Shown here one piece after another: positions 1-64,000 of a stretch of 64,000 nucleotides of DNA; within the stretch, counting starts at the first letter, position 1; every line of letters starts with the position of its first letter. A program made the position numbers and the translations under genes. This stretch comes from Candidatus Marinacidobacterales bacterium. Its GTDB lineage: Bacteria; Acidobacteriota; Vicinamibacteria; Marinacidobacterales; SMYC01. The stretch is from the NCBI GenBank assembly GCA_965237955.1, contig OZ250169.1, positions 5,856,001-5,920,000 of the forward strand. The letters run 5' to 3'. Under the pieces are notes generated by a model, which was not told the DNA's origin, ran no database searches, and was given only the letters and a program-made list of their open reading frames with translations.

Positions 1-849
1 CCCTCTTCAAACGTTCGGCTGCAGCGCGATAGTCGGCCACTTTGGCTCGGCGCGCGTTGTACATCGTCCAAAACTCGTCCCGGTTCGCGGCGTGAAATTT
101 CGGCGCGGGGGAGGCTTTGAATTCCTTCGGTTTGTCGTGGGGTTTCTGGCGTTGAATGGCTCGAGCCCCTAAAGGCTTCGTGCCGTTTTCGCTGTTTTTT
201 TGTGCAGTCTCCTGTTCGACCTGCCGGACAGCTTCGGTCACGAACTCTCGCTGCTCGTCCAAGCTTCGTTCCTTGAGAAAAGGAAGCGGGCTCAGATGGA
301 CGGTTTCGGTGGAAGGAAAAAGCTTGTACTCCCCGCGATTGAGTGCCCGGTACTGCGCGGTGCGGTCATACCAGGTGCCCTGCATCGTCGTTTCCCCGCG
401 GTAGAGGGCCCCAGCGGTGCTGACACCCGGCCAATCAAGCGGCGAGGCGACGAGTCCTTCTTTGCAGCCGTTCGAGAGGAGGTACAGGAATCTCGCAATC
501 TGTTCTTCCTCATTATCGCTGATCGATGCGGAATGATAGCGTCGCCCCCAAAAGTTCTCTCTCCAGTCGTAAAGTGCCCCCAGTTCCTTAGCCACGTTGC
601 CCTTGAAAAACCCTACGAAGCGGGACATTTGCTTGACGGAGCACACCGACATGATCATGTGGAAGTGGTTGCTGAGAATGATGAATGCATGCAAGTAGAC
701 GCCGTACTTTGCTTGAGCCCGCCCGAGCGCGCCAAGAATGAGATCGTTGGAGCGCGCCGAGGGGCGGAGTAGATAAGACCGTGCTGGGTCCGTGACGTAA
801 TTTCTACCAGGCCACTCTCGTTGTCGAGCATACGTGGGTCCCGTGCCAT
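1..849 (-). pseudogene. HUH/Y1 (RAYT-like, IS200-superfamily) transposase, frameshifted; runs off window start
   Basis: Joining frames across a shift near 775 gives ...[45 protein letters not shown]...FWGRRYHS...GLVASPLDWPG: HuH motif (NHFH) and RAYT-like downstream motifs. A second shift is likely in the poly-T run near 195. Confidence 0.7.
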
Positions 850-1040
850 TCCCTTTATAGACGAGATGTGGCCGCGTAACCTCCCGACTATTTAGAAAAA
901 GTGAGCCGCCGCCCCTGAGTCACAGAGTCACACTGCAGCGCCGTAGACGATATTCGGAGGAGTAATCCTCCCTGACCGCTATGTTTTCTCGCAAGAAAGT
1001 CACGCCGGCTGGCGCTCAGACGGCGCGTGCGAATAAAATG

Positions 1041-1111
1041 TTTGAACCTTTTTTTGAACCTTTTTTTTGGATTAACGATTCTGGGCTGCGGCGACTGATT
1101 AACGATTCTGG
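1041..1111. repeat. Short direct repeats between the transposase and the FDH operon end
   Basis: tttgaaccttttt x2 (1041-1068); gattaacgattctgg x2 (1070-1084, 1097-1111). Confidence 0.7.
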
Positions 1112-2010
1112 ACGAACTGCCAGCCGAAGCGGCCTTTGATGCAGAGGTGTCCGTTCGTTACATCATGGTCCATGGGCGAGGTGACGCGGACGATCTCGTT
1201 GTCTTGGACTCGTAGCTCGAGATTGCAGCCGACGCCGCAGTACGGACAGACCGTGCGGGTCACGGATTGTTTCGATTCGTCCCAGGTGCCGGCCTCGCGG
1301 TGGTCGTACTCACTCTTGAACATGAGCGCGCCCGTGGGGCAGACCCCGATGCAGTTGCCGCAATAGACGCACGCCGAATCATCCAGGCGGGTGTCGAGCT
1401 CGGTGGAGATGCGCGCGTCGAACCCCCGGCCTGCCACCGCGATTGCGAACGAATTCTGGGCATCGACACCGCAGGCTTCGACGCACTTGTAGCAGAGGAT
1501 GCAGCGGCTGTAGTCGCGCACGTACATCTCGTCGTGGATCTTGACGGGCTGCGACACCGTTTCCGCGGTGGTGCCGTCGGTCGCGTGGTGGTGTCCCGCT
1601 CGGCGTCGGTCACGCGCGCCCGCTTCCGTCTCCGGCCCGGCCTTGCCGAATTTTTCCGGCTCGGCGCGGTAGAGCTTCATGAAGTCTTTGATGTCGTCGT
1701 CCGCGAGGGACATGTCGACCGAGGATGCGAGGAGCTCGAGAACCAGCTTCCGGCTATGGCGCACGCGCTCGCTATCCGTCTGAACCTTCATGCCCGGCTC
1801 GGCCATGCGCGAGCAAGCGGGCACGAGGGTGCGCGAGCCTTCGAGCTCGACCACACACACCCGGCACGCGTTCACCGGCGTGAGGTTCTCGAGGTAGCAG
1901 AGCGTCGGGGTCTCGACGCCCTTCTTGCGGCACGCGTCGAGGAGCGTCGCGCCTTCTTGGACGGAGACGTTGTCGCCGTCGATCGAAACTTCTACCGAGC
2001 GCTCGCTCAT
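1099..2010 (-). CDS. Formate dehydrogenase Fe-S subunit (NuoG/FdsA N-terminal-like: 2Fe-2S, 2x4Fe-4S, Mo-bisPGD-type 4Fe-4S domain)
   Basis: PTLCY..CRVCVVE..C; CILCYKCVEAC; CVYCGNCIGVCP; C-terminal TVCPYCGVGC...LCIKGRFG. Confidence 0.88.
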   Translation of the reverse strand: MSERSVEVSIDGDNVSVQEGATLLDACRKKGVETPTLCYLENLTPVNACRVCVVELEGSRTLVPACSRMAEPGMKVQTDSERVRHSRKLVLELLASSVDMSLADDDIKDFMKLYRAEPEKFGKAGPETEAGARDRRRAGHHHATDGTTAETVSQPVKIHDEMYVRDYSRCILCYKCVEACGVDAQNSFAIAVAGRGFDARISTELDTRLDDSACVYCGNCIGVCPTGALMFKSEYDHREAGTWDESKQSVTRTVCPYCGVGCNLELRVQDNEIVRVTSPMDHDVTNGHLCIKGRFGWQFVQNR

Positions 2011-3870
2011 GGATTGGATTCCTCGGATGTCAGTAGGTTTTTCGCGAGCGCCGACTGGATCGCACTCGCCGCAGTGTGCCCGAGGCCGCAGATCGAGGCG
2101 TCTTTCATGACTCGAGCGAGCTCGTCGACGAGGGCGATGTCGGCGGCGTTGTTACCCCCGTTGATGTTGCTACGGACAAGTCGCTGCAAAGCTTCCTCGA
2201 CACGTACCGTGCCGACGCGACAGGGAACGCATTGACCACAGGATTCATCGCGGAAGAACGCGGCGACTCGAAGCAATATGGCCGACATATCGGCGCTATC
2301 GTCGAACACCATCACCACGCCCGAGCCGAGCGATGCGCCGATCGCACGCGTTCCTTCGAACGTGAGCTCGACGTCGAGCTCGTCGAGGCCGACGAACGTG
2401 CCCGCAGCCCCTCCGAGCAGGACCGCTTGAATGTTGCTGGCGCTTCCCGACTTGTCCAGAAGCTCCCTCAACGTGGTGCCGAACGGGACTTCATAGACAC
2501 CGGGCCGCTCGACGTGTCCGGAGACACAAAAGAGCTTCCCGGTCCAGACCGTGTCCGGAGACACAAAAGAGCTTGGGACCGGTGGAATCTTTGGAACCGG
2601 TTTGTGCGAACGCTGGGCCGCCTTCGCTCACGATGTCGAGAACATTGACGAGGGTCTCGACGTTATTCACCACGGTCGGCTTACCAAACAAACCTTCTTG
2701 AGTGGGAAAGGGCGGTTTGTTGCGGGGCTCGCCACGGAAGCCCTCGATCGAGTTGAACAGCGCGGTCTCCTCGCCACAGATGTACGCGCCAGCACCACAG
2801 CGGATCTCGATCTCGAAGCGGAAGCCGCCGCCCATCACATCGTCGCCAAGGAACCCGCGGCGCGTCGCCATGTCGATCGCGTTCTGAAGACGTTTCACCG
2901 CGAGCGGATATTCTCCTCGGATGTAGAGGTAGCCTCGCTCCGAGCCGGTCGCGAAGCCGGCTATGGTCATCGCTTCCACGGTCGCGAACGGGTCTTCCTC
3001 CATGAGCACGCGATCCTTGAACGTCCCCGGCTCGGATTCGTCGGCGTTGCAGACGATGTAGCGCGGGGTTGCCGGCGCTTTGGCGACAGCCTCCCACTTG
3101 ATCCCCATCGGGAACGCGGCGCCACCGCGGCCGCGCACACCCGAATCCTTCACCTCTCGGACGATCTTTTCCGCGCCGATGTCGACCGCACGACGAAGCG
3201 CGCGGTAGCCCCCGTGCTCTCGGTACTCGTCGAGGCTCGTCGGGTCGCAGAGCCCGACGCGGCGAAGTAGCCGGAGCCCTTGCTCTCGTGGCTCCTGCGT
3301 CTGCGGTGTGGACGGAGTCGGTTCAGGTCGCTTACCTTTACCCTCGAGGCCTGCCCGGATGCTGGCGACGTCCGCGTCCGTCAACGTCCAGTCCTCATCG
3401 CCTGCGAGCTGAAACAAGACAGCCGGTCCACGCTCGCATTGTCCGAGACACGGACTGCGATGCCACGTTCCGGAATCGAGTGTTCGCTCGAGCTCGTCGC
3501 ACAGAGCGTCGGCTCCCTTCAACTTGCAAGCGATGTCGTCGCAGACATGAGCGATGCGCTTCGGACGTTCCACGGTGGACAACAGTGCATAGAACGTCGC
3601 CACGCCGTACGCTTCCGCGGGTGGCACGGTGAGGCGGCGACAGATGTAGTTCAACGCGCCTGGGCTGATCCAGCCGATCTCGCCTTGCACGGCGTGGAGC
3701 GCGGGTAGCAACAAGTGGCGCTTGTTCTCCGCCGACTCGCGTCCGCCACGGACGACGTGCTCCTCGAGGGGCTCGCCCGGTATGTCGGTAGCCTCGGGCG
3801 CACCTATTAGCGCGTCCACGGCCGCACGCTCGTCCTCGGTGGGCGAGGCGTCCATCCAATGTAAATCCAT
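2007..3870 (-). pseudogene. NuoE-NuoF fusion (FDH NAD(H)/FMN diaphorase subunit), frameshifted by a 37-bp duplication
   Basis: GRGGAAFP, NADESEPGTFKDR, GAGAYICGEETAL, ESCGQCVPCRVG, SICGLG motifs. A 25-bp direct repeat (2513-2537, 2550-2574) splits it into ORFs 2491-3870 and 2007-2564. Confidence 0.82.
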
Positions 3871-3880
3871 GAAGTAATCC

Positions 3881-5767
3881 CTATGTTACTTCAATGCGAA
3901 TGGCCGTTGCTTTGAACTCCGACGTGCCCGACTTCGGATCCCAAGCTTCGATGGTGAGCTGGTTGATGTCCACCTCGTCGGGGAAATGAACCGTCATGAA
4001 CGCGAGCCCGGGGCGAAGGTTTTCGTCGAAGCGCACCGGCGCTTCGATCGAGCCGCGGCGGGAGGTGATCTTGACGCACTGACCCTCGGAAACGTTGTAG
4101 CGTTTTCCATCAGCAGGAGCAAGATCGAGCGTTTCTCCGTCCCGGATGGGCGAAGCGAAGCTTCCGGTCTGGACCCCGGTGTTGAATGAGTCGAGGCGAC
4201 GGCCGGTGGTAAGGCGGATCGGATACTCCTCGTTGAGCTCGTCCACGGGAGGAACGTGCTCGACCGGCGAGAACGGTGCGAGCCGTCCCTCCGCGGGTCG
4301 TTTCCACAACCGGCCGTGAAGGAACGGGCTTCCGGGATCGTTCTCGTCACGGCATGGCCACTGAAGCCCGCCGAGCTCTTCGAGACGGGCGTACGTCATG
4401 CCCGTGTGAAGCGGCGACAGGCTTCGAAGCTCGTTCCACGCGTCTTCTGCCGTCGGGACGTCCCAAACGTGTCCGAGCGCGTTTGCGAGCAAGCACACGA
4501 CCTCGATGTCGTCCTTCGCATCGCCCGGCGAATCGATCGCCTTGCGTACGCGCTGAACGCGGCGCTCACTGCTCGTGACCGTCCCTTCACTCTCGGCCCA
4601 GGCGGCGGAAGCAGGGAAAACAACGTCGGCGAGCGCGGCGGTTTTCGTCAAGAACAGATCCTGGACCACGAGATGATCCAAGCCCTCCAGAAGTTTCGTC
4701 GCATGGGCCACGTCCGCTTCCGACTGGGCCGGATTTTCGCCGATGATGTAGAGGCTCGTGAGATCGCCGCGCTCCATTGCTTCGAACATGAGCGAGAGGT
4801 GCCACCCGTTCTTGTCCGGAAGCTTCGTGCCCCATGCCTTCTCGAACTTCGCTCGATGCTCGGGGTTCTCGACGTCTTGGAATCCCGGGAACTTGTTCGG
4901 AATCGCGCCCATGTCGCCGCCACCTTGGACGTTGTTCTGTCCACGGAGTGGGACGACACCCGAGCCCCAACGGCCGACGTGGCCGGTCAGGAGCGACAGG
5001 TTGATGAGCGCGAGGACGTTGTCGGTGGCGGTGTGATGTTCGGTGATTCCGAGCGTCCAGCAGATCTGTGCGCGATCGGCCTTCGCGTACGCGTGCGCCA
5101 TTTCCCGAATACACTCGCGCGGCAGGGACGTGATCTTCTCGGCGTATTCGAGGGTGTACGGCTCGAGAGATGCCTCGTATGCCTCGAAGTCCGTCGTCGC
5201 ATTATCGATGAACGCGCGATTCTCTAGTCCCGCGGCGAGGATCTCGCGGCCGACGGCGTTGGCGAGTGCGATGTCGGTGCCCACGTCGAGACCGAGCCAG
5301 AGGTCGGCCCACTGCGCGGACGACGTGCGGCGGGGGTCGACCGTGAAGAGCTTGGCTCCGTTTCTGATACCTTTCAGGAGGTGGTGAAAGAAAATCGGGT
5401 GGGCATCGCGCGCGTTCGAGCCCCAAAGGATGATGACATCCGTCTCTTCAATCTCCTGGTAGGAGCTCGTCCCACCGCCTGCTCCGAAGACGTGCGCCAG
5501 ACCGGCGACGCTGGGAGCGTGTCACGTGCGGTTACAGCTATCGATGTTGTTGCTTCCCATGACGACGCGTGCGAACTTCTGTGCCATGAAGTTCATCTCG
5601 TTCGTCGACTTGGAGCAGCTGAACAGCCCGAAAGACGTACCCTTGTGCTTTTTAAAGCCGTTTGCCGCGCGCTCGAGCGCTTCGTCCCAGCTCGCGGGAC
5701 GGAGCGAGCCCCTGTCGCCATTGTCGCGCACCAACGGCTGCGTCAATCGCTTGTAGCCTTTTCCCAT
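3881..5767 (-). CDS. fdhF: Formate dehydrogenase alpha (Mo/W-bisPGD) catalytic subunit, selenocysteine-containing, ~628 aa
   Basis: ORFs 5522-5767 and 3881-5284 are in one frame, separated by a single TGA (5522-5524) in DSCNRT-U-HAPSVAGL, which aligns with FdhF CARVUHGPSVAGL. LRGQNNVQGGGDMG motif present. Confidence 0.9.
5490..5521 (-). promoter_or_regulatory. Bacterial SECIS element of fdh alpha
   Basis: UGA CACGCUCCCAGCGU CGCC-GGUCU-GGCG hairpin just 3' of the UGA, similar in position and loop to the E. coli fdhF SECIS. Confidence 0.7.
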
Positions 5768-5794
5768 GGCATCTACCTTTCACCCAGAATCTTA

Positions 5795-6007
5795 TCACGT
5801 AGGATGGAGCATGCTTTTTAGGGTCTTCAGAAGTAGTGCGGGAGCGAGGCGCGTCCAGAGTGCGACGCCGTTGGGGAGGGGATAGCCGGAAGCGACGCCG
5901 AGAGTAAACGGGTTCGTCGAAAAACGCATCGGACTCTGTCGGATCAGAAGCGCGGGGGCGGCCGAGGCCGTAGTTGTCACGAAACGGCGGCGTGAGACTC
6001 GTCCCAT
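5795..6007 (-). pseudogene. PhoD-family alkaline phosphatase N-terminal remnant
   Basis: Tat-like SRRRF followed by PFTLGVASGYPLPNGVALWTRLAP, then truncation. Confidence 0.7.
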
Positions 6008-6078
6008 ATCGTAGCTCTCCTCCTGTGACCGCGCGGAGCCTGACATATTCTCTTGGTCGAACCGGGACGGTGTGATTA

Positions 6079-7392
6079 ATGTGGTGCATGGGTGTGGTGC
6101 TCGCTATGGTGGTTGTCGCTGCGACCGCGCTCCATCCACAAGTAACTGAGCAAGAGGAAAGCGAGCAGTACTTCGAGGAATCGGGCCGCGCCATCGAGCT
6201 CAAAACCGTTTGGGACTTTCGTTACGTTCGCACCGACGCGACCGCGAGTTGGCTCGAACGCGCGTTGGGAAAAGCGCGCTACGGCGGCGAGGGTTCAGAA
6301 AGGCGAAGCCTCTTCAGGGTCCCGCAAGCGTCGTTCGTCGTCGATACCCGACTCGCAAACAGTCTCACGACGCATCTCCACGTCAACTTGGATCTCGAGC
6401 GCCAGATTCCCGAAGGACGCTACGGGTGGGATCGCATTCGGTTGATCGAAGCGTTCGCCGACTGGCGATGGGCGTTCGACGCGCCGAGAGAGCTAAGAGT
6501 CAAAGGCGGGATGTTTTTCCCGCCGGTCTCGCTCGAGCACATCGGCGACGCGTGGACGACGTTCTACACGGTCACGCCGGCCGCCATCAACGCATGGATC
6601 GGTGAAGAGGTTCGGGCAACCGGCACCGAGTTGACGCTCGCGCACGTCGGCGTCGCGAATGAAGTCGGGGTCAAAGGAGCCGCGTTTTGGAACAGCGATC
6701 CGAGCGGTAGTCTCCTGGCGTACCGTGGCTTTGCAATCCACGATCGTCAGACGGGGTGGCGAGATCGATTGCCGTTGCCGCCCCTCCCGCCGCTCGATCC
6801 CGGCGGGATCTTCGAGCAACAAGCACCCTATGTCGAGCCGCTCGTCGAGATTGACGACCGCGCAGGCTACTACGGAGCGGTCTCATGGGAGAACTATCAA
6901 TTCTTCGAGGTGAACGCGCTCTATTTCGACAACCGCGGCATACCCGATCGCTTCGACGGCAAACAGTATTCGTGGAAGACCCGGTTCACCAACGTCGGCG
7001 GCGTGGCGTTCCTGCCCGCCGAAATGGAGATCCTCGGTCAGTTCATGAGCGGCGACACCGACATGGGCTTCCGCGGACCGGACGAGCCCAAAGTGACCGC
7101 AGATTTCCGCTCGTGGTATTTGTTATGGAGCATTCCATGGGACAGGCATCGCTTCAGCGTGCGCTACGAAGATTTCCGCGTCTGGGATCGGGATCGGTTT
7201 CGCTTTCCCAACAGCAGTAATGAGACAGGAAACGCGTGGACGTTCAGCTATCTCATGAGGATCGCGGGTCGACATCGCGTCGCGGTGGAGCTTCTCAGGA
7301 TCGATAGCATCCGCCCCGCGCGGGCCTCGATCGGGCTCCCGGTCGTGGCGGACGAGCTCATGTTGCAGCTGAGCTTGCGGATTCAGTTCTGA
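6079..7392 (+). CDS. Secreted/outer-membrane beta-barrel-like hypothetical protein
   Basis: 437-aa ORF with signal peptide, aromatic beta-strand pattern and C-terminal Phe. Confidence 0.6.
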   Translation: MWCMGVVLAMVVVAATALHPQVTEQEESEQYFEESGRAIELKTVWDFRYVRTDATASWLERALGKARYGGEGSERRSLFRVPQASFVVDTRLANSLTTHLHVNLDLERQIPEGRYGWDRIRLIEAFADWRWAFDAPRELRVKGGMFFPPVSLEHIGDAWTTFYTVTPAAINAWIGEEVRATGTELTLAHVGVANEVGVKGAAFWNSDPSGSLLAYRGFAIHDRQTGWRDRLPLPPLPPLDPGGIFEQQAPYVEPLVEIDDRAGYYGAVSWENYQFFEVNALYFDNRGIPDRFDGKQYSWKTRFTNVGGVAFLPAEMEILGQFMSGDTDMGFRGPDEPKVTADFRSWYLLWSIPWDRHRFSVRYEDFRVWDRDRFRFPNSSNETGNAWTFSYLMRIAGRHRVAVELLRIDSIRPARASIGLPVVADELMLQLSLRIQF

Positions 7393-7700
7393 GGGCGCAC
7401 GGCGTCGTCGATGAAGTCGAGCGCCATATGGACCCCGGACGGCACCCGCATCATTTTCGGTGTCGCGGAGCCTGACCGAAACGCCCTCAATCTCCATTGG
7501 ATGCCGATCGATGGCTCGAGCCCGATGGACAGACTTGCGACGTCGGGCAATATCCAGAATGCGACCGATGTTTCTCCCGACGGTCGATTTCTCGTGTTCA
7601 CGGACAGTAGTCCGGAAACCGGGAGAGACATTTGGCTTCGCTCCCTCGAGGGCGACGATGCGCCTCGACCCTTCTTGAACACACAGTTCGATGTTGTGAT
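7393..7700 (+). pseudogene. PD40/TolB-like beta-propeller fragment (probable remnant of a kinase-PD40 gene)
   Basis: WTPDGTRIIF, DVSPDGRFLVF, GRDIW, PRPFLNTQF repeats; no intact start or end. Confidence 0.6.
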
Positions 7701-7939
7701 ACTATCCGCGAGCGGCGCAAAAGATAGTTGGTCGTGGCTTCCAATCGACGCAGGTACCCAAGCCTGGGGGTCGGTGTAGTTACTTCTCCGCGCAGCAGCA
7801 ACGACAGCCTTCCTATGAGCGAGCAAAGGCCGGAACTGCCCCTTTACTCTCCGGCTCCCGATTGAGGGCCCTCCGCTCGTAGCTTGAAATGGGCTAGGGG
7901 ACGGAGTCTGCCCGCTCAAGGATTGGTCAAGGAAATGGA

Positions 7940-8818
7940 ATGGGTCAGTCATCGGTGATTAGTGACAGGATTGAGGACGGGGAGCGTTCACACGCGGTCC
8001 CATTTGAATCCGTCGTCCCCGGAATCCTTGCCAACTTACATGGCGAGCTCCGAGAAGAGCTTCAGGCATGGAAAGACAGGCCCGACCCCGGGCGGAAGAA
8101 TGCCAAGGGAGACATCCAGCGCTCCTTTGACCTCGCCGCCGACGAGTGCGTGCGGAGCTATCTCGAACGGGCGTTTCCTGCTGGTGTGCTGCTCTCGGAA
8201 GAGAGCGATGAGAGAAGATTCGGCAGAGGAGAGCCCCAGTACCGTTTTGTAGTCGATCCCGTGGACGGTTCGGACAACTTCGCTCGGCGACTGCCGCTCG
8301 CGGCACTCAACATAGCGGTGCTTCCTGTCGAAGGGCCTCTGTCACCGGAACAGGTCCTTTTCAGCGTGGTCGGAGATCTTCGAGACGAGAGTCCGATTCT
8401 GGCCGCACGAGGAGAGGGTGCTCATCGCGGCAGCATGCGGTTAAAGACCTCGTCGGTTGCCAGTCTTTCCAAAGCCTTCGTTTCCTGCGAGCTCAATCAT
8501 TTCGCACCTCCGCCGCAGCTCGGAGCGCTGCTGCGCCAGGCCCGGGGGGTGCGGTCCTACGGGTGCTGCTCGCTTGCCCTTAGTCTCGTGGCCTCTGGAG
8601 CCATCGACGCGCACGTGGATGTGCGTGATCGATTGACACTAGAGAGCTTTCTGGCCGCTTCACTTGCCGTAGAAGAGGCCGGAGGCTCGGTCGTAGACCA
8701 GAAAGGCAATCCGCTCGGTGCTCTGACGGGGCTCGCGCACCGTACCAGTCTGATCGCGGCGGCAAGCTCTGAACTCGCCAATGAGATCGTGAATGTCCTC
8801 GCTCCATCCGATTCCTGA
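7940..8818 (+). CDS. Inositol monophosphatase family protein
   Basis: LSEE and VVDPVDGSDNF motifs; RSYGCCSL...VASGAID; EEAGG. Confidence 0.85.
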   Translation: MGQSSVISDRIEDGERSHAVPFESVVPGILANLHGELREELQAWKDRPDPGRKNAKGDIQRSFDLAADECVRSYLERAFPAGVLLSEESDERRFGRGEPQYRFVVDPVDGSDNFARRLPLAALNIAVLPVEGPLSPEQVLFSVVGDLRDESPILAARGEGAHRGSMRLKTSSVASLSKAFVSCELNHFAPPPQLGALLRQARGVRSYGCCSLALSLVASGAIDAHVDVRDRLTLESFLAASLAVEEAGGSVVDQKGNPLGALTGLAHRTSLIAAASSELANEIVNVLAPSDS

Positions 8819-8962
8819 GACCGCGAGATAAGAGGCGAACCTAGCGTCCCCACCGTCGTTATGTTGGCGGCCGTGGAACCTGGCCAGAAACCGGCGGAAG
8901 GCACGTTCGTAGGCCACCCACGCTGCGACCGCCGACCGTATGTGTAAATATATCTGACATTA

Positions 8963-8992
8963 TTGACGGATACACGTAGTTTGTGTTACAGT
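8963..8992 (+). promoter_or_regulatory. Sigma70-like promoter, diverged copy 0
   Basis: TTGACG-18 nt-TACAGT. Confidence 0.45.
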
Positions 8993-9201
8993 TCAGACGT
9001 CCCTGAGAAGGTGCGGGAGCCCAGGGATGGCCCAGCAGCTGAAGGAGATCGGTAGTATTCTCCCACCCCTGGTGGATTTTTTTCCGAGAGCGTGGCACCA
9101 GGCGAGAAAGCGGCGGAGGGCACGCTCGTACGCCACCCGCACGGCGAAAGTCCGCCCAGGCTGCGGCCGCCGGCCGTAGGGTGTAAAAATATCTAACATT
9201 G

Positions 9202-9230
9202 TTGACGAGCATCCGATATCGTGTTACAGT
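9202..9230 (+). promoter_or_regulatory. Sigma70-like promoter, copy 1
   Basis: TTGACG-17 nt-TACAGT upstream of AAGGAG and ATG 9264. Confidence 0.6.
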
Positions 9231-9263
9231 ACAGCGTCCCTGAGAAGGAGAGGGAGCCTAGGC

Positions 9264-9653
9264 ATGGCCGAGAAACTGAAGGATATCGGTAGTATTCTCC
9301 AGAAAGCGCGGACGTCACGCGGTTTCACTCAGGCTGAGATCGCACCTCAGCTCGGTGTCTCACGAGCCACCGTCGCCCAGATCGAGACAGGGCGGCGATC
9401 CTTGAAAGCTGAAGACCTGCGGCGGCTAGCTGCCTTCTACGGCTGCAGCCCCAGCGAGCTCCTGCCCCGGGCTACCAACGACGAGAAAGTGGATGGCCCT
9501 GCCGAGCTGTTCCGCTCCCATCCTGATCTCACCCCCTGGTGGATTTTTTTCCGAGAGCGTGGCACCAGGCGAGAAAGCGGCGGAGGGCACGCTCGTACGC
9601 CACCCGCACGGCGAAAGTCCGCCCAGGCTGCGGCCGCCGGCCGCAGGGTGTAA
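9264..9653 (+). CDS. Truncated XRE HTH-only protein created by the duplication
   Basis: First ~89 aa nearly identical to the N-terminus of 9731-11038, then read-through into the repeated leader. Confidence 0.55.
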   Translation: MAEKLKDIGSILQKARTSRGFTQAEIAPQLGVSRATVAQIETGRRSLKAEDLRRLAAFYGCSPSELLPRATNDEKVDGPAELFRSHPDLTPWWIFFRERGTRRESGGGHARTPPARRKSAQAAAAGRRV

Positions 9654-9668
9654 AAATATCTAACATTG

Positions 9669-9697
9669 TTGACGAGCATCCGATATCGTGTTACAGT
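9669..9697 (+). promoter_or_regulatory. Sigma70-like promoter, copy 2
   Basis: TTGACG-17 nt-TACAGT. Confidence 0.6.
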
Positions 9698-9730
9698 ACC
9701 GCGTCCCTGAGAAGGAGAGGGAGCCTAGGC

Positions 9731-11038
9731 ATGGCCGAGAAACTGAAGGATATCGGTAGTATTCTCCAGAAAGCGCGGACGTCACGCGGTTTCACTCAGG
9801 CTGAGATCGCACCTCAGCTCGGTGTCTCACGAGCCACCGTCGCCCAGATCGAGACAGGGCGGCGATCCTTGAAAGCTGAAGACCTGCGGCGGCTAGCTGC
9901 CTTCTACGGCTGCAGCCCCAGCGAACTCCTGCCCCGGGCTACCGACGACGAGAAAGTGGATGGCCCTGCCGAGCTGTTCCGCTCCCATCCTGATCTCGCC
10001 GAAGATCGGGGGCTGAGCTCCTTCGCCGGTGTGTGCGCGATGGCGAGAGCTCTCACCCAGCTGGAATCAAGACTCGAGATCGACGTCCTGGCACACCCGC
10101 TTCCTTTGTACAGAATCGAGCGCTCCGATTCGCCGTGGCAAGCGGCGCGGCAAGGACATCGCATCGCGGAGGATGAGCGGCGCCGCCTAGCACTTGGAGA
10201 GGGGCCCGTCCGTTTCGTCGACGAACTGCTCATGACGTCGGGCGTTCGTTCGGCCAGGGCGACTCTGCGTAAGGGAATCATCTCGATTTCCATCGCTGAC
10301 CCGGACCACGGGCTTCTCGTTGTGGTCGACAAGAATCTTAGTCTCGAACACCGCCGCTTTAGATACGCACACGGACTTGCTCATTTCCTGTTCGATACCG
10401 AAGCGCCGTGGCGGGTATGCATTTCTGGCGCGACGCCTGATCTTGTGGAGCTGAGGGCCGACGCTTTTGCAAGCGGCCTTCTGATTCCCCAGCATGGCCT
10501 GCGTCGGTACGTGGAGACCCTCGGCAAGGAGACCGTGGGACGCGCTGGTCCCACGGTGCTCTCCGTGTTTTCAGAGGGCGACGGTCACGACAAGAAGGGC
10601 GAGAGCCGTCGGGTGGATGGTCGCCAGCGCAAGGGTTCTCATCCCATCACCTTGTCGGACGTCCTCCGCACGGCTCACTACTACGGCACGAGCCCTAGAG
10701 TGGCTGCACATCGTTTGAGGAACCTCCGGCTGTTAACGGAACGGGAGCTCGATCAACTAGAAACGATGTTGCAGAGTGAAAAGCATGCGCCCATCGACAG
10801 GGAACTCGCGCTACCGCCGCCAGCACTCCACGAGATGGACTCCCTTTGTTCTCGACTGGCGGTGCTGGCGGCCAGTGCACTCCATCGGGGGAATATCGAT
10901 GCCCCCCGATTCAACGAGCTAGCGGATCTCGCGGGAGTTCGCGTCGCCGACCGAGAGCGTATCTTGGCCATTACGGCGACGCCTCCACGACTAGAGCGTG
11001 AGACTTCTAGCCAAACATCCGAGGCGACGCCTCATTAG
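9731..11038 (+). CDS. XRE HTH + ImmA/IrrE (Peptidase_M78-like) regulator
   Basis: HTH TQAEIAPQLGVSRATVAQIETG; RRFRYAHGLAH; ELRADAFASGLLIP. Confidence 0.82.
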   Translation: MAEKLKDIGSILQKARTSRGFTQAEIAPQLGVSRATVAQIETGRRSLKAEDLRRLAAFYGCSPSELLPRATDDEKVDGPAELFRSHPDLAEDRGLSSFAGVCAMARALTQLESRLEIDVLAHPLPLYRIERSDSPWQAARQGHRIAEDERRRLALGEGPVRFVDELLMTSGVRSARATLRKGIISISIADPDHGLLVVVDKNLSLEHRRFRYAHGLAHFLFDTEAPWRVCISGATPDLVELRADAFASGLLIPQHGLRRYVETLGKETVGRAGPTVLSVFSEGDGHDKKGESRRVDGRQRKGSHPITLSDVLRTAHYYGTSPRVAAHRLRNLRLLTERELDQLETMLQSEKHAPIDRELALPPPALHEMDSLCSRLAVLAASALHRGNIDAPRFNELADLAGVRVADRERILAITATPPRLERETSSQTSEATPH

Positions 11039-11051
11039 AGAAGGAGCATTC

Positions 11052-12329
11052 GTGAAAAGTGAAATCAAGATTGCAATCGCCGGCGTTGGCAACTGTGCCA
11101 GCTCCCTGGTTCAGGGACTCGAGTACTATCGGCACCACGATTCCTCGGAAGCTGCCGGGCTGATCCATCCTGAGCTTGGTGGCTACCGAATCGAGGACGT
11201 CGAGGTTGTTGCTGCATTTGATGTGGATCGACGAAAAGTGGGGCGACCTCTGCACGAGGCCGTTTTTGCCCATCCCAATTGCACAACCGTGTTCCAACGG
11301 GAGCTTTCCGAGAATAGTGTCACGGTCCAGATGGGGCCCGTCTTGGACGGGATTGCGGGTCAAATGGATCGCTATCCCAACGACCGGGCTTTTCGTCTGT
11401 CCGATGCCGAGCCCGTTGATATTGTGGAAGCGCTCGAGGCATCAGGCGCGGAGATCCTCGTCTGCTACCTGCCGGTAGGTTCGGAGAAGGCCGTGCGTCA
11501 CTACGCGCAGGCGTGCCTCGATGCTGGTGTTGCCATGGTCAACTGCGTGCCGGTGTTCATCGCCTCTGAGCCGGCGTTCGCCGAGGAGTTCACGAAGAAA
11601 GGGCTTCCGATCGTAGGCGACGATATCAAGAGCCAGTTCGGCGCCACGCTCCTGCACCGAATCATCACGCGCACACTCGGCGACCGTGGCGTGAAGATCG
11701 AGCGTACCTACCAACTCAACACGGGTGGTAATACCGACTTCCTGAATATGTTGGAACAGACCCGACTCGCGTCCAAGAAGGTCTCAAAGACGGAATCGGT
11801 ACAGTCTCAGCTCGACCAACGCCTCGCGGACGAGAACATTCACATCGGCCCCTCCGACTACGTGCCCTGGCAGAACGACAACAAGATCTGCTTTCTTCGC
11901 ATGGAATGGCGCGGCTTCGGTGACGTTCCCATGAACCTCGAGGCACGACTCTCGGTTGAAGACTCGCCGAACTCCGCGGGCGTGGTCATCGACGCCATCC
12001 GGTGCGCCAAGCTGGCACTCGATCGAAAGATCGGCGGGCCGCTGGACGCCGCATCCGCCTGCATGATGAAGCACCCGCGGAAGCAGATGCGTGACAGCGA
12101 AGCATTCGTTGCGCTCGAGCAGTTCATTCGAGGGCAAGATGCTGTGACCAACGCGCTGCTCTACGACACATCGACGGACTCTCCGGAGAGGCCGGCGTTG
12201 CTGAAGCGGGTTCAGGTTGATCCCCTGCAGGTTCTCGATCACGTTCGCCCTGGGCGGGACCAGAGGGAAGCCGTCGGTGTAAATGCCAATGGCGGCGACC
12301 AGAAGCCCTTTGACGGTACTGTCAGTTGA
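11052..12329 (+). CDS. ino1: myo-inositol-1-phosphate synthase
   Basis: GVGNCASSLVQG, YLPVGSE, GDDIKSQFGAT, YQLNTGGNTDFLNM, EDSPNSAG; AAGGAG before GTG 11052. The C-terminal ~60 aa look atypical. Confidence 0.92.
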   Translation: MKSEIKIAIAGVGNCASSLVQGLEYYRHHDSSEAAGLIHPELGGYRIEDVEVVAAFDVDRRKVGRPLHEAVFAHPNCTTVFQRELSENSVTVQMGPVLDGIAGQMDRYPNDRAFRLSDAEPVDIVEALEASGAEILVCYLPVGSEKAVRHYAQACLDAGVAMVNCVPVFIASEPAFAEEFTKKGLPIVGDDIKSQFGATLLHRIITRTLGDRGVKIERTYQLNTGGNTDFLNMLEQTRLASKKVSKTESVQSQLDQRLADENIHIGPSDYVPWQNDNKICFLRMEWRGFGDVPMNLEARLSVEDSPNSAGVVIDAIRCAKLALDRKIGGPLDAASACMMKHPRKQMRDSEAFVALEQFIRGQDAVTNALLYDTSTDSPERPALLKRVQVDPLQVLDHVRPGRDQREAVGVNANGGDQKPFDGTVS

Positions 12330-12503
12330 GCCGGTGAGTGGGCAGACTGGGCCAGCACCACACGGCGCGACCACGGACATCGATTTCCAGCAGAAATCAT
12401 CAGGCCACGCCGTGTGGCTCTATCATCGCTTCTGTCTCAGCGAAGACATCTTGCCGCAGCGCGGCATCACGGTTTCTTATGAAGCCATCCGCCAGTGGTG
12501 CCT
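12315..12503 (+). mobile_element. IS6-family remnant (left end plus degraded transposase N-terminus)
   Basis: GGTACTGTCA IR-like start; HAVWLYHRFCLS..QRGITVSYEAIRQWC. Confidence 0.72.
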
Positions 12504-12733
12504 GCCGTAGAAGAGGCTTCAGGTTCGGTCGTAGACCGGAAAGGCAATCCGCTCGGTGCTCTGACCGGGCTCGAGCAACGTACCAGCTTGATCGCGGCGG
12601 CAAGCTCAGAACTCGCAAAGGAGATCGCTAATGTCCTCGCTCCATCGAATTACTGAGATCGCAGGAGGCGATCCTGTTACTGAGATCGCAAGAGACTATC
12701 CTGGCGTCCCCATCGTCGTCATGTTGGCGGCTG
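12504..12733 (+). repeat. Diverged copy of the IMPase 3' end / IPCT 5' junction, matching 8666-8873
   Basis: gccgtagaagaggc...aatccgctcggtgctctgac...atgtcctcgctccatc...gtcccca..gtcgt.atgttggcggc occurs at both sites. Confidence 0.8.
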
Positions 12734-14127
12734 GCATGGGTTCCCGTGTGGCTTCGTTGGGCAATGGCCGCCCCAAGCCAACGATTCCTTTGCTCGGCCT
12801 GTCCCTTGCCGAACGGATCATCCTCACCTACCAGGCCTCTGGGCTCCATCACTTCGTCGTGGTGCTGGGCTCCCGAGCGGACGAGGTTCGTGAACACGTC
12901 CTCGACATAGCGGCTCGTCGCGGCTGCGAGGCAGAGTGCGTCGTCGCCAAGGACTGGCGGCTGGGAAACGGCGCCAGTGCTCTCGCCGCCTCCAGTGTCG
13001 TGTCGGAGGAACCCTTTCTGTTGACGATGGCCGATCATCTGATCGACCCGTCGCTGTTGGAGCAGGTGTTGCGCTTCCCTCCCACGGAGGAGGAAATTTG
13101 TCTCGCCGTGGACTCGAACAAAGAGGATCTCCTCGATCTCGAGGACGTGACAAAGGTGCAGGTCGTAAACGGGCGGGTAGTGCAGATTGGAAAAGAGCTG
13201 AGCGACTGGGAGACAGCGGACACAGGGGTTTTCTACTGCACGCAGGCACTCTTCGAGGGTATCCGGCGCGCATCGGCTAAGGGACACTACGGGCTCTCGG
13301 ATGCGGTCAGGGAGCTAGCGGCCGAGCGGCGGGTTCGCGCGGTCGATGTCACCGGCGAGAAATGGATCGATATGGACAACGCCTTCGCGTTCCGCCACGC
13401 GAAGCGGAGGATTCTATCCTCGGTCGTCAAAAATACGGACGACGGCTACGTCTCGCAACATCTCAACCGGCCTCTCTCCTTACGGCTCTCGAGTCTGCTG
13501 GCCGAGGCGCGGATCTCTCCCGACCGCATCACCGTCGCCGCCTTTGTGCTTTCGCTTGGCGGGGCGGCTCTCCTCGCTTTGCCGAGTTATCTGGCCGCGC
13601 TTTTGGGGGGACTCGTGGTACAGCTCTCCTCAGTAATAGACGGCTGTGATGGTGAAGTGGCTCGTCTCAGACAGATCGCCAGCCCCAGGGGAGGTTGGCT
13701 CGATACGATGCTCGACCGCTATGCGGATCTTGCGGTGGTGCTGGCTGTCACCTTTTCTTACTCGTCTTCCTATGCAGGCCATCCGGGGCATCCGGGGGCT
13801 CTCGCGTGGATGGGGGGGTTCCTTTCCCTTTCCGGCTTCTTCATGGCGAGCTACGTGACCAAGGAGTATGCTCTGCGGCACGGCAAACCCTACCCGCCCG
13901 ATTTCCTGAACCGAATCAAACGCCGGGACCTTCGCCTGTTGGGGATTTCAATAGGAGCTGTTTTCGGTGTCGCGTTTCAGGCCATGGTTGCCCTTGGCGT
14001 GCTCAGTCACCTGTGCGTGGCGGGAATCTTGGCCCGCGGCTGGCGGCAAGGGCGCCGTGTCCAGCCAGCCGCATCATTGAGACCTGCACCCGTCCTGAAA
14101 AAGGCACCGGGCCCGGCGGTCGTGTAG
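12631..14127 (+). CDS. Bifunctional IPCT/DIPP synthase-like protein (NTP transferase + CDP-alcohol phosphotransferase)
   Basis: LAAGMGSR..PKP; GNGAS; DTGVF; DGYVSQHLNRPLS; DGCDGEVAR...GGWLDTMLDRYAD. Confidence 0.85.
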   Translation: MSSLHRITEIAGGDPVTEIARDYPGVPIVVMLAAGMGSRVASLGNGRPKPTIPLLGLSLAERIILTYQASGLHHFVVVLGSRADEVREHVLDIAARRGCEAECVVAKDWRLGNGASALAASSVVSEEPFLLTMADHLIDPSLLEQVLRFPPTEEEICLAVDSNKEDLLDLEDVTKVQVVNGRVVQIGKELSDWETADTGVFYCTQALFEGIRRASAKGHYGLSDAVRELAAERRVRAVDVTGEKWIDMDNAFAFRHAKRRILSSVVKNTDDGYVSQHLNRPLSLRLSSLLAEARISPDRITVAAFVLSLGGAALLALPSYLAALLGGLVVQLSSVIDGCDGEVARLRQIASPRGGWLDTMLDRYADLAVVLAVTFSYSSSYAGHPGHPGALAWMGGFLSLSGFFMASYVTKEYALRHGKPYPPDFLNRIKRRDLRLLGISIGAVFGVAFQAMVALGVLSHLCVAGILARGWRQGRRVQPAASLRPAPVLKKAPGPAVV

Positions 14128-14179
14128 ACGGTTCTTCTAGTCGCCTAACGCGCCGCGGTAGACGTCTAGCGCCGCGGGA

Positions 14180-14386
14180 CTCGTCGAACGGGCGCGGGTT
14201 GAAGCCTCCGGTCCACTCGAGGGAGCGTTGCGCGCTCTCGACGTGCGGCGTCGCGAGAACGCCCGGGTCAGCGGTCCGGCGGGTGCGGCGAAAACCTGCA
14301 GCCTTGGCAAGCTCGCCCAGGCGCTCAATGGTACCAGGGCCGAAAACGACCTTCGGCTTCGGGATGTACTCGAACGCCTCCACCAC
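14180..14386 (-). pseudogene. Iron-containing alcohol dehydrogenase N-terminal remnant
   Basis: FEYIPKPKVVFGPGTIERLGELAKAAGFRR...DPGV, then degenerate. Confidence 0.6.
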
Positions 14387-15844
14387 CTATTCGTCGTTCG
14401 CGAGGGCGAACAGCTGATTGCGGCTCGCGATGTACAGCACGCCGTTCGCAGGCGTGGCCGTGCTGTAAACGGAGCTCCCCAGGTTCATCTCGGCGAGGAC
14501 CTTTTCTTCGCGGCCGGGCGCGAGCACGACGACGTCACCATCCTCGTCGCCGAGGTAGATCCTGCCGTCGACGATCATCGCCGACGCCCACACCGCCGCG
14601 AAGGTGTCGTGCACCCAGAGCGGCTCGCCGGTCGCGACGTCGAGCGCGTGGAAGAAACCACTGAAGTCGGGCATGTAGATGATGCCGTCGTGGATCGCCG
14701 GCGTCGACATTGAGCGACGGATCTTGTCGTAGTGCCAGACGCGCCCGGTCTCGGTGATGTCGCCCCGCTTGGTCGCGTCGATGGCGTAGAAGTGGCCGAC
14801 GCCTTCACCATGTTCGGGGTCTTGTCCATTGGCAATGTAGACCTTGTCGTCGTACAGCACCGGGGTACTGATGACATTGTTCCGCGTTCGCGGCCACGTC
14901 GCGTCCTTCGGGTTCGAGTCGAATTCCCAGAGTTTTTCGCCGGTCTCGGCGACGTAACCTCGAATCCAACCGTCGCCCTCACCCATGACGACCTGCACGA
15001 CGCCTCCGAGCGGTCCGACGGCCGCCGAGGACCATTGCCCGTGAAGGATGTTCTCGCCGACGGAGTTGTCCTCCCACACGAGCTCGCCGGTGTTCTTGTT
15101 CAGGGCGATGATTTCAGGGCACATCGGAGAGGGAACGTTGACGTGAGACTCGTCGTGACCGTTCGACGTATTAACGAAAATCAAATCGCCGTACATCACC
15201 GGGGACGAGTTGGCCATGTTGTGCGGGAACGAGCCGAGCTCTTCAATCATGTCGAACTTCCAAATGATGTCGCCGTCGTGCGGGGTCGTGTGCTTCTCGT
15301 CCTGATAGGGTCCGTCGTTCTCGCCATCCATGAATCCTTCGGTGTCGAGCGCGAGAACTTCGCCGCGATTGGTGACGTAGTAGAGGACCTCTCCATCGAC
15401 GATTGGCGATGAGCACACCCCTTGAAACGGCCAGTCATTGACGCGGCCCGCGGGATGCTTGTCGGTCACCATCTGCCAAAGAAACTTCCCATCCTCTTCG
15501 TTGAACGCGGCGAGAATACCTTTGTCACCCGGGACCTCTTTGTCGTAGAGCGCCTCGTTGTTCGTCCCGACGAAGACCTTGCCGCCCGCGACCACCGGGT
15601 TCCCGTACGTCTGCGAGCCGAGACCGGCGATCCACTTCACGTTCTTCTTCGTCTCCACGTCCCACGTTTCGGGGAGCCCGGTCATGGACGACACCATGTT
15701 TCGATCGGGTGTGCCGCCCCACATCGGCCAATCGCCGGGCTTCGATTTTTGGGATTGCTGGGCCCGGGTGGAAGGGGACTGAGAGATGGCGCAAACCAAA
15801 AGCCCGGCCGTCCACAGGAGCTGTCTCGTCGTTTCACCTTTCAT
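14387..15844 (-). CDS. PQQ-binding-like beta-propeller protein
   Basis: DWPMWGG, repeated TGELVW/TGEKLW, SSPV motifs; signal peptide. Confidence 0.8.
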   Translation of the reverse strand: MKGETTRQLLWTAGLLVCAISQSPSTRAQQSQKSKPGDWPMWGGTPDRNMVSSMTGLPETWDVETKKNVKWIAGLGSQTYGNPVVAGGKVFVGTNNEALYDKEVPGDKGILAAFNEEDGKFLWQMVTDKHPAGRVNDWPFQGVCSSPIVDGEVLYYVTNRGEVLALDTEGFMDGENDGPYQDEKHTTPHDGDIIWKFDMIEELGSFPHNMANSSPVMYGDLIFVNTSNGHDESHVNVPSPMCPEIIALNKNTGELVWEDNSVGENILHGQWSSAAVGPLGGVVQVVMGEGDGWIRGYVAETGEKLWEFDSNPKDATWPRTRNNVISTPVLYDDKVYIANGQDPEHGEGVGHFYAIDATKRGDITETGRVWHYDKIRRSMSTPAIHDGIIYMPDFSGFFHALDVATGEPLWVHDTFAAVWASAMIVDGRIYLGDEDGDVVVLAPGREEKVLAEMNLGSSVYSTATPANGVLYIASRNQLFALANDE

Positions 15845-18033
15845 TCGTTCTCTACGACTTTCAGATTGTCGAAAAAGACTTCCGTCGGCGTCGCGTCGGC
15901 GTAGATGCCCGGACTACCCTGTCGATTGGGACTCTCGTCCTGACGCTCGACGAGCCAAGCGGCAGGCTCGTCTTCGTCGCGCGGCCACACTTTGCCGCGA
16001 GCGCGCACGCTGCCGTCATCGAGCGTTGCGACTTCGAGCTTCAAGCGGTACCACGTCTCCGCCCGCCATTGGAATGGAATCCTTGCGGTGCGCTCGGTCT
16101 CGGGATGCCATGACTGCAGCTCGATTCGTTGATGGGTTCCGAGAAGCGAGAGCTGATACCGGCCGGCAACGACGCCGACGACTCCCATCTGCCGCCTCTT
16201 CGTCGTCGCCATGGCGTCGACCTCGACGGTGTAGTTCGACCAATCCGAGGGTCCCATGTAAACGCGAGCACGGCGCAGAAAGGGGTTGTCGGCTTTCTTC
16301 ACCAGCACGTTCGAGCCGTCCAGCTGCCGTAGCTCGTACTTGCCGGCAGAGTTGATCCATTGAGCGGGGAGCGCGGTCATCGTTCCGAAGTCTTCGCTCC
16401 AGGGAAGCGGGGGGACGACGCGGATGCGCGCCGCACCGTTCAGGCCGCCCACGGTTGCGCTCACTTTTCCGGCATGACCCGAAGCTTCCGCGGAAACGGT
16501 GAAACGTCCGTCGACCACGGATCCATCGAGTCCGTCGAGACTCCACGCGGCATCGCCGTTGTCGTCCTTAATGAACCGCCCGGCGGCATCGTAAAGACGC
16601 GCGGTCAACTCCACGGACTCGCCTGGGGCGAGGACGAGCTCGGTCGGTGCCACCTGCAACCACGCCGGCTCTCCCGGGGTGCCGCTCGGACGCGTGCTCG
16701 CCACATCCGACGGTCCCCGACGTCGCTCGCTCCCGATGGCGTAGAGTCTCCGCGCGGTCGCGAGATAGACTCGTCCGTTCGAGATCGCCACCGACGCGTA
16801 GATCTCCTCGAACTCTTCTCCGTCGGTGAGCTCGTCGCGATCGAGAATCTCGGCGCCATCTTCACTGGGCTCGATGATGAAGAACGTCCCGTTGACGGTT
16901 CCGACGTAGAGCTTTCCGTCCGCCAGGACCGGGGAGGCTCTTTGAATCGTGCCCAGGTTCAACTCCCAAAGCTCGGTGCCGGTGGCAAAATCGAACGCCG
17001 TCAAGTTCGCGCTGTTGTCGATGAGGTAGAAGCGATCGCCGTCGAGCACCGGCGATGAATACCCGCCGAGGATTCCGCCCACCGACCACTTGGCGGCGTC
17101 CGCCTCGATGTCGCCCGAGGCGCCCGCATCGATGGCGGCGACGAGCCCCATTTGACTCGTGTTCAAGTTCTCTTCGCCCTGGCTCACGACAGCAACGCCG
17201 TCTTTCAAGATCGCGCCGGCGTTGATCCCACGCTTCGAGTACTCGAAACGCCACACCGACTCTCCGGTCTGGGGCTTCAACGCGTGCATCGCGCCGTCGC
17301 CGCCGCCGGTAATGAGAAGCCGCACACCACCAACCTCGGTTGCGTATGGCGGCGCGTACGTCGTGTCGTAGGGACGTCCGCCTGGCGAGCTGACCCACTG
17401 CGTCTCACCGGTCGTCTTGTCGAAGGCGAAAAAACGCTGACTACCGCGCGCTTGCTCGCCCCAACCGGAGCTCAACCCGCTGACGATGAGAAGGTCTCCT
17501 TCGATGACGGGCGATGCGGTGCGTCCGCCGTGGGTCGTGATCAGACCAAAATCTTCGTTGAGTGATCGATCCCAGAGTAGCTCCCCGTCGGAAGAGAGGC
17601 TCAATAGCAACCCAGCGACAGTGTACACGAACACGTTCGCAGTGGCCGGATCGGCGACGGGCGAGGCCCACCCGACGCGATGAGGAGGCACCTCGCTCAT
17701 GTAGAGATTGATGCGACGCTCCCAAAGGAGCTCTCCAGTATCCGCATGGAAACACATGATGCGCTCTTGCAGGTCGGCACCTTCGCCCGAGGCGTTTTGG
17801 AGATAAACGTGATCGCCGAGAACGATCGGAGTCGAGCGTCCGCCGTAGGGCACGCGCCACGCGAGGTTCTCCCCGTCGGGCGACCACCTCGAAGGGAGCC
17901 CGGTTTCCGACGAGTGGCCGTCCCGCCGAGGGCCGCGCCAATCAGTCCAGTCTTCTGCGCTTGCGGGCATAATCAAGAGCAGGCCCAAGAGAAGGAAAGC
18001 TACGAGGCACGAGAAAATCGTTGTCCTTGTCAT
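15841..18033 (-). CDS. PQQ-binding-like beta-propeller protein with C-terminal extra domains
   Basis: DWTDWRGP, TGELLW repeats, [10 protein letters not shown]. Confidence 0.8.
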   Translation of the reverse strand: MTRTTIFSCLVAFLLLGLLLIMPASAEDWTDWRGPRRDGHSSETGLPSRWSPDGENLAWRVPYGGRSTPIVLGDHVYLQNASGEGADLQERIMCFHADTGELLWERRINLYMSEVPPHRVGWASPVADPATANVFVYTVAGLLLSLSSDGELLWDRSLNEDFGLITTHGGRTASPVIEGDLLIVSGLSSGWGEQARGSQRFFAFDKTTGETQWVSSPGGRPYDTTYAPPYATEVGGVRLLITGGGDGAMHALKPQTGESVWRFEYSKRGINAGAILKDGVAVVSQGEENLNTSQMGLVAAIDAGASGDIEADAAKWSVGGILGGYSSPVLDGDRFYLIDNSANLTAFDFATGTELWELNLGTIQRASPVLADGKLYVGTVNGTFFIIEPSEDGAEILDRDELTDGEEFEEIYASVAISNGRVYLATARRLYAIGSERRRGPSDVASTRPSGTPGEPAWLQVAPTELVLAPGESVELTARLYDAAGRFIKDDNGDAAWSLDGLDGSVVDGRFTVSAEASGHAGKVSATVGGLNGAARIRVVPPLPWSEDFGTMTALPAQWINSAGKYELRQLDGSNVLVKKADNPFLRRARVYMGPSDWSNYTVEVDAMATTKRRQMGVVGVVAGRYQLSLLGTHQRIELQSWHPETERTARIPFQWRAETWYRLKLEVATLDDGSVRARGKVWPRDEDEPAAWLVERQDESPNRQGSPGIYADATPTEVFFDNLKVVENE

Positions 18034-18180
18034 ATTTGTAGAACCGATATCATATCGTTACGTTCACAGGCGTTATTATCTTTTGGGCGCTGCTGTCAGT
18101 CAAAAAGTGCCAAAAATGACAAGATGCGTCAAGAAGTTCACATCGCCGCCAAGCGTCCATCAATCGATAATCGTGGCGTG

Positions 18181-19139
18181 ATGGGCAAGCTCTCAGCAGT
18201 ACTCGTCGGTGTCCTTGCGGTCGCGGCATCGGGCAAACAAGACAAGCCGGAAGGCTATCCCAGATAGTACCGAGAGGTCGAATTGCTGCCGTCAACGCAC
18301 CGACGTACGTTGCCGCGTCCGAGGCCGAGATCAAGCCCAGGTCTTGGGTGCTCGGTGTCGTCATCGATGGCCAGGCCCGCGCCTACAGTCTCAACCTGTT
18401 GAACGCGCACGAAGTCGTGAACGATACCATCGGCGACACCAACTTCGCCGCCGTGTGGTGACCGCTCTCCAATACGGCTGTCGTGTACAGCCGAGACTAC
18501 CGGGGCCGCACGGTGAACTTCGAAGCGTCGGGGGGGCTCGTCAACGCATCGCTGGTCATACAGGACGAGCAAACCGACACCTACTGGTCGATCATGAAAG
18601 GCGAAGCCGTCGCCGGTGAGCTCAGCGGAGAACAACTCGTGGTGCTGCCAATAGGCGAGAAGATTCAGTGGCGCCACTGGAAGGAGCGACATCCGGACAC
18701 TCTCGTATTGTCGGTCAATGGGCGCGAGGATGGCCCGGACGGTTACCGAGACTACTTCCGTGACTCACGGGGCTTCGGAGGTGCTTCGGCAAAAGACGAT
18801 CGACTCGAAACGAAAACGCCGGTGTTCGCATTCCATCGTGGGACGGAATCCTATGCGGTCACGCAAAAGTCGATCGAAGACGGCACGGTCTTCGTGTTGG
18901 AGGATGGCGCGTCCGTGTTCTTGTATCGCCGGAAGGGCAGCTCGATGTTCCACTCAACGCACGCGTTCATCTCGACGAGTGGTTTCGAGCAGCAAAACGG
19001 GGTCTGGGTCGAGAAAGGGAGCGGCGCACGATTTGATAAGACCAGCGGAGAGTTTTCCGGCGTCGAGAGTCTCGGTGGTTTCGACACGTTCTGGTACAAC
19101 TTCAGCCTGAACAACCCCGAGACGTTGCTTCTGGAGTAG
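18181..19139 (+). CDS. DUF3179-family (seleno)protein; in-frame TGA at 18459-18461 and a frameshift near 18260
   Basis: ARAYSLNLLNAHEVVND...VW-U-PLSNT (Cys position of the family), D.QT.TYWS..G.A..GEL.G, FWYNF. Confidence 0.72.
18462..18493 (+). promoter_or_regulatory. Candidate SECIS hairpin
   Basis: CGGCTGT-CGTGT-ACAGCCG, a perfect 7-bp stem 13 nt after the TGA. Confidence 0.6.
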
Positions 19140-19715
19140 GATCGGGCCACTCGTAGGTGACAACAACGGAGACGAACGGCTCGCGAGGGACGAAGTCGAA
19201 GGCCACCTGAGCTCCTGGTTCGGTTTCGTTGATTTGGACACCGATGGTGCCCTCGACCGCGCGGAGTGGGATTTCTACCGGCTCGCTTCGCGCAACGGAA
19301 TCCTGGGGATCCGCGTCGGAAGCGTTGGGGACATGACGAAGCAAAACGTCGTGTGAACGTACGGCAAACGTGTGCCGCAACTCCCGTCGCCGCTCGTGTA
19401 CGAGGATGCCCTCTACATGGTGAACGAAGGCGGTATCGTGACGTTGCTCGAGCCCGACACCGGTGTACTTGTAGCCCAAGGCCGCTTGAAGGGCGTGGTC
19501 GATAGCTACTACGCGTCGCCCGTGGTCGCGGACGAGAAGATTTTCATGGGAGTGAGCTCGGCAAGGTCGCGGTTTTGCGTCCCGGGAGTAGACTCGACGT
19601 CGTCGCGGTGAACGATCTCGACGATCTGATCTACCCAACGCCGGCGATTGACGACGGCCGTCTATTACATTCGCACTCGGAACACGCTGTATTGCTTCGG
19701 CGAAGAGAGTGATTG
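19140..19715 (+). pseudogene. PQQ beta-propeller C-terminal remnant with stop and frameshift
   Basis: VPQLPSPLVYEDALYMV, YYASPVVADEKIF, TPAIDDGRL fragments. Confidence 0.6.
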
Positions 19716-19732
19716 AGTGCTAAGAAACACCC

Positions 19733-21037
19733 ATGTTTACGGTATTTCCGAGCACCGGTAGTATGCTATCGAGGATGCTCGAGAAGAGCTTTTCGACTCT
19801 TGCCGTCGTGGTGATGACGGCGAGTTTCGTTCATGGCGAGGATTGGCCCCACTGGCGCGGGCCGACGCGTGACGGGATCAGCGGCGAGACCGAGCTTCCG
19901 ACCGAATGGAGTCCGACCAAAAACGTTACTTGGCGGATTCCCATGCCCGACCGGAGCGGATCGACACCTATCATCTGGGGCGAGACGATCTTTCTGAACG
20001 TGGCGGATGAGGGTGAGCTGTTTCTGTGGGCGCTCGACCGTAACGATGGAAGTCTGAAGTGGAAGGCGTTTGTGAGCGGCGGTGATCGCCGTCAACGCAA
20101 GCAGAACATGTCGTCACCGTCACCGGTCACCGATGGCGAACGCGTGTGGGTGATGACAGGCACCGGCTTGCTGCGGGCGTTCGACTTCGACGGGAAGGAA
20201 CAGTGGTCTCGAGATATCCAATCCGACTACGGTCGGTTCGGACTCAACTGGGGCTACGCATCATCGCCTCTTCTGTTCGAGGGGGCGCTCTATTTGCCGG
20301 TGCTTCACGGCATGAAGACCGACGACCCTTCATATCTCTTGAAGATCGATGCCGCGACCGGCGAGACAGTGTGGCGAGTGGAACGCCTCACGAACGCGAT
20401 CCGGGAATCTCCGGACGCCTACATCACCCCAGCGCTTCTCGAGTACGACGGCAAGCGTGAGATCGTCCTGACTGGAGGCGATGTCGTGACCGGTCATGAT
20501 TTGGGTACGGGCGAGGAGCTCTGGCGCGCCGACGGCTTGAACCCGGAGAACGATCCAAACTATCGCATCATCGCCTCACCCGTCGTCTTCGGAGGCATCA
20601 TCTATGCCCCGACGCGCGTCCGCCCGATGCTTGCGCTCAAAGCTGGCGGCCGCGGCGACATCACCACGTCGCATCTTCTTTGGAAGTTCGGAAACGGCCC
20701 GGACGTCCCGACGCCCGTGACCGATGGCAAGTACCTTTACGTCGTGAACGATCGCGGCGTCACCTATTGTCTCGACGCGAAATCGGGCGAGGTTATCTGG
20801 GGGCCGCAGCGCATTGCCTCGGGCACGTACAGCTCGTCGCCCGTGCTCGCGGACGGCAAGATTTACATCACCAGCGAGGATGGGATCACGACGGTGATGA
20901 AGGCGGGACCGGAGTTCGGTGTCGTCGCCGAGAACGATCTCGAGAGCTACACGCTACCTTCGGTCGCGGTCTCTCGCGGACAGCTCTTTTTGCGGATGGA
21001 GGACTTCTTGTACTGCGTCGGTGAAAGAAAGCCGTAG
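19733..21037 (+). CDS. PQQ-binding-like beta-propeller protein
   Basis: [25 protein letters not shown]. Confidence 0.8.
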
Positions 21038-21051
21038 ATCAAATCCGCCGT

Positions 21052-21891
21052 TCAAGCGAGAGCGAACTTCACTGTAACCGTCATCAGGATCGGTACCGGA
21101 GTCCCGCCGATGACGGTGGGCTCCTACTTCCAGCACTTGACCGCTTCGACGGCGGCGCCATCGAGCAGCGGAATGGAGCGCAGGATGCGCAGGTTCTCGA
21201 CGTTGCCCTCGCCGTTGATGGTGGCCTCGAGGATGACCAGACCCTCGACGCGCGCGGCGGTGACGATAGCGGGGTACACAGGATCGATGTGAACGAGTTT
21301 TTCGGGACGCTCGAACTCGCCGGTCACGACGTAGATCGTGGGCTCCGGTTCCGGTCCGCTCGGCACAAGAATCCCACCCAGGCCGCCAACCAACCCCCCG
21401 ATGACGCCGCCGGGAACGCCGTCCTCGACACCTTCGTCGAAGCCGAAACCCGTGAAGTCACCAATATCGCCCGGCATCGTCGAGGGTACGAGATCCGCGA
21501 GCCGCATCGGCGTCGCCACCACCGGTCGTTTGCTGGCAACACTCGCGGTCGACGTGGGCGTGGCGACGGCTGCCGGAGGTGGGGGAGGCGGTGTCGGAGC
21601 AAGCGGCGCAACCATCATGAACGTCTTGACGACGCGCGGCGCAGGAAGCTCACTTTCCGCTGTGACCGAGCGTAGAACCCAGAACCCGACGACGAGCGCC
21701 TGAAACGCGAGCGACACGCATAGCCAGCGGAGTCTTTTCGGTCGCGTACGGTCGCAGGGATCCGCGAACAGATCTTCGTTCGACGCGCCGCGCCAGGAAG
21801 TGCTTGTGTTTTCTTCCAGATCCGTGGAGTGTGCGTGTCTGTCTACGAGGTTCAACGTGATGAGCTCCCGTCCCGTCATACCTGCCCCCAA
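21052..21891 (-). pseudogene. Energy transducer TonB with in-frame TAG near the C-terminus
   Basis: Pro-rich linker, GVPGGVIGG, PVYP..A..ARVEGLVILEATI; WK*EPTVIGGTPVPILMTVTVKF continues past the TAG at 21124-21126. Confidence 0.72.
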
Positions 21892-21973
21892 TTCTGCGGC
21901 GCTGAATCACATGTCTAGTAGATAAGACGGACGTAACCGCGAAGTTGACCTTATTTGGGCCGTTACCGCCCGA

Positions 21974-23884
21974 TCAGGAGGTTTTCAGTCGAAGCTGGCG
22001 GGCGAGGACGGCGACGAGAACCGCGAGCCCGATGCCGTTCACGGCGCCCCACCCGCTTCCCGGAAAAAACAGCAGGGCGGCTGCAACGAGAACCGCGGCG
22101 CGATATGCGGGCGTCAACGGGCCGTGCAAATAACCCGCGATTCCGGCCGCGAGCGGAATGATGCCGAGGATGGCGATCGCAGCCGCGGATAGCGCGGTGA
22201 ACAGCCCGACGTTCGAGCCGTCGGCACTGAGGAAAAGGAGCTCGGGTCGGAACACGAACATGAACGGCAACGTGAACCCGACCAGTGCGAACCGGAACGC
22301 GGCCAGGGCGGTGCGCATGATGTCGCAGTCGGCGATCGACGCAGCAGCATAGGCGGCGAGCGCGACCGGAGGGGTGACCATCGACATCATCCCGAAATAG
22401 AAGATGAAGAAATGGGCCGCCAGCGGGACGACGCCGAGCCCGCCGATGATGGGACCAATGAGCGTCGCCATGAGCAGGTAGCAGACTGCCGACGGGAGTC
22501 CCATCCCCAAAACGATCGAGCCCACCATGATCAATATCAGCGCCAGCAACAAGTTCTCACCCGCGAGGAGCAGGATCGTCGAGGGAAACTTCGTCCCGAT
22601 GCCGGTGAGTGTGACCACTCCGAGGATAATCCCGACCGTCGCGGCCGCGGCAACGAGCGGAACCCCGCCTTTCGCAGTTCGTGTGAACACGCGCTGGATT
22701 GCACTCCATGTGAGGCGCGTTCTCGCGTGAAAAAAGCTGAGACCCACCACAGCCGCGATCGCGAGGCTCACCGAGCGGAACACGGTGTAGCCGAGCAGAA
22801 GAAACCCTATGAGGGAGCCGAGGGTCAGGACGAAGACGATCCCTTCGTACATCAAACCGGAGGAGTCCGAGTCTTTCCGAGGCGCGGCAGGCACGTCTTG
22901 CATCCCGATCCGCTGCGAGTAGAAGTGAACGATGAGAAACAGAGCGAGATAGTAAATGAGCGCAGGGATCAGCGCAGCGCGGATCACTTCGATATAGGTG
23001 ACCGGCGGTGAAACGAGCTCGAGCATCATGTAGGCGCCGGCACCCATGACCGGTGGCACCAGCGCGCCTCCCGAGCTGGCCGCGGCGGTGACGCCGGCGG
23101 CGATATGGGGCTTGAACCCAATACTGCGCATCAGCGGAATCGTGAACGTTCCCATCGTCGCGGTGTTCGCGACCGCACTTCCCGATAGCGAGCCCATCAA
23201 GCCGCTGCTGAGAACCGCCACCTTCGCGGCACCGCCGGGCGAGTTCCGGAAAAGACGCTGCGCGAACGCGACGATGAATCCGCTGGCTCCGGTCGCCTCG
23301 AGCAACGCTCCGAAAAGCACGAACAAGAACACGTAGCTGAACATCACTTTGAGAGCGATGCCGAACACACCTTGGCTGTGTAAGAACGTCTGCGCGACGA
23401 TACGTTCCACCGAGTAACCACGATGGGGAAAGAGCCAAGACGGGAATTGTGAACCGAAGAGTGCGTAGAGAACGAAGAGCGAGGACAGGATCGGCAGCGC
23501 CCAGCCGAGACATCGCCGCGCGGCTTCGAGAACGAGGAGAACCCCGAGCCCGCCGACGAAGAAGTCGAGCGAGGACTCGGCCCCGGCTCGATCGCCGAGG
23601 GACGAGCCAGAGGTCCACATCGATTCGAACCGGGGCTCGGTCTGGACGACGACGTAGAGGCATACGAAGGCGGACGCGAGAGACGCGAGCGCATCGATCA
23701 ACCGCCCAACGCGCTCCGGCTTTTGGGTTGGAAAGAACAAGAAGCAAAGAACGAGACCGAAGAGGGCGAAAATCGCTAGCTGCGACTGCGGTGAGAGCTG
23801 TGCGTAGTTGGCTTCGACGAGAACGAAGACCGACAGGCCTATCGACAGCGCAAGAATGAGGTGCCCGCGGAACGCGGTGGGCAT
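21974..23884 (-). CDS. TRAP transporter fused 4TM/12TM permease (TAXI-type)
   Basis: GSLSGSAVAN, TFTIPLM, PPVMGAGA, LGMGLP, VTPPVALAAYAAA. Confidence 0.9.
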   Translation of the reverse strand: MPTAFRGHLILALSIGLSVFVLVEANYAQLSPQSQLAIFALFGLVLCFLFFPTQKPERVGRLIDALASLASAFVCLYVVVQTEPRFESMWTSGSSLGDRAGAESSLDFFVGGLGVLLVLEAARRCLGWALPILSSLFVLYALFGSQFPSWLFPHRGYSVERIVAQTFLHSQGVFGIALKVMFSYVFLFVLFGALLEATGASGFIVAFAQRLFRNSPGGAAKVAVLSSGLMGSLSGSAVANTATMGTFTIPLMRSIGFKPHIAAGVTAAASSGGALVPPVMGAGAYMMLELVSPPVTYIEVIRAALIPALIYYLALFLIVHFYSQRIGMQDVPAAPRKDSDSSGLMYEGIVFVLTLGSLIGFLLLGYTVFRSVSLAIAAVVGLSFFHARTRLTWSAIQRVFTRTAKGGVPLVAAAATVGIILGVVTLTGIGTKFPSTILLLAGENLLLALILIMVGSIVLGMGLPSAVCYLLMATLIGPIIGGLGVVPLAAHFFIFYFGMMSMVTPPVALAAYAAASIADCDIMRTALAAFRFALVGFTLPFMFVFRPELLFLSADGSNVGLFTALSAAAIAILGIIPLAAGIAGYLHGPLTPAYRAAVLVAAALLFFPGSGWGAVNGIGLAVLVAVLARQLRLKTS

Positions 23885-23892
23885 GCGAGTGG

Positions 23893-24064
23893 TCAGCTTT
23901 CAGGCCAGATGCCGAGCTCGCGGTAATAGCGAACCGCGCCCGGATGAAATTCCACGCAGGTATCGCGAACGACGTTTTCGGGATTGATGGGTCATCTGAT
24001 AAACGAGCGCTCCGGTGGCAATGACCATCGCAACGATGGCTGACAGAAGAGGTTGATGTCGCAT
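23893..24064 (-). pseudogene. TAXI TRAP solute receptor with large internal deletion
   Basis: Signal-peptide start joined out of frame to the C-terminal FHPGAVRYYRELG. Confidence 0.65.
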
Positions 24065-24112
24065 CGGCGGCGATGATAGTGGCGACCTGAGGCCGAAGCA
24101 AGCCCTGATGGT

Positions 24113-26242
24113 TTACAGCTTGACGTCGACGCTGAAAAAAGCCGAGATCGGAGGAGCGGGAATCACGGACGTAGCGCCGAAGCCGCGCAAGAAATACTCG
24201 CGATCGGTCAGATTCTTCACGTTGAGTCGTAGCTGGACCGCACCGATGCGGTAGAAGATCATCGCGTCGAACGTCAGCACACCGTCGAGCGCGAACAGGT
24301 TGTCCTCGGCGATGAACTGATGGCTCACATAGCGCCCGCCGCCACCGATGCCCCAATTCGAGGCGAAGTCGTGGCTGAGCCAGAAATTCAGAATGTGTTT
24401 CGGTGCGAACGCCGGATCGTTGCCCGAACGATCGAAAACCACGACCGCCGGCGGCGCAATCGAGACGACGACGGCTTCGCTGAAATTGGTGAGCTCGGAG
24501 TCGTTGAACGCGTACGAGACAAAAGCTCTCGAGCGCGAGCTCGGTTGCGCCGCGAAATCGATCTCGAATCCGCGCGAGCGTTGGTTGCCGGTCTGCTGCG
24601 TGAAGCCGGTGTCGTCCGGGATCGGGATGTTCTCGCGTTCGAGTTGATAGACGGCGAACGTCGTCTCCGCGTTCAAGGCACCGAAGCGCTTCTTGACGCC
24701 GGCTTCGATCTGAGTGCTTCGCTCGGGCACGAGCTCACCGATGACCCGCGGTGATGGCGGGGCGAACGATCGCGAGAAGTTTCCGTAGATCGAAAGCTCG
24801 TCGTTGGGTGCCGCGAGAATTCCGACCATGGGGGAGAACTCGGTGTCGTTGCGCTCGCGTGCGCTAGCCTCGTCCTTGAAATCGATATTGTCGACGCGCC
24901 CGCCTATTAACACGTTCACGTACTCACCGAGCTCGATCTGGTCGATCACGTACGGAGCGATGACGATGCTTCGGGAATCTCCGGCGAAGCCCACGCCCGG
25001 AAGAGGAATCGGCTCGGAGCCCGGGGGCTCGACGGGGTCGAATAGATCGACAAGAGGGAGAAGGCTCACGTCGAGGGTGAACACGTCCGCGTAGCGGGCG
25101 AGCTCGAGCCCAGTCAACAAGCTGTGTCGTACCGCGCCGGTGTCGAAGGAGAAGATTGCTTCGAACTGGTTTCCAGTGAGATCTTGCCGGTCGTCGAGCT
25201 CGAGAAGACTGCGGATGAGACCGAACGATGTCGGCCCGGTCGGAATGGCGCCGTTGAAGATGGTGCCGTTCGTCATCCAGTCGAGATCGCGCCGATAGAA
25301 CTTGTCACGTATCGTGACCGAGCTCGAGATTACTTTTTGGTAGTCCGCCTGGAAGCGAAAGACTTCCTGTTCGGACATGTCGAGCGGTGACTGGTAGTTG
25401 GTGTCGAGCTCGACGGGCGCAATCTCGTTACCAAGAGCCGGGATACCGCTATCCGGCGTGAAGTCCGCGTTCATGTACTCGAAGTTGACGTTGAGATTCG
25501 AGGTGTCGTCGAATCGCCACGTCAGCGCGGGGTTGATGGCGGCGGTGCGTCCGCCCTTGCCCTCGCGATGGCTCCCTTGGTCACGGAAGAGTCCGTTCAA
25601 GCGAAACGACACGGGGTTGTCGACGCTTCCGGTGTTCCAATCGAAGGAACCCTCGTAGTTGTCGAACGAGCCCGCGGCCAGATGGAAATCGAGGAAATTA
25701 GCCGGCGCGGGCTGTTTTCTGACGAGGTTGATCGCCCCCGCCAACGGGTTGCTCCCATAGAGAAAACCGCCCGGCCCTTTCAGCACTTCCACGCGCTCCA
25801 CGTTGTAGAGCTGGTAGAAGGTCGCTTCCGGCTCGGCGGCTCCGTCGGTGAGCACGAGAGCACTCGACAACGAATCGAATCCGCGGATGTAGAAGAAATC
25901 GTGGACCCCGTTTTGCGTTTGAATATTAATGTTACTGACGTTCACCAAAGCGTCGCCGACCACTCGATCGAACTGCTCGTTGAACAACGGCGCGGTCACG
26001 ACACCGACGTTACTCGGCGTCAGCCGTAACTCGAGAGGGAGGCGAGCAATCACCGTATTCGAGTTGGGCACGTAGGGCAGTGAATCTTCGACGTAGACGT
26101 ACTCCTCCACTTCCGGACGAGGCGCTCCGGAGGTTGTCTTCTCCGGGTCGCCGTCCGTTTTTTGCTCTTGTGGGTGAGCGAGACCCGCAAACAGCGTGAT
26201 GGCGGCTAGTAGAAACGCGATCGTTCCATGCTTATGGCCCAT
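24113..26242 (-). CDS. TonB-dependent receptor
   Basis: Plug motif YNVERVEVLKGPGGFLYG..GAINLVRK; NLTDREY near the C-terminus. Confidence 0.9.
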   Translation of the reverse strand: MGHKHGTIAFLLAAITLFAGLAHPQEQKTDGDPEKTTSGAPRPEVEEYVYVEDSLPYVPNSNTVIARLPLELRLTPSNVGVVTAPLFNEQFDRVVGDALVNVSNINIQTQNGVHDFFYIRGFDSLSSALVLTDGAAEPEATFYQLYNVERVEVLKGPGGFLYGSNPLAGAINLVRKQPAPANFLDFHLAAGSFDNYEGSFDWNTGSVDNPVSFRLNGLFRDQGSHREGKGGRTAAINPALTWRFDDTSNLNVNFEYMNADFTPDSGIPALGNEIAPVELDTNYQSPLDMSEQEVFRFQADYQKVISSSVTIRDKFYRRDLDWMTNGTIFNGAIPTGPTSFGLIRSLLELDDRQDLTGNQFEAIFSFDTGAVRHSLLTGLELARYADVFTLDVSLLPLVDLFDPVEPPGSEPIPLPGVGFAGDSRSIVIAPYVIDQIELGEYVNVLIGGRVDNIDFKDEASARERNDTEFSPMVGILAAPNDELSIYGNFSRSFAPPSPRVIGELVPERSTQIEAGVKKRFGALNAETTFAVYQLERENIPIPDDTGFTQQTGNQRSRGFEIDFAAQPSSRSRAFVSYAFNDSELTNFSEAVVVSIAPPAVVVFDRSGNDPAFAPKHILNFWLSHDFASNWGIGGGGRYVSHQFIAEDNLFALDGVLTFDAMIFYRIGAVQLRLNVKNLTDREYFLRGFGATSVIPAPPISAFFSVDVKL

Positions 26243-26499
26243 TCAATCTCCGTGCTCAAGAACGCCCCGGCAATGCAATTCGCCATCATAGATAGGGGGG
26301 GACTTGGCCGCAAATCTCGTCGCTTTACATTCGGAGAGCGCTGAAATACTTTGGAGTCCTCAGACACTCTCCATGAGAGGACCGATCGGTGAAACGATTC
26401 AACGCCATCTTCAACTGGCACGAAGAGCTGCTTAGGCTGGTTCCGGTGAATTGAGTGGGGATGTGATGGACGCAGCTCGCGAAAGAACATGAAAAACAT

Positions 26500-26700
26500 T
26501 TCCGGTTAAGGCAGACTGGTGCGGTCCGGAGCGGTGAGATCGACGAACCAGTGGGGCCGTTGAGACCGTTCAACTGGCTGATCCGGCGTGTGCGTTGGTA
26601 GAGCGAATAAGTAGGCGTCGCCGTGAGCGCTTTGTCCACGGTGCGAGCCTGAGATCCTGATTAATGAAGTTGATTAGCACGCGCTCCGCTGCGGCGATGA
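26500..26700 (+). ncRNA. Candidate IS110 bridge-type RNA (repeated in each copy)
   Basis: Non-coding left end with long-range stem CGGAGCG/CGCTCCG, internal hairpins, and segments matching the flank and the donor end (see findings). Confidence 0.55.
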
Positions 26701-26709
26701 GGAGGAGCG

Positions 26710-27987
26710 ATGCCAAACCGGATTGCTGGGATAGACGTTCACAAGAAGATGCTGGCGGTGGTGGTCGCCGACATCGCAGTAGAGGGCGAGTATAAGTTTT
26801 CGCGCCGGCGTGTGGGTACGAGACCGAGTGAGCTTCGGGCTCTGGCGGAGTGGCTGGTGGCCGAGGGGGTCGATGAAGTAGTGATGGAATCGACCGCGCA
26901 ATATTGGCGCCCGGTGTGGGAGGCGTTGGAGCGGTCCTGGGCTCCGCAGTGCCGAGCTCGGCCGGGCGCGGGTGCGCAGTCGGGCAACTTGCATCTGGCG
27001 CAAGCAAAGTCGAATCGCGGCGCGCGGGGTCGGAAGCGGGATTTTCCGGATGCCGAACGATTGGTGAAGCGTTTGGTGGCGCAGGAGCTGACTCTAAGCT
27101 TCGTTCCCGAGCCGGAGCAGCGCCTGTGGCGAACGGTGATGCGCCGCAAGTACCAGTTCACGCGTAACCGGGTTCAGCTCCAAAACCGCCTAGAGTCGTT
27201 GCTGGAGGAAGCGCATCTAAAGTTGTCGAGCCTGGTGTCGGATCTTCTGGGGCTGAGTGCGCGGCAGATGTTGCAAGCCTTGGCGGACGGGGAAACGGAG
27301 CCGGCCCGCTTGGCGGAGTTGGCCGACCGTCGATTGCGTGCCACGCCCGAGCAGTTGTGCGATGCGCTCGGCGCGTGTGCCGATCTCAACCCCGTCTATC
27401 GGAAGCTCGTGCAAATGACGCTCGAGGAATTACGATTGCTCGAAGAGCAGAGCGCGCAACTCGATGAAGAGATGGCGCATCTGCTCGGCGAGCATCAAGC
27501 AGCTGTGCAACGACTCGCTGAAGTGCCTGGGCTCGGCGTGGATTCGGCGCAGCAGATCATCGCGGAAGTCGGGGCGAGCGCCGAGACGTTTCCGTCGGCC
27601 AAGCACCTCGCGTCCTGGGTGGGCGTGTGCCCCGGAGAGCACGAAAGCGCCGGCAAAAGCTACAGCCATCGCTCGCCCAAAGGCAGTCGGCCGATGCGCC
27701 GCCTCCTCAATCAAGCCGCCAACGCGGCCGTCAAGACCAAAGGGAGTTTCTTCCAGCTCGTGTACCGGCGGTTGGTTCCACGCCTGGGGCACGCGCAAGC
27801 CATCTGGGCCGTTGCCCATCGGTTGTGTCGTTTAATCTGGAAGATTCTCCACCAGGGCGTTGACTATGAGGAACGTGGCCCCGACGTTAGCCGCGCGCGC
27901 TCCAAACGACGCATTGCCAATATGATCCGCGACCTGCGCAAACTCGGATATCACATCGAGCCTTCTCTACGGGGAGATCCAGCATGA
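26710..27987 (+). CDS. IS110-family recombinase/transposase (DEDD RuvC-like + Transposase_20)
   Basis: GIDVHK, MESTAQYW, RDFPDA, VPGLG, HESAGK. Confidence 0.95.
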   Translation: MPNRIAGIDVHKKMLAVVVADIAVEGEYKFSRRRVGTRPSELRALAEWLVAEGVDEVVMESTAQYWRPVWEALERSWAPQCRARPGAGAQSGNLHLAQAKSNRGARGRKRDFPDAERLVKRLVAQELTLSFVPEPEQRLWRTVMRRKYQFTRNRVQLQNRLESLLEEAHLKLSSLVSDLLGLSARQMLQALADGETEPARLAELADRRLRATPEQLCDALGACADLNPVYRKLVQMTLEELRLLEEQSAQLDEEMAHLLGEHQAAVQRLAEVPGLGVDSAQQIIAEVGASAETFPSAKHLASWVGVCPGEHESAGKSYSHRSPKGSRPMRRLLNQAANAAVKTKGSFFQLVYRRLVPRLGHAQAIWAVAHRLCRLIWKILHQGVDYEERGPDVSRARSKRRIANMIRDLRKLGYHIEPSLRGDPA

Positions 27988-28223
27988 CGATAGATGTTTT
28001 TCGATCCTGCAATTCGCCATCATAGATAGGGGGGGACTTGGCCGCAAATCTCGTCGCTTTACATTCGGAGAGCGCTGAAATACTTTGGAGTCCTCAGACA
28101 CTCTCCATGAGAGGACCGATCGGTGAAACGATTCAACGCCATCTTCAACTGGCACGAAGAGCTGCTTAGGCTGGTTCCGGTGAATTGAGTGGGGATGTGA
28201 TGGACGCAGCTCGCGAAAGAACA

Positions 28224-29743
28224 TGAAAAACATTTCCGGTTAAGGCAGACTGGTGCGGTCCGGAGCGGTGAGATCGACGAACCAGTGGGGCCGTTGAGAC
28301 CGTTCAACTGGCTGATCCGGCGTGTGCGTTGGTAGAGCGAATAAGTAGGCGTCGCCGTGAGCGCTTTGTCCACGGTGCGAGCCTGAGATCCTGATTAATG
28401 AAGTTGATTAGCACGCGCTCCGCTGCGGCGATGAGGAGGAGCGATGCCAAACCGGATTGCTGGGATAGACGTTCACAAGAAGATGCTGGCGGTGGTGGTC
28501 GCCGACATCGCAGTAGAGGGCGAGTATAAGTTTTCGCGCCGGCGTGTGGGCACGAGACCGAGTGAGCTTCGGGCTCTGGCGGAGTGGCTGGTGGCCGAGG
28601 GGGTCGATGAAGTAGTGATGGAATCGACCGCGCAATATTGGCGCCCGGTGTGGGAGGCGTTGGAGCGGTCCTGGGCTCCGCAGTGCCGAGCTCGGCCGGG
28701 CGCGGGTGCGCAGTCGGGCAACTTGCATCTGGCGCAAGCAAAGTCGAATCGCGGCGCGCGGGGTCGGAAGCGGGATTTTCCGGATGCCGAACGATTGGTG
28801 AAGCGTTTGGTGGCGCAGGAGCTGACTCTAAGCTTCGTTCCCGAGCCGGAGCAGCGCCTGTGGCGAACGGTGATGCGCCGCAAGTACCAGTTCACGCGTA
28901 ACCGGGTTCAGCTCCAAAACCGCCTAGAGTCGTTGCTGGAGGAAGCGCATCTAAAGTTGTCGAGCCTGGTGTCGGATCTTCTGGGGCTGAGTGCGCGGCG
29001 GATGTTGCAAGCCTTGGCGGACGGGGAAACGGAGCCGGCCCGCTTGGCGGAGTTGGCCGACCGTCGATTGCGTGCCACGCCCGAGCAGTTGTGCGATGCG
29101 CTCGGCGCGTGTGCCGATCTCAACCCCGTCTATCGGAAGCTCGTGCAAATGACGCTCGAGGAATTACGATTGCTCGAAGAGCAGAGCGCGCAACTCGATG
29201 AAGAGATGGCGCATCTGCTCGGCGAGCATCAAGCAGCTGTGCAACGACTCGCTGAAGTGCCTGGGCTCGGCGTGGATTCGGCGCAGCAGATCATCGCGGA
29301 AGTCGGGGCGAGCGCCGAGACGTTTCCGTCGGCCAAGCACCTCGCGTCCTGGGTGGGCGTGTGCCCCGGAGAGCACGAAAGCGCCGGCAAAAGCTACAGC
29401 CATCGCTCGCCCAAAGGCAGTCGGCCGATGCGCCGCCTCCTCAATCAAGCCGCCAACGCGGCCGTCAAGACCAAAGGGAGTTTCTTCCAGCTCGTGTACC
29501 GGCGCTTGGTTCCACGCCTGGGGCACGCGCAAGCCATCTGGGCCGTTGCCCATCGGTTGTGTCGTTTAATCTGGAAGATTCTCCACCAGGGCGTTGACTA
29601 TGAGGAACGTGGCCCCGACGTTAGCCGCGCGCGCTCCAAACGACGCATTGCCAATATGATCCGCGACCTGCGCAAACTCGGATATCACATCGAGCCTTCT
29701 CTACGGGGAGATCCAGCATGACGATAGATGTTTTTCGATCCTG
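28224..29743 (+). mobile_element. IS110 element, copy 2
   Basis: Near-identical to copy 1. Confidence 0.75.
28444..29721 (+). CDS. IS110 recombinase, copy 2
   Basis: 425 aa; one Q->R change versus copy 1. Confidence 0.95.
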   Translation: MPNRIAGIDVHKKMLAVVVADIAVEGEYKFSRRRVGTRPSELRALAEWLVAEGVDEVVMESTAQYWRPVWEALERSWAPQCRARPGAGAQSGNLHLAQAKSNRGARGRKRDFPDAERLVKRLVAQELTLSFVPEPEQRLWRTVMRRKYQFTRNRVQLQNRLESLLEEAHLKLSSLVSDLLGLSARRMLQALADGETEPARLAELADRRLRATPEQLCDALGACADLNPVYRKLVQMTLEELRLLEEQSAQLDEEMAHLLGEHQAAVQRLAEVPGLGVDSAQQIIAEVGASAETFPSAKHLASWVGVCPGEHESAGKSYSHRSPKGSRPMRRLLNQAANAAVKTKGSFFQLVYRRLVPRLGHAQAIWAVAHRLCRLIWKILHQGVDYEERGPDVSRARSKRRIANMIRDLRKLGYHIEPSLRGDPA

Positions 29744-29764
29744 GACGCAGCTCGCGAAAGAACA

Positions 29765-31284
29765 TGAAAAACATTTCCGGTTAAGGCAGACTGGTGCGGT
29801 CCGGAGCGGTGAGATCGACGAACCAGTGGGGCCGTTGAGACCGTTCAACTGGCTGATCCGGCGTGTGCGTTGGTAGAGCGAATAAGTAGGCGTCGCCGTG
29901 AGCGCTTTGTCCACGGTGCGAGCCTGAGATCCTGATTAATGAAGTTGATTAGCACGCGCTCCGCTGCGGCGATGAGGAGGAGCGATGCCAAACCGGATTG
30001 CTGGGATAGACGTTCACAAGAAGATGCTGGCGGTGGTGGTCGCCGACATCGCAGTAGAGGGCGAGTATAAGTTTTCGCGCCGGCGTGTGGGTACGAGACC
30101 GAGTGAGCTTCGGGCTCTGGCGGAGTGGCTGGTGGCCGAGGGGGTCGATGAAGTAGTGATGGAATCGACCGCGCAATATTGGCGCCCGGTGTGGGAGGCG
30201 TTGGAGCGGTCCTGGGCTCCGCAGTGCCGAGCTCGGCCGGGCGCGGGTGCGCAGTCGGGCAACTTGCATCTGGCGCAAGCAAAGTCGAATCGCGGCGCGC
30301 GGGGTCGGAAGCGGGATTTTCCGGATGCCGAACGATTGGTGAAGCGTTTGGTGGCGCAGGAGCTGACTCTAAGCTTCGTTCCCGAGCCGGAGCAGCGCCT
30401 GTGGCGAACGGTGATGCGCCGCAAGTACCAGTTCACGCGTAACCGGGTTCAGCTCCAAAACCGCCTAGAGTCGTTGCTGGAGGAAGCGCATCTAAAGTTG
30501 TCGAGCCTGGTGTCGGATCTTCTGGGGCTGAGTGCGCGGCAGATGTTGCAAGCCTTGGCGGACGGGGAAACGGAGCCGGCCCGCTTGGCGGAGTTGGCCG
30601 ACCGTCGATTGCGTGCCACGCCCGAGCAGTTGTGCGATGCGCTCGGCGCGTGTGCCGATCTCAACCCCGTCTATCGGAAGCTCGTGCAAATGACGCTCGA
30701 GGAATTACGATTGCTCGAAGAGCAGAGCGCGCAACTCGATGAAGAGATGGCGCATCTGCTCGGCGAGCATCAAGCAGCTGTGCAACGACTCGCTGAAGTG
30801 CCTGGGCTCGGCGTGGATTCGGCGCAGCAGATCATCGCGGAAGTCGGGGCGAGCGCCGAGACGTTTCCGTCGGCCAAGCACCTCGCGTCCTGGGTGGGCG
30901 TGTGCCCCGGAGAGCACGAAAGCGCCGGCAAAAGCTACAGCCATCGCTCGCCCAAAGGCAGTCGGCCGATGCGCCGCCTCCTCAATCAAGCCGCCAACGC
31001 GGCCGTCAAGACCAAAGGGAGTTTCTTCCAGCTCGTGTACCGGCGCTTGGTTCCACGCCTGGGGCACGCGCAAGCCATCTGGGCCGTTGCCCATCGGTTG
31101 TGTCGTTTAATCTGGAAGATTCTCCACCAGGGCGTTGACTATGAGGAACGTGGCCCCGACGTTAGCCGCGCGCGCTCCAAACGACGCATTGCCAATATGA
31201 TCCGCGACCTGCGCAAACTCGGATATCACATCGAGCCTTCTCTACGGGGAGATCCAGCATGACGATAGATGTTTTTCGATCCTG
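29765..31284 (+). mobile_element. IS110 element, copy 3
   Basis: Near-identical; preceded by only 23 bp of duplicated upstream DNA. Confidence 0.75.
29985..31262 (+). CDS. IS110 recombinase, copy 3
   Basis: 425 aa; same protein as copy 1. Confidence 0.95.
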   Translation: MPNRIAGIDVHKKMLAVVVADIAVEGEYKFSRRRVGTRPSELRALAEWLVAEGVDEVVMESTAQYWRPVWEALERSWAPQCRARPGAGAQSGNLHLAQAKSNRGARGRKRDFPDAERLVKRLVAQELTLSFVPEPEQRLWRTVMRRKYQFTRNRVQLQNRLESLLEEAHLKLSSLVSDLLGLSARQMLQALADGETEPARLAELADRRLRATPEQLCDALGACADLNPVYRKLVQMTLEELRLLEEQSAQLDEEMAHLLGEHQAAVQRLAEVPGLGVDSAQQIIAEVGASAETFPSAKHLASWVGVCPGEHESAGKSYSHRSPKGSRPMRRLLNQAANAAVKTKGSFFQLVYRRLVPRLGHAQAIWAVAHRLCRLIWKILHQGVDYEERGPDVSRARSKRRIANMIRDLRKLGYHIEPSLRGDPA

Positions 31285-31498
31285 CAATTCGCCATCATAG
31301 ATAGGGGGGGACTTGGCCGCAAATCTCGTCGCTTTACATTCGGAGAGCGCTGAAATACTTTGGAGTCCTCAGACACTCTCCATGAGAGGACCGATCGGTG
31401 AAACGATTCAACGCCATCTTCAACTGGCACGAAGAGCTGCTTAGGCTGGTTCCGGTGAATTGAGTGGGGATGTGATGGACGCAGCTCGCGAAAGAACA

Positions 31499-33018
31499 TG
31501 AAAAACATTTCCGGTTAAGGCAGACTGGTGCGGTCCGGAGCGGTGAGATCGACGAACCAGTGGGGCCGTTGAGACCGTTCAACTGGCTGATCCGGCGTGT
31601 GCGTTGGTAGAGCGAATAAGTAGGCGTCGCCGTGAGCGCTTTGTCCACGGTGCGAGCCTGAGATCCTGATTAATGAAGTTGATTAGCACGCGCTCCGCTG
31701 CGGCGATGAGGAGGAGCGATGCCAAACCGGATTGCTGGGATAGACGTTCACAAGAAGATGCTGGCGGTGGTGGTCGCCGACATCGCAGTAGAGGGCGAGT
31801 ATAAGTTTTCGCGCCGGCGTGTGGGCACGAGACCGAGTGAGCTTCGGGCTCTGGCGGAGTGGCTGGTGGCCGAGGGGGTCGATGAAGTAGTGATGGAATC
31901 GACCGCGCAATATTGGCGCCCGGTGTGGGAGGCGTTGGAGCGGTCCTGGGCTCCGCAGTGCCGAGCTCGGCCGGGCGCGGGTGCGCAGTCGGGCAACTTG
32001 CATCTGGCGCAAGCAAAGTCGAATCGCGGCGCGCGGGGTCGGAAGCGGGATTTTCCGGATGCCGAACGATTGGTGAAGCGTTTGGTGGCGCAGGAGCTGA
32101 CTCTAAGCTTCGTTCCCGAGCCGGAGCAGCGCCTGTGGCGAACGGTGATGCGCCGCAAGTACCAGTTCACGCGTAACCGGGTTCAGCTCCAAAACCGCCT
32201 AGAGTCGTTGCTGGAGGAAGCGCATCTAAAGTTGTCGAGCCTGGTGTCGGATCTTCTGGGGCTGAGTGCGCGGCGGATGTTGCAAGCCTTGGCGGACGGG
32301 GAAACGGAGCCGGCCCGCTTGGCGGAGTTGGCCGACCGTCGATTGCGTGCCACGCCCGAGCAGTTGTGCGATGCGCTCGGCGCGTGTGCCGATCTCAACC
32401 CCGTCTATCGGAAGCTCGTGCAAATGACGCTCGAGGAATTACGATTGCTCGAAGAGCAGAGCGCGCAACTCGATGAAGAGATGGCGCATCTGCTCGGCGA
32501 GCATCAAGCAGCTGTGCAACGACTCGCTGAAGTGCCTGGGCTCGGCGTGGATTCGGCGCAGCAGATCATCGCGGAAGTCGGGGCGAGCGCCGAGACGTTT
32601 CCGTCGGCCAAGCACCTCGCGTCCTGGGTGGGCGTGTGCCCCGGAGAGCACGAAAGCGCCGGCAAAAGCTACAGCCATCGCTCGCCCAAAGGCAGTCGGC
32701 CGATGCGCCGCCTCCTCAATCAAGCCGCCAACGCGGCCGTCAAGACCAAAGGGAGTTTCTTCCAGCTCGTGTACCGGCGGTTGGTTCCACGCCTGGGGCA
32801 CGCGCAAGCCATCTGGGCCGTTGCCCATCGGTTGTGTCGTTTAATCTGGAAGATTCTCCACCAGGGCGTTGACTATGAGGAACGTGGCCCCGACGTTAGC
32901 CGCGCGCGCTCCAAACGACGCATTGCCAATATGATCCGCGACCTGCGCAAACTCGGATATCACATCGAGCCTTCTCTACGGGGAGATCCAGCATGACGAT
33001 AGATGTTTTTCGATCCTG
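31499..33018 (+). mobile_element. IS110 element, copy 4
   Basis: Near-identical; ends gatccTG before unique flank. Confidence 0.75.
31719..32996 (+). CDS. IS110 recombinase, copy 4
   Basis: 425 aa; same protein as copy 2. Confidence 0.95.
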   Translation: MPNRIAGIDVHKKMLAVVVADIAVEGEYKFSRRRVGTRPSELRALAEWLVAEGVDEVVMESTAQYWRPVWEALERSWAPQCRARPGAGAQSGNLHLAQAKSNRGARGRKRDFPDAERLVKRLVAQELTLSFVPEPEQRLWRTVMRRKYQFTRNRVQLQNRLESLLEEAHLKLSSLVSDLLGLSARRMLQALADGETEPARLAELADRRLRATPEQLCDALGACADLNPVYRKLVQMTLEELRLLEEQSAQLDEEMAHLLGEHQAAVQRLAEVPGLGVDSAQQIIAEVGASAETFPSAKHLASWVGVCPGEHESAGKSYSHRSPKGSRPMRRLLNQAANAAVKTKGSFFQLVYRRLVPRLGHAQAIWAVAHRLCRLIWKILHQGVDYEERGPDVSRARSKRRIANMIRDLRKLGYHIEPSLRGDPA

Positions 33019-33061
33019 GTTCGACGAGCTCGAACGCCTCGTCCCTACGCGATAAAGCACA

Positions 33062-33625
33062 CTAATGAATCCGCGGCTCGATCGGCAACGCCGCGACGAT
33101 GTTTGCCTCCACGGTTGCGAGCTCACTCAGCCGCTCGTCCACCGCTTCCGGATCGTCGTACAAGCAAGCGAGCTCGCGGAAGAGCGCCGCGTGTCGTGAC
33201 TCGGCCTTGGCGAGGTCTCCGTAAAATCGCTTCAGGTCGGGCGCTTCCAGGTGCGTTGCGAGAAGCTCGAGTCGCTCGTGCGAGCGGGCCTCGATGAGTC
33301 CGAACAAAAGCAGTCGATCGGTGAGCCGCCCTTGGTTGGCTCGGGCCAGGGCCATGAGCTTCTGCGCGTAGGGGTCGCCCTGGTCGCGACCGAGGGCCAA
33401 CCCGCGCTGCACGATCCGTTCATAGACGGCGCGGAAATGCTGAAGCTCCTCGACCGCGAGCGCGCTCATGCGCCGGACGAGCTCTTCAAACTCCGGATAA
33501 CCCACGACGAGCGACATCGCGGAGGCCGCCGCCTTTTTCTCGCAGTGAGCGTGGTCGACGAGGACGGCATCCATGCTCGATGTCGCGACGTCGATCCAAC
33601 GCGGCGTCGTCTCGGAAACAATCAC
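33062..33625 (-). CDS. miaE: tRNA-(ms2io6A) hydroxylase
   Basis: DHAHCEKKAA, EELQHF, IEARSHER, SESRH-like, PRIH. Confidence 0.88.
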   Translation of the reverse strand: MIVSETTPRWIDVATSSMDAVLVDHAHCEKKAAASAMSLVVGYPEFEELVRRMSALAVEELQHFRAVYERIVQRGLALGRDQGDPYAQKLMALARANQGRLTDRLLLFGLIEARSHERLELLATHLEAPDLKRFYGDLAKAESRHAALFRELACLYDDPEAVDERLSELATVEANIVAALPIEPRIH

Positions 33626-33685
33626 GAGGCCATTGTAATCGCCGTCGGTTGTTCGCTATCATGTTTTGGAGGAGAACTGAGACCC

Positions 33686-34174
33686 ATGTTCCGAGTCGCT
33701 CTTTTGGTCGCCACCGTCGTCGTGCAGGTTCCGCGCGGCACGTCCGAGATCACGCTCAATGACACTACCTTGTCCGTCGAGTACGGACGTCCCTTGCTAA
33801 AGGGCCGTGACATGCTCGGGCAGGCGCCCGTCGGAACCGTGTGGCGTTTGGGTGCGGATCAGTCCACGACGATGTCGGTGACCGGCTCCGCGATTTTCAT
33901 AAATATGGTGGTCGCGAAAGGGGAGTACAGCTTGTTCCTGAAACGGACTTCCGAAACGCGGTGGTCGCTGATCGTGAACAAGCAGACCGGGCAGTGGGGA
34001 ACAGAGCATGACCCGCAACAAGATCTGCTCGGCATTCCCCTGAAGTGGGAAAAGCAAGACGATCCCGTAGAGCAGCTCACCATCGAGCTGACCGAGGAGA
34101 CCGAGGAGACCGGAATCCTGTCAATCGCGTGGGGACAGGAAGTCTTGAAGCAGCGCTTTCGACTCAGCCCGTGA
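33686..34174 (+). CDS. DUF2911-like protein
   Basis: VEYGRP..KGR, VWRLGAD..T, GEYSLF, NKQTGQWGT. Confidence 0.75.
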   Translation: MFRVALLVATVVVQVPRGTSEITLNDTTLSVEYGRPLLKGRDMLGQAPVGTVWRLGADQSTTMSVTGSAIFINMVVAKGEYSLFLKRTSETRWSLIVNKQTGQWGTEHDPQQDLLGIPLKWEKQDDPVEQLTIELTEETEETGILSIAWGQEVLKQRFRLSP

Positions 34175-35125
34175 AAATGCCCCGGAGCCAGTTGAAGGTA
34201 GGTGGCGGCTCCAGTCATCGTTACTCTAGCTGACCTTCTCCTCACGAACAACGCTTTTGCCTAGGGCAAGTTCCTCGAGCTTGGCTTCTAAGATGGGCAG
34301 CGATTCGAAACACGGAACGCGCCTGAAGTTCTTCTCGGTTGCGAGCAAGGCGGAGGCGGCCCATCGCAGAACCATGGAGCCAGCTTTCCAGTTGGTCACT
34401 CGTCGAGTTCGACCTCTGGTACCGCTCCTCGGGAAGGTAGCCGTGTACGTTCCTCTCCTTGTGCTTTCTACATCGCTGCACCTTGTTGCGAGAGCCGAAC
34501 ACCGCATCGATGGCCCGGCGCAACGCTTGCGAACCGTCGATCACGAACAGACACGGCCGCTCGGGATTCAAGCCCCGCTCGACCAAGTCTTCGAGCAGTG
34601 CCGTGGTAACGACTTTGTTTTCGCTTGCTCTTTCCCGAAGACCAAGAACGTGCTTGCAACCCTCAGAATCCACACCAATTACAGCGATGGCGTGGTATTC
34701 GCTGAACACGATCCCGTCCAGGTAGACGAACGAGGATGTCCCACGCGTCGAGCCGTCGCTCCATCAGCTCCTTCAGCGTTTCCGCGCTGCCTTCGACGAA
34801 GTGACGGCTGGCCTCGCTCTTGCTCACTCCAACCGTCTCGGCCATCTTCGGCAGAACCTCGGCGTACTTCCGTGTCGATAGACCCAGCATCAACACCTCC
34901 CAGATCCGCTGGCTCAACCGTGGCGAGCCGCGCATCGCCTCGTACGCCGGAACCGGAACTTCCCTTCCTTCGCCCTTGCCTTTTTTCCTCAGGCGCGGCT
35001 TGCGCACACGGAGCTGACGTTCCGAAAGGCTGACCACCCCATCCTGGTGGCCGTGCCAGCGAACTTCTGAACTTTCTCGCCCCGGGTGTTTCTCGCCCGC
35101 AACGTTCCTCGCCGACAGTTCCAGA

Positions 35126-36880
35126 GGGAGTAACCTGAATGTTGTGTCCGGCTCTGATAATGAGAACGACGTTTCAGCGAGAGCGACGACCACGAAGGGG
35201 CCACGATCTCGCCTAGCAAGAGCGGGGCCGCGAAGCGGTCCCGCCCAAAGTCAACCCGGAGCGAGAGCGGAGCGCGCCGCGAAGTGCGTTCGGCGACGGT
35301 GGACGGCGTCGGCTCAGGAGGATTGGTACGCGAGCCCGATTTCGTTGGATATCTCGGAATTGGCGACGGGGCTCGAAACCGACGCTCTCATTTGCCCCAG
35401 GAGGCGTTTTCTCGAAGCGACCCAACCCTCAGCACCCCCCTTTTTGGTTAACTTACGGGGAGCCTCTCGTAACCTGCCCGTTAGCGAATTGGAAGTTTCC
35501 GATGCGTCGGTGTGTGACGACGACGGAGATACACTGCGTGAAGCGCCTCGCGAGCGCGAGGAAAATGAAAAGCCCCAGGGTAGCCGCCCTGGGGCAAGGA
35601 CCCGTTTACTTGAAAGGAACAAGCAATGCCTTCAGATCCCAAAACCAACGTATCACAAAATTCGCTCTCCGAGTCTCTCGACAACGAAATCGACCGCCTA
35701 CTCAGCGCCGGCCTCGAGAACTTCAGCGTTCGAGAGCTCTTGGGAATGATGCTCTCCGCCGCGGGGCAAGCCGAGCGCCACGCTTACCTTGCCGAGGCCA
35801 CCGGCGACAAAGGTAACGGAGGCTATGACCGCTCGTTGAATGTCGGCTCCATCCCCGTCGACATCCGCGTGCCCAGAACGCGCAGTGGTCAGTTTCGACC
35901 GAACTCACTCCCTCCGGCCTACGAGCGCGGATACTCCGACGAGGTCCAGTCCCTTCTCTTCGGAGTGCTTTGCTCCTCTCGCTCTGTAAACGCCGCGAAA
36001 ACAGCGCTCAGAAAGATGGGCGTCAACGCCTCCCCCGATGAGCTTGACACCGTCGCCTCAGGCTTCATCGAGGAGCTCGAGCTCGTCAACTCACGACCCA
36101 TCGACCCCGACATGCTCGCCATCTTCTTCGATGGTAAGTATGTCGAAATCAAAGAAGACGAGCGTCTTCGGCCTGCTTGTATCTACCTCGTTACCGGCCT
36201 GCACCGCGACGGCAGAAAGAAAGTCCTGGGCTGTTTCATAAAACACCAACGAGAAAACCTCGAGGGTTGGAAAACTGTCCTTCGCTCTCTCGTTGAACGG
36301 GGCCTCAGACGCGTCATGATCGTCATCCACGACGACTTCTCGGGTTTGCTCGGCGTCACCAAGGGAATGTTTCCCAACTCCGATATCCAGCTGTGTACCG
36401 TTCACATGCTCCGGAACGCCAAAACTCATCTCAGCAAGCAGGACGCCTCTGAGTTCACCAAGAGGTTCCGCTCCATCAAAACCGCTTGGAGCGCCGAAGT
36501 CGCCGCTTCTCAATTCGAGGAGCTTTGTGACCGCTTCGAAAAATCCTCCCCCTCCTTCGTCAAGGAATACGAAAGAAACAACCGCACTACATCGCCTTCC
36601 TCAAATACCCCGACGGCGTCCGACGTTCTCTGTCAACGACCAACGCCGTCGAAGCCATCAACAAACAACTCGAGATTCTGCGTCGTAACAGCGGTGGATA
36701 CTTCCATTCCGAGGAGACCGCGAAACTTAAACTCGGCATTGTCGTCACCTCCCTCGAATCCGGCAAATGGCACCGAGTCACCGCAACCGTCAAGGGCGCG
36801 CTCGACCAATTCAACGCCATGTTCGAGACCCGATTCGAGGCAGAATGATGCCCGCGGACACAACATTATTGACAAGTGCC
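35126..36880 (+). mobile_element. Nested IS256-family element with 8-bp target duplication GTTCCAGA
   Basis: GTTCCAGA at 35118-35125 and 36881-36888; IRs share AATGTTGTGTCC. Confidence 0.88.
35626..36849 (+). pseudogene. IS256 (Mutator-like) transposase, frameshifted near 36570
   Basis: NGGYDR..VPRTRSGQF, FFDGKY, HDDFSG, QLCTVH; the shifted frame gives TTNAVEAIN. Confidence 0.82.
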
Positions 36881-37275
36881 GTTCCAGAACGGCCTCGATC
36901 GTCGCCCGGCCCGCTTCGTCGATCACTTCGTCGAGCGCCTTCTCCGCCCTCTCGATGCTTTCCACGAACGGTGGGAGAACTTGCCCCTCCTTCACAAGAA
37001 ACTCTTTCAGCCCTGAACTATTCTTCCGGTCAATGATTTGGTACTTTCCCATCGTGGTGGCTCCTTTCTTTGTTTTTCCCTGGCCGGATTCTAATTGAAC
37101 CCGGCTTAAGGAGCCGCCACGGCTAACCTTCAACTACCACTGGGCATCTCCCAAGCGAAGCCCGCGCCACAAACGTCGATCGAGCTCCGTCCAGACAGGA
37201 GTCGAAACAATTTGCATCGTCGTCCTGTTGATATTAGTAAGCAAATTAGCTAATTATATCGGCCAGGAGGATCTC

Positions 37276-37590
37276 ATGTCGAAGTCGTCGGGTCCAGTTC
37301 GCGTGTTGTGTATCTATCGAGTGAAAGACGGTAAAGAAGGTGAGTTTCGGCAGCTTCTCGAGAAGCATTGGCCAACGTTGAACAGCATCGGCCTCGTCAC
37401 GTCCGAGCCCGCCCGCTGGTATCTATCCAAAGACAAGAAGGGACGAAAGTGTTTCGTCGAGCTCTTCGAGTGGAGAGACGCCAAGGCGCCGCAGACCGCA
37501 CACGAGCTTCCCGAAGTGATGGCGGTGTGGGAACCGATGGGTACGCTCGTGGATGACATGGAATTCCTCGATCTGGAAACGCTTGGCTAA
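37276..37590 (+). CDS. Hypothetical protein (dimeric alpha/beta-barrel-like)
   Basis: RBS AGGAGG; first gene of an ArsR operon. Confidence 0.55.
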   Translation: MSKSSGPVRVLCIYRVKDGKEGEFRQLLEKHWPTLNSIGLVTSEPARWYLSKDKKGRKCFVELFEWRDAKAPQTAHELPEVMAVWEPMGTLVDDMEFLDLETLG

Positions 37591-37942
37591 CAAAAAAGAC
37601 CCTACGAAAAAACGCCATGACGCGCGCCGGCGTCTCGAGGAGTTGGACGACGTCGTTGCCGCACTGGCGCACGCTTCGCGGCGCCAGATTCTTCTCGTGG
37701 TGCATTTTCGTGGCGGCGAGATGACGGCGGGGGAGATCGCGAGCCGCTTCGAATGCACCTGGCCTACCATCAGCCGGCATCTTCGCGTGTTGGAGGACTC
37801 CGGCCTCCTCGTGCAGGAGAAGCGCGGTCGCACGCGCAATTACCGCATCGACCAAGACAAGCTGGACGTCGTGCGCGAGTGGGTCGAGTGGTTCGATGGA
37901 GACAAACGTGGCGGGAAAAACAAGCAGCGCGCGCAAGTGTGA
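37583..37942 (+). CDS. ArsR/SmtB family regulator
   Basis: [31 protein letters not shown]. Confidence 0.88.
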
Positions 37943-38315
37943 AACGGCTCTCCGAAAGTATGCTCTCGGTTTTCCGGAGACTCACGAAGATTTCCCGTGG
38001 GGCGAACGCGTTGTCAAAGTCGGCAAGAAAGTATTCGTTTTCATGGGTCGCCCCGACGGTCGGCTCACGCTCTCGGTGAAGCTTCCTGAATCGCAAACGG
38101 TGGCGCTCATGCTTCGGTTCGCCGAGCCCACGGGCTACGGGCTCGGCAGGAGCTGCTGGGTGACCGCACGTTTCGGTGCAAACGAAAAACAGCCCGAAGA
38201 CTTGCTCCGCGAGTGGATCGAAGAAAGCTACCGCGCGGTTGCGCCCAAGAAACTCGTGGGAACACTTTTGGGCGAAACGCCACGCCCAAGAAAAGCCGCG
38301 AAATCGAAGAAGTAG
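37896..38315 (+). CDS. MmcQ/YjbR family DNA-binding protein
   Basis: [33 protein letters not shown]. Confidence 0.85.
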
Positions 38316-38397
38316 TCTTGGTAGCTGCGCAGCAGACACCTCTCGAACGCCGCGCAGAAACCGCGCATAATACCGCTCGTCCGAAGAGAGGAGAGTT

Positions 38398-40098
38398 ATG
38401 CGACGAACGTGGTTGATATTAGGGATGCTCTGGATTCTTTCTACGGAGCTCGTGGATGCGCAGTCCGGGAGCACCGACGAACGCCTGTCCACCCCACAAA
38501 GCGCGGTGGACAATTTTCTGAAGTGGCAATTACCGCCGACGGTCGACATGGATATTGCCTCCGAGGCCATGGGTATCAACCCGAGTATGTCGACAGAGCG
38601 GCGCCGTGAGTTGGCACGTGAGCTCAAGGCGGTCTTGGACGCTCGAGGTCTCTTCGTGCACCTGGACGCAATTCCGGCCGACCGCGACTACGTCGACACA
38701 TCGAGCGGGCAGAGTCGCTATCAACTCTTTCCCGTGCGTCTTCCCGAGGTCGCCGTCGTCAAGGTAGGAGACCGGTGGCTTTTTTCTCAACCAACGCTGG
38801 TCGCGGTGCCGGAGCTGTATGACGAGACCTTCAGTGCGGCCGCTCAATATCTCATCGGTCTGTTGCCGGCTGTCTTTCAGATGCGACTTCTCGGGATCGC
38901 TCTGTGGCAATACGCCGGGGTGTTCCTGGTGCTCCTCATCGCGTTTGTGATGAGGCAGCTCTCGGAGTTCTTTCTGAGGAAGTTTGCGAACTGGCTGATC
39001 AAACGGACACCGCCGACGTGGGACGAGAACATCGTGCTCCAATCGGTCAAGCCCGTCAGCTTCCTCCTGTTCACGCTCGTCATTCGTTTTTTCTACGCGG
39101 ACCTGCAACTACCGGTGGGCATGAACGCCGCGATCAAATTTGCCCTCGAGGTGATGATCGCGGGCAGCCTCTTGTGGCTGGCGTTCATGCTCGTGGACTT
39201 CTTGTGCGACCACCTGCGACAGATCACGGCGAAAACGGACACGAAGCTCGACGACCAGCTGATCCCGCTGTTGCGGAAGGCGTTGAAAGTGTTCGCCTTC
39301 ACCATCGGCGCTCTCGTGCTCGTTCAGAGCTTCGGATACTCGATTAGCTCGCTCCTCGCAGGGCTTGGGATTGGCGGCGTCGCGGTCGCTCTCGCTGCTC
39401 AAGATACGATCGCGAACTTCTTCGGCTCGGTGATGATCTTCGCGGACAAGCCGTTCCAGGTCGGTGATTGGATCGTCACCGGTAGTGTGGAGGGTACCGT
39501 CGAGGAAGTCGGGTTTCGTTCCACCCGCATCCGCACGTTCTACAACTCGGTGATCAGCGTGCCGAACTCGAAGCTCGCGAACTCCGACGTCGACAACCTG
39601 GGAATGCGCCGATACCGGCGCATCAAGGAAGTGCTCAATCTGACCTACAGCACCACCGCTCAGCAAATGCAGGCGTTCGTCGAGGGCATCCGCGCGATCA
39701 TCCAGGCGAACCGCTACATGCGAAAAAATTTCTATGAAATCCACTTCAACGGTTACGGCAGCTCGTCGCTGAACGTTCTCGTGTACTGCTTCCTGGAAGT
39801 CGGCAGCTGGAGCGATGAGCTTCGCGAGAAACATAACTTTTTCCTCGAGATTCTTCGGCTAGCCGAGGAGCTCGGGGTCGAGTTCGCGTTTCCGACACAA
39901 ACAGTGCACGTCGACAGCTTCTATGGGGATAAGCCTCGCGTCGTCGGAGAGAAACGCTCCAGCGAGAAGCTGGCCGAGACCGTCGCCTCGTTCGGGCCCG
40001 ACGGAGGGTTGTCGCGACCCCACGGGCCCGAGCTGATGCTCGATGGAAAGAAGCTCGATTACTCGCCCCACGGGGCGGCGACACGGGGGGCGGTATGA
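38398..40098 (+). CDS. MscS-family mechanosensitive channel
   Basis: GLGIGGVAVALAAQDT, DKPFQVGD, GTVEEVGFRSTRIRT, FAFPT. Confidence 0.9.
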   Translation: MRRTWLILGMLWILSTELVDAQSGSTDERLSTPQSAVDNFLKWQLPPTVDMDIASEAMGINPSMSTERRRELARELKAVLDARGLFVHLDAIPADRDYVDTSSGQSRYQLFPVRLPEVAVVKVGDRWLFSQPTLVAVPELYDETFSAAAQYLIGLLPAVFQMRLLGIALWQYAGVFLVLLIAFVMRQLSEFFLRKFANWLIKRTPPTWDENIVLQSVKPVSFLLFTLVIRFFYADLQLPVGMNAAIKFALEVMIAGSLLWLAFMLVDFLCDHLRQITAKTDTKLDDQLIPLLRKALKVFAFTIGALVLVQSFGYSISSLLAGLGIGGVAVALAAQDTIANFFGSVMIFADKPFQVGDWIVTGSVEGTVEEVGFRSTRIRTFYNSVISVPNSKLANSDVDNLGMRRYRRIKEVLNLTYSTTAQQMQAFVEGIRAIIQANRYMRKNFYEIHFNGYGSSSLNVLVYCFLEVGSWSDELREKHNFFLEILRLAEELGVEFAFPTQTVHVDSFYGDKPRVVGEKRSSEKLAETVASFGPDGGLSRPHGPELMLDGKKLDYSPHGAATRGAV

Positions 40099-40467
40099 GA
40101 CGGATTCAAACGGACACGCGCCGTCGCCGGCCACTATGCGCAAGGTGTATCACACGGAGGCTTCCTTTTTGTTTCGGGGCAGCTCCCTATCGACCCGAAA
40201 ACAGGAGAGAAGAAAACCGGTGCCATCGAAGAACAAACGCGGCAGGTGCTCGAGAACGTGCTCGCGGTCGTTGTAGCTTCGGGCGGGGACAAATCGCATA
40301 TCGTCAAGACGACCGTCTACGTTTCCGACATCGAGCTGTGGGGGCGCGTCAACGAAGTCTATGCGGAGTTCTTCGGTCTCTACCGGCCGGCGAGAGCGAT
40401 TGTGCCCGTCAAAGAGCTCCATCACGGCTTTCAGATCGAGATCGAAGCCGTCGCCGCGCTCCCGTGA
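40095..40467 (+). pseudogene. RidA family protein, 5' frameshift
   Basis: GHYAQG..FVSGQLP, VKTTVY, PARAIVPV, IEIEAVA; the start codon is out of frame. Confidence 0.75.
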
Positions 40468-42263
40468 TCAACGTCGTCGAAACGCGTGGAGTCGTGGCCC
40501 GATTTTCGATCCGAGCTCTTCGATCGAGTAACGCATGGGTCGCCGCCAGTTGGGGCGCTCGTCCGTGGTTCCGGGGACGTTGACGGGCTCGGGCTCGAGC
40601 CAGAGATCTTCGACCGCGACACTGACGAGATCGGCGGAGCTCTTCATGAGCCGAGAGAGGGATTTGTCGAGCGCCTCTAGCGCTTGTTCGTCTCCGTCGC
40701 TGAATGCGGCAAACGTGGGCGTGTCGTGGGTGTTCAAGCTTGCGACCGAGTCCGGGGAAATGGGAGCGTTCGGTGTGAGCTGCAGGACGTGGAGCCCGCG
40801 TAGACCGTGCCGCACCATCTTTTCGTTGACGATGTCGGGCACGATTCCCAGGTTTTCACCCACGAGCTCGCACCGAGCGCGGTGGGACTCGATGCTAGCG
40901 ATCGCATAGAGCTCATCGGCGGGGTAGTGAACATAGACGCCGTCGGCAACTTCGGCGCCGTTCGGGATCCAGAACTGCCGATGGAGTCCCATGACGTGAT
41001 CGATGCGTAGCGTGCCGGCGTGCCGCATCGCGTGACGGAACGCGAGCCGCAAGTAACGGTGTCCCTGTTGTCGACTCTTGTGCGGGAGCACGGGCGGGGA
41101 GCTCCAATTTTGTCCTCCTGGAAACGCGGCATCGGGCGGGGCTCCGACGGTAACGTCGGCGGCGAAAAGCGTCTGCTCACGCCAGGTGTCGTAACCGTGG
41201 CGATGCACGCCGAGAGGGAGGTCGAGGTGGAGGTCGATCCCTCGATTGGAGAGAGCTGCGATCTGCTCCTCGGCGATCAGCTGGTTGTAAAGATGATAGA
41301 GCACTTCATCCGCGTCGACGTCTTTCTCTTCGAGGAGACCGCTTCGGTGGGGCTCGGGCCACCGGTTCCAGGGCGCGCCGTTCAGGGTCGTCGCGGCCCG
41401 AAAGCGTGCGTAGTCGAGGACCAAGGGAAAGCGTCGTTGAAACGCTTCGAGCGCGTCAGTATTTCTCTCCATCCGCACGAGCGCTCGGCGATGAGACGCA
41501 TCGAGTGCATGGTAGTCGAGCGGCGTCCTCGGTGGAGACTTAGCGGACTTCCCGGTATCTATGAAAAGCTCGTTCCAGAAGAGTCGGCTCGCCGGCGAGT
41601 ACGGGCTCGGCTCGTTCGGAAACGCTGCTAGAAACGGGAGAGTGGATACGAACCCCCCGCCGTGATCTCGCGTCAAACGCATCAGCTTGTCGAGGTCGGA
41701 GAAGTTTCCTATCCCATCCGAGTCGCGGGAGTGTAAGGCGTAGATAGGAGCGAGCCCCACCGTTTTGCCGCGCTCAGGTCTCGAAAGGATCGCGTTGGTG
41801 CCCGTAGGATCAACGCTTCGTAGTTCGCGCCACCGACCGACACGGACAAGCGGTGATATCCATGGGGGAGAGACGGAAGTGGCCGCCGGGTGGTGATGAA
41901 CTTCTCGCCTTCGACTTCCCGAGCTCGAAGCACCGTTCGTGCGCTCGGCGACCAGTCGCGCACGTCGCCGTTTTCGAGATGAAGCGTCGCCTCGAGACTG
42001 CGCGAGCCGAGCTCCGCTGGAAGCGTCATTTGGACGCCGTCGACCCCGTCGTCCCAAAGTGCTATGACCGGAGGGAGAACGCTTCGGGTGAGTGCGAGCC
42101 GGCGGGCCCGCAACGCATCGCCCGCATCACCGATGCGCTCTAGCGGCGCGCCCAGCGATCGAAGCACCGCGAGGATGCTGTTCGGGTTGCATTCGATACG
42201 CTTTTGGTCGACGTCGATGTAGCTGGTTTGAACGCCGTAGCTAGCCGCGAGTTTTCGAAGCAT
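40468..42263 (-). pseudogene. malQ: 4-alpha-glucanotransferase, frameshifted near 41760
   Basis: GIGNFSDL, SPYSPASRL, DLPLGV, GAPPD..GQNW, LRIDHVMGL, GENLG, THDTPT, NVPGT..NWR; the N-terminus is in a different frame. Confidence 0.82.
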
Positions 42264-42548
42264 CGGTTGGTTCCAAATCTGGCAGGCGCATCGAAAGTCG
42301 GTCGCCGAGGAGCTCATAGAGACGCGTGTGGGTGCCCTCTCGAAAGAGGTAGGCGTCTTGCTCTCCGAAGACGGCCTTCGCCATGCCCGAATGCTAGGCG
42401 AAGAACACGAGGTCGAGAAACGGCAAATTTGGCGTCATGGTCATCCGCAGGGCGAAGTCTTATCACACGCTCTCGCTGCTGGCGAGTTGACAGCGAACGC
42501 GCGGAGAGGGAGACTCAATGTTTACAGCGTTTTTGGAGGTATGTCTAG

Positions 42549-43316
42549 GTGAAGCGCGCGGAACGACATCATTTGAAGCAGGACGAGTTCGTCCACTGGC
42601 TGGACAAAGCGATGGCATGGGGTATGGACAACCAGCGGAACATCGTCAATGCCACTCTGGTGGTTATCGGTGCCGGACTCCTGTTGGGCGGGCTCTACAT
42701 CTATCGATCGCGCCAAGCGGCCACGGCGGACGCGCTTTTGACAGCGGCGCTCAAGCAGTACCACGGGGTCGTGGTCTCTGGGACCGGCGCGGCGCCAGGC
42801 AATGACGTCCCCACGTTCGAAAGCGCTGACGAGAGGTACCGAACGTCGCTCGCGGCGTTCGAGGCCGTGGCCGACGGGTACACCGCCTATGGCGCCGGCC
42901 GCCACGCGCGCTACTACGTCGGTCTCTGTCACACCGGCCTGTCCGAGCTCGACGCGGCGGAAGAGTCGCTCGAAGCGGTCCGTAGCGGCAACCGCGATCT
43001 CTTGTACTATCTCGCGACGCGCGCGCTCGCAGCGGTGAAACTCGAGCGAGGCGATCCCGCCGGCGCGGCGGAGCTCTACCGCACGCTCGTCGAAGATGCC
43101 GACCGACGCGGCCGCGGCAAGACGCCCCTTCCCAAGGATTATCTTTTGTTCGAGCTTGCCAAGACCGAGGAACGCGCGGGAAACTTGGAACAGGCGCAGC
43201 AGTACTACGAGCGCATGCTCGCGGAGCATCCCGCCTCTCAGCTCCGTGGCGACGCGATGACGCGAAGCGAGACCCTCGCACTCGCGGCAGAAGGCGACAC
43301 CAATACCAGTGATTGA
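42549..43316 (+). CDS. Membrane-anchored TPR protein (YfgM-like)
   Basis: MKRAERHHLKQDEF, one TM segment, TPR repeats. Confidence 0.7.
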   Translation: MKRAERHHLKQDEFVHWLDKAMAWGMDNQRNIVNATLVVIGAGLLLGGLYIYRSRQAATADALLTAALKQYHGVVVSGTGAAPGNDVPTFESADERYRTSLAAFEAVADGYTAYGAGRHARYYVGLCHTGLSELDAAEESLEAVRSGNRDLLYYLATRALAAVKLERGDPAGAAELYRTLVEDADRRGRGKTPLPKDYLLFELAKTEERAGNLEQAQQYYERMLAEHPASQLRGDAMTRSETLALAAEGDTNTSD

Positions 43317-45159
43317 GACCGACCCCCCGGAGAATCCGGGCGAGTACCGCGAGGCATCCTCAACGGTTGGCTCACCGGTTGGTCCACCGGCTAGTCCACC
43401 GCCACCGCCCGTTCGGAGGTCGAGCTGGGGCTTGTGGCTCTTCATCTTCGCTCTCGGACTCGTCGTTTTGTTCACGTCCATGTTTTTCGCGGTCTTCCGT
43501 GGAATGCGGACCACCGTACCTGCTGTCGGCCGAGGCTCGGCGATCACCATCGACCTCGCGCGCCGGTATGCCGAAGATCCACTCTACGCGAGAGGGCCGT
43601 TCGTCGAGACCAAGGACGTCACCTTCCGCGATCTGCTCTACGGCATCCGAGCGGCGAAAGACGATGCCCGTATCGACCATCTGTTCTTGCACGTGCGGGG
43701 CACGACCTTGGGCTGGGCCAATACGTTCGAGCTCCGCTCCAAGTTGGTGGACTTCAAGTCCAACGGGAAGCCGGTCATCGCGTTCATCGAGTACGCCGGC
43801 AACCGGGACTATGTGCTCGCATCGGCTGCTGATGAGGTCTACTTGCACCCGCGGAGCGCCATCGACCTTCGTGGGGTTCGCGCGGAGCTCCTGTTCATGA
43901 AGTCAACGCTCGAAAAGTTAGGCGTCGAAGCCGAGTTCGAGCGCTTTGGTGCCTACAAAGGGGCGCCTGAAATGTTCTTGCGCGAGAACATGAGCGATGA
44001 GGCCCGTGAAGCGATCACCGCCGTCGTCGACACAATCCACGGCGCGTTGGTAGACGCGGTGGCCGAGGGGCGCGATCTGCCGAGAGACGATGTGGAGGCG
44101 TTGGTCGCGCAGGGTCCGTTCACCGCTGAGCAAGCGAAGACGTTTGGCCTCGTCGATGACCTGAAATATATCGACGAGGTACGGCAAGGGATGTCTTCCG
44201 ACGGCGACGACGAGCCGAGCTTCATCGCGGTTGCCAACTATCGACAGGCGATCGGAACCGCATCCGGGTTCACGACGAAGGGGCGCATTGCGCTCGTTTA
44301 CGGCGTCGGTGCCATCGTCGGTGGCGGCAGCAGCGAAGACGCGGTATTCGGACGGGTGATGGGCTCCGACACGATTGCCAAAGCGTTCAAGACCGTGCGC
44401 GAAGACGACTCCATCGATGCCGTCGTGTTTCGCATCGACAGCCCGGGGGGGAGCGATGTGGCGTCCGACGTGATTTGGCGCGAGGCGAAGCTCACCGGTG
44501 AAGAAAAACCCGTGATCGTCTCGATGGCGAACGTGGCGGCCTCGGGTGGGTATTGGATCGCAATGGCGTCGGACACCATCGTCGCCGAGCCGACGACGCT
44601 CACTGGCTCGATTGGCATCTACGGCGGCAAGTTCAACATGTCGGGCTTGTACGAGAAGCTCGGATTCAGTCGAGACGGTGTTTCCAGCGCTCCGAACGCG
44701 GACTTTTTCAGCGACAACCGCAGCTTTACCGACGAAGAGCGCGCCCGCTTCCGGCACATGCTCGAATCCGGGTATCAGGCGTTTCTCGAACGCGTTGCTG
44801 AAGCGCGCGGGATGACGACGGAGCAAGTGCACGCGGTTGCCCAGGGTCGTGTGTGGTCGGGACAGATGGCGCTCGAGCACGGACTCGTCGACGAGCTCGG
44901 GGGCTTGGAACGAGCTATTGCCCTCGCGAAGGAAAAGGCCGGCTTCGAAGCTTCGGATCGCTTCGAGCTCGTTGTCTACCCCGAAAAGAAGAGTATCTTC
45001 GAAGCGTTGTTCACGAGTCTGATGCAGAGCCGCTCGTCTGTGAGCCTACCGTTGGAGACGCTACGACCGAGGGAGCTTCTCGAACGCTCGCCACTACTGG
45101 AAAGCCTGATGCGCGGGGAAACGCACGCGCTCATGCCGTTCCAGATCGAGTTGCGCTAG
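43309..45159 (+). CDS. sppA: Signal peptide peptidase SppA (67K type)
   Basis: RIDSPGG, AASGGYWIA, TGSIG, GRVWSG. Confidence 0.92.
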   Translation: MIETDPPENPGEYREASSTVGSPVGPPASPPPPPVRRSSWGLWLFIFALGLVVLFTSMFFAVFRGMRTTVPAVGRGSAITIDLARRYAEDPLYARGPFVETKDVTFRDLLYGIRAAKDDARIDHLFLHVRGTTLGWANTFELRSKLVDFKSNGKPVIAFIEYAGNRDYVLASAADEVYLHPRSAIDLRGVRAELLFMKSTLEKLGVEAEFERFGAYKGAPEMFLRENMSDEAREAITAVVDTIHGALVDAVAEGRDLPRDDVEALVAQGPFTAEQAKTFGLVDDLKYIDEVRQGMSSDGDDEPSFIAVANYRQAIGTASGFTTKGRIALVYGVGAIVGGGSSEDAVFGRVMGSDTIAKAFKTVREDDSIDAVVFRIDSPGGSDVASDVIWREAKLTGEEKPVIVSMANVAASGGYWIAMASDTIVAEPTTLTGSIGIYGGKFNMSGLYEKLGFSRDGVSSAPNADFFSDNRSFTDEERARFRHMLESGYQAFLERVAEARGMTTEQVHAVAQGRVWSGQMALEHGLVDELGGLERAIALAKEKAGFEASDRFELVVYPEKKSIFEALFTSLMQSRSSVSLPLETLRPRELLERSPLLESLMRGETHALMPFQIELR

Positions 45160-45170
45160 CACTAAAACGA

Positions 45171-45259
45171 AACGCAAAGGCGCCAAGACGCGAAGGCGCA
45201 AAGCACTGAACTCCACTCCTTTTTCCTTTGCGTCTCTGCGCCTCGGCGCCTTTGCGTTC
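45171..45259. repeat. REP-like inverted array of 8-mer (GCGCAAAG-like) repeats between convergent genes
   Basis: aacgcaaaggcgccaagacgcgaaggcgcaaag ... ctttgcgtctctgcgcctcggcgcctttgcgtt. Confidence 0.7.
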
Positions 45260-45271
45260 TTCCGCGTTGTT

Positions 45272-47944
45272 CTAGTCGCTCGAGTCGAGGCGTTTGCGGA
45301 GGTCGGTGAGGAGCTGCAGCGCCTCGATCGGTGTCATCGTGTCCGGGTCGAGCCGCCGGATCTCGGAGACGATGCGTTCTTCCGCGTCGGCGAAAAGAGA
45401 CATCTGCCGGGCGCCGGCCGCAGGAGAGCTGTCCCTGGTGACACGGGGCCGTCCTTCGAGATCGAACTCGGTCTTCTCGAGATTGACGAGAATCTCGCGC
45501 GCGCGGCGGATGAGAGATGGGGGAAGTCCGGCGAGGCGCGCGACCTGAATCCCGTAGCTTCGATCGGAGCCGCCTTCGAGCACTTTCCGTAAGAAGACGA
45601 TGTCGTCCTGCCATTCGCGCGCGGACACGTGGCAGTTCACGACGCCGGCAAGCTCGCCCGCGAGGTCGGTAAGCTCATGGTAGTGGGTCGCGAAGATCGT
45701 TTTGGACTGCAGCCGCTTCTCGGTGGCGATGTACTCGGCGACCGACCACGCCAGCGAGAGCCCGTCATAGGTTGCGGTGCCTCTTCCAATTTCGTCGAGC
45801 AGGATGAGGCTTCTCCGGGTCGCGTGGTGGAGGATATGCGCGGTCTCCTGCATCTCCACCATGAAGGTGGAACGGCCGCGAAAGAGATTGTCGGAAGCGC
45901 CGACGCGCGTGAAGATACGGTCGACGATCGGGACTTTCGCCTCGGCTGCAGGCACGAACGAGCCCATGTGGGCGAGAAGCACGATGAGCGCGGTCTGACG
46001 CAAATACGTCGATTTTCCGCCCATGTTGGGCCCGGTGAGGATGACGAGGTGGCGTTCGTCGTCGAGGACGAGATCGTTCGGCACGAACGGCTCTTGGCTC
46101 GTCGCTTCGACCACGGGGTGCCGGGCGTCTTTGACTTCGAGCTCGAACCCATCGTGGAGACGCGGTTTGGTGAAGTTGGCGGCGGTGGCGACGTCGGCGA
46201 GGCTCGCGAGCACGTCGAGGGTCGCGACGGCTCGGGCGGTCGACCGGATGCGGGCGGCGTGTCGTTTCACGCGCTCGTTCAACGCGTCGAAGATCTCCCG
46301 CTCGAGCACTTGAATACGCTCTTCCGCGCCCAAGATCTTTTCTTCGTACTCCTTCAGCTCGGGGGTGATGAATCGTTCCGCGCCGACGAGTGTTTGTTTA
46401 CGGATGTAATCGTCGGGGACGGCGTCGAGCTTCGACTTGGTGACTTCGAGGTAGTAGCCGAAGACTTTGTTGAACCGAATCTTCAGGGAGCTGATGCCGG
46501 TACGGTCGCGCTCACGTTTTTCGATCTCGGCGATCGTGCCCTTGCCCTCGGATCGCAGCCGGCGGAGCTCATCGAGCTCGTCGGAGACCTTCTCCCGGAT
46601 CGCGCCCCCGTCCTTGAGCGCGGCCGGCGGCTCTGCGACCAGGGTCTTCTCGATGTCGTCGCGAGCGTCCCCGACAGGATCGAGCGCCTCGTCGAGCTCG
46701 CCGAGGATGGACGCGTTCGCGTTCGAAGTGAGCACCCGTAGCGCGGGAATTTTCGTGAGTGATGCAGCCAGCCCGGTAAACTCTCGCGGGCCGGCGGATC
46801 CGAGGGTGATGCGCGACAAAAGGCGCTCGAGGTCGAGCACGTCTTTCAGGATCTCGCGCATCTTGGCGCGCGCGATGATGTCGAACGCGAGCTCTTCCAC
46901 GCCGTCTAGCCGCTTGCCAATCGCATGGACGTCGACGAGCGGACGGAGGATCCAGCTCCTCAATGCCCGTGCCCCCATGGAGGTCGTCGTCCGGTCGAGA
47001 ACTTCGATGAGGCTTCCTTGCCGTCCGCCTTCGGCCAGCGAGCGCGTCAGCTCCAGATTTCTCTGGGTGACCGGATCGAGGATCAGATAGTCGGCTTCTT
47101 CGAGGCAGCGGATGCTCGAGATGTGGACGAGCTCTCCTCGCTGTGTTTCTTCGAGGTATTGGAGTGCCGCACCCGCCGCGCCTATTGCGAGAGGTTTGTC
47201 CTCGAGTCCGTAGCCTTCGAGCGAGAGCGTGCCGAACTGCCGCAGGAGGAGACTTCGCGAAGCTTCGTGCTCGAAACGCCAAGGGTCGCGCTCGGTCGTG
47301 ACCGGCAAATCGCCTTCGGGTCCGAGCCCTTCGAAGATGTCGTCTGGTAGTGCCGTGCCATCGGGATGCAAGACCTCGCGCGGCCGGTACGTCGAGAGCG
47401 TCTCGGAAATCTTTTGCCAGCGATCATCGGAGTCGAACTGGAACGCGACTAAATCTCCGGTGGACAAATCGGCGAGTGCGGCCCCGACGGAATCCTTGCC
47501 TGTCGCTATCGCCATGAGATAGCTCGGCTCTTTGGCGTCGAGATAGCCTTGATGGAGGTACGTCGACGGCGTCACTACGCGTACCACTTCACGTTTGACG
47601 ATGCCCTTCGCGTGCTTGGCGTCTTCGACTTGATCGCAGATGGCGACTTTGAAACCGCGGCGGATGAGGCGAGAGACGTAGGTGTCCGCCGCGTGATAGG
47701 GGATGCCGCACATCGGGATCGCCGACCCCGACGAGTCTTTCTGGCGTGAGGTCAGGGTCAGCTCGAGCGCGCGCGCCGCGGTGAGCGCGTCGTCGTAGAA
47801 CATCTCGTAGAAATCACCCATGCGGAAAAACAGAATCGCATCAGAGACTTGCTGCTTGATGTCGTGGTATTGCCGCATCGCGGGCGTGGTTGATTTAGGG
47901 GATTTCGAGGATTTCTCCTGCACGCGGCCCGTCGATGTTGCCAT
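45272..47944 (-). CDS. mutS: DNA mismatch repair protein MutS
   Basis: TPAMRQY, FFRMGDFYEMF, TGPNMGGKST, DEIGRGT, SYGIQVA. Confidence 0.97.
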   Translation of the reverse strand: MATSTGRVQEKSSKSPKSTTPAMRQYHDIKQQVSDAILFFRMGDFYEMFYDDALTAARALELTLTSRQKDSSGSAIPMCGIPYHAADTYVSRLIRRGFKVAICDQVEDAKHAKGIVKREVVRVVTPSTYLHQGYLDAKEPSYLMAIATGKDSVGAALADLSTGDLVAFQFDSDDRWQKISETLSTYRPREVLHPDGTALPDDIFEGLGPEGDLPVTTERDPWRFEHEASRSLLLRQFGTLSLEGYGLEDKPLAIGAAGAALQYLEETQRGELVHISSIRCLEEADYLILDPVTQRNLELTRSLAEGGRQGSLIEVLDRTTTSMGARALRSWILRPLVDVHAIGKRLDGVEELAFDIIARAKMREILKDVLDLERLLSRITLGSAGPREFTGLAASLTKIPALRVLTSNANASILGELDEALDPVGDARDDIEKTLVAEPPAALKDGGAIREKVSDELDELRRLRSEGKGTIAEIEKRERDRTGISSLKIRFNKVFGYYLEVTKSKLDAVPDDYIRKQTLVGAERFITPELKEYEEKILGAEERIQVLEREIFDALNERVKRHAARIRSTARAVATLDVLASLADVATAANFTKPRLHDGFELEVKDARHPVVEATSQEPFVPNDLVLDDERHLVILTGPNMGGKSTYLRQTALIVLLAHMGSFVPAAEAKVPIVDRIFTRVGASDNLFRGRSTFMVEMQETAHILHHATRRSLILLDEIGRGTATYDGLSLAWSVAEYIATEKRLQSKTIFATHYHELTDLAGELAGVVNCHVSAREWQDDIVFLRKVLEGGSDRSYGIQVARLAGLPPSLIRRAREILVNLEKTEFDLEGRPRVTRDSSPAAGARQMSLFADAEERIVSEIRRLDPDTMTPIEALQLLTDLRKRLDSSD

Positions 47945-47998
47945 GGTCGCGCGCATTGTACCGCGGGCCGTGATCGGAGGTAAGATCGCGCATCATCG

Positions 47999-48724
47999 AT
48001 GCTTGTTCTCGCCGTGGATACGACCACGACCACGACCGCGACCGGTGCCCATGGAAGCTTGGCCCTTTTGGACGACCAAACGCTTCGTGGAGTCATGGCC
48101 TTTCGCACCGCTCAACCGCGACACGCGGAGACTCTCTTGCCTTCAGTGGACTACTTGCTCGCTCAGGTCGAAGCAAAGCTCGACGACGTGCAGGGCTTCG
48201 CGGTCGCGGTGGGCCCCGGCTCGTTCACTGGGCTCCGCATCGGTATCGCCGCAGTGGAAGGCCTCGCGTACACGCTCGAGCGGCCGGCGGTCGGGGTGTC
48301 GACGCTCGATGCGACCGCCTTTCGCTATCGTCACCGTCGCGGCCTGCTCGTTGCGCTCATCGAGGCGTACCGTGGGGAAGTGTACGGTGCGTCCTATCGA
48401 TCCGACGGCGAATCGATCGAGCCCGCGAGTGAGCCAACGTGCATGCCTCCGAAAGATTTCCTCGACTCGCTCGTGGAGCCTCCCGAGCTCGTCGCCGGGA
48501 GCGCGACCGTCAGGTACCGCGACGTCCTGGATGCCCACCTTCCCGAGAGCGTGACCCTTGCGGAGCCGTCGTTGTTCATCGCCGAGGAAGTCGCGCGCCT
48601 CGGTGCGTGCAAGCTCGAAGCCGGGGAGCGTGCGCCGCTCGGAGGACTCGACGCTCTCTATATTCGCCCGTCCGAAACCGGGCGCAACCGTGCTAAGAAG
48701 CCTAATAAGGAAGCCGGGGAGTGA
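47999..48724 (+). CDS. tsaB: t6A biosynthesis protein TsaB
   Basis: LAVDT, GPGSFTGLRIG. Confidence 0.92.
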   Translation: MLVLAVDTTTTTTATGAHGSLALLDDQTLRGVMAFRTAQPRHAETLLPSVDYLLAQVEAKLDDVQGFAVAVGPGSFTGLRIGIAAVEGLAYTLERPAVGVSTLDATAFRYRHRRGLLVALIEAYRGEVYGASYRSDGESIEPASEPTCMPPKDFLDSLVEPPELVAGSATVRYRDVLDAHLPESVTLAEPSLFIAEEVARLGACKLEAGERAPLGGLDALYIRPSETGRNRAKKPNKEAGE

Positions 48725-49197
48725 GCACCATCGACCTGCTCACGCGCTACGCTTTGTGGCGCATGGAAGAAGCTCACCTCGATGAGGTTCTGGCGATCGA
48801 GCGCATGAGCTACACCAACCCTTGGGTCATGGACGCGTTTCGGCACGAGGTCGATCAAAACGCGTTCTCTCGCCCGCGCGTCGCGGTGACGGTAGAAGAA
48901 CCACACGCGGTCGTCGGGTATTGCGTCTCCTGGCTCGTCTTCGAGCAGGTGCACATTCAAAACGTGGCGGTCCACCAGCGGCACCGACGCTTCGGCCTTG
49001 CGCGACACTTGCTCGGGTGCGCATTTGAGGATGGTCTGGATGCCGGCGCCCGCTCTGCACAACTCGAGGTGCGCGCGAGCAACGCGATGGCATTGAAGCT
49101 CTACGCATCCCTAGGCTTCCGCGTCGCCGGCGAGCGGAAGAGCTACTACTCCCGCCCCCGAGAGGACGCAGTGCTTCTGCATAAAGAGCTGGATTAG
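48721..49197 (+). CDS. rimI: Ribosomal protein S18 acetyltransferase
   Basis: LEVRASN, YYSRPREDA; follows tsaB. Confidence 0.88.
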   Translation: MSTIDLLTRYALWRMEEAHLDEVLAIERMSYTNPWVMDAFRHEVDQNAFSRPRVAVTVEEPHAVVGYCVSWLVFEQVHIQNVAVHQRHRRFGLARHLLGCAFEDGLDAGARSAQLEVRASNAMALKLYASLGFRVAGERKSYYSRPREDAVLLHKELD

Positions 49198-49312
49198 ATG
49201 TCGGCATTCAGCATCCAGCGTCCAGCATCCGGAAGCGTTGAGCTCGGGGCGGTGCCGTGGCGCTTGGTCCTTGTTTCGTTTCTTGGGGCGAATGGGAACT
49301 GAAGAGACCTCG

Positions 49313-51160
49313 ATGACGTTGCGACGCGGGTTTTTGTTGCTTTGCGGTGGGCTTGTCGTGGTTGGTGTTCTTCGGCCGGCTCTCCCGGAACCTGTTCGGG
49401 TTCATTGGACGGCGCTGGTCACGGCATTCGCCGTGGGGGCGGCGCTCGTTCAGCTCTTGCGCGCGCGAGGCCGCCGCGACTACCAGGGCTATCTGGTTGC
49501 GCTCCTGCCGCTCGTGCTCGCTGCGCTCTACCTTCAGCCGCAACGAGTCGCGAGCGACGGCATCTTCTACTACGCACCGCTGCACTCGGTCATCGTCGAC
49601 GGTGACCTGGACTTCGAGAACGAGTACCGTGTCCTCGGCGCGCGTCCGGGCTACTTCCAACGCACCGAGACCGGCCGGCTGCCGAACAACTACAGCATCG
49701 GCCCGGCACTTCTCTGGACCCCGTTTTTTCTCGTCGCTCATATCCTCGGTCATTTGGGACTCTATCGACCAACGGGGTTCGGTTATCCCTACTTCACCGC
49801 GGTGGCAACGGGAACGGTGCTCGTCGGGTTCTTGGGTGTCGTTTGGATGTTTCGTTTCGTGCGTGCGTACTTCCGGCCGTCGACCGCGTTCGTTGCCGCA
49901 CTCTTGGTTTGGCTCGCGAGCTTTCATGTCTGGTACATGGTGTTCGAGCCGTCGATGTCACACGCGATGGCGATGGCGAGCGTGGCCGCGTTTCTCCTGG
50001 TGACGCACGAAGGCACGCGTGGGGCGAAAGCATTCGCACTCATGGGAGCGCTCGGTGGTGTCGTCGCGCTGATTCGCTGGCAAAACGTGCTGTTCCTTCC
50101 GACCGCTCTCGCCGTCAGTTGGGCGCGCCACGACCGCCCGAAAACGCTCGAGCTCGCGTCGGGTGCCGTGGCGTTCGTCGTCGTGTTCTCACCGCAGCTC
50201 CTCTACTGGAACGCGCTCTACGGAAGCCCCGTGCTCGTGCCGCAAGGTGGAGGCTACGTCGACTGGTCACAGCCGGAGCTCGAAGCCGTCCTGTTCTCGT
50301 CACGCCATGGCCTCTTGTCGTGGGCGCCCTTTTTGTGGCTCGGTATCGCCGGCTTCCCCGGATTCGTCCGCCGCGCCCCGGCTCTGGGTGGTTCGCTTTT
50401 GCTCGCGACCCTCGCTGCCTGGTACGTCAACGCTTCGGTGTTCGACTGGTGGGCGGGCGCTTCGTTCGGCTCGCGTCGATTCGACGCGGCGTTGCCGGCG
50501 TTCGCGCTCGGCGTCGCCGTCTCGCTGGATTGGATCGTTTCCCGCGTCCGCCGCCGACCGCTCGCGACGACGCTCGTTCTTCTGACGCCGTTTCTGCTCT
50601 GGAACGCGATGTTGATGGGCGTTTATTTCCGAGGCGCCGTTCCGCCGGACGGTCCGGCATCGTTCCGGCAGGTGGCGGCGGACGGTATCGAGCTCGTCTA
50701 CTCCCGTACCGGATACCCGCCCTCGTGGCCGGCGGCGTGGCGGCAGGGGCGAGTGTGGTCGGCCTATGACCTTGCTGGCTCGTTGTCGCTGTCCAACAAC
50801 GTGGACATCCGGATGGGGGACACCGACGCGCTCTACCTCGGCCGTGGATGGTCGCTCCCGAACCGCGGTCGCGACAAAACGTCCCGATCGGTTCTGGAAG
50901 GGCAAGCGGAGCTGTTCGTGGCATTGAGCGAGCCGGCCCCGTACACCATCACGCTCGACGGACGTCCCGGCTCACGGGTGGAGCTGGTCTTGAACGGCGC
51001 CTCGCTCGGCGACGCGGAATTGGACCTCGCGGGCCGGTTCGAGGTGTCGGTTCCAGGCGAGCGAATCGTTATGGGCGTCAATAGGTTGATCTTCATAAAG
51101 AAAACACGAGAACGGTTCGTGTTGTCACGCGTGCGCTGGACGCGGCCGGGCGAGGGATAG
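49313..51160 (+). CDS. Multi-pass membrane protein, GT-C glycosyltransferase-like
   Basis: SDGIFYY, DGDLDFENE, many TM segments, WWAGASFGSRRF. Confidence 0.6.
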   Translation: MTLRRGFLLLCGGLVVVGVLRPALPEPVRVHWTALVTAFAVGAALVQLLRARGRRDYQGYLVALLPLVLAALYLQPQRVASDGIFYYAPLHSVIVDGDLDFENEYRVLGARPGYFQRTETGRLPNNYSIGPALLWTPFFLVAHILGHLGLYRPTGFGYPYFTAVATGTVLVGFLGVVWMFRFVRAYFRPSTAFVAALLVWLASFHVWYMVFEPSMSHAMAMASVAAFLLVTHEGTRGAKAFALMGALGGVVALIRWQNVLFLPTALAVSWARHDRPKTLELASGAVAFVVVFSPQLLYWNALYGSPVLVPQGGGYVDWSQPELEAVLFSSRHGLLSWAPFLWLGIAGFPGFVRRAPALGGSLLLATLAAWYVNASVFDWWAGASFGSRRFDAALPAFALGVAVSLDWIVSRVRRRPLATTLVLLTPFLLWNAMLMGVYFRGAVPPDGPASFRQVAADGIELVYSRTGYPPSWPAAWRQGRVWSAYDLAGSLSLSNNVDIRMGDTDALYLGRGWSLPNRGRDKTSRSVLEGQAELFVALSEPAPYTITLDGRPGSRVELVLNGASLGDAELDLAGRFEVSVPGERIVMGVNRLIFIKKTRERFVLSRVRWTRPGEG

Positions 51161-51240
51161 TTCTGTTGCAGCGGTCGCGGGTCTATGATATTTTTGATGA
51201 AGACCTGGTCAGAAAACCCGACTATCAGGAGGGAACCTTG

Positions 51241-51456
51241 ATGGAGAACAGCGTGCTCAATGCCCAGGATCTTCTCATGCGAGAGTGCGAAGAGTTTCAG
51301 CAATTATCTCAACGCCATCGCGAGCTCGATGCACGATTGAGCGCTCTCACGGAGAAGCTGTTCTTGAGCGATGAAGAAAAGATCGAAGAAGTCACCATCA
51401 AGAAAAAGAAACTCGTCATCAAAGACCGGATGGCTTTCATGATTCGAAGCCACTGA
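51241..51456 (+). CDS. DUF465/YdcH-like protein
   Basis: HRELD...KKKKLVIKDRM. Confidence 0.75.
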   Translation: MENSVLNAQDLLMRECEEFQQLSQRHRELDARLSALTEKLFLSDEEKIEEVTIKKKKLVIKDRMAFMIRSH

Positions 51457-51498
51457 GCGTCGAAGTCCCGAACAACCACTGCCGGAGCCATCGAGCCC

Positions 51499-52116
51499 AT
51501 GAGAATCGCGCGGGAAGGTTTCGGCTACATCGGCGTCCTATCACTCCTCGGCGTCGCCGCAGTTGCGTTCCCGGCGACCCGTCTTCTCACGGTCCCGCTG
51601 TTCGTGCTCGCAGGGTTCGTCACTTACTTCTTTCGCGACCCGACGCGCGTACCGCCCGACGATGAGAAGCTGCTGGTTTCACCCGGCGACGGGAAAGTCG
51701 TCTATACCGGTCCCGGTGAGCGCGACCCGTCGCGAACGCAAGTGAGTATTTTTCTGTCGATCTTCGATGTCCACATAAACCGCTCGCCGCTCGCCGCGGT
51801 CGTCCGCAAGATTCAATACACGCCAGGCCGATTCTTGGCCGCCTACAAGCCGGAGTCGGGAACCAAGAACGAACAGAACGAGATCGAGCTCGCCGACGGT
51901 GAGTTCTCGGTCACCGTACGACAAATCGCTGGAGTCGTCGCGCGACGCATCGTTTGCGTTATCCACGAGAACGACAGCCTCGAGCGCGGGCAGCGGTTCG
52001 GGCTCATTCAGTTCGGCTCGCGGATTGAGGTCATGCTTCCGAGCGACACGAAGCTTCGTGTTAAGGTAGGAGACAGAGTCAAGGGTGGGGAAACGGTCAT
52101 CGCGGAACGACCGTGA
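51499..52116 (+). CDS. psd: Phosphatidylserine decarboxylase
   Basis: FFRDP, FLSIFDVHINRSP, QFGSR. Confidence 0.92.
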   Translation: MRIAREGFGYIGVLSLLGVAAVAFPATRLLTVPLFVLAGFVTYFFRDPTRVPPDDEKLLVSPGDGKVVYTGPGERDPSRTQVSIFLSIFDVHINRSPLAAVVRKIQYTPGRFLAAYKPESGTKNEQNEIELADGEFSVTVRQIAGVVARRIVCVIHENDSLERGQRFGLIQFGSRIEVMLPSDTKLRVKVGDRVKGGETVIAERP

Positions 52117-52138
52117 AACTCAAAAGCGCAAGGCGACC

Positions 52139-52906
52139 ATGAAACGCGGAAACGCCAAGCTCCGGCGTCGCGGCATCTATCTTCTCCCGAGCGCCTTCAC
52201 CGTCGCGAACATCTTCTGCGGCTTCTATTCGACCATCAGCAGCATTCGAGGCGATCTCGCGTTCGCCGCTATTTTGATCGGCGTCGCGATCGTGCTGGAT
52301 ACGCTCGACGGCCGCGTCGCCCGCATGGCGAACGCTAGCAGCGAGTTCGGCAAGGAGTTCGACTCGCTCGCCGATCAAGTCTCGTTCGGGGTGGCCCCTA
52401 TGGTGCTCGCCTTCCAATGGGGCCTCAGCCTGTGGCCGCGCCTGGGGTGGCTCGTGGGCTTCCTTTTCGTGATTTGCGGTGCCATGAGGCTTGCTAGATT
52501 CAACATTCAGCAGTCGGCTACCGACAAGCGCTTCTTCGTGGGCCTTCCTATCCCGGCTGCAGCCGCCGTTGTAGCGGCGCTGGTGTACAGATTCCCCGAG
52601 CCCATGACCTCGCAGGCGGAGGCGTTACCGGTTCTCGGCTTGGTGACCGCGCTATCGTTTCTGATGGTGAGCAAGCTGCGCTACTACAGCTTCAAGGATT
52701 TCGACATCAAGAAGCGTCACCCGAGCTTGATGATTCTATTCCTTGCGCTTGTCATCGTCGCGGTGTTCACGCATCCGCAGGCAATGCTGCTCATCATGGC
52801 GTCGGTGTACCTTGCGAGCGGCCTCGTGCTCAAAGTGTGGTCCCGGTTCTCCCCGCCGAAAGTAGCGACATCAGCGGACGCGCCCGCGGACGTCAAGGAT
52901 CTATGA
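52139..52906 (+). CDS. pssA: CDP-diacylglycerol--serine O-phosphatidyltransferase
   Basis: LDGRVAR..FGKEFDSLAD, RLARFN, GLPIP. Confidence 0.92.
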   Translation: MKRGNAKLRRRGIYLLPSAFTVANIFCGFYSTISSIRGDLAFAAILIGVAIVLDTLDGRVARMANASSEFGKEFDSLADQVSFGVAPMVLAFQWGLSLWPRLGWLVGFLFVICGAMRLARFNIQQSATDKRFFVGLPIPAAAAVVAALVYRFPEPMTSQAEALPVLGLVTALSFLMVSKLRYYSFKDFDIKKRHPSLMILFLALVIVAVFTHPQAMLLIMASVYLASGLVLKVWSRFSPPKVATSADAPADVKDL

Positions 52907-53895
52907 GAGGGTATCGGGTTGGTGTCGTCAACCCGCAAACCCCATTCGGAGGCCGAGTCCGGGAGCTTCTTTCGGAGCAGCACCTTCCGGTCATCGAGCT
53001 GAAGCTCTTCGCGAGCGAGACCGATGGCGAGGCCACCCTCGCTCAGTTTCACGACGAAGTCGTCGTGACACAGCCGATCGACGCTGACCTGTTTCCACAC
53101 CTCGACGTTCTCTTTTTCGCCGGAGGGGACACCGATCTCATGAATCGCATCGCGATGGAGGCTTCTGGTGACGACGTGCTCACGTTCGTCGAAGGTGCCC
53201 TCGCCCTCGACGCGCCGGTGATGGTGCCGGGAATACAGGACGCCGAGCTTCTATCGGAGCGGCTCGTTGCCGTTCCGAGGATGGCGTCTTACCTCGTCGG
53301 AGCGGCGTTGCACCGCGTGCATGCGTCGCTCGGAGTCGCGCGCGCGAACGCCACCGTCCTCCTTCCGGCCGGAGAGCGCGGCGCTCCGGGAGCGCAAGAG
53401 CTCCACGAGCAAGCCGTCAGCATTTTGAGCTTCAAGTCACCGCCGACGGATATCTTCGGCGAGCAGATCGCGTTCAACGTGAACCTTGCCGGAGCTGGCG
53501 CTGGCCCGAAATCTGCGGCGCTCGCCCAGACGGTGGCGATGGAAGCCGCGCGCCTCGCCGAGCTCGATAGCGTCACGATAAACCTGGTCCGAGTGCCGGT
53601 GTTCCACGGCTACGCCGCTTCCATTTGGGTCGAGCTCGATGAGCCGGCGGAGCAGCGCGCGATCGTCGCCGCGTTCCGTGAGCCGCCGTTCACCATCGAG
53701 ACGGCTCGGACGGCCAAAACTCCGTCGCCGGTGAGCGTGGCCGAGTCGAACCGAATCCACATTGGCGGTATCCGCCGCCCTTTGGAGGTGTCTTCGGTGT
53801 CGCGTCCTGGTTTCTGGCTCTGGGCCGTCGCTGACACCACCGCCTACGACCCCGCCCTCGCCGCCGTCGAACTGGCCAAGACCGCGCTAGCCTGA
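52903..53895 (+). CDS. Divergent aspartate-semialdehyde dehydrogenase-like (Asd/USG-1) protein
   Basis: QIAFNV and RVPVFHGY present; typical catalytic NC motif not seen. Confidence 0.65.
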   Translation: MRGYRVGVVNPQTPFGGRVRELLSEQHLPVIELKLFASETDGEATLAQFHDEVVVTQPIDADLFPHLDVLFFAGGDTDLMNRIAMEASGDDVLTFVEGALALDAPVMVPGIQDAELLSERLVAVPRMASYLVGAALHRVHASLGVARANATVLLPAGERGAPGAQELHEQAVSILSFKSPPTDIFGEQIAFNVNLAGAGAGPKSAALAQTVAMEAARLAELDSVTINLVRVPVFHGYAASIWVELDEPAEQRAIVAAFREPPFTIETARTAKTPSPVSVAESNRIHIGGIRRPLEVSSVSRPGFWLWAVADTTAYDPALAAVELAKTALA

Positions 53896-53973
53896 GGCCG
53901 TAACCGTCCGCCGATGGCTGAAGCCGCCCAAAACTACTAGCGCCCGTAAGCTGCTTTCGAGCAAAAAAGCTCA

Positions 53974-54132
53974 ACGCAAAGTCGCAAAGACGCTAAGTGA
54001 GCGCCTCCGGCGCGGATTCGCGTCAGTCTCTTCGGCGTCATTCTAGGCCCGTCTTCCGTCCTGCGTTCTGGAGATTCCTGCTTTTCCGATGAAATGGCTC
54101 TTTGCGCCTTTGCGCCTTCGCGTCTTTGCGTT
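53974..54132. repeat. REP-like inverted 8-mer array, same family as 45171-45259
   Basis: aacgcaaagtcgcaaagacgctaag ... ctttgcgcctttgcgccttcgcgtctttgcgtt. Confidence 0.7.
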
Positions 54133-54191
54133 GGTTTTTTCTAGTTGGCATCGCGCTGCCAAGTTAGAGCTTGCCCGCCCATGGGGAACGA

Positions 54192-54222
54192 GCTGATGGC
54201 TGATGGCCGACGGCCGATGGCG
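54192..54222. repeat. 7-mer (GCTGATG/GCCGATG) tandem repeat
   Basis: gctgatggctgatggccgacggccgatggc. Confidence 0.65.
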
Positions 54223-54228
54223 GATCTA

Positions 54229-57200
54229 TTAAACGGGCAGCCGCATGCGAACCGTCGTGCCTTTACCGGGCTCACTTTCGAGGACGATCGAGCCGCCGTG
54301 GTCTTCGACGACCTTTTTCGCGATCGCGAGGCCTAGCCCGGTCCCGGCGGCGCGCGTCGAGAAGTAAGGCTCGAAGATTCGCTCTTTGAGCTCGGGCTCG
54401 ATGCCGACACCGGTATCGGCGACGGCGACCTCGACGAAACGCGCTCCATTCGAGCTCTCGTGTATCACCTTTACATCGACACTGCCCTCACCGTTGACCG
54501 CGTGGAGCGCGTTTTCCACTAAGTTCAAGAGCGTTCGCTTCAGAAGCCGAGCGTCGGCGCGCAACAGCGGAAGGTCATCGGCAATGTCGACGCTGACGCG
54601 AACACCGTCGGGCGGCGCTTGTACATAAGGCGCCACCGTTTCACGCACGAGCTCTTCGATGTCGGTCGGCTCTGGTCTCAACGGCTCGGGGGATGCGAAC
54701 GTGGAGAACTCCATCGAGATCTGTCGGAGTGCTTTCACCTGCTGCAGGATCGTCTCGGTACACTCGTCGAGAACTTTCTCGAAATCCACATTGGGATCGT
54801 CATGGACGCGCAGCAGATGCTCCGCGGCGAGCTGGATGGGGGTCAGAGGGTTTTTCACTTCGTGGGCGACCTGGCGAGCCATCTCCGCCCACGCCTCGAG
54901 CTTCTTGGTGCGTTCGAGATCGGAACGTTGACGTTTCAAATCCGCCGCCATTTGGGTAAAGCTCGCGAACAGCGCTCCGATCTCGTCCTTCGACGCGGTT
55001 TCCAGCGAAACGTCGAGATCTCCCTCGGCAACGCGATGCGTCGCATCGGTGAGCGTGTTGATGGGCTCCGAGATCCGACGGGCGAGGGAGTAAGCGAGCG
55101 CCGCCGCGGCGAGGGAGAAACAAAACGCGGTGAGAAACAACGTTTGATTCATCGACGAGACGCGGAGATCGATTTCGGGGTTCTGGCTCGCCAGCGGTAG
55201 CGCGAGAATCCCAGGCTCTCGACGCCGCTCGATCGAGATCGGCACCGAGACAACGAGATACTCGAACGACCCCACCGACTCTCGATGGATGGAGTGGGTA
55301 CGCTGCTCGAGGACGAGGTCGCGGTACGCAATAGGCGCGACGCGCGTTCGCAAGAGTCCGCTTCCGAAAAGCTCCGGCTTGCTCGTCGCCACGAGCTCTC
55401 CGCTGGCATAGAGATCGACGTCGACCCCGGCGAGACTCCCCACCCATTCGAGAACCGCGTCCGTCACCGTTCGGTCACCGCGCTCTTCGGCGTCGCCGCG
55501 CTGGGAGCGTAGCAAGTCGTTGACGAAGCGTTCGACGACTTGGGCTCTCGCCATGCCCTCCTGTTCGATGTCTCGTACGAGCTGTTGGATGACGATACCG
55601 CGAATCAGAAACGCCAGCGAAGCGATGGGAACGAGGGCGATGAGAACGAACGCGACATAGAGCTTTCCGTGGAAGCTGGTGCCGACGCCCGCCCAGAGCT
55701 CTCTCGGCGATACCCCGTGCTCGCTTCCCGAGGCTCCGAGAACCAACGCCACCCCGAGCGCGAACAGCGTGACTCCCGCCGCGAGAACTGCCCACGCGGC
55801 GAGCTCGGCAGCGTAGGTGAGGACGCCGGTTTTCACGTAGGACAGCACGAACGTGTGGGTACCGTCGTGAAAAAGATAAGCTTCATGATTCTGTCCGCCC
55901 CGGGAATACGCCCACCACACCGGCGCTCGTCTCGCTTCGTCGACGATCTGCTCATCCAGTTGCAAAACGCCACCCGTCGATTGAAAGACTGAGGTTCCGT
56001 CCGGCTCGAGAACGAACAGGGACAGCTCGCGGTAGGGAAAGCGGAACGGCGCGTCCACGCCGGCGGTTGAAAAAAGATACAAGTATGGGTTGGTCGTGGA
56101 GATGAACGGAAGATTTCGCCAATCGGCTGCCAATCGCACGCGGATCTCCCAGCTCGCGGCTTTTTGACCTGGCGGACCTGGCGGACCACGGATGGCGCGC
56201 CGTGCGAGGAGCACGCCCGGATGTTTCGGATCGTTGTCGATGGACTCTTCCTCGAGAATCCATTCGTCGGGCGCGGGAGCTTTGGATGGGTCAATCGCGG
56301 GTGTCGGCAAGCTGAGGGCAAACCGCGACACGATTCGCGACGTCTCGTCGACGATCTCGATCGACGAGCTCAAGGACGAAGTAACGAGATCGGTCCCCAC
56401 CCAAATTTGAAAAGCGACGTCGTCGCGGTCGAGCACGCCGAGACGGCCGTCGGCCTCCATGCGATCGATGGCGCGTGCGGTCTCGACGACGGCGTACAAC
56501 CGGGAGCTCCCGAGCTCGAGGACGATGGGCGCCACCGTCGTTTCGATGAAGTCCTGTACGGTTGTGTCCTCGAACCGGGCGATCGCGGGATAAAAAGAGA
56601 CGACGGCGGACACGGTGACGAGCCCCGCGGTGCTCAACCGCACGTAAAGCCCTGAGCTCCGCCAGCGTTTCTCGAGAATCGATTGGCGCAGCGAGAAAAC
56701 GCGCACGACCGCGAAGGCTGGTAGGGCGAGCAGCACGTGATCGGTGAGTCCGAATTCTCGAGCCACGAAGTAGCCGATCGAGACCACCGCGACATCGATT
56801 GCGATCACGCGCGCGGGCGCGGCCTGTCGAACGAGGCCAATTATGACGACCGATATCGTGACCGACGCCAGAAAGAGCAGCACGAGGCCGAGTTGGAGCG
56901 CGAATCGCGGTGCGTCGAGGGGGAAGATGCTCATCGTGGAGAGCGCGAGACTGGAGTTCAGCCACGCGTCGAGAATGACTTCGTCGGTGGCGACGAGAAC
57001 GGCGAGCACTGCACCGGACGCGACGGAAGCGGAGGCAAGCGTGAACCGCTCCGGCAATTTCCGTTTCCCGACGGCATTCGCGCTGGAGTTCGCGCTGGAA
57101 TTCGCAATGATAAGCGCGGACGTCAGAAGCGCCGCGGCGGTGAGCAGAAAGTCGATGGGAGAGCGCGCGAGACCGAAAAAGAGCGACGAGGCGTAATATG

Positions 57201-58338
57201 TCGGGTTGTCGGCATCTAGGCCGAGGCTCAATGGAAAATCGGTGAAGAACACGACGAAGCGTGCTCCCCAGATGAAGAAGAGCCGCGGGAGCGCGTTCGG
57301 CACGCTACCAACGAGCCAAAACAACGCAGCCAGCGCGGCGACGACGAGGGAAGTGGCCGCCGCGAGTTTGTAGCGCCGGCGCGCTTCGAGACGTGCGATA
57401 GCGGGCGCCTCTCCTGCGATCGACGATATCCCGAAAAGCTCGCCGCTGTCGCTCCGGAGCGCGAAGTAGAGTCTCGGGGCGTCCTCGGTACCGCCCCAGA
57501 AGGCATCTCCCTCCGCCTCGACGAGCGACGTGAGCTCGGATGCGTCGTCCCCGAACATACGAAACTCGGTCTCGGTACTCCGTCCGAGCCATGAGGAAAG
57601 GGCGTCATAGTCTTCGAGGTAACGGTTTTGGAGCCGTCGGTCCGCGATGAGAGGGATCTCGACAGAAACGAAACCGCGACGACTGAGTAGCGGCTCGAGC
57701 GCGACGAGATACGTGTAGACACCTTGCTCGATCACGAAGAGCCCCGACTCCGGCACTCGCTCTAATTGGTCGAGGACCTCGGAAAGCGAAACGTTGTCGC
57801 CGCTCCACGCGAGCGGCCGGCGTAGCGCGTCGTATAGCGTCGTGCCGGGAGCTCCACGCGGATGGGCGCTCGGCAACGGAAAACGAGCCAGGGCGTCGAA
57901 GGCCCCGCTCGAGTAGTCTTGGGCGTCTGAGCCTTCGACCGCGATCGCGATGGGATAAGCACGTGCAAGCTGGCGCGCGCTGTCACGAGCGTTTCTGCAA
58001 AGTGACACGAACCGCGTCGTGGCACGGGTCGAGATGCGTTCTGAAGCGCTCTCCTGCGCAGCTTTCCACTCGACAGCCGAGCGGTTCAACACCGAGCCGT
58101 AGCCGAGGATGCCGAGAGCGAGCGCCATGACGGCGCCCGCGACGAGCATCGTCGCGATAGTCTTTCCGGACGAGCCAAGGCGCTTGTGCGCTGCCACCAG
58201 AGTCAGTGTCGCTGCCGCGATGAGGAACCACGCGAGCGCCGTGCCGAGCAGCGCAAAGTTCTCGTGAACGTCTGCGACGACGAGGGCGAAGACGGCGACC
58301 ACGAGCGTGCCTACGAGAAGGCGGGAGAGGAATAGCAT
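54229..58338 (-). CDS. Large multi-TM sensor histidine kinase (HAMP-HisKA-HATPase, NtrY-like C-terminus)
   Basis: AHEVKNPLTPIQL, NLVENA, DTGVGI, FEPYFST, GTGLGL; start codon uncertain. Confidence 0.88.
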   Translation of the reverse strand: MLFLSRLLVGTLVVAVFALVVADVHENFALLGTALAWFLIAAATLTLVAAHKRLGSSGKTIATMLVAGAVMALALGILGYGSVLNRSAVEWKAAQESASERISTRATTRFVSLCRNARDSARQLARAYPIAIAVEGSDAQDYSSGAFDALARFPLPSAHPRGAPGTTLYDALRRPLAWSGDNVSLSEVLDQLERVPESGLFVIEQGVYTYLVALEPLLSRRGFVSVEIPLIADRRLQNRYLEDYDALSSWLGRSTETEFRMFGDDASELTSLVEAEGDAFWGGTEDAPRLYFALRSDSGELFGISSIAGEAPAIARLEARRRYKLAAATSLVVAALAALFWLVGSVPNALPRLFFIWGARFVVFFTDFPLSLGLDADNPTYYASSLFFGLARSPIDFLLTAAALLTSALIIANSSANSSANAVGKRKLPERFTLASASVASGAVLAVLVATDEVILDAWLNSSLALSTMSIFPLDAPRFALQLGLVLLFLASVTISVVIIGLVRQAAPARVIAIDVAVVSIGYFVAREFGLTDHVLLALPAFAVVRVFSLRQSILEKRWRSSGLYVRLSTAGLVTVSAVVSFYPAIARFEDTTVQDFIETTVAPIVLELGSSRLYAVVETARAIDRMEADGRLGVLDRDDVAFQIWVGTDLVTSSLSSSIEIVDETSRIVSRFALSLPTPAIDPSKAPAPDEWILEEESIDNDPKHPGVLLARRAIRGPPGPPGQKAASWEIRVRLAADWRNLPFISTTNPYLYLFSTAGVDAPFRFPYRELSLFVLEPDGTSVFQSTGGVLQLDEQIVDEARRAPVWWAYSRGGQNHEAYLFHDGTHTFVLSYVKTGVLTYAAELAAWAVLAAGVTLFALGVALVLGASGSEHGVSPRELWAGVGTSFHGKLYVAFVLIALVPIASLAFLIRGIVIQQLVRDIEQEGMARAQVVERFVNDLLRSQRGDAEERGDRTVTDAVLEWVGSLAGVDVDLYASGELVATSKPELFGSGLLRTRVAPIAYRDLVLEQRTHSIHRESVGSFEYLVVSVPISIERRREPGILALPLASQNPEIDLRVSSMNQTLFLTAFCFSLAAAALAYSLARRISEPINTLTDATHRVAEGDLDVSLETASKDEIGALFASFTQMAADLKRQRSDLERTKKLEAWAEMARQVAHEVKNPLTPIQLAAEHLLRVHDDPNVDFEKVLDECTETILQQVKALRQISMEFSTFASPEPLRPEPTDIEELVRETVAPYVQAPPDGVRVSVDIADDLPLLRADARLLKRTLLNLVENALHAVNGEGSVDVKVIHESSNGARFVEVAVADTGVGIEPELKERIFEPYFSTRAAGTGLGLAIAKKVVEDHGGSIVLESEPGKGTTVRMRLPV

Positions 58339-58390
58339 CCAATAGAACCCGGGCCCTTTTGGAGAGCGTAACGCGGGAAAGTGCTCGAGT

Positions 58391-58966
58391 CTATCGAGAA
58401 GCGGCGCGGATTCCGTAGATCCGCCAAGCACTCTTGCCTTTTTCGAGCTTGAACTGGAGCCGCTCGGTGACGAGCTCATCCGTGTCGAGAACGACGAACG
58501 TCCAATCGGCGCGAAAAGTTGTACTCCCGGCGTGACGCCCGACGTCTGTCGAGTCATAGATGAACGCGCGGGTCTCGACTTCACGGAAGAGGCGGCCGAA
58601 GATGTGGCGTACTTGTCCCGGCCCGTAGTGCCCTCGCTGGCTGTCGTCGATCTCGAGCGAGAGATAGATTTTTCGTTTCCCGGTTACCAGACAGGCTTCC
58701 AACTCATCGGCGTCCTCGTTGTGGAACGACCTTCCCACGCGGTCGATGGTCGCGTCGACGAGGACATCCGTTTCGAGGTCCCTTTTGTCTTCGAGCTCTT
58801 TCTCACGAGTCGACGTCCGGGACTTCAAGTACACCGGTGGCTGCTGGATCCCGAACGGGCTCTCCTGCTCATGGACGCCAATCTGTGCGGAAACGGAACC
58901 GGCGAGCGCGCCGAGTACGCCGAGTACGCCGAGTACGAGTGTCACGAGAAAAGGCTGTCTTGCCAT
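58391..58966 (-). CDS. Secreted hypothetical protein
   Basis: Signal peptide; co-oriented with neighbours. Confidence 0.55.
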   Translation of the reverse strand: MARQPFLVTLVLGVLGVLGALAGSVSAQIGVHEQESPFGIQQPPVYLKSRTSTREKELEDKRDLETDVLVDATIDRVGRSFHNEDADELEACLVTGKRKIYLSLEIDDSQRGHYGPGQVRHIFGRLFREVETRAFIYDSTDVGRHAGSTTFRADWTFVVLDTDELVTERLQFKLEKGKSAWRIYGIRAASR

Positions 58967-59111
58967 AAGGTTAGTCCATGTTAGCTTTCGCCCCTCGACG
59001 GTGTCAAAGGGTTGTCTCATCGCCTAGATAGTGCACGTTCCATACCAGCTCAACTCGCCATGAACAGGGGGTTTCCGCTCGAAAGCGCCGTCGAGAGAGG
59101 ACAACTGTGGG

Positions 59112-60734
59112 TCAGAAGGGGACAGACCCGTCCGAAGTGGGTGGTCGGCCGCGAGGGGCCGCTCCTTCGGCGTCGTCGTCCCCTTCGCCTTCGAGCTGCT
59201 CCGTCTCCTCGGCCCCGGTCGGTGCCGGCTGAGCGACCTTGTGCCCCAACAGGAGCACCTCGCCGCTGCGAAGCGCCATCGCGATGCGGGAGCGCTCGAA
59301 CCATTCCGGTTCGGCCGGTTCGGCCGGTTCGGCCGGTTCGGCCGGTTCGGCCGGAAGCTCGAGTGTCGTGGCCGCATCGTCCGCCGTTTCGTCGTCCGCC
59401 GACAACTCCTCGCGCGTGGCGATATCCAATGCTTCGGCTCCGTCCAGTTCTTCTGGACCTAAAATCTCGGGATCGAGCTCGCTCAAGGGGTCTTCGTCCT
59501 CGACGTCGGCGTCCGCGTCGCGCTCGATGACTTCGGCTTCGGCCGCGAGCTCATCGGGACTGGGTTTGGCCAAAAAGAAAGATGGCGGGACCACAATCTC
59601 GCCGGGAGCCACGTATCGTTTCCCCGGCTGTCCTCTCGCGGGGTTGATCTCCACCAGCACGCCGTCGTACGTGCCCACCAGGAGTCTATTTCTGACGCGC
59701 ATCGGGCTCGTTGCCGGGCGACCGGGTAGGTTGGCACGCCAGTGCTCGTCGCCCGTCGTCGCGTTGAACGCAAACAGCGTGTTCGCCCACGACGCCAGGT
59801 AGAGTCTCTTGCCTTCGACTAGCACCGCGCTCCGTATCGCGGCGCCCGTCGACCAGCGGAATGTCACTTTTCCGCTGCGGGCGTCGAGGCTATAGAGCTC
59901 CCCGGTATCGTCACCGATGTAGACCCGCGCGTCGTCTTGGTCGAACGCCGCCGGCGCATAGAATTCGGCTCGGCCCGTGAACGTCCATCGGAGCGTTCCC
60001 GCCGGAAGATCCAGCGCGGTAAGCGTCTGGCTTCCTCCCGAGACCACGAGCAAAGAATCGGTGCTCGCTAGTGCCAGGGGTGTCTCACCCGTCGCTGTTT
60101 GGAAGACCACTTCCTTTGTTCGAGCGTCGTAGGCGACGATGTCTCCCGAGGGCGTCGCGAAGAACACGATGTCGTTCGGTCCGCGGATCGGAGGCAGAGC
60201 GAGCTCGAAAGGCAGTCGCGCCTCTTGTTGGATGTGTCCGGTGAGCCCGTCGACGAGAAGTACGTGCCCGGATGGCTCCGATAGGACGACGGTGAAGGTA
60301 TCGGTCTTACCGCGAACGAGAGGCCCGGCCTGGAACACCAAAGGTTCGTGCAGCGCTTCTCCCGGGAGGCCGAGCTTCCATGCGAACTCTCCGGTAGCCG
60401 CGTCGTGTCCCTCGACGAAGCCGGAGCTTCCGACGACGAGCAGGTGGGTTCCGTAGAGGAGCGCTTTGGGACGGTCTCTCGGGGTGAAGTCGAGGCGTGT
60501 CAGCTCCGCGACCGGAAGCAACCCGTCCGGAGGCTTTTTGCGAGGAGGAGGGGTGGGGGCCTTGATCTCCTCTTTGTCTGCTAGAGATGCGGCATGGCTT
60601 TCTTGAGGTTTGGCTTGAGGTTTGGCTTGGGGTTCGTCGGCCTGGGGTTCACTGGGCTTCGGCGTCTGGACGGCGGTGCTCGCCCTGATGACGATGGTCA
60701 AGACGAGGACGAGAGCAGCCACGGGTATCGGCAT
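59112..60734 (-). CDS. PQQ/BamB-like beta-propeller protein with acidic, PAE-repeat tail
   Basis: TGEFAW, SGKVTF, TGDEHW repeats; 9-bp repeat at ~59306-59354. Confidence 0.72.
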   Translation of the reverse strand: MPIPVAALVLVLTIVIRASTAVQTPKPSEPQADEPQAKPQAKPQESHAASLADKEEIKAPTPPPRKKPPDGLLPVAELTRLDFTPRDRPKALLYGTHLLVVGSSGFVEGHDAATGEFAWKLGLPGEALHEPLVFQAGPLVRGKTDTFTVVLSEPSGHVLLVDGLTGHIQQEARLPFELALPPIRGPNDIVFFATPSGDIVAYDARTKEVVFQTATGETPLALASTDSLLVVSGGSQTLTALDLPAGTLRWTFTGRAEFYAPAAFDQDDARVYIGDDTGELYSLDARSGKVTFRWSTGAAIRSAVLVEGKRLYLASWANTLFAFNATTGDEHWRANLPGRPATSPMRVRNRLLVGTYDGVLVEINPARGQPGKRYVAPGEIVVPPSFFLAKPSPDELAAEAEVIERDADADVEDEDPLSELDPEILGPEELDGAEALDIATREELSADDETADDAATTLELPAEPAEPAEPAEPAEPEWFERSRIAMALRSGEVLLLGHKVAQPAPTGAEETEQLEGEGDDDAEGAAPRGRPPTSDGSVPF

Positions 60735-60840
60735 TGTCTCTCAAAAGCACAATATGTGGGTAGTTGAAATCACCGGCACTCCAGGTCTTGTGATCGCGGT
60801 GCCGTCGCAGCTATAATGCCTCTCCTGCGGGCGAAAACTC

Positions 60841-62379
60841 ATGGCGCACGATACCATCCTCATTTTAGATTTCGGCTCCCAGTACACCCAGCTCATCGCG
60901 CGGCGCCTGCGCGAGCTCTCCGTCTATTGCGAGATCTTGCCGTTTTCGACGTCGCCCGCGGCGCTCGAGCGAGACAACGTGCGCGGCATCATCCTCTCGG
61001 GCGGTCCGGAAAGCGTGTATGCGGATGGCGCTCCTCATTGCGAGGACGCGGTGTTCGACCTTCCGGTTCCGACACTCGGCGTGTGCTATGGCATGCAGCT
61101 CATGGCGAAAGCTCTCGGGAGCGATGTGCGACCGGCCGACCATCGCGAGTATGGCCACGCCGTCATTGCATGCAGCAACGGTAGCCTGCTGTTCAAGGAT
61201 GTGAACCGGGAGCTACGGGTGTGGGCGTCGCACGGCGATCGCATCGAGAGTTTGCCGGAGGGGTTTCATTTGACTGCGAGCTCGGACGCTGCGCCGGTCG
61301 CGGCGTTCGAAGACAGCCGTCGCGGGCACTACGGCGTCCAGTTTCACCCCGAGGTCGCCCACACCGAGCAAGGCACGCAGATACTGAAGAACTTCGCTTA
61401 CGAGATCTGCGGGGTGCGCGGTGATTGGAGCATGAGCTCCTACGCGGACGAAGCCATCGCCGATATTCGAGAGCGCGTCGGAAGCGCGAGCGTCGTGTGC
61501 GCGCTTTCGGGTGGTGTCGACTCCTCGGTCACCGCGACGCTGGTACACCGCGCGGTCGGGGACCAGCTGACTTGCATTTTCGTCGACAACGGAGTGCTCC
61601 GAAAAAACGAAGCGGCGCAGGTGATGGAACGCTTCTCGAAGAAAATGGAGCTCAACGTCATCGCTGTCGACGCCTGTGATCGGTTTCTCGACAAGCTCCG
61701 AGACGTGAGCGACCCCGAAGAGAAGCGGAGGATTATCGGTCGAGAGTTCATCGATATCTTCAGCGAAGAGGCGGAAAAGATTCCCGACTCACGATTCCTC
61801 GCGCAAGGTACGCTCTACCCGGACGTGATCGAGAGCGTGTCGGTAAAAGGCCCGTCTCATGTCATCAAGAGCCACCACAACGTCGGGGGCCTCCCTGAGG
61901 ATCTACAGTTCGAGCTGATCGAGCCGCTGCGCGAGCTCTTCAAAGACGAAGTGCGCTCACTCGGGCTCGAGCTCGGGCTCGACGAAGAGCTCTTGTTCCG
62001 GCAGCCGTTTCCTGGCCCGGGGCTCGCTATCCGCGTTCTCGGCGCGGTCACGCGCGAGCAGCTCGATCTACTTCGCGAAGCGGACGACATTTTGGTGTCG
62101 GAGATCAAAGCAGCCGGTCTGTACCGCAAGGTGTGGCAATCGTTCACGGTGTTGCTGCCGATACGGACGGTTGGCGTGATGGGCGATGCGCGCACGTATG
62201 AACGCGTGGTGGCGATCCGCGCCGTGGAAAGCCGTGATGGAATGACCGCCGACTGGGCGAAGCTGCCACCGGAGCTACTCGAGCGCATCTCGAGCCGCAT
62301 CATTGGAGAAGTGCGAGGCATCAACCGCGTCGTCTACGACATCTCGTCGAAACCACCCTCGACGATCGAATGGGAGTGA
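60841..62379 (+). CDS. guaA: GMP synthase (glutamine-hydrolysing)
   Basis: [42 protein letters not shown]. Confidence 0.98.
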
Positions 62380-62397
62380 TGATCGTGTACTTGGTGC

Positions 62398-62519
62398 GCC
62401 ATCGGCCATCGGCCATCAGCCATCAGCCATCAAACGGCGGCGATGTGCCGTGGATGCGCGCTGATGGCCGATGGCTGATGGCTGATGGCGCCTCGTCAGG
62501 ACGATCATGGCTGATGGCG
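62398..62519. repeat. Inverted 7-mer arrays (GCCATCR)n / (GCYGATG)n forming a long hairpin
   Basis: 62398-62432 is reverse-complementary to 62460-62489. Confidence 0.75.
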
Positions 62520-62541
62520 CACTCCTGATAGGGTCCCTCTC

Positions 62542-64000
62542 GTGAGCCTCCGCCCATTCGTCCATCTTCACAACCATAGCGACTTTTCGCTCCTCGACGG
62601 AGCGAGCCGCATCGAGCAAATGGTCGATCTCGCGGCACGCTACGAGATGCCGGCTCTGGCGCTCACCGATCACGGCAACATGTTCGGTGCCATCAATTTC
62701 TACAAAGCGGCAAAAAAGCGGGGTGTCAAGCCGATCCTCGGCTGCGAAATCTACGTCGCGCCCGGTTCTCGCTTCGAGAAATCGCCGAACAACGGCAGCA
62801 TCGCCGACACGAACAACCATCTAGTCCTTCTCGCGGAGACGACGGCGGGCTATCGCAACCTCGTGAAGCTCGTGTCGAAAGGGTTTCTCGAAGGCTTCTA
62901 CTACAAGCCTCGCATCGACAAAGAGCTTCTGGCCGAACACTCGGAGGGGCTCATCGGGCTTTCCGCGTGTCTGAAAGGAGAAGTCCCGCAAGCGGCGCTC
63001 CGCGGTGATGACCAAAAGGCGCTACACGCCACCGGCGTCTACCGCGACATTCTCGGAGAGAACAATTTCTTCCTCGAGATTCAGGATCACAACCTCGGAC
63101 TTCAGGACGAGAAAACCGTCAACACCAGCTTGATGGCTTTGGCGAAGAAAGAAGGCATCAACACCGTCGCCACGAACGACTGCCACTACATCTCGCGCGC
63201 GGACGCCGAGGCGCACGACATTCTCCTGTGCATCGGGACCGGTAAAAAGACTGCGGACGAGCACCGGATGCGCTATCCCGGTGATCAGTTCTACTTCAAG
63301 TCGTCGGAGGAGATGTTCGATTTGTTCCAGGGATACCAGGAGGCCTACGACAACACCTCCGCCATCGCCGAGCGCGTGAACGTCGATCTAGACCGTGAAG
63401 GTTTCCAGTTGCCGCGATTCGATGTGCCGGTCGGCACCACGGTCGAGAGCTACTTCGAGCAGGTCGTGTCGGATGGTTTCGATGCGCGGTGGCGGCTTCA
63501 TCGCGCGACCATCGAGTCTCACGGGCGGTTCACGAAGGCTGATTACGAAGCGCGTCTCAAGCGCGAGATCGCGATCATCCACGATATGGGCTTCCCGAGC
63601 TACTTCCTCATTACTTGGGACTTCGTCCGTTTCGCCCGAGACCAGGGTATTCCCGTCGGGCCAGGACGCGGCTCCGCAGCGGGCAGTCTCGTGGCCTACA
63701 GCCTGCGCATCACCGACATCGACCCTCTCGAGCACGACCTCCTCTTCGAGCGATTCTTGAATCCCGCGCGGGTGACGATGCCCGACATCGACATCGACTT
63801 TTGCGAAGCGCGCCGGGGTGAAGTGATCGACTACGTCACCGAGAAGTATGGTCGCGAGAACGTCGCGCAGATCATCACCTTCGGGACGATGAAGGCGCGC
63901 GCCGTCATCCGCGACGTCGGGCGCGTCCTCGATATTCCCTACGCCGACGTCGACCGCATCGCGAAGATGATCCCCGCCACTCTCGACGCGACTCTGGAAA
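62542..64000 (+). CDS. dnaE: DNA polymerase III alpha subunit (partial, runs off window)
   Basis: FVHLHNHSDFSLLDGA, TDHGN, GPGRGSAAGS, FERFLNP, MPDIDIDF. Confidence 0.97.
   Translation, partial: MSLRPFVHLHNHSDFSLLDGASRIEQMVDLAARYEMPALALTDHGNMFGAINFYKAAKKRGVKPILGCEIYVAPGSRFEKSPNNGSIADTNNHLVLLAETTAGYRNLVKLVSKGFLEGFYYKPRIDKELLAEHSEGLIGLSACLKGEVPQAALRGDDQKALHATGVYRDILGENNFFLEIQDHNLGLQDEKTVNTSLMALAKKEGINTVATNDCHYISRADAEAHDILLCIGTGKKTADEHRMRYPGDQFYFKSSEEMFDLFQGYQEAYDNTSAIAERVNVDLDREGFQLPRFDVPVGTTVESYFEQVVSDGFDARWRLHRATIESHGRFTKADYEARLKREIAIIHDMGFPSYFLITWDFVRFARDQGIPVGPGRGSAAGSLVAYSLRITDIDPLEHDLLFERFLNPARVTMPDIDIDFCEARRGEVIDYVTEKYGRENVAQIITFGTMKARAVIRDVGRVLDIPYADVDRIAKMIPATLDATLE

Follow-up and report, generated by a model that had tools for sequence, protein, structure and literature searches.

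The stretch analysed here (the window, 64,000 nucleotides of the Candidatus Marinacidobacterales bacterium genome, GCA_965237955.1, OZ250169.1:5856001-5920000) contains, between positions 26274 and 33018, four head-to-tail copies of an insertion sequence and not one; all features described below lie on the plus strand of the window. Copy 1 occupies 26418..28007 and belongs to the IS110 family, as a first-pass annotation made from the sequence alone had recognised: the product of its recombinase gene (26710..27987, 425 aa) matches PF01548 (E 7e-15) and PF02371 (E 1e-18), the Pfam domain pair of this family, each above the curated cut-off. The gene is preceded by a left end of 292 nt and followed by a short right end of 20 nt (27988..28007, ...GTTTTTCGATCC), in which the motif TTTCGA-NNN-core is conserved among relatives. 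The additional recombinase ORFs of the array are found at 28444-29721, 29985-31262 and 31719-32996.

The genome is a single 8.13-Mb contig that holds five more full copies and one 5'-truncated copy outside the window array, and the ends of the element were defined from six insertions with a left end together with the truncated copy. Comparison of the six independent insertions in this genome gives an element of 1590 bp (26418-28007 in the window), each copy of which is bordered left and right by a TG core, inserted at all six sites in one orientation relative to the target reading frame. Towards the left, the likeness among the dispersed copies stops at GCACGAAGAG..., which sets the start at 26418; it is preceded by (C/T)TCAAC-TG, and the left junction reads TCAAC-TG-GCACGAAG. 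The right end is the same in all copies (...TTTTCGATCC, then TG). In the window, the point at which the six insertions diverge lies at the left target half TTCAAC (26410..26415), which forms the codons Phe-Asn of the interrupted tail and matches guide segment 2 described below; the core of the left junction follows at 26416..26417, and further core dinucleotides stand at 28008-09, 28150-51, 29742-43, 31283-84, 31425-26 and 33017-18. The first-pass annotation had placed the left end at 26492, behind the flank AGAACA-TG. The six insertions move it 74 bp to the left, with TTCAAC-TG (26410-26417) as the true flank. The short strings to which the annotation had drawn attention are all present where it had located them (GACGAACCA at 26542-26550, TTCAACTGG at 26569-26577, GATCCTGA at 26653-26660 and TGGTTCGAC at 33017-33025). 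As for the truncated copy (6927338-6928634 of the genome, minus strand), it begins at base 245 of a 1540-base query, within the recombinase gene, and its intact right end adjoins a WFEELKRLVPAP-stop tail.

Within the array, copies 2 and 4 occupy 28152-29741 and 31427-33016, and copy 3 (29744..31282) lacks the first 51 bases of the element. A 140-bp segment of flank, here called X, is repeated along with the element (26276..26415, 28010-28149 and 31285-31424) and occurs nowhere else in the genome. The array thus reads, from left to right: left flank, TG, two units of X, TG and element, then TG, the copy without its first 51 bases, TG, a third unit of X, TG and element, and finally TG and the displaced tail of the target. 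All array junctions fall at TG. Where the right end is joined to the start of X, the upstream context is GGCAA-TG-CAATTC; the right end of copy 2, on the other hand, is joined through TG (29742-29743) to an internal site of the left end, 51 bases inside (GACGCAGCTCG...), in the context GATGTGA-TG-GACGCAG. Among the joins seen, none is a circle junction of the element itself; that at 29742 leaves copy 3 without the surrogate tail described below. Relatives with a shorter left end have its start at the inner site used by copy 3, which may be the ancestral left boundary.

We read the array as a local duplication probably produced by the recombinase, with the element's right end and TG sites outside the target sequence as its substrates. 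Assemblies often go wrong at identical units in tandem, and this genome is one contig of unspecified read type. It nevertheless appears improbable to us that the array is an artefact of assembling a repeated element: the copies differ from one another at one to three bases in a mosaic manner (element positions 400, 849 and 1354), the junctions are of three types that all lie at TG, and a similar array of flank and element exists in an unrelated assembly (locus L091). Moreover, the conclusions on ends, target and guides below were drawn from relatives and from the five dispersed copies, and the array plays no part in them. In L091 (about 880-960 and past the right end), the right end and TG are followed by 59 bp of repeated left flank and then by the left end, and the upstream context is likewise at TG. 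Elements of the clade are also found stacked head to tail: L037 reads right end-AG-TG-left end, and in L146 and L149 the right end and TG run straight into another relative's left end, the guide segments of which differ. Two preprints on ISPpu10 and IS621 (bioRxiv 10.64898/2026.03.19.712850 and 10.64898/2026.08.31.748434) link IS110 elements to local amplifications; the parts of them drawn on here concern, unlike the present case, intergenic targets and laboratory systems. According to those parts of the IS621 preprint, recombination needs only a match to the donor arm, which by analogy could explain array junctions at non-target TG sites.

Target genes and the tail carried by the element

Before insertion, the site reads (C/T)TCAAC-TG-GTTCG..., which corresponds to L/F-N-W-F-D/E codons near a stop. 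The left flank TCAAC-TG is present in 6/6 sites. On the right, TG-GTTCG is found in four of the seven flanks and TG-GT in all seven (the other three read GTTTCA, GTCCCA and GTTCCA), and all seven translate as W-F/S-x-E/G-L-x-R-x-V-P...stop tails. The insertions thus bear out the target TTCAAC-TG-GTTCG that the first-pass annotation had put forward. In the window, flank comparison identifies the displaced original tail as W-F-D-E-L-E-R-L-V-P-T-R-stop (33017..33055), with the right target half GTTCGAC at 33019-33025; the right flank reads WFDELERLVPTR-stop, as had been noted.

The frames that run into the element end in ...(V/I)x(L/F)N-W. At three sites the interrupted frames are 825, 673 and 371 aa long and contain PD40 repeats (3/3), the 825-aa frame having a Pkinase domain as well; at the other three, the window's included, they measure 25, 32 and 70 aa. 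The earlier proposal that the target is the tail of a kinase-PD40 gene family is supported by the long frames; half of the occupied sites lie in frames of 25-70 aa. Its companion proposal, a multicopy landing site within a gene family, is likewise real but modest in this genome: a regular expression finds about 13 free family tails, and the exact 12-mer TCAACTGGTTCG has only two free places in 8.13 Mb, one of which is a family tail, in addition to being rebuilt at three occupied sites.

The element also carries a tail of its own. Together with the TG core, bases 1-37 of the element spell W-H-E-E-L-L-R-L-V-P-V-N-stop (26416..26454), in frame with the target gene, so that all but the first two bases of this surrogate tail are element-borne. 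The stretch is identical at the six insertions while the displaced right-flank tails vary; it therefore belongs to the element and does not stem from a duplication of the target. Judging from the reading frame, the surrogate tail (WHEELLRLVPVN-stop) likely lets the interrupted protein stay whole; at the three of six occupied sites with frames of 25-70 aa, among them that of the window, it shields no evident gene.

At least 11 distinct related elements possess a tail of the form W-x-x-E-L-x-x-x-V-P-x-x-stop, in which E4, L5, V9 and P10 are invariant and the stop falls at the same codon, and the DNA right after this stop varies in length and sequence from one element to another. The 11 tails have a mean pN of 0.36 and a mean pS of 0.54, with pN below pS in 46 of 55 pairs, a modest signal of selection that could reflect repeated capture of natural tails. 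Nine of the 11 differ from the target at the bases read by guide segment 1 (in the window, GCACG against GTTCG in the target), and two (L022 and L026) are still like the target of their own guide. Since the tail of the window's element departs from WF(D/E)EL exactly at the segment 1 bases, we infer that the left junction, once furnished with the surrogate tail, would not be targeted again.

Natural, unoccupied tails of the NWHEEL type occur in the same genome at 1421595 (minus strand, NWHEELELLVPTH-stop) and 4072007 (plus strand, NWHEELKERVPTE-stop), and both have TCAACTGGCACGAAGAGCT in common with the left junction of the element; capture from an NWHEEL paralogue is a likely origin. One may go further and suppose that, the bridge RNA being right, the tail is no more than a remnant captured from some previous target, acquired as the left boundary moved outward over the tail of a WHEEL-type paralogue, and that it plays no role for the host protein. 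Besides the shared sequence, several features are consistent with such a history: copy 3 uses a nested inner junction, and the left boundary can therefore shift; pN/pS is only about 0.67; three of the six sites lie in short open frames; and the L025/L065 subgroup merely reads on into the left end to a stop, with no family-like tail. We nevertheless consider it somewhat unlikely, because frame, E4, L5, V9, P10 and stop position are kept by 11 elements whose post-stop DNA varies, and because the differences from the target fall, in nine of the 11 tails, exactly on the segment 1 bases. In the L025/L065 subgroup, the targets read ...ITVV(V/L)N-W with the tails WTAGLKK-stop and WKPTP-stop; the upstream frame of L065, at least 312 aa long, has a DGQRFL motif seen in PD40 targets, and the element gives it the read-on tail WQAALGARENR-stop, which is not family-like.

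Guide segments and the predicted bridge RNA

Relatives of the element were collected from genome assemblies (at least 79 loci, mostly Acidobacteriota) and from metagenomes (at least 80 loci), their recombinases being 67-86% identical to that of the window; in a protein search of the phylum sample, close relatives were found in six of 400 other genomes at E 1e-60. Many further relatives, with 76-94% identity, are listed by the protein search beyond the loci collected here. The combined co-variation analysis used 146 relatives with an aligned left end. Left out of the combined counts were L102, L143, L174 and L150, whose left end is incomplete or wrongly aligned; loci with an upstream stretch shorter than 236 nt and loci without a recognisable right end (4/78 among the genome loci and 18/146 overall) were also removed before counting. 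Pairwise local alignment gave only approximate boundaries because many flanks are themselves conserved, and the right end was located independently through the conserved TTTCGA-NNN-core. The left ends of the relatives consist of a conserved scaffold and three short varying stretches.

The first of these, segment 1 (ACGAACCAG, 26543..26551), is the putative guide for the right target half: it lies on the 5' side of the predicted target loop, and its reverse complement, TGGTTCGT, equals the core plus the right target half. The first-pass annotation had pointed to the 8/9 match between GACGAACCA and the reverse complement of the right flank TGGTTCGAC, and the resemblance proves to be above chance among the relatives. 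With a threshold of at least six contiguous matches, segment 1 agrees with the right flank in 35/74 genome loci, 27/57 distinct pairs and 20/32 guide classes, against 21/1767 for non-cognate combinations; when metagenomes are included, it agrees in 56/128 loci and 38/64 guide classes, against 29/6395 non-cognate pairs (0.45%). For example, GTGCCA in L036 goes with TGGCAC and GTCCA in L025 with TGGAC, and L048 matches 8/8. The agreement is below threshold in 72/128 loci; 43 of these match one base only past the first core base, and some have a one-base shift or an AG core.

Segment 2 (TTCAACTGGC, 26569..26578), the candidate guide for the left target half, lies on the 3' side of the same loop and reads in the sense of the target, as left target half, core and one more base. 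In a scan of about 200 bases upstream of the scaffold, exact 8/8 matches to the left flank fall in one consistent place in 87/140 loci and 46/63 classes, and non-cognate guides match in 38/8820 cases (0.43%). The left-side guide that had been proposed is thereby strengthened: TTCAACTGG fits the true flank 9/9, and the slip of one nucleotide that the annotation had to concede disappears, since it arose from the misplaced left end at 26492.

The donor segment GATCCTG (26653..26659), predicted to be the guide for the left donor on the 3' side of the donor loop, has the same sense as the element's right end plus core, a match that had already been seen between GATCCTGA and GATCC+TG. Its triplet equals the right-end triplet before the core in 70/74 loci, and triplet and core agree in 107/128. 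In L114, L120 and L179 both the guide core and the core at the element's right end are AG; in L120 and L179 segment 2 also has AG, and segment 1 of L120 still has TG. Eleven other loci combine an AG core at the right end with TG in the guide, and they make up 11 of the 21 donor mismatches. Neither visual inspection nor a mutual-information scan of all left-end columns against the first 10 bases of the element, in which no column was mainly complementary or identical, revealed a right-donor guide able to pair where the left end starts; the first-pass annotation had also reported no clear second donor guide. Partial matches in the donor hairpin (TGGTGC in L043, GTCCA in the window) were considered for this role and dropped, being inconsistent across relatives. 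By these sequence counts, the flank matches are more than chance, and guides co-vary with target and donor in the 146 relatives, which is the test that the annotation had proposed for homologous copies.

The predicted core of the bridge RNA spans 26529..26691 in an RNAalifold consensus of 45 left ends with pairwise identities below 93% (L097 and L030, degraded or indel-rich, were left out). Folding the left ends had been suggested in the first-pass annotation, and the consensus comprises 35 pairs, with 98.9% of cells paired and compensatory changes in 11 pairs; none of 500 shuffles was as good, and slid controls were 36-43% paired. A closing helix (26529-34 with 26686-91) encloses the target loop and the donor loop. 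Segments 1 and 2 lie on opposite sides of the internal loop of the first stem, and the inner part of the second stem (26586-93 with 26677-84) bears the donor segment on its 3' side. Several G-U pairs are invariant; on the other strand they would become C-A, and this is consistent with transcription of the RNA on the recombinase strand. The structure is drawn from the alignment, as the single-sequence fold of 26460-26712 is no better than shuffles (z 0.00).

A covariance model (R1) recovers 9/9 full copies at 141 bits, together with nine weaker matches at 34-35 bits. Eight of the latter score alike and correspond to a second IS110-type element in the genome. Under strict filters R1 had no match in 150 other sampled genomes of the phylum, and Rfam had none at E up to 1 over 25500-34000. 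The eight copies of the second element lie at 541124, 631900, 1172606, 2285568, 2887000, 2893515, 3174952 and 3883437; its upstream RNA is weakly matched by R1 (34 bits), and its segment 2, AACTAAGCA, matches its own left boundary, TTTCAACTAAGCA-TCG. Among the relatives, a subgroup with AGCAACTG as segment 2 (L034, L038, L082, L091, L099, L137, L140, L155, L169 and L171) sits in ...DDFRN-W-LIREAA-stop, that is, at Asn-Trp codons a few codons before a stop, behind upstream frames of 2-83 aa.

Regarding expression, neither a sigma-70-like promoter nor a terminator turned up in scans of the left end and of the junction of right end and left end at 29742. In four metatranscriptome runs, contigs overlap portions of the left end and of the recombinase gene: a contig of 172 nt spans 26462-26633, and another of 357 nt links 78 nt from the tail of a kinase-PD40 gene (at the copy close to genome position 4856702) with the left end, as far as 26689. 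These contigs have neither strand nor ends and may derive from DNA carried over into the libraries, so that they count as a hint only, and the uncovered parts carry no meaning; as such a hint, the 357-nt contig is compatible with read-through from the host gene.

The conserved left end might instead be the 5' leader of the recombinase mRNA or a DNA site bound by protein, the flank matches being leftovers of target DNA. This reading can draw on the facts that the bridge RNA is predicted and not directly observed and that the searches above yielded neither a promoter nor a second donor guide. We regard it as very improbable because: (i), leftovers would not track new targets in 38/64 and 46/63 guide classes, (ii), they would not occupy both sides of one internal loop in opposite senses, overlapping at the core, (iii), the compensatory and the invariant G-U pairs indicate a folded plus-strand RNA and, (iv), related IS110/IS1111 elements use such RNAs experimentally, according to the text of the two papers compared here (PMC11208160, PMC11187229). 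The ends, the TG core, the target, the recombinase domains, the three matching segments, their co-variation and the compensatory fold are direct observations. That the left end of this IS110 element encodes a bridge (seek) RNA guiding it into TCAAC-TG-GTTCG near the stop of PD40 genes is the prediction that we consider, with good confidence, to be correct.

Relation to known systems and a proposed mechanism

Descriptions of bridge and seek RNAs date from 2024 and mostly concern elements that insert into REP sequences, attC sites or transposon ends. Replacement of a gene end by an inserting element has its own precedent in the prophages found in tRNA genes or icd, which bring along a replacement for the 3' end of their target gene, thereby keeping the gene whole, and which use tyrosine integrases and att sites with long identity. 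The present element resembles these prophages in its site-specific insertion near the 3' end of a gene and in supplying a replacement end; it differs from them in the predicted short RNA guide, in being a 1.6-kb insertion sequence and in using a motif common to a paralogous family.

Going by the text of the IS621 paper (PMC11208160), our element shares with IS621 a recombinase with DEDD/RuvC-like and Tnp domains, a long left non-coding end upstream of the gene and a 2-base core common to donor and target, as well as a predicted RNA with a target loop and a donor loop, in which sense and complementary half-site segments overlap at the core (in both loops of IS621, and recognisably in the target loop here). 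The core is TG here and CT in IS621, the target is a coding motif here and a REP element there, and a right-donor guide is not recognisable here; no Rfam or RNA sequence similarity to IS621 was detected. The order of the guides differs as well. In the same text, the 5' side of the IS621 loop pairs with the bottom strand (left half-site sense), the 3' side is complementary to the right half-site, and the left donor is at the element's right end. Compared with the papers' text, the order is swapped in both loops of our element, the complement of the top strand coming 5' and the sense segment 3', which agrees with the opposite arrangement that the first-pass annotation had described. The text of the seekRNA paper (PMC11187229) gives precisely this order, top-strand complement first, for IS1111-type RNAs and the reverse for the IS110 type. 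According to that text, IS1111-type elements (ISEc11, ISPa11, ISKpn4) have their non-coding region downstream of the recombinase gene and possess subterminal inverted repeats, whereas the non-coding region is upstream here, as in the IS110 type. The element, judged from its layout alone, therefore combines an upstream non-coding region with an IS1111-type guide order.

A mechanism may be proposed from these results. By analogy with IS621 and ISEc11/ISEc21, the left-end region would be transcribed on the recombinase strand and the predicted bridge RNA would bind the recombinase and guide insertion into a target predicted to be TTCAACTGGTTCGAC. By the same analogy, TG would be the point of strand exchange, and the donor segment would pair with the element's right end in the excised circular form. 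The first 37 bases of the element and the TG core would then give the interrupted gene its replacement tail, and transcription running on from the host gene may contribute to expression of the RNA. A bolder reading, which we put forward as tentative and do not favour over its alternatives, is that the clade uses a protein motif as a landing pad: the RNA would read the Asn-Trp-Phe-Glu codons of a paralogous PD40/kinase family and the element would bring a guide-immune copy of the tail, such that each insertion would be silent for the host, would not be hit twice, and would have its RNA and recombinase expressed by read-through.

Three traits appear unusual within RNA-guided IS110 elements: the coding-motif target, the element-borne surrogate tail and the mixed layout. 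In the literature that was searched, no IS110 element was described as targeting and replacing the tail of a gene, supplements being a place where such targets may be listed. The mixed layout bears on the relationship between the IS110 and IS1111 groups, and the relatives, with at least 64 guide classes in at least 146 elements, form a natural reprogramming series, i.e. a ready test set for the guide rules of TG-core elements. The element also offers an explanation for the orphan WF(D/E)EL tail fragments of these genomes and for their local arrays. A protein motif that is conserved at the codon level can serve as a multicopy site for a guide of about 12 bases, and a surrogate tail would let an insertion sequence avoid both harming its target and hitting it again. 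If the landing-pad reading is true, the element would be a gene-tail mimic, spreading through a gene family without breaking it.

Follow-up and report, generated by a model that had tools for sequence, protein, structure and literature searches.

Among the known systems most like the element analysed here are the IS621/IS110 recombinases guided by a bridge RNA (Durrant et al., Nature 2024, PMC11208160), which are characterised, in the parts of that paper relevant here, by DEDD and Tnp domains, a left-end non-coding RNA with target and donor guides, and scarless, site-specific insertion at a 2-nt core. The literature that supports expansion from a left-donor (LD) or half match consists of preprints. 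In their passages on tandem loci, Hu et al. (bioRxiv 10.64898/2026.08.14.744561) describe recurrent tandem duplication of whole IS110 modules, defined as repeats that follow one another on one strand with at least 95% identity and contain an IS110 module; the unit boundaries keep the LD match and the core only, and the authors propose in-place resolution of reactions initiated at LD, with the segment in between being duplicated. According to the passages of Xie et al. on off-target products (bioRxiv 10.64898/2026.08.31.748434), IS621 needs the core and one guide-matched arm, and off-target products arise that are LD-only, as well as ones that are right-donor (RD)-only. Alternative boundaries are also used by the transposase of ISPpu9, another IS110 element, which gives rise to circles of different content (Pares-Guillen et al., NAR 2025, PMC12288879). 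In IS91 one-ended transposition (cited in Hu et al., 10.64898/2026.08.14.744561), likewise, one functional end captures adjacent DNA or forms tandem copies. The chemistry of IS91 and of DDE elements is nevertheless different (HUH rolling-circle or DDE), and there are no guide RNAs. One functional end also drives capture or tandem copies in the (IS)2 tandem dimers of DDE elements.

The locus reported here is a clean new example of behaviour already described in the passages of the 2026 preprints considered above (Hu et al.; Xie et al.), rather than a new kind of behaviour. Repeat comparison of the assembled sequence of the window, the whole stretch of 64,000 nucleotides that was analysed, reveals four IS110-family copies lying head-to-tail at one genomic spot. 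The repeats start at 26274, 28008, 29742 and 31283, with spacings of 1734, 1541 and 1734 bp, and the four direct copies with a 3275-bp period (1734+1541) of the original prediction are thereby borne out. All units are adjacent and on the same strand, are 99.8-100% identical and contain an IS110 module, and each of the four copies has an intact transposase of 425 aa; for exact repeats on the kilobase scale, a chance origin is impossible. The order is F-TG-IS-TG-F-TG-IS-TG-ISΔ-TG-F-TG-IS-TG, where F is a flank of 140 bp, IS the element of 1590 bp and ISΔ a copy without nt 1-51, and past the last copy the sequence continues as TG-GTTCGACGAGC at 33017. As in the loci that Hu et al. (10.64898/2026.08.14.744561) describe, the unit boundaries are LD-only, the other side being without a right-donor match. 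In contrast to the large cargo-bearing locus presented there, the element is compact and cargo-free, and two different LD-only joints can be read at base-pair resolution at one locus, of which one captures 140 bp of upstream flank and the other deletes 51 nt of the left end. The work on IS621 as presented by Xie et al. (10.64898/2026.08.31.748434) draws on cell-free reactions and re-analysed E. coli data, whereas here there is a genomic scar alone, left by a distant IS110 element whose core is TG rather than the CT of IS621.

Table 1 Features of the array, in window coordinates. LT and RT, left and right target; LD and RD, left and right donor; LE and RE, left and right end.
Feature	Position	Strand	Remarks
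Site P, TG of ggcaa-TG-caattc	26274..26275	+	Cryptic partner of novel joint 1; still unrecombined on the array's left edge; without similarity to LT, RT, RD or LD
F1, 140 bp unique non-coding flank	26276..26415	+	Found at this locus only
TG core, native left junction (LT-TG-LE)	26416..26417	+	Solo copies, empty allele
IS copy 1, 1590 bp	26418..28007	+	Tail mimic 26416-26454; bridge-RNA region ~26478-26709; transposase 26710-27987
Target-binding guides CGAACCAGT and TTCAACTGG	26544..26577	+	Guide-flank covariation across homologues
Left-donor guide GATCCTG	26653..26659	+	Matches right end GATCC plus core
Novel joint 1, RE-TG-F (LD-only)	28008..28009	+	
F2, same sequence as F1	28010..28149	+	
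IS copy 2, 1590 bp	28152..29741	+	Transposase 28444-29721
Novel joint 2, RE-TG-GACGCAG	29742..29743	+	Right end to internal site S (equivalent 26467-26468)
IS copy 3, 1539 bp	29744..31282	+	Without element nt 1-51; transposase 29985-31262
Joint 1, second instance (RE-TG-F)	31283..31284	+	
F3, same sequence as F1	31285..31424	+	
IS copy 4, 1590 bp	31427..33016	+	Transposase 31719-32996
TG core and native right target, orphan gene tail WFDELERLVPTR plus stop	33017..33055	+	6 bp from the miaE stop

The ends of the 1590 bp element (26418-28007) were defined from five full solo copies and one truncated copy. Elsewhere in the genome, the five full solos have a common sequence from TCAACTGG onward (window-equivalent 26411), while an empty allele in two metagenome contigs, L088 and L089, reads ...ATCTTCAAC-TG-GTTCGACGAGC... 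with a single TG. Together these place the left end at 26418, after TCAAC-TG, and TG is found at both junctions of the array and of the five full solos, without terminal inverted repeats or any target duplication past the core. The sub-terminal inverted repeat on which an earlier placement at 26490 had been based does exist (GAAAAACAT at 26491-26499, with its counterpart ATGTTTTTC in the right end), but that placement was off by 72 bp, and several details built around it need to be redrawn. What had been described as IS-216-IS-23-IS-216-IS, with 216 or 23 bp of adjacent DNA between copies, has as its first spacer 140 bp of true flank plus TG, and the supposed 23-bp capture holds no flank at all, copy 3 instead lacking the initial 51 nt of the element, a stretch that ends in TG. 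The true left junction is C-TG and not the A-TG thought to be common to all three sites, and the anticipated empty allele, gcgaaagaac(a)tggttcgacgagc, differs from the sequence seen in L088 and L089.

The transposase has the DEDD_Tnp_IS110 (PF01548, E=7e-15) and Transposase_20 (PF02371, E=1e-18) domains and, judged by domains, ends, target and bridge RNA, the element is a member of the IS110 family, IS110 subgroup. Guides lie at 26544, 26569 and 26653 in the left end, with CGAACCAGT the reverse complement of ACTGGTTCG (core plus right target) and TTCAACTGG equal to the left target plus core. When the guide-predicted right target is compared with the real flank across homologues, the mean score is 2.76 of 5, against 1.39 when permuted (maximum 2.12 in 2000 permutations), and 12 of 33 score at least 4; the right end's terminal 5 nt are identical to the left-donor guide in 19 of 21 homologous elements. 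A conserved two-domain consensus fold has 39 pairs, and seven of these show compensatory changes; folded as a single sequence, the left end does no better than shuffles (z-score -0.05). Relative to IS621 as described in the relevant parts of Durrant et al. (PMC11208160), the element is distinguished by its TG core, by a target that is a protein-coding tail and not a REP-type repeat, and by the lack of an Rfam match (none at E up to 1 in a scan of 26000-33400).

Each right end inside the array, ...TTTTTCGATCC-TG, is followed either by CAATTCGCC, the sequence at 26276, or by GACGCAG, the sequence at 26469, just as had been noticed at the outset; RE-TG-CAATTC is present twice and RE-TG-GACGCAG once. 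Both novel joints fall exactly at the right-end/core boundary, and TCGATCC-TG, the left-donor sequence plus core, stands at all three internal boundaries. Among 48 local TG sites, the partners P and S rank 25-41 for ungapped similarity to any canonical half-site pair, and with 1/8 (P) and 2/8 (S) RD matches they rank 27-30 of the 48 when scored with RD. The joints are regarded as LD-only because P and S resemble no guide-matched half-site above the local TG background; guide similarity was rejected as an explanation of the two sites for ungapped matches, and the sequence gives no reason for their choice as partners. By eye alone, a resemblance with a bulge was noted for P (CAA-TG...TTCG). The alternative boundaries are unlike the canonical ends, whereas the modules of ISPpu9, in the account consulted (PMC12288879), use related boundary boxes. 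A promoter created at the new joints was also considered and dropped, since a scan of 26200-30100 returned no sigma-70 sites.

A similar arrangement is found at L048 in another genome, where an element with a 74%-identical transposase forms two units and RE-TG is fused to a point 47 bp upstream of the left end; the two units, which derive from a MAG, show 100% identity, and may themselves be an assembly product. At all three joints the partner TG site is without guide similarity and is no more than ~150 bp away from the left end of the element itself, which suggests that partner choice is set by proximity and not by sequence.

The array was probably built by the element's own recombinase acting with its right (left-donor) end alone, such that RE+TG would be joined to an unmatched TG near the left end and the segment in between duplicated each time. 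In a putative first step, F-IS would become F-IS-F-IS as the right-end junction recombines with P, a site lying 142 bp upstream of the left end, either by exchange between sister chromosomes or by re-entry of a copied-out F+IS circle. The right end of the second copy would then recombine with S, a site 49 nt into the first copy, duplicating the 3275-bp ISΔ-F-IS block to yield F-IS-F-IS-ISΔ-F-IS. We infer that these two events are the shortest history and the sole two-step path to the observed order; a self-insertion model and several circle-integration registers, worked by hand, did not give F-IS-F-IS-ISΔ-F-IS with the SNP pattern. Copies 1 and 3 agree with each other, as do copies 2 and 4, at two of the three informative SNPs and at the protein level, which fits this history. 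At the third SNP (alignment column 1361; position 27771 of the window for copy 1) the agreement is instead between copies 1 and 4 and between copies 2 and 3, which the two-step history does not predict and for which later gene conversion would account. Solo copies also carry alleles of two of the SNP positions, so that gene conversion or a second incoming allele is involved and the history is less clean. The core of the original prediction, that the right end with its TG core was joined to non-canonical TG sites next to the left end of the element, with amplification of the element and duplication of flank, stands, given three independent joints at the RE/core boundary whose partners lack a guide match, although its details do not hold, and its view of such behaviour as unusual for IS110 has been overtaken by 2026 preprints on recurrent tandem IS110 duplication in which, in the passages concerned, the left-donor match alone is kept at boundaries.

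Other routes to the same arrangement can be envisaged. Since IS110 insertion leaves RE-TG followed by the right half of the site, the joint seen could stem from off-target insertion at P (ggcaa-TG-IS-TG-F-IS), amplification by unequal homologous exchange and precise excision of the leftmost copy to restore ggcaa-TG-caattc, with a like chain for S. IS110 loci are without target immunity in the tandem-locus passages of Hu et al. (10.64898/2026.08.14.744561), and the occurrence of array alleles in different solos could mean more than one donor copy. This chain is nonetheless unlikely, as it needs three or more steps for each joint, as targets P and S do not surpass other TG sites, and both the ggcaa-TG-GCACGAAG junction and the IS(1-49)-TG-IS expected from self-insertion at S are absent. 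It is very improbable that F+IS (1734 bp) and ISΔ (1541 bp) each moved as a mobile variant of its own and inserted beside a resident copy: partial or extended IS110 circles can reintegrate, in the same preprint's account (Hu et al., 10.64898/2026.08.14.744561), but F is native flank in relatives, and neither F nor the Δ left end is found elsewhere in the 8.13-Mb genome, where blastn and tblastx also detect no F as a gene fragment. Least probable of all is host replication slippage or illegitimate recombination at TG microhomology in which the transposase has no part; the joints do have just 2 bp in common, yet three independent ones (P, S and L048) lie exactly at the right-end/core boundary, which is the cut point of the recombinase, as random endpoints would not.

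An assembly artefact, in which one or two true copies were mis-expanded through repeat or chimeric reads, has to be weighed against evidence from public runs that is at the level of contigs rather than reads (short-read Logan contigs for 24 runs, with array copy number as assembled). The read-depth check proposed for the array came out in part: in run X15 the F contig has a depth of 36.8, above the 17.8-22.5 of neighbouring single-copy contigs, but this fits ~2 copies better than the three of the assembly, contig depth not being a copy number. In another strain (run X16), F is at ~1x, and this strain appears to carry a single F at the corresponding locus. No contig of runs X15, X16, X17 and X1 bridges RE into F, and as contigs drop minor branches this neither confirms nor refutes the joints; left-end contigs in these runs are unbroken at S, the RE contig continues 6 letters into tail-type flank, and no empty allele is present among their loose contig ends. 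Differences between the copies, at 3 positions, form a structured pattern, however, two different precise joints, both RE+TG, are hard to obtain by mis-assembly, the depth of F in X15 exceeds single-copy, and L048 has the same architecture. We consider an artefact distinctly improbable, and construction by the recombinase from its right end remains the preferred reading.

The insertion site of the element is TTCAAC-TG-GTTCG, within the 3' tail of PD40-type genes, and at 7/7 insertion loci a gene tail of the form ...AAC-TG-GT(T/C)... lies on the right side. A regex identified 11 such tails, six of which are occupied, and missed the seventh insertion (s4) at a more divergent tail. The last ~40 bp of F1 are themselves a remnant of a PD40-type gene tail terminating in the left target TTCAAC, and F1 is homologous to the 3' end of a gene in L088 and L089, which were found by an exact-match metagenome scan with the miaE end; a like scan with the last 22 nt of F gave no matches. 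Of 40 related genomes searched for the empty allele, the nearest belong to other genera, their flanking genes showing ~70% aa identity; in most of the seven loci fetched, none of which has the tail motif, miaE lies next to a TonB-receptor gene. The conserved C-terminal tail of PD40-type genes is what the element targets, and a replacement for it is encoded in the element's own left end. This tail mimic is a 13-codon copy of the severed tail, WHEELLRLVPVN plus stop in place of WFEELERLVPTDN plus stop, and is also present in relatives L010 and L040; PD40-type genes therefore stay open and almost unchanged after insertion. Copy 3 has no tail mimic, its bridge-RNA region and transposase being intact. 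A full-text literature search on tail-restoring IS110 insertions returned nothing relevant, which is not proof of absence.

LD-only joining to an upstream TG, as at P and in L048, is the very reaction that would bring upstream flank or a gene tail into the mobile unit. It is conceivable, though rather doubtful, that the array is a snapshot of how the tail mimic originated, with the 1734-bp F+IS unit a nascent longer element and 'self-healing' insertions arising by boundary slippage. The tail-mimicking left end indicates how such an element can inhabit coding genes cheaply. Bridge recombinases are under development as genome editors, and their off-target chemistry therefore matters; the locus would be a natural record, at base-pair resolution, of two half-match events that used the right end alone at a single site, to which a homologue adds a third, and supports the very recent model in which left-donor-initiated reactions resolve in place and duplicate DNA.

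The four-copy repeat of the original prediction is borne out by a repeat search over 24000-36000, which returns four direct copies (IS1 to IS4) with start-to-start spacings of 1734, 1541 and 1734 bp and a 193-bp leading segment at copies 1, 2 and 4 only, and by an intact 425-aa ORF with DEDD_Tnp_IS110 and Transposase_20 domains in each copy. The window belongs to one single contig of 8.13 Mb, in which a BLAST search with the 1734-bp unit recovered the array copies, five full solos and one 5'-truncated copy. All five full solos begin at unit position 135-138 and none at 1, 194 or 217, which displaces the left end formerly put at 26490. Their left flanks are mutually different, yet all read ...(V)(V)(L/F)-N codons, and every right flank is TGG TTC GAn GAG CTC..., i.e., WF(D/E/Q)ELERLVP...stop. 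A six-frame scan for this tail motif gave 24 matches, 16 with a nearby stop, 11 of those being target-type tails: five are unoccupied (e.g., ATCAAC-TGG-TTCGAAG) and six lie directly 3' of a right end, while a seventh insertion (solo s4) has a more divergent tail. Together, the solo starts, flanks and tail motif define an element of 1590 bp at 26418-28007, with core TG and target ...TTCAAC-TG-GTTCG.... Two metagenome contigs (L088 and L089, ~86% identical through miaE) carry an empty allele where an intact PD40-type gene, convergent with miaE, ends: ...TTCAACGTCATCTTCAAC-TG-GTTCGACGAGCTCGAACGG.... This allele contradicts the empty site first predicted and confirms the boundary.

The element is of the bridge-RNA kind. 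Its left non-coding end holds three guide-like stretches: CGAACCAGT, the reverse complement of core and right target; TTCAACTGG, left target and core; and GATCCTG, right-end terminus and core. Homologous transposases (68-86% identity) were collected at 79 loci, mostly in Acidobacteriota MAGs, and 44 elements with both a 5' guide and a right end gave 33 different pairs of guide and flank. Of 5 right-target bases predicted by the guide, a mean of 2.76 agreed with the actual flank, against 1.39 (maximum 2.12) over 2000 permuted pairings; the match was at least 4 in 12 of the 33, and four further pairs would, judged by eye, match once shifted by 1 nt. In 19/21 cases the donor guide is identical to the final 5 nt of the right end, including the covarying forms GATCC (array element), GACTC and GACCC. 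An alignment fold of 16 sequences gives a closing stem and two stem-loops and places the guides within internal loops (39 pairs, 7 with compensatory changes); the region has no match in Rfam, and its single-sequence fold is no better than shuffles. Solo s1 (4855113-4856709, minus) ends in CGACCC, the form typical of most homologues, instead of CGATCC, with its donor guide unchanged: a natural right-end/guide mismatch.

Compared letter by letter with the sequence, the supposed 216- and 23-bp spacers resolve into a 140-bp flank, F, plus TG, and into a third copy, ISΔ, without element nt 1-51. The three copies of F are identical, F was not found elsewhere in the 8.13-Mb genome, and its homology to the gene of L088/L089 is confined to the last ~40 bp. 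At the array locus only ~40 bp before the insertion point (26377-26415) and a 39-bp orphan tail (33017-33055) survive. Since relatives hold the full PD40-type gene (L088 1-310; L089, reverse complement, 1-570) and only remnants lie here beside the TonB-receptor gene, the gene body was lost in this lineage. Five free tails of the target family lie elsewhere in the genome (5574931, 3409550, 5301776, 4436733 and 1289783); at least one (ATCAAC-TG-GTTCG) is an almost perfect guide match, yet empty. Several tails, occupied and free alike, belong to short ORF remnants rather than full genes.

Features of the IS110 array and its neighbours
Feature	Position	Strand	Detail
TonB-dependent receptor gene	24113-26242	minus	left neighbour
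TG of cryptic site P	26274-26275		
F	26276-26415		140 bp
Order after first F			TG, IS1, TG; F, TG, IS2, TG; IS3 without nt 1-51; TG, F, TG, IS4, TG; orphan tail
Joint 1	28008 and 31283		...TTTTTCGATCC-TG-CAATTCGCC
Joint 2	29742		...TTTTTCGATCC-TG-GACGCAG
TG closing array after IS4	33017-33018		followed by orphan tail
miaE	33062-33625	minus	right neighbour

Both novel joints begin with the exact right end and core. Joint 1, present twice, runs on into site P (its right half), which lies 142 bp upstream of the left end; joint 2, present once, runs on into site S, 49 nt within the left end. When the 48 TG dinucleotides of 26000-26720 were scored by ungapped identity to four possible half-site pairs (8 nt per side), the true left junction reached 16, whereas P and S scored 2-3/16 and ranked 25th to 41st. 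What either joint retains is thus only the left-donor match together with the core.

Each event would be a tandem duplication of the segment from a cryptic site to a right end. Joining at P would come first, after which the right end of copy 2 would join S in copy 1, giving F-IS-F-IS-ISΔ-F-IS; by hand enumeration, and assuming tandem-duplication events, this is the only two-step order that does so. It predicts that copy 3 equals copy 1 and copy 4 equals copy 2. Two of the three variable positions fit (columns 407 and 856: T,A in copies 1 and 3; C,G in copies 2 and 4), as do the proteins, which are identical within these pairs and differ by one residue between them. Column 1361, which pairs copy 1 with 4 and copy 2 with 3, is not accounted for by this order; as the solos, too, vary between these alleles at 856 and 1361, gene conversion among copies is the likeliest cause.

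The structured SNPs and two precise joints argue against an assembly artefact; the putative count of four is the assembly's. No Logan contig spans either novel joint, which carries no weight either way, since such contigs drop minor branches. Read-side evidence is the depth of Logan contigs, which does not equal copy number. In run X15, letter-identical to the window, the F-bearing contig has depth 36.8, against 17.8, 18.2 and 22.5 for adjacent single-copy contigs and ~185-188 for the element, so that F stands above single copy, at ~2x rather than the assembly's 3x. Run X16 comes from another strain, marked by SNPs in miaE; there F is at 15.1 against 14.6 for miaE, and an F-to-left-end contig places the element at the same site. 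Taken cautiously, F is duplicated in X15 and single in the X16 strain, and the expansion would thus be recent. In fourteen further runs (X1-X14), which stem from several studies and cover sediment, marine, hydrothermal-vent and sponge metagenomes, 42-58% of the stretch's sampled 31-mers are present, presumably reflecting near-identical element copies.

Tandem copies of this family occur at 2 of the 79 loci, L048 and L014. L048 (3710-6903), from another genome and 74% identical in amino acids, carries two 100% identical units with a period of 1596 bp. At its joint, RE-TG runs into AAAACACAGG..., which lies 47 bp upstream of the element's left end, with duplication of flank; that left end, ...CGCAAC-TG-GTTACC, is placed by its own guide, GAGCAACTG, and by clade-mates L029 and L050. 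L014 (3754-6853) holds two diverged copies, 95.7% identical, in near-direct tandem with the joint RE-AG-TG-LE; the extra AG equals the two bases that end the left target, and the second copy is frameshifted and differs in its guides. Adjoining the queried element, L078 (5348-8737, minus) holds two tandem units of a distant IS110 (28% aa identity), 1698 bp long, 99.2% identical and overlapping by 2 bp.

The left end also mimics the tail that it displaces. Starting at the W codon of the junction, 39 nt (26416-26454) encode WHEELLRLVPVN and a stop, and share 21/39 nt with the displaced tail WFDELERLVPTR and its stop. This 13-codon mimic of the C-terminal tail WFEELERLVPTDN (also stop-terminated) recurs at the corresponding position of copies 2 and 4, and is lost in copy 3. 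With an element-encoded tail, interrupted genes stay open with a near-native end, e.g., 825 codons at s1, 673 at s5 and 371 at s3; as read from their sequences rather than called by Pfam, these look PD40/TolB-like, one with a kinase N-terminus. Tails at the same place in L010 (WFRELERLVPVE and stop, ~3677-3716) and L040 (WHQELLELVPVP and stop, ~3679-3718) show conservation in at least two related elements. A full-text literature search found no description of such tail-restoring IS110 insertions; that boundary slippage of the kind behind the novel joints also brought the tail into the element is speculation.

The amplification was first taken to be unusual for IS110, but the available text of recent preprints already describes such behaviour. 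In Hu et al. (bioRxiv August 2026, 10.64898/2026.08.14.744561), repeat-unit boundaries 'retain almost exclusively LD matches', and for IS621 core and one matched arm are enough in the portions available of Xie et al. (bioRxiv September 2026, 10.64898/2026.08.31.748434), where excision copies out a single strand; extracts of Sun et al. (bioRxiv 2025) likewise argue for copy-out, and those of the ISPpu9 paper (PMC12288879) show alternative circles. The array shares every sequence-level feature by which the accessible text of Hu et al. marks its LD-only class, in which just the left-donor match is kept, and, judging by their position, its joints would be the work of the resident recombinase. It is thus a new and unusually clean case of a class described only months ago, and not a new behaviour, as far as the available text of those preprints goes.
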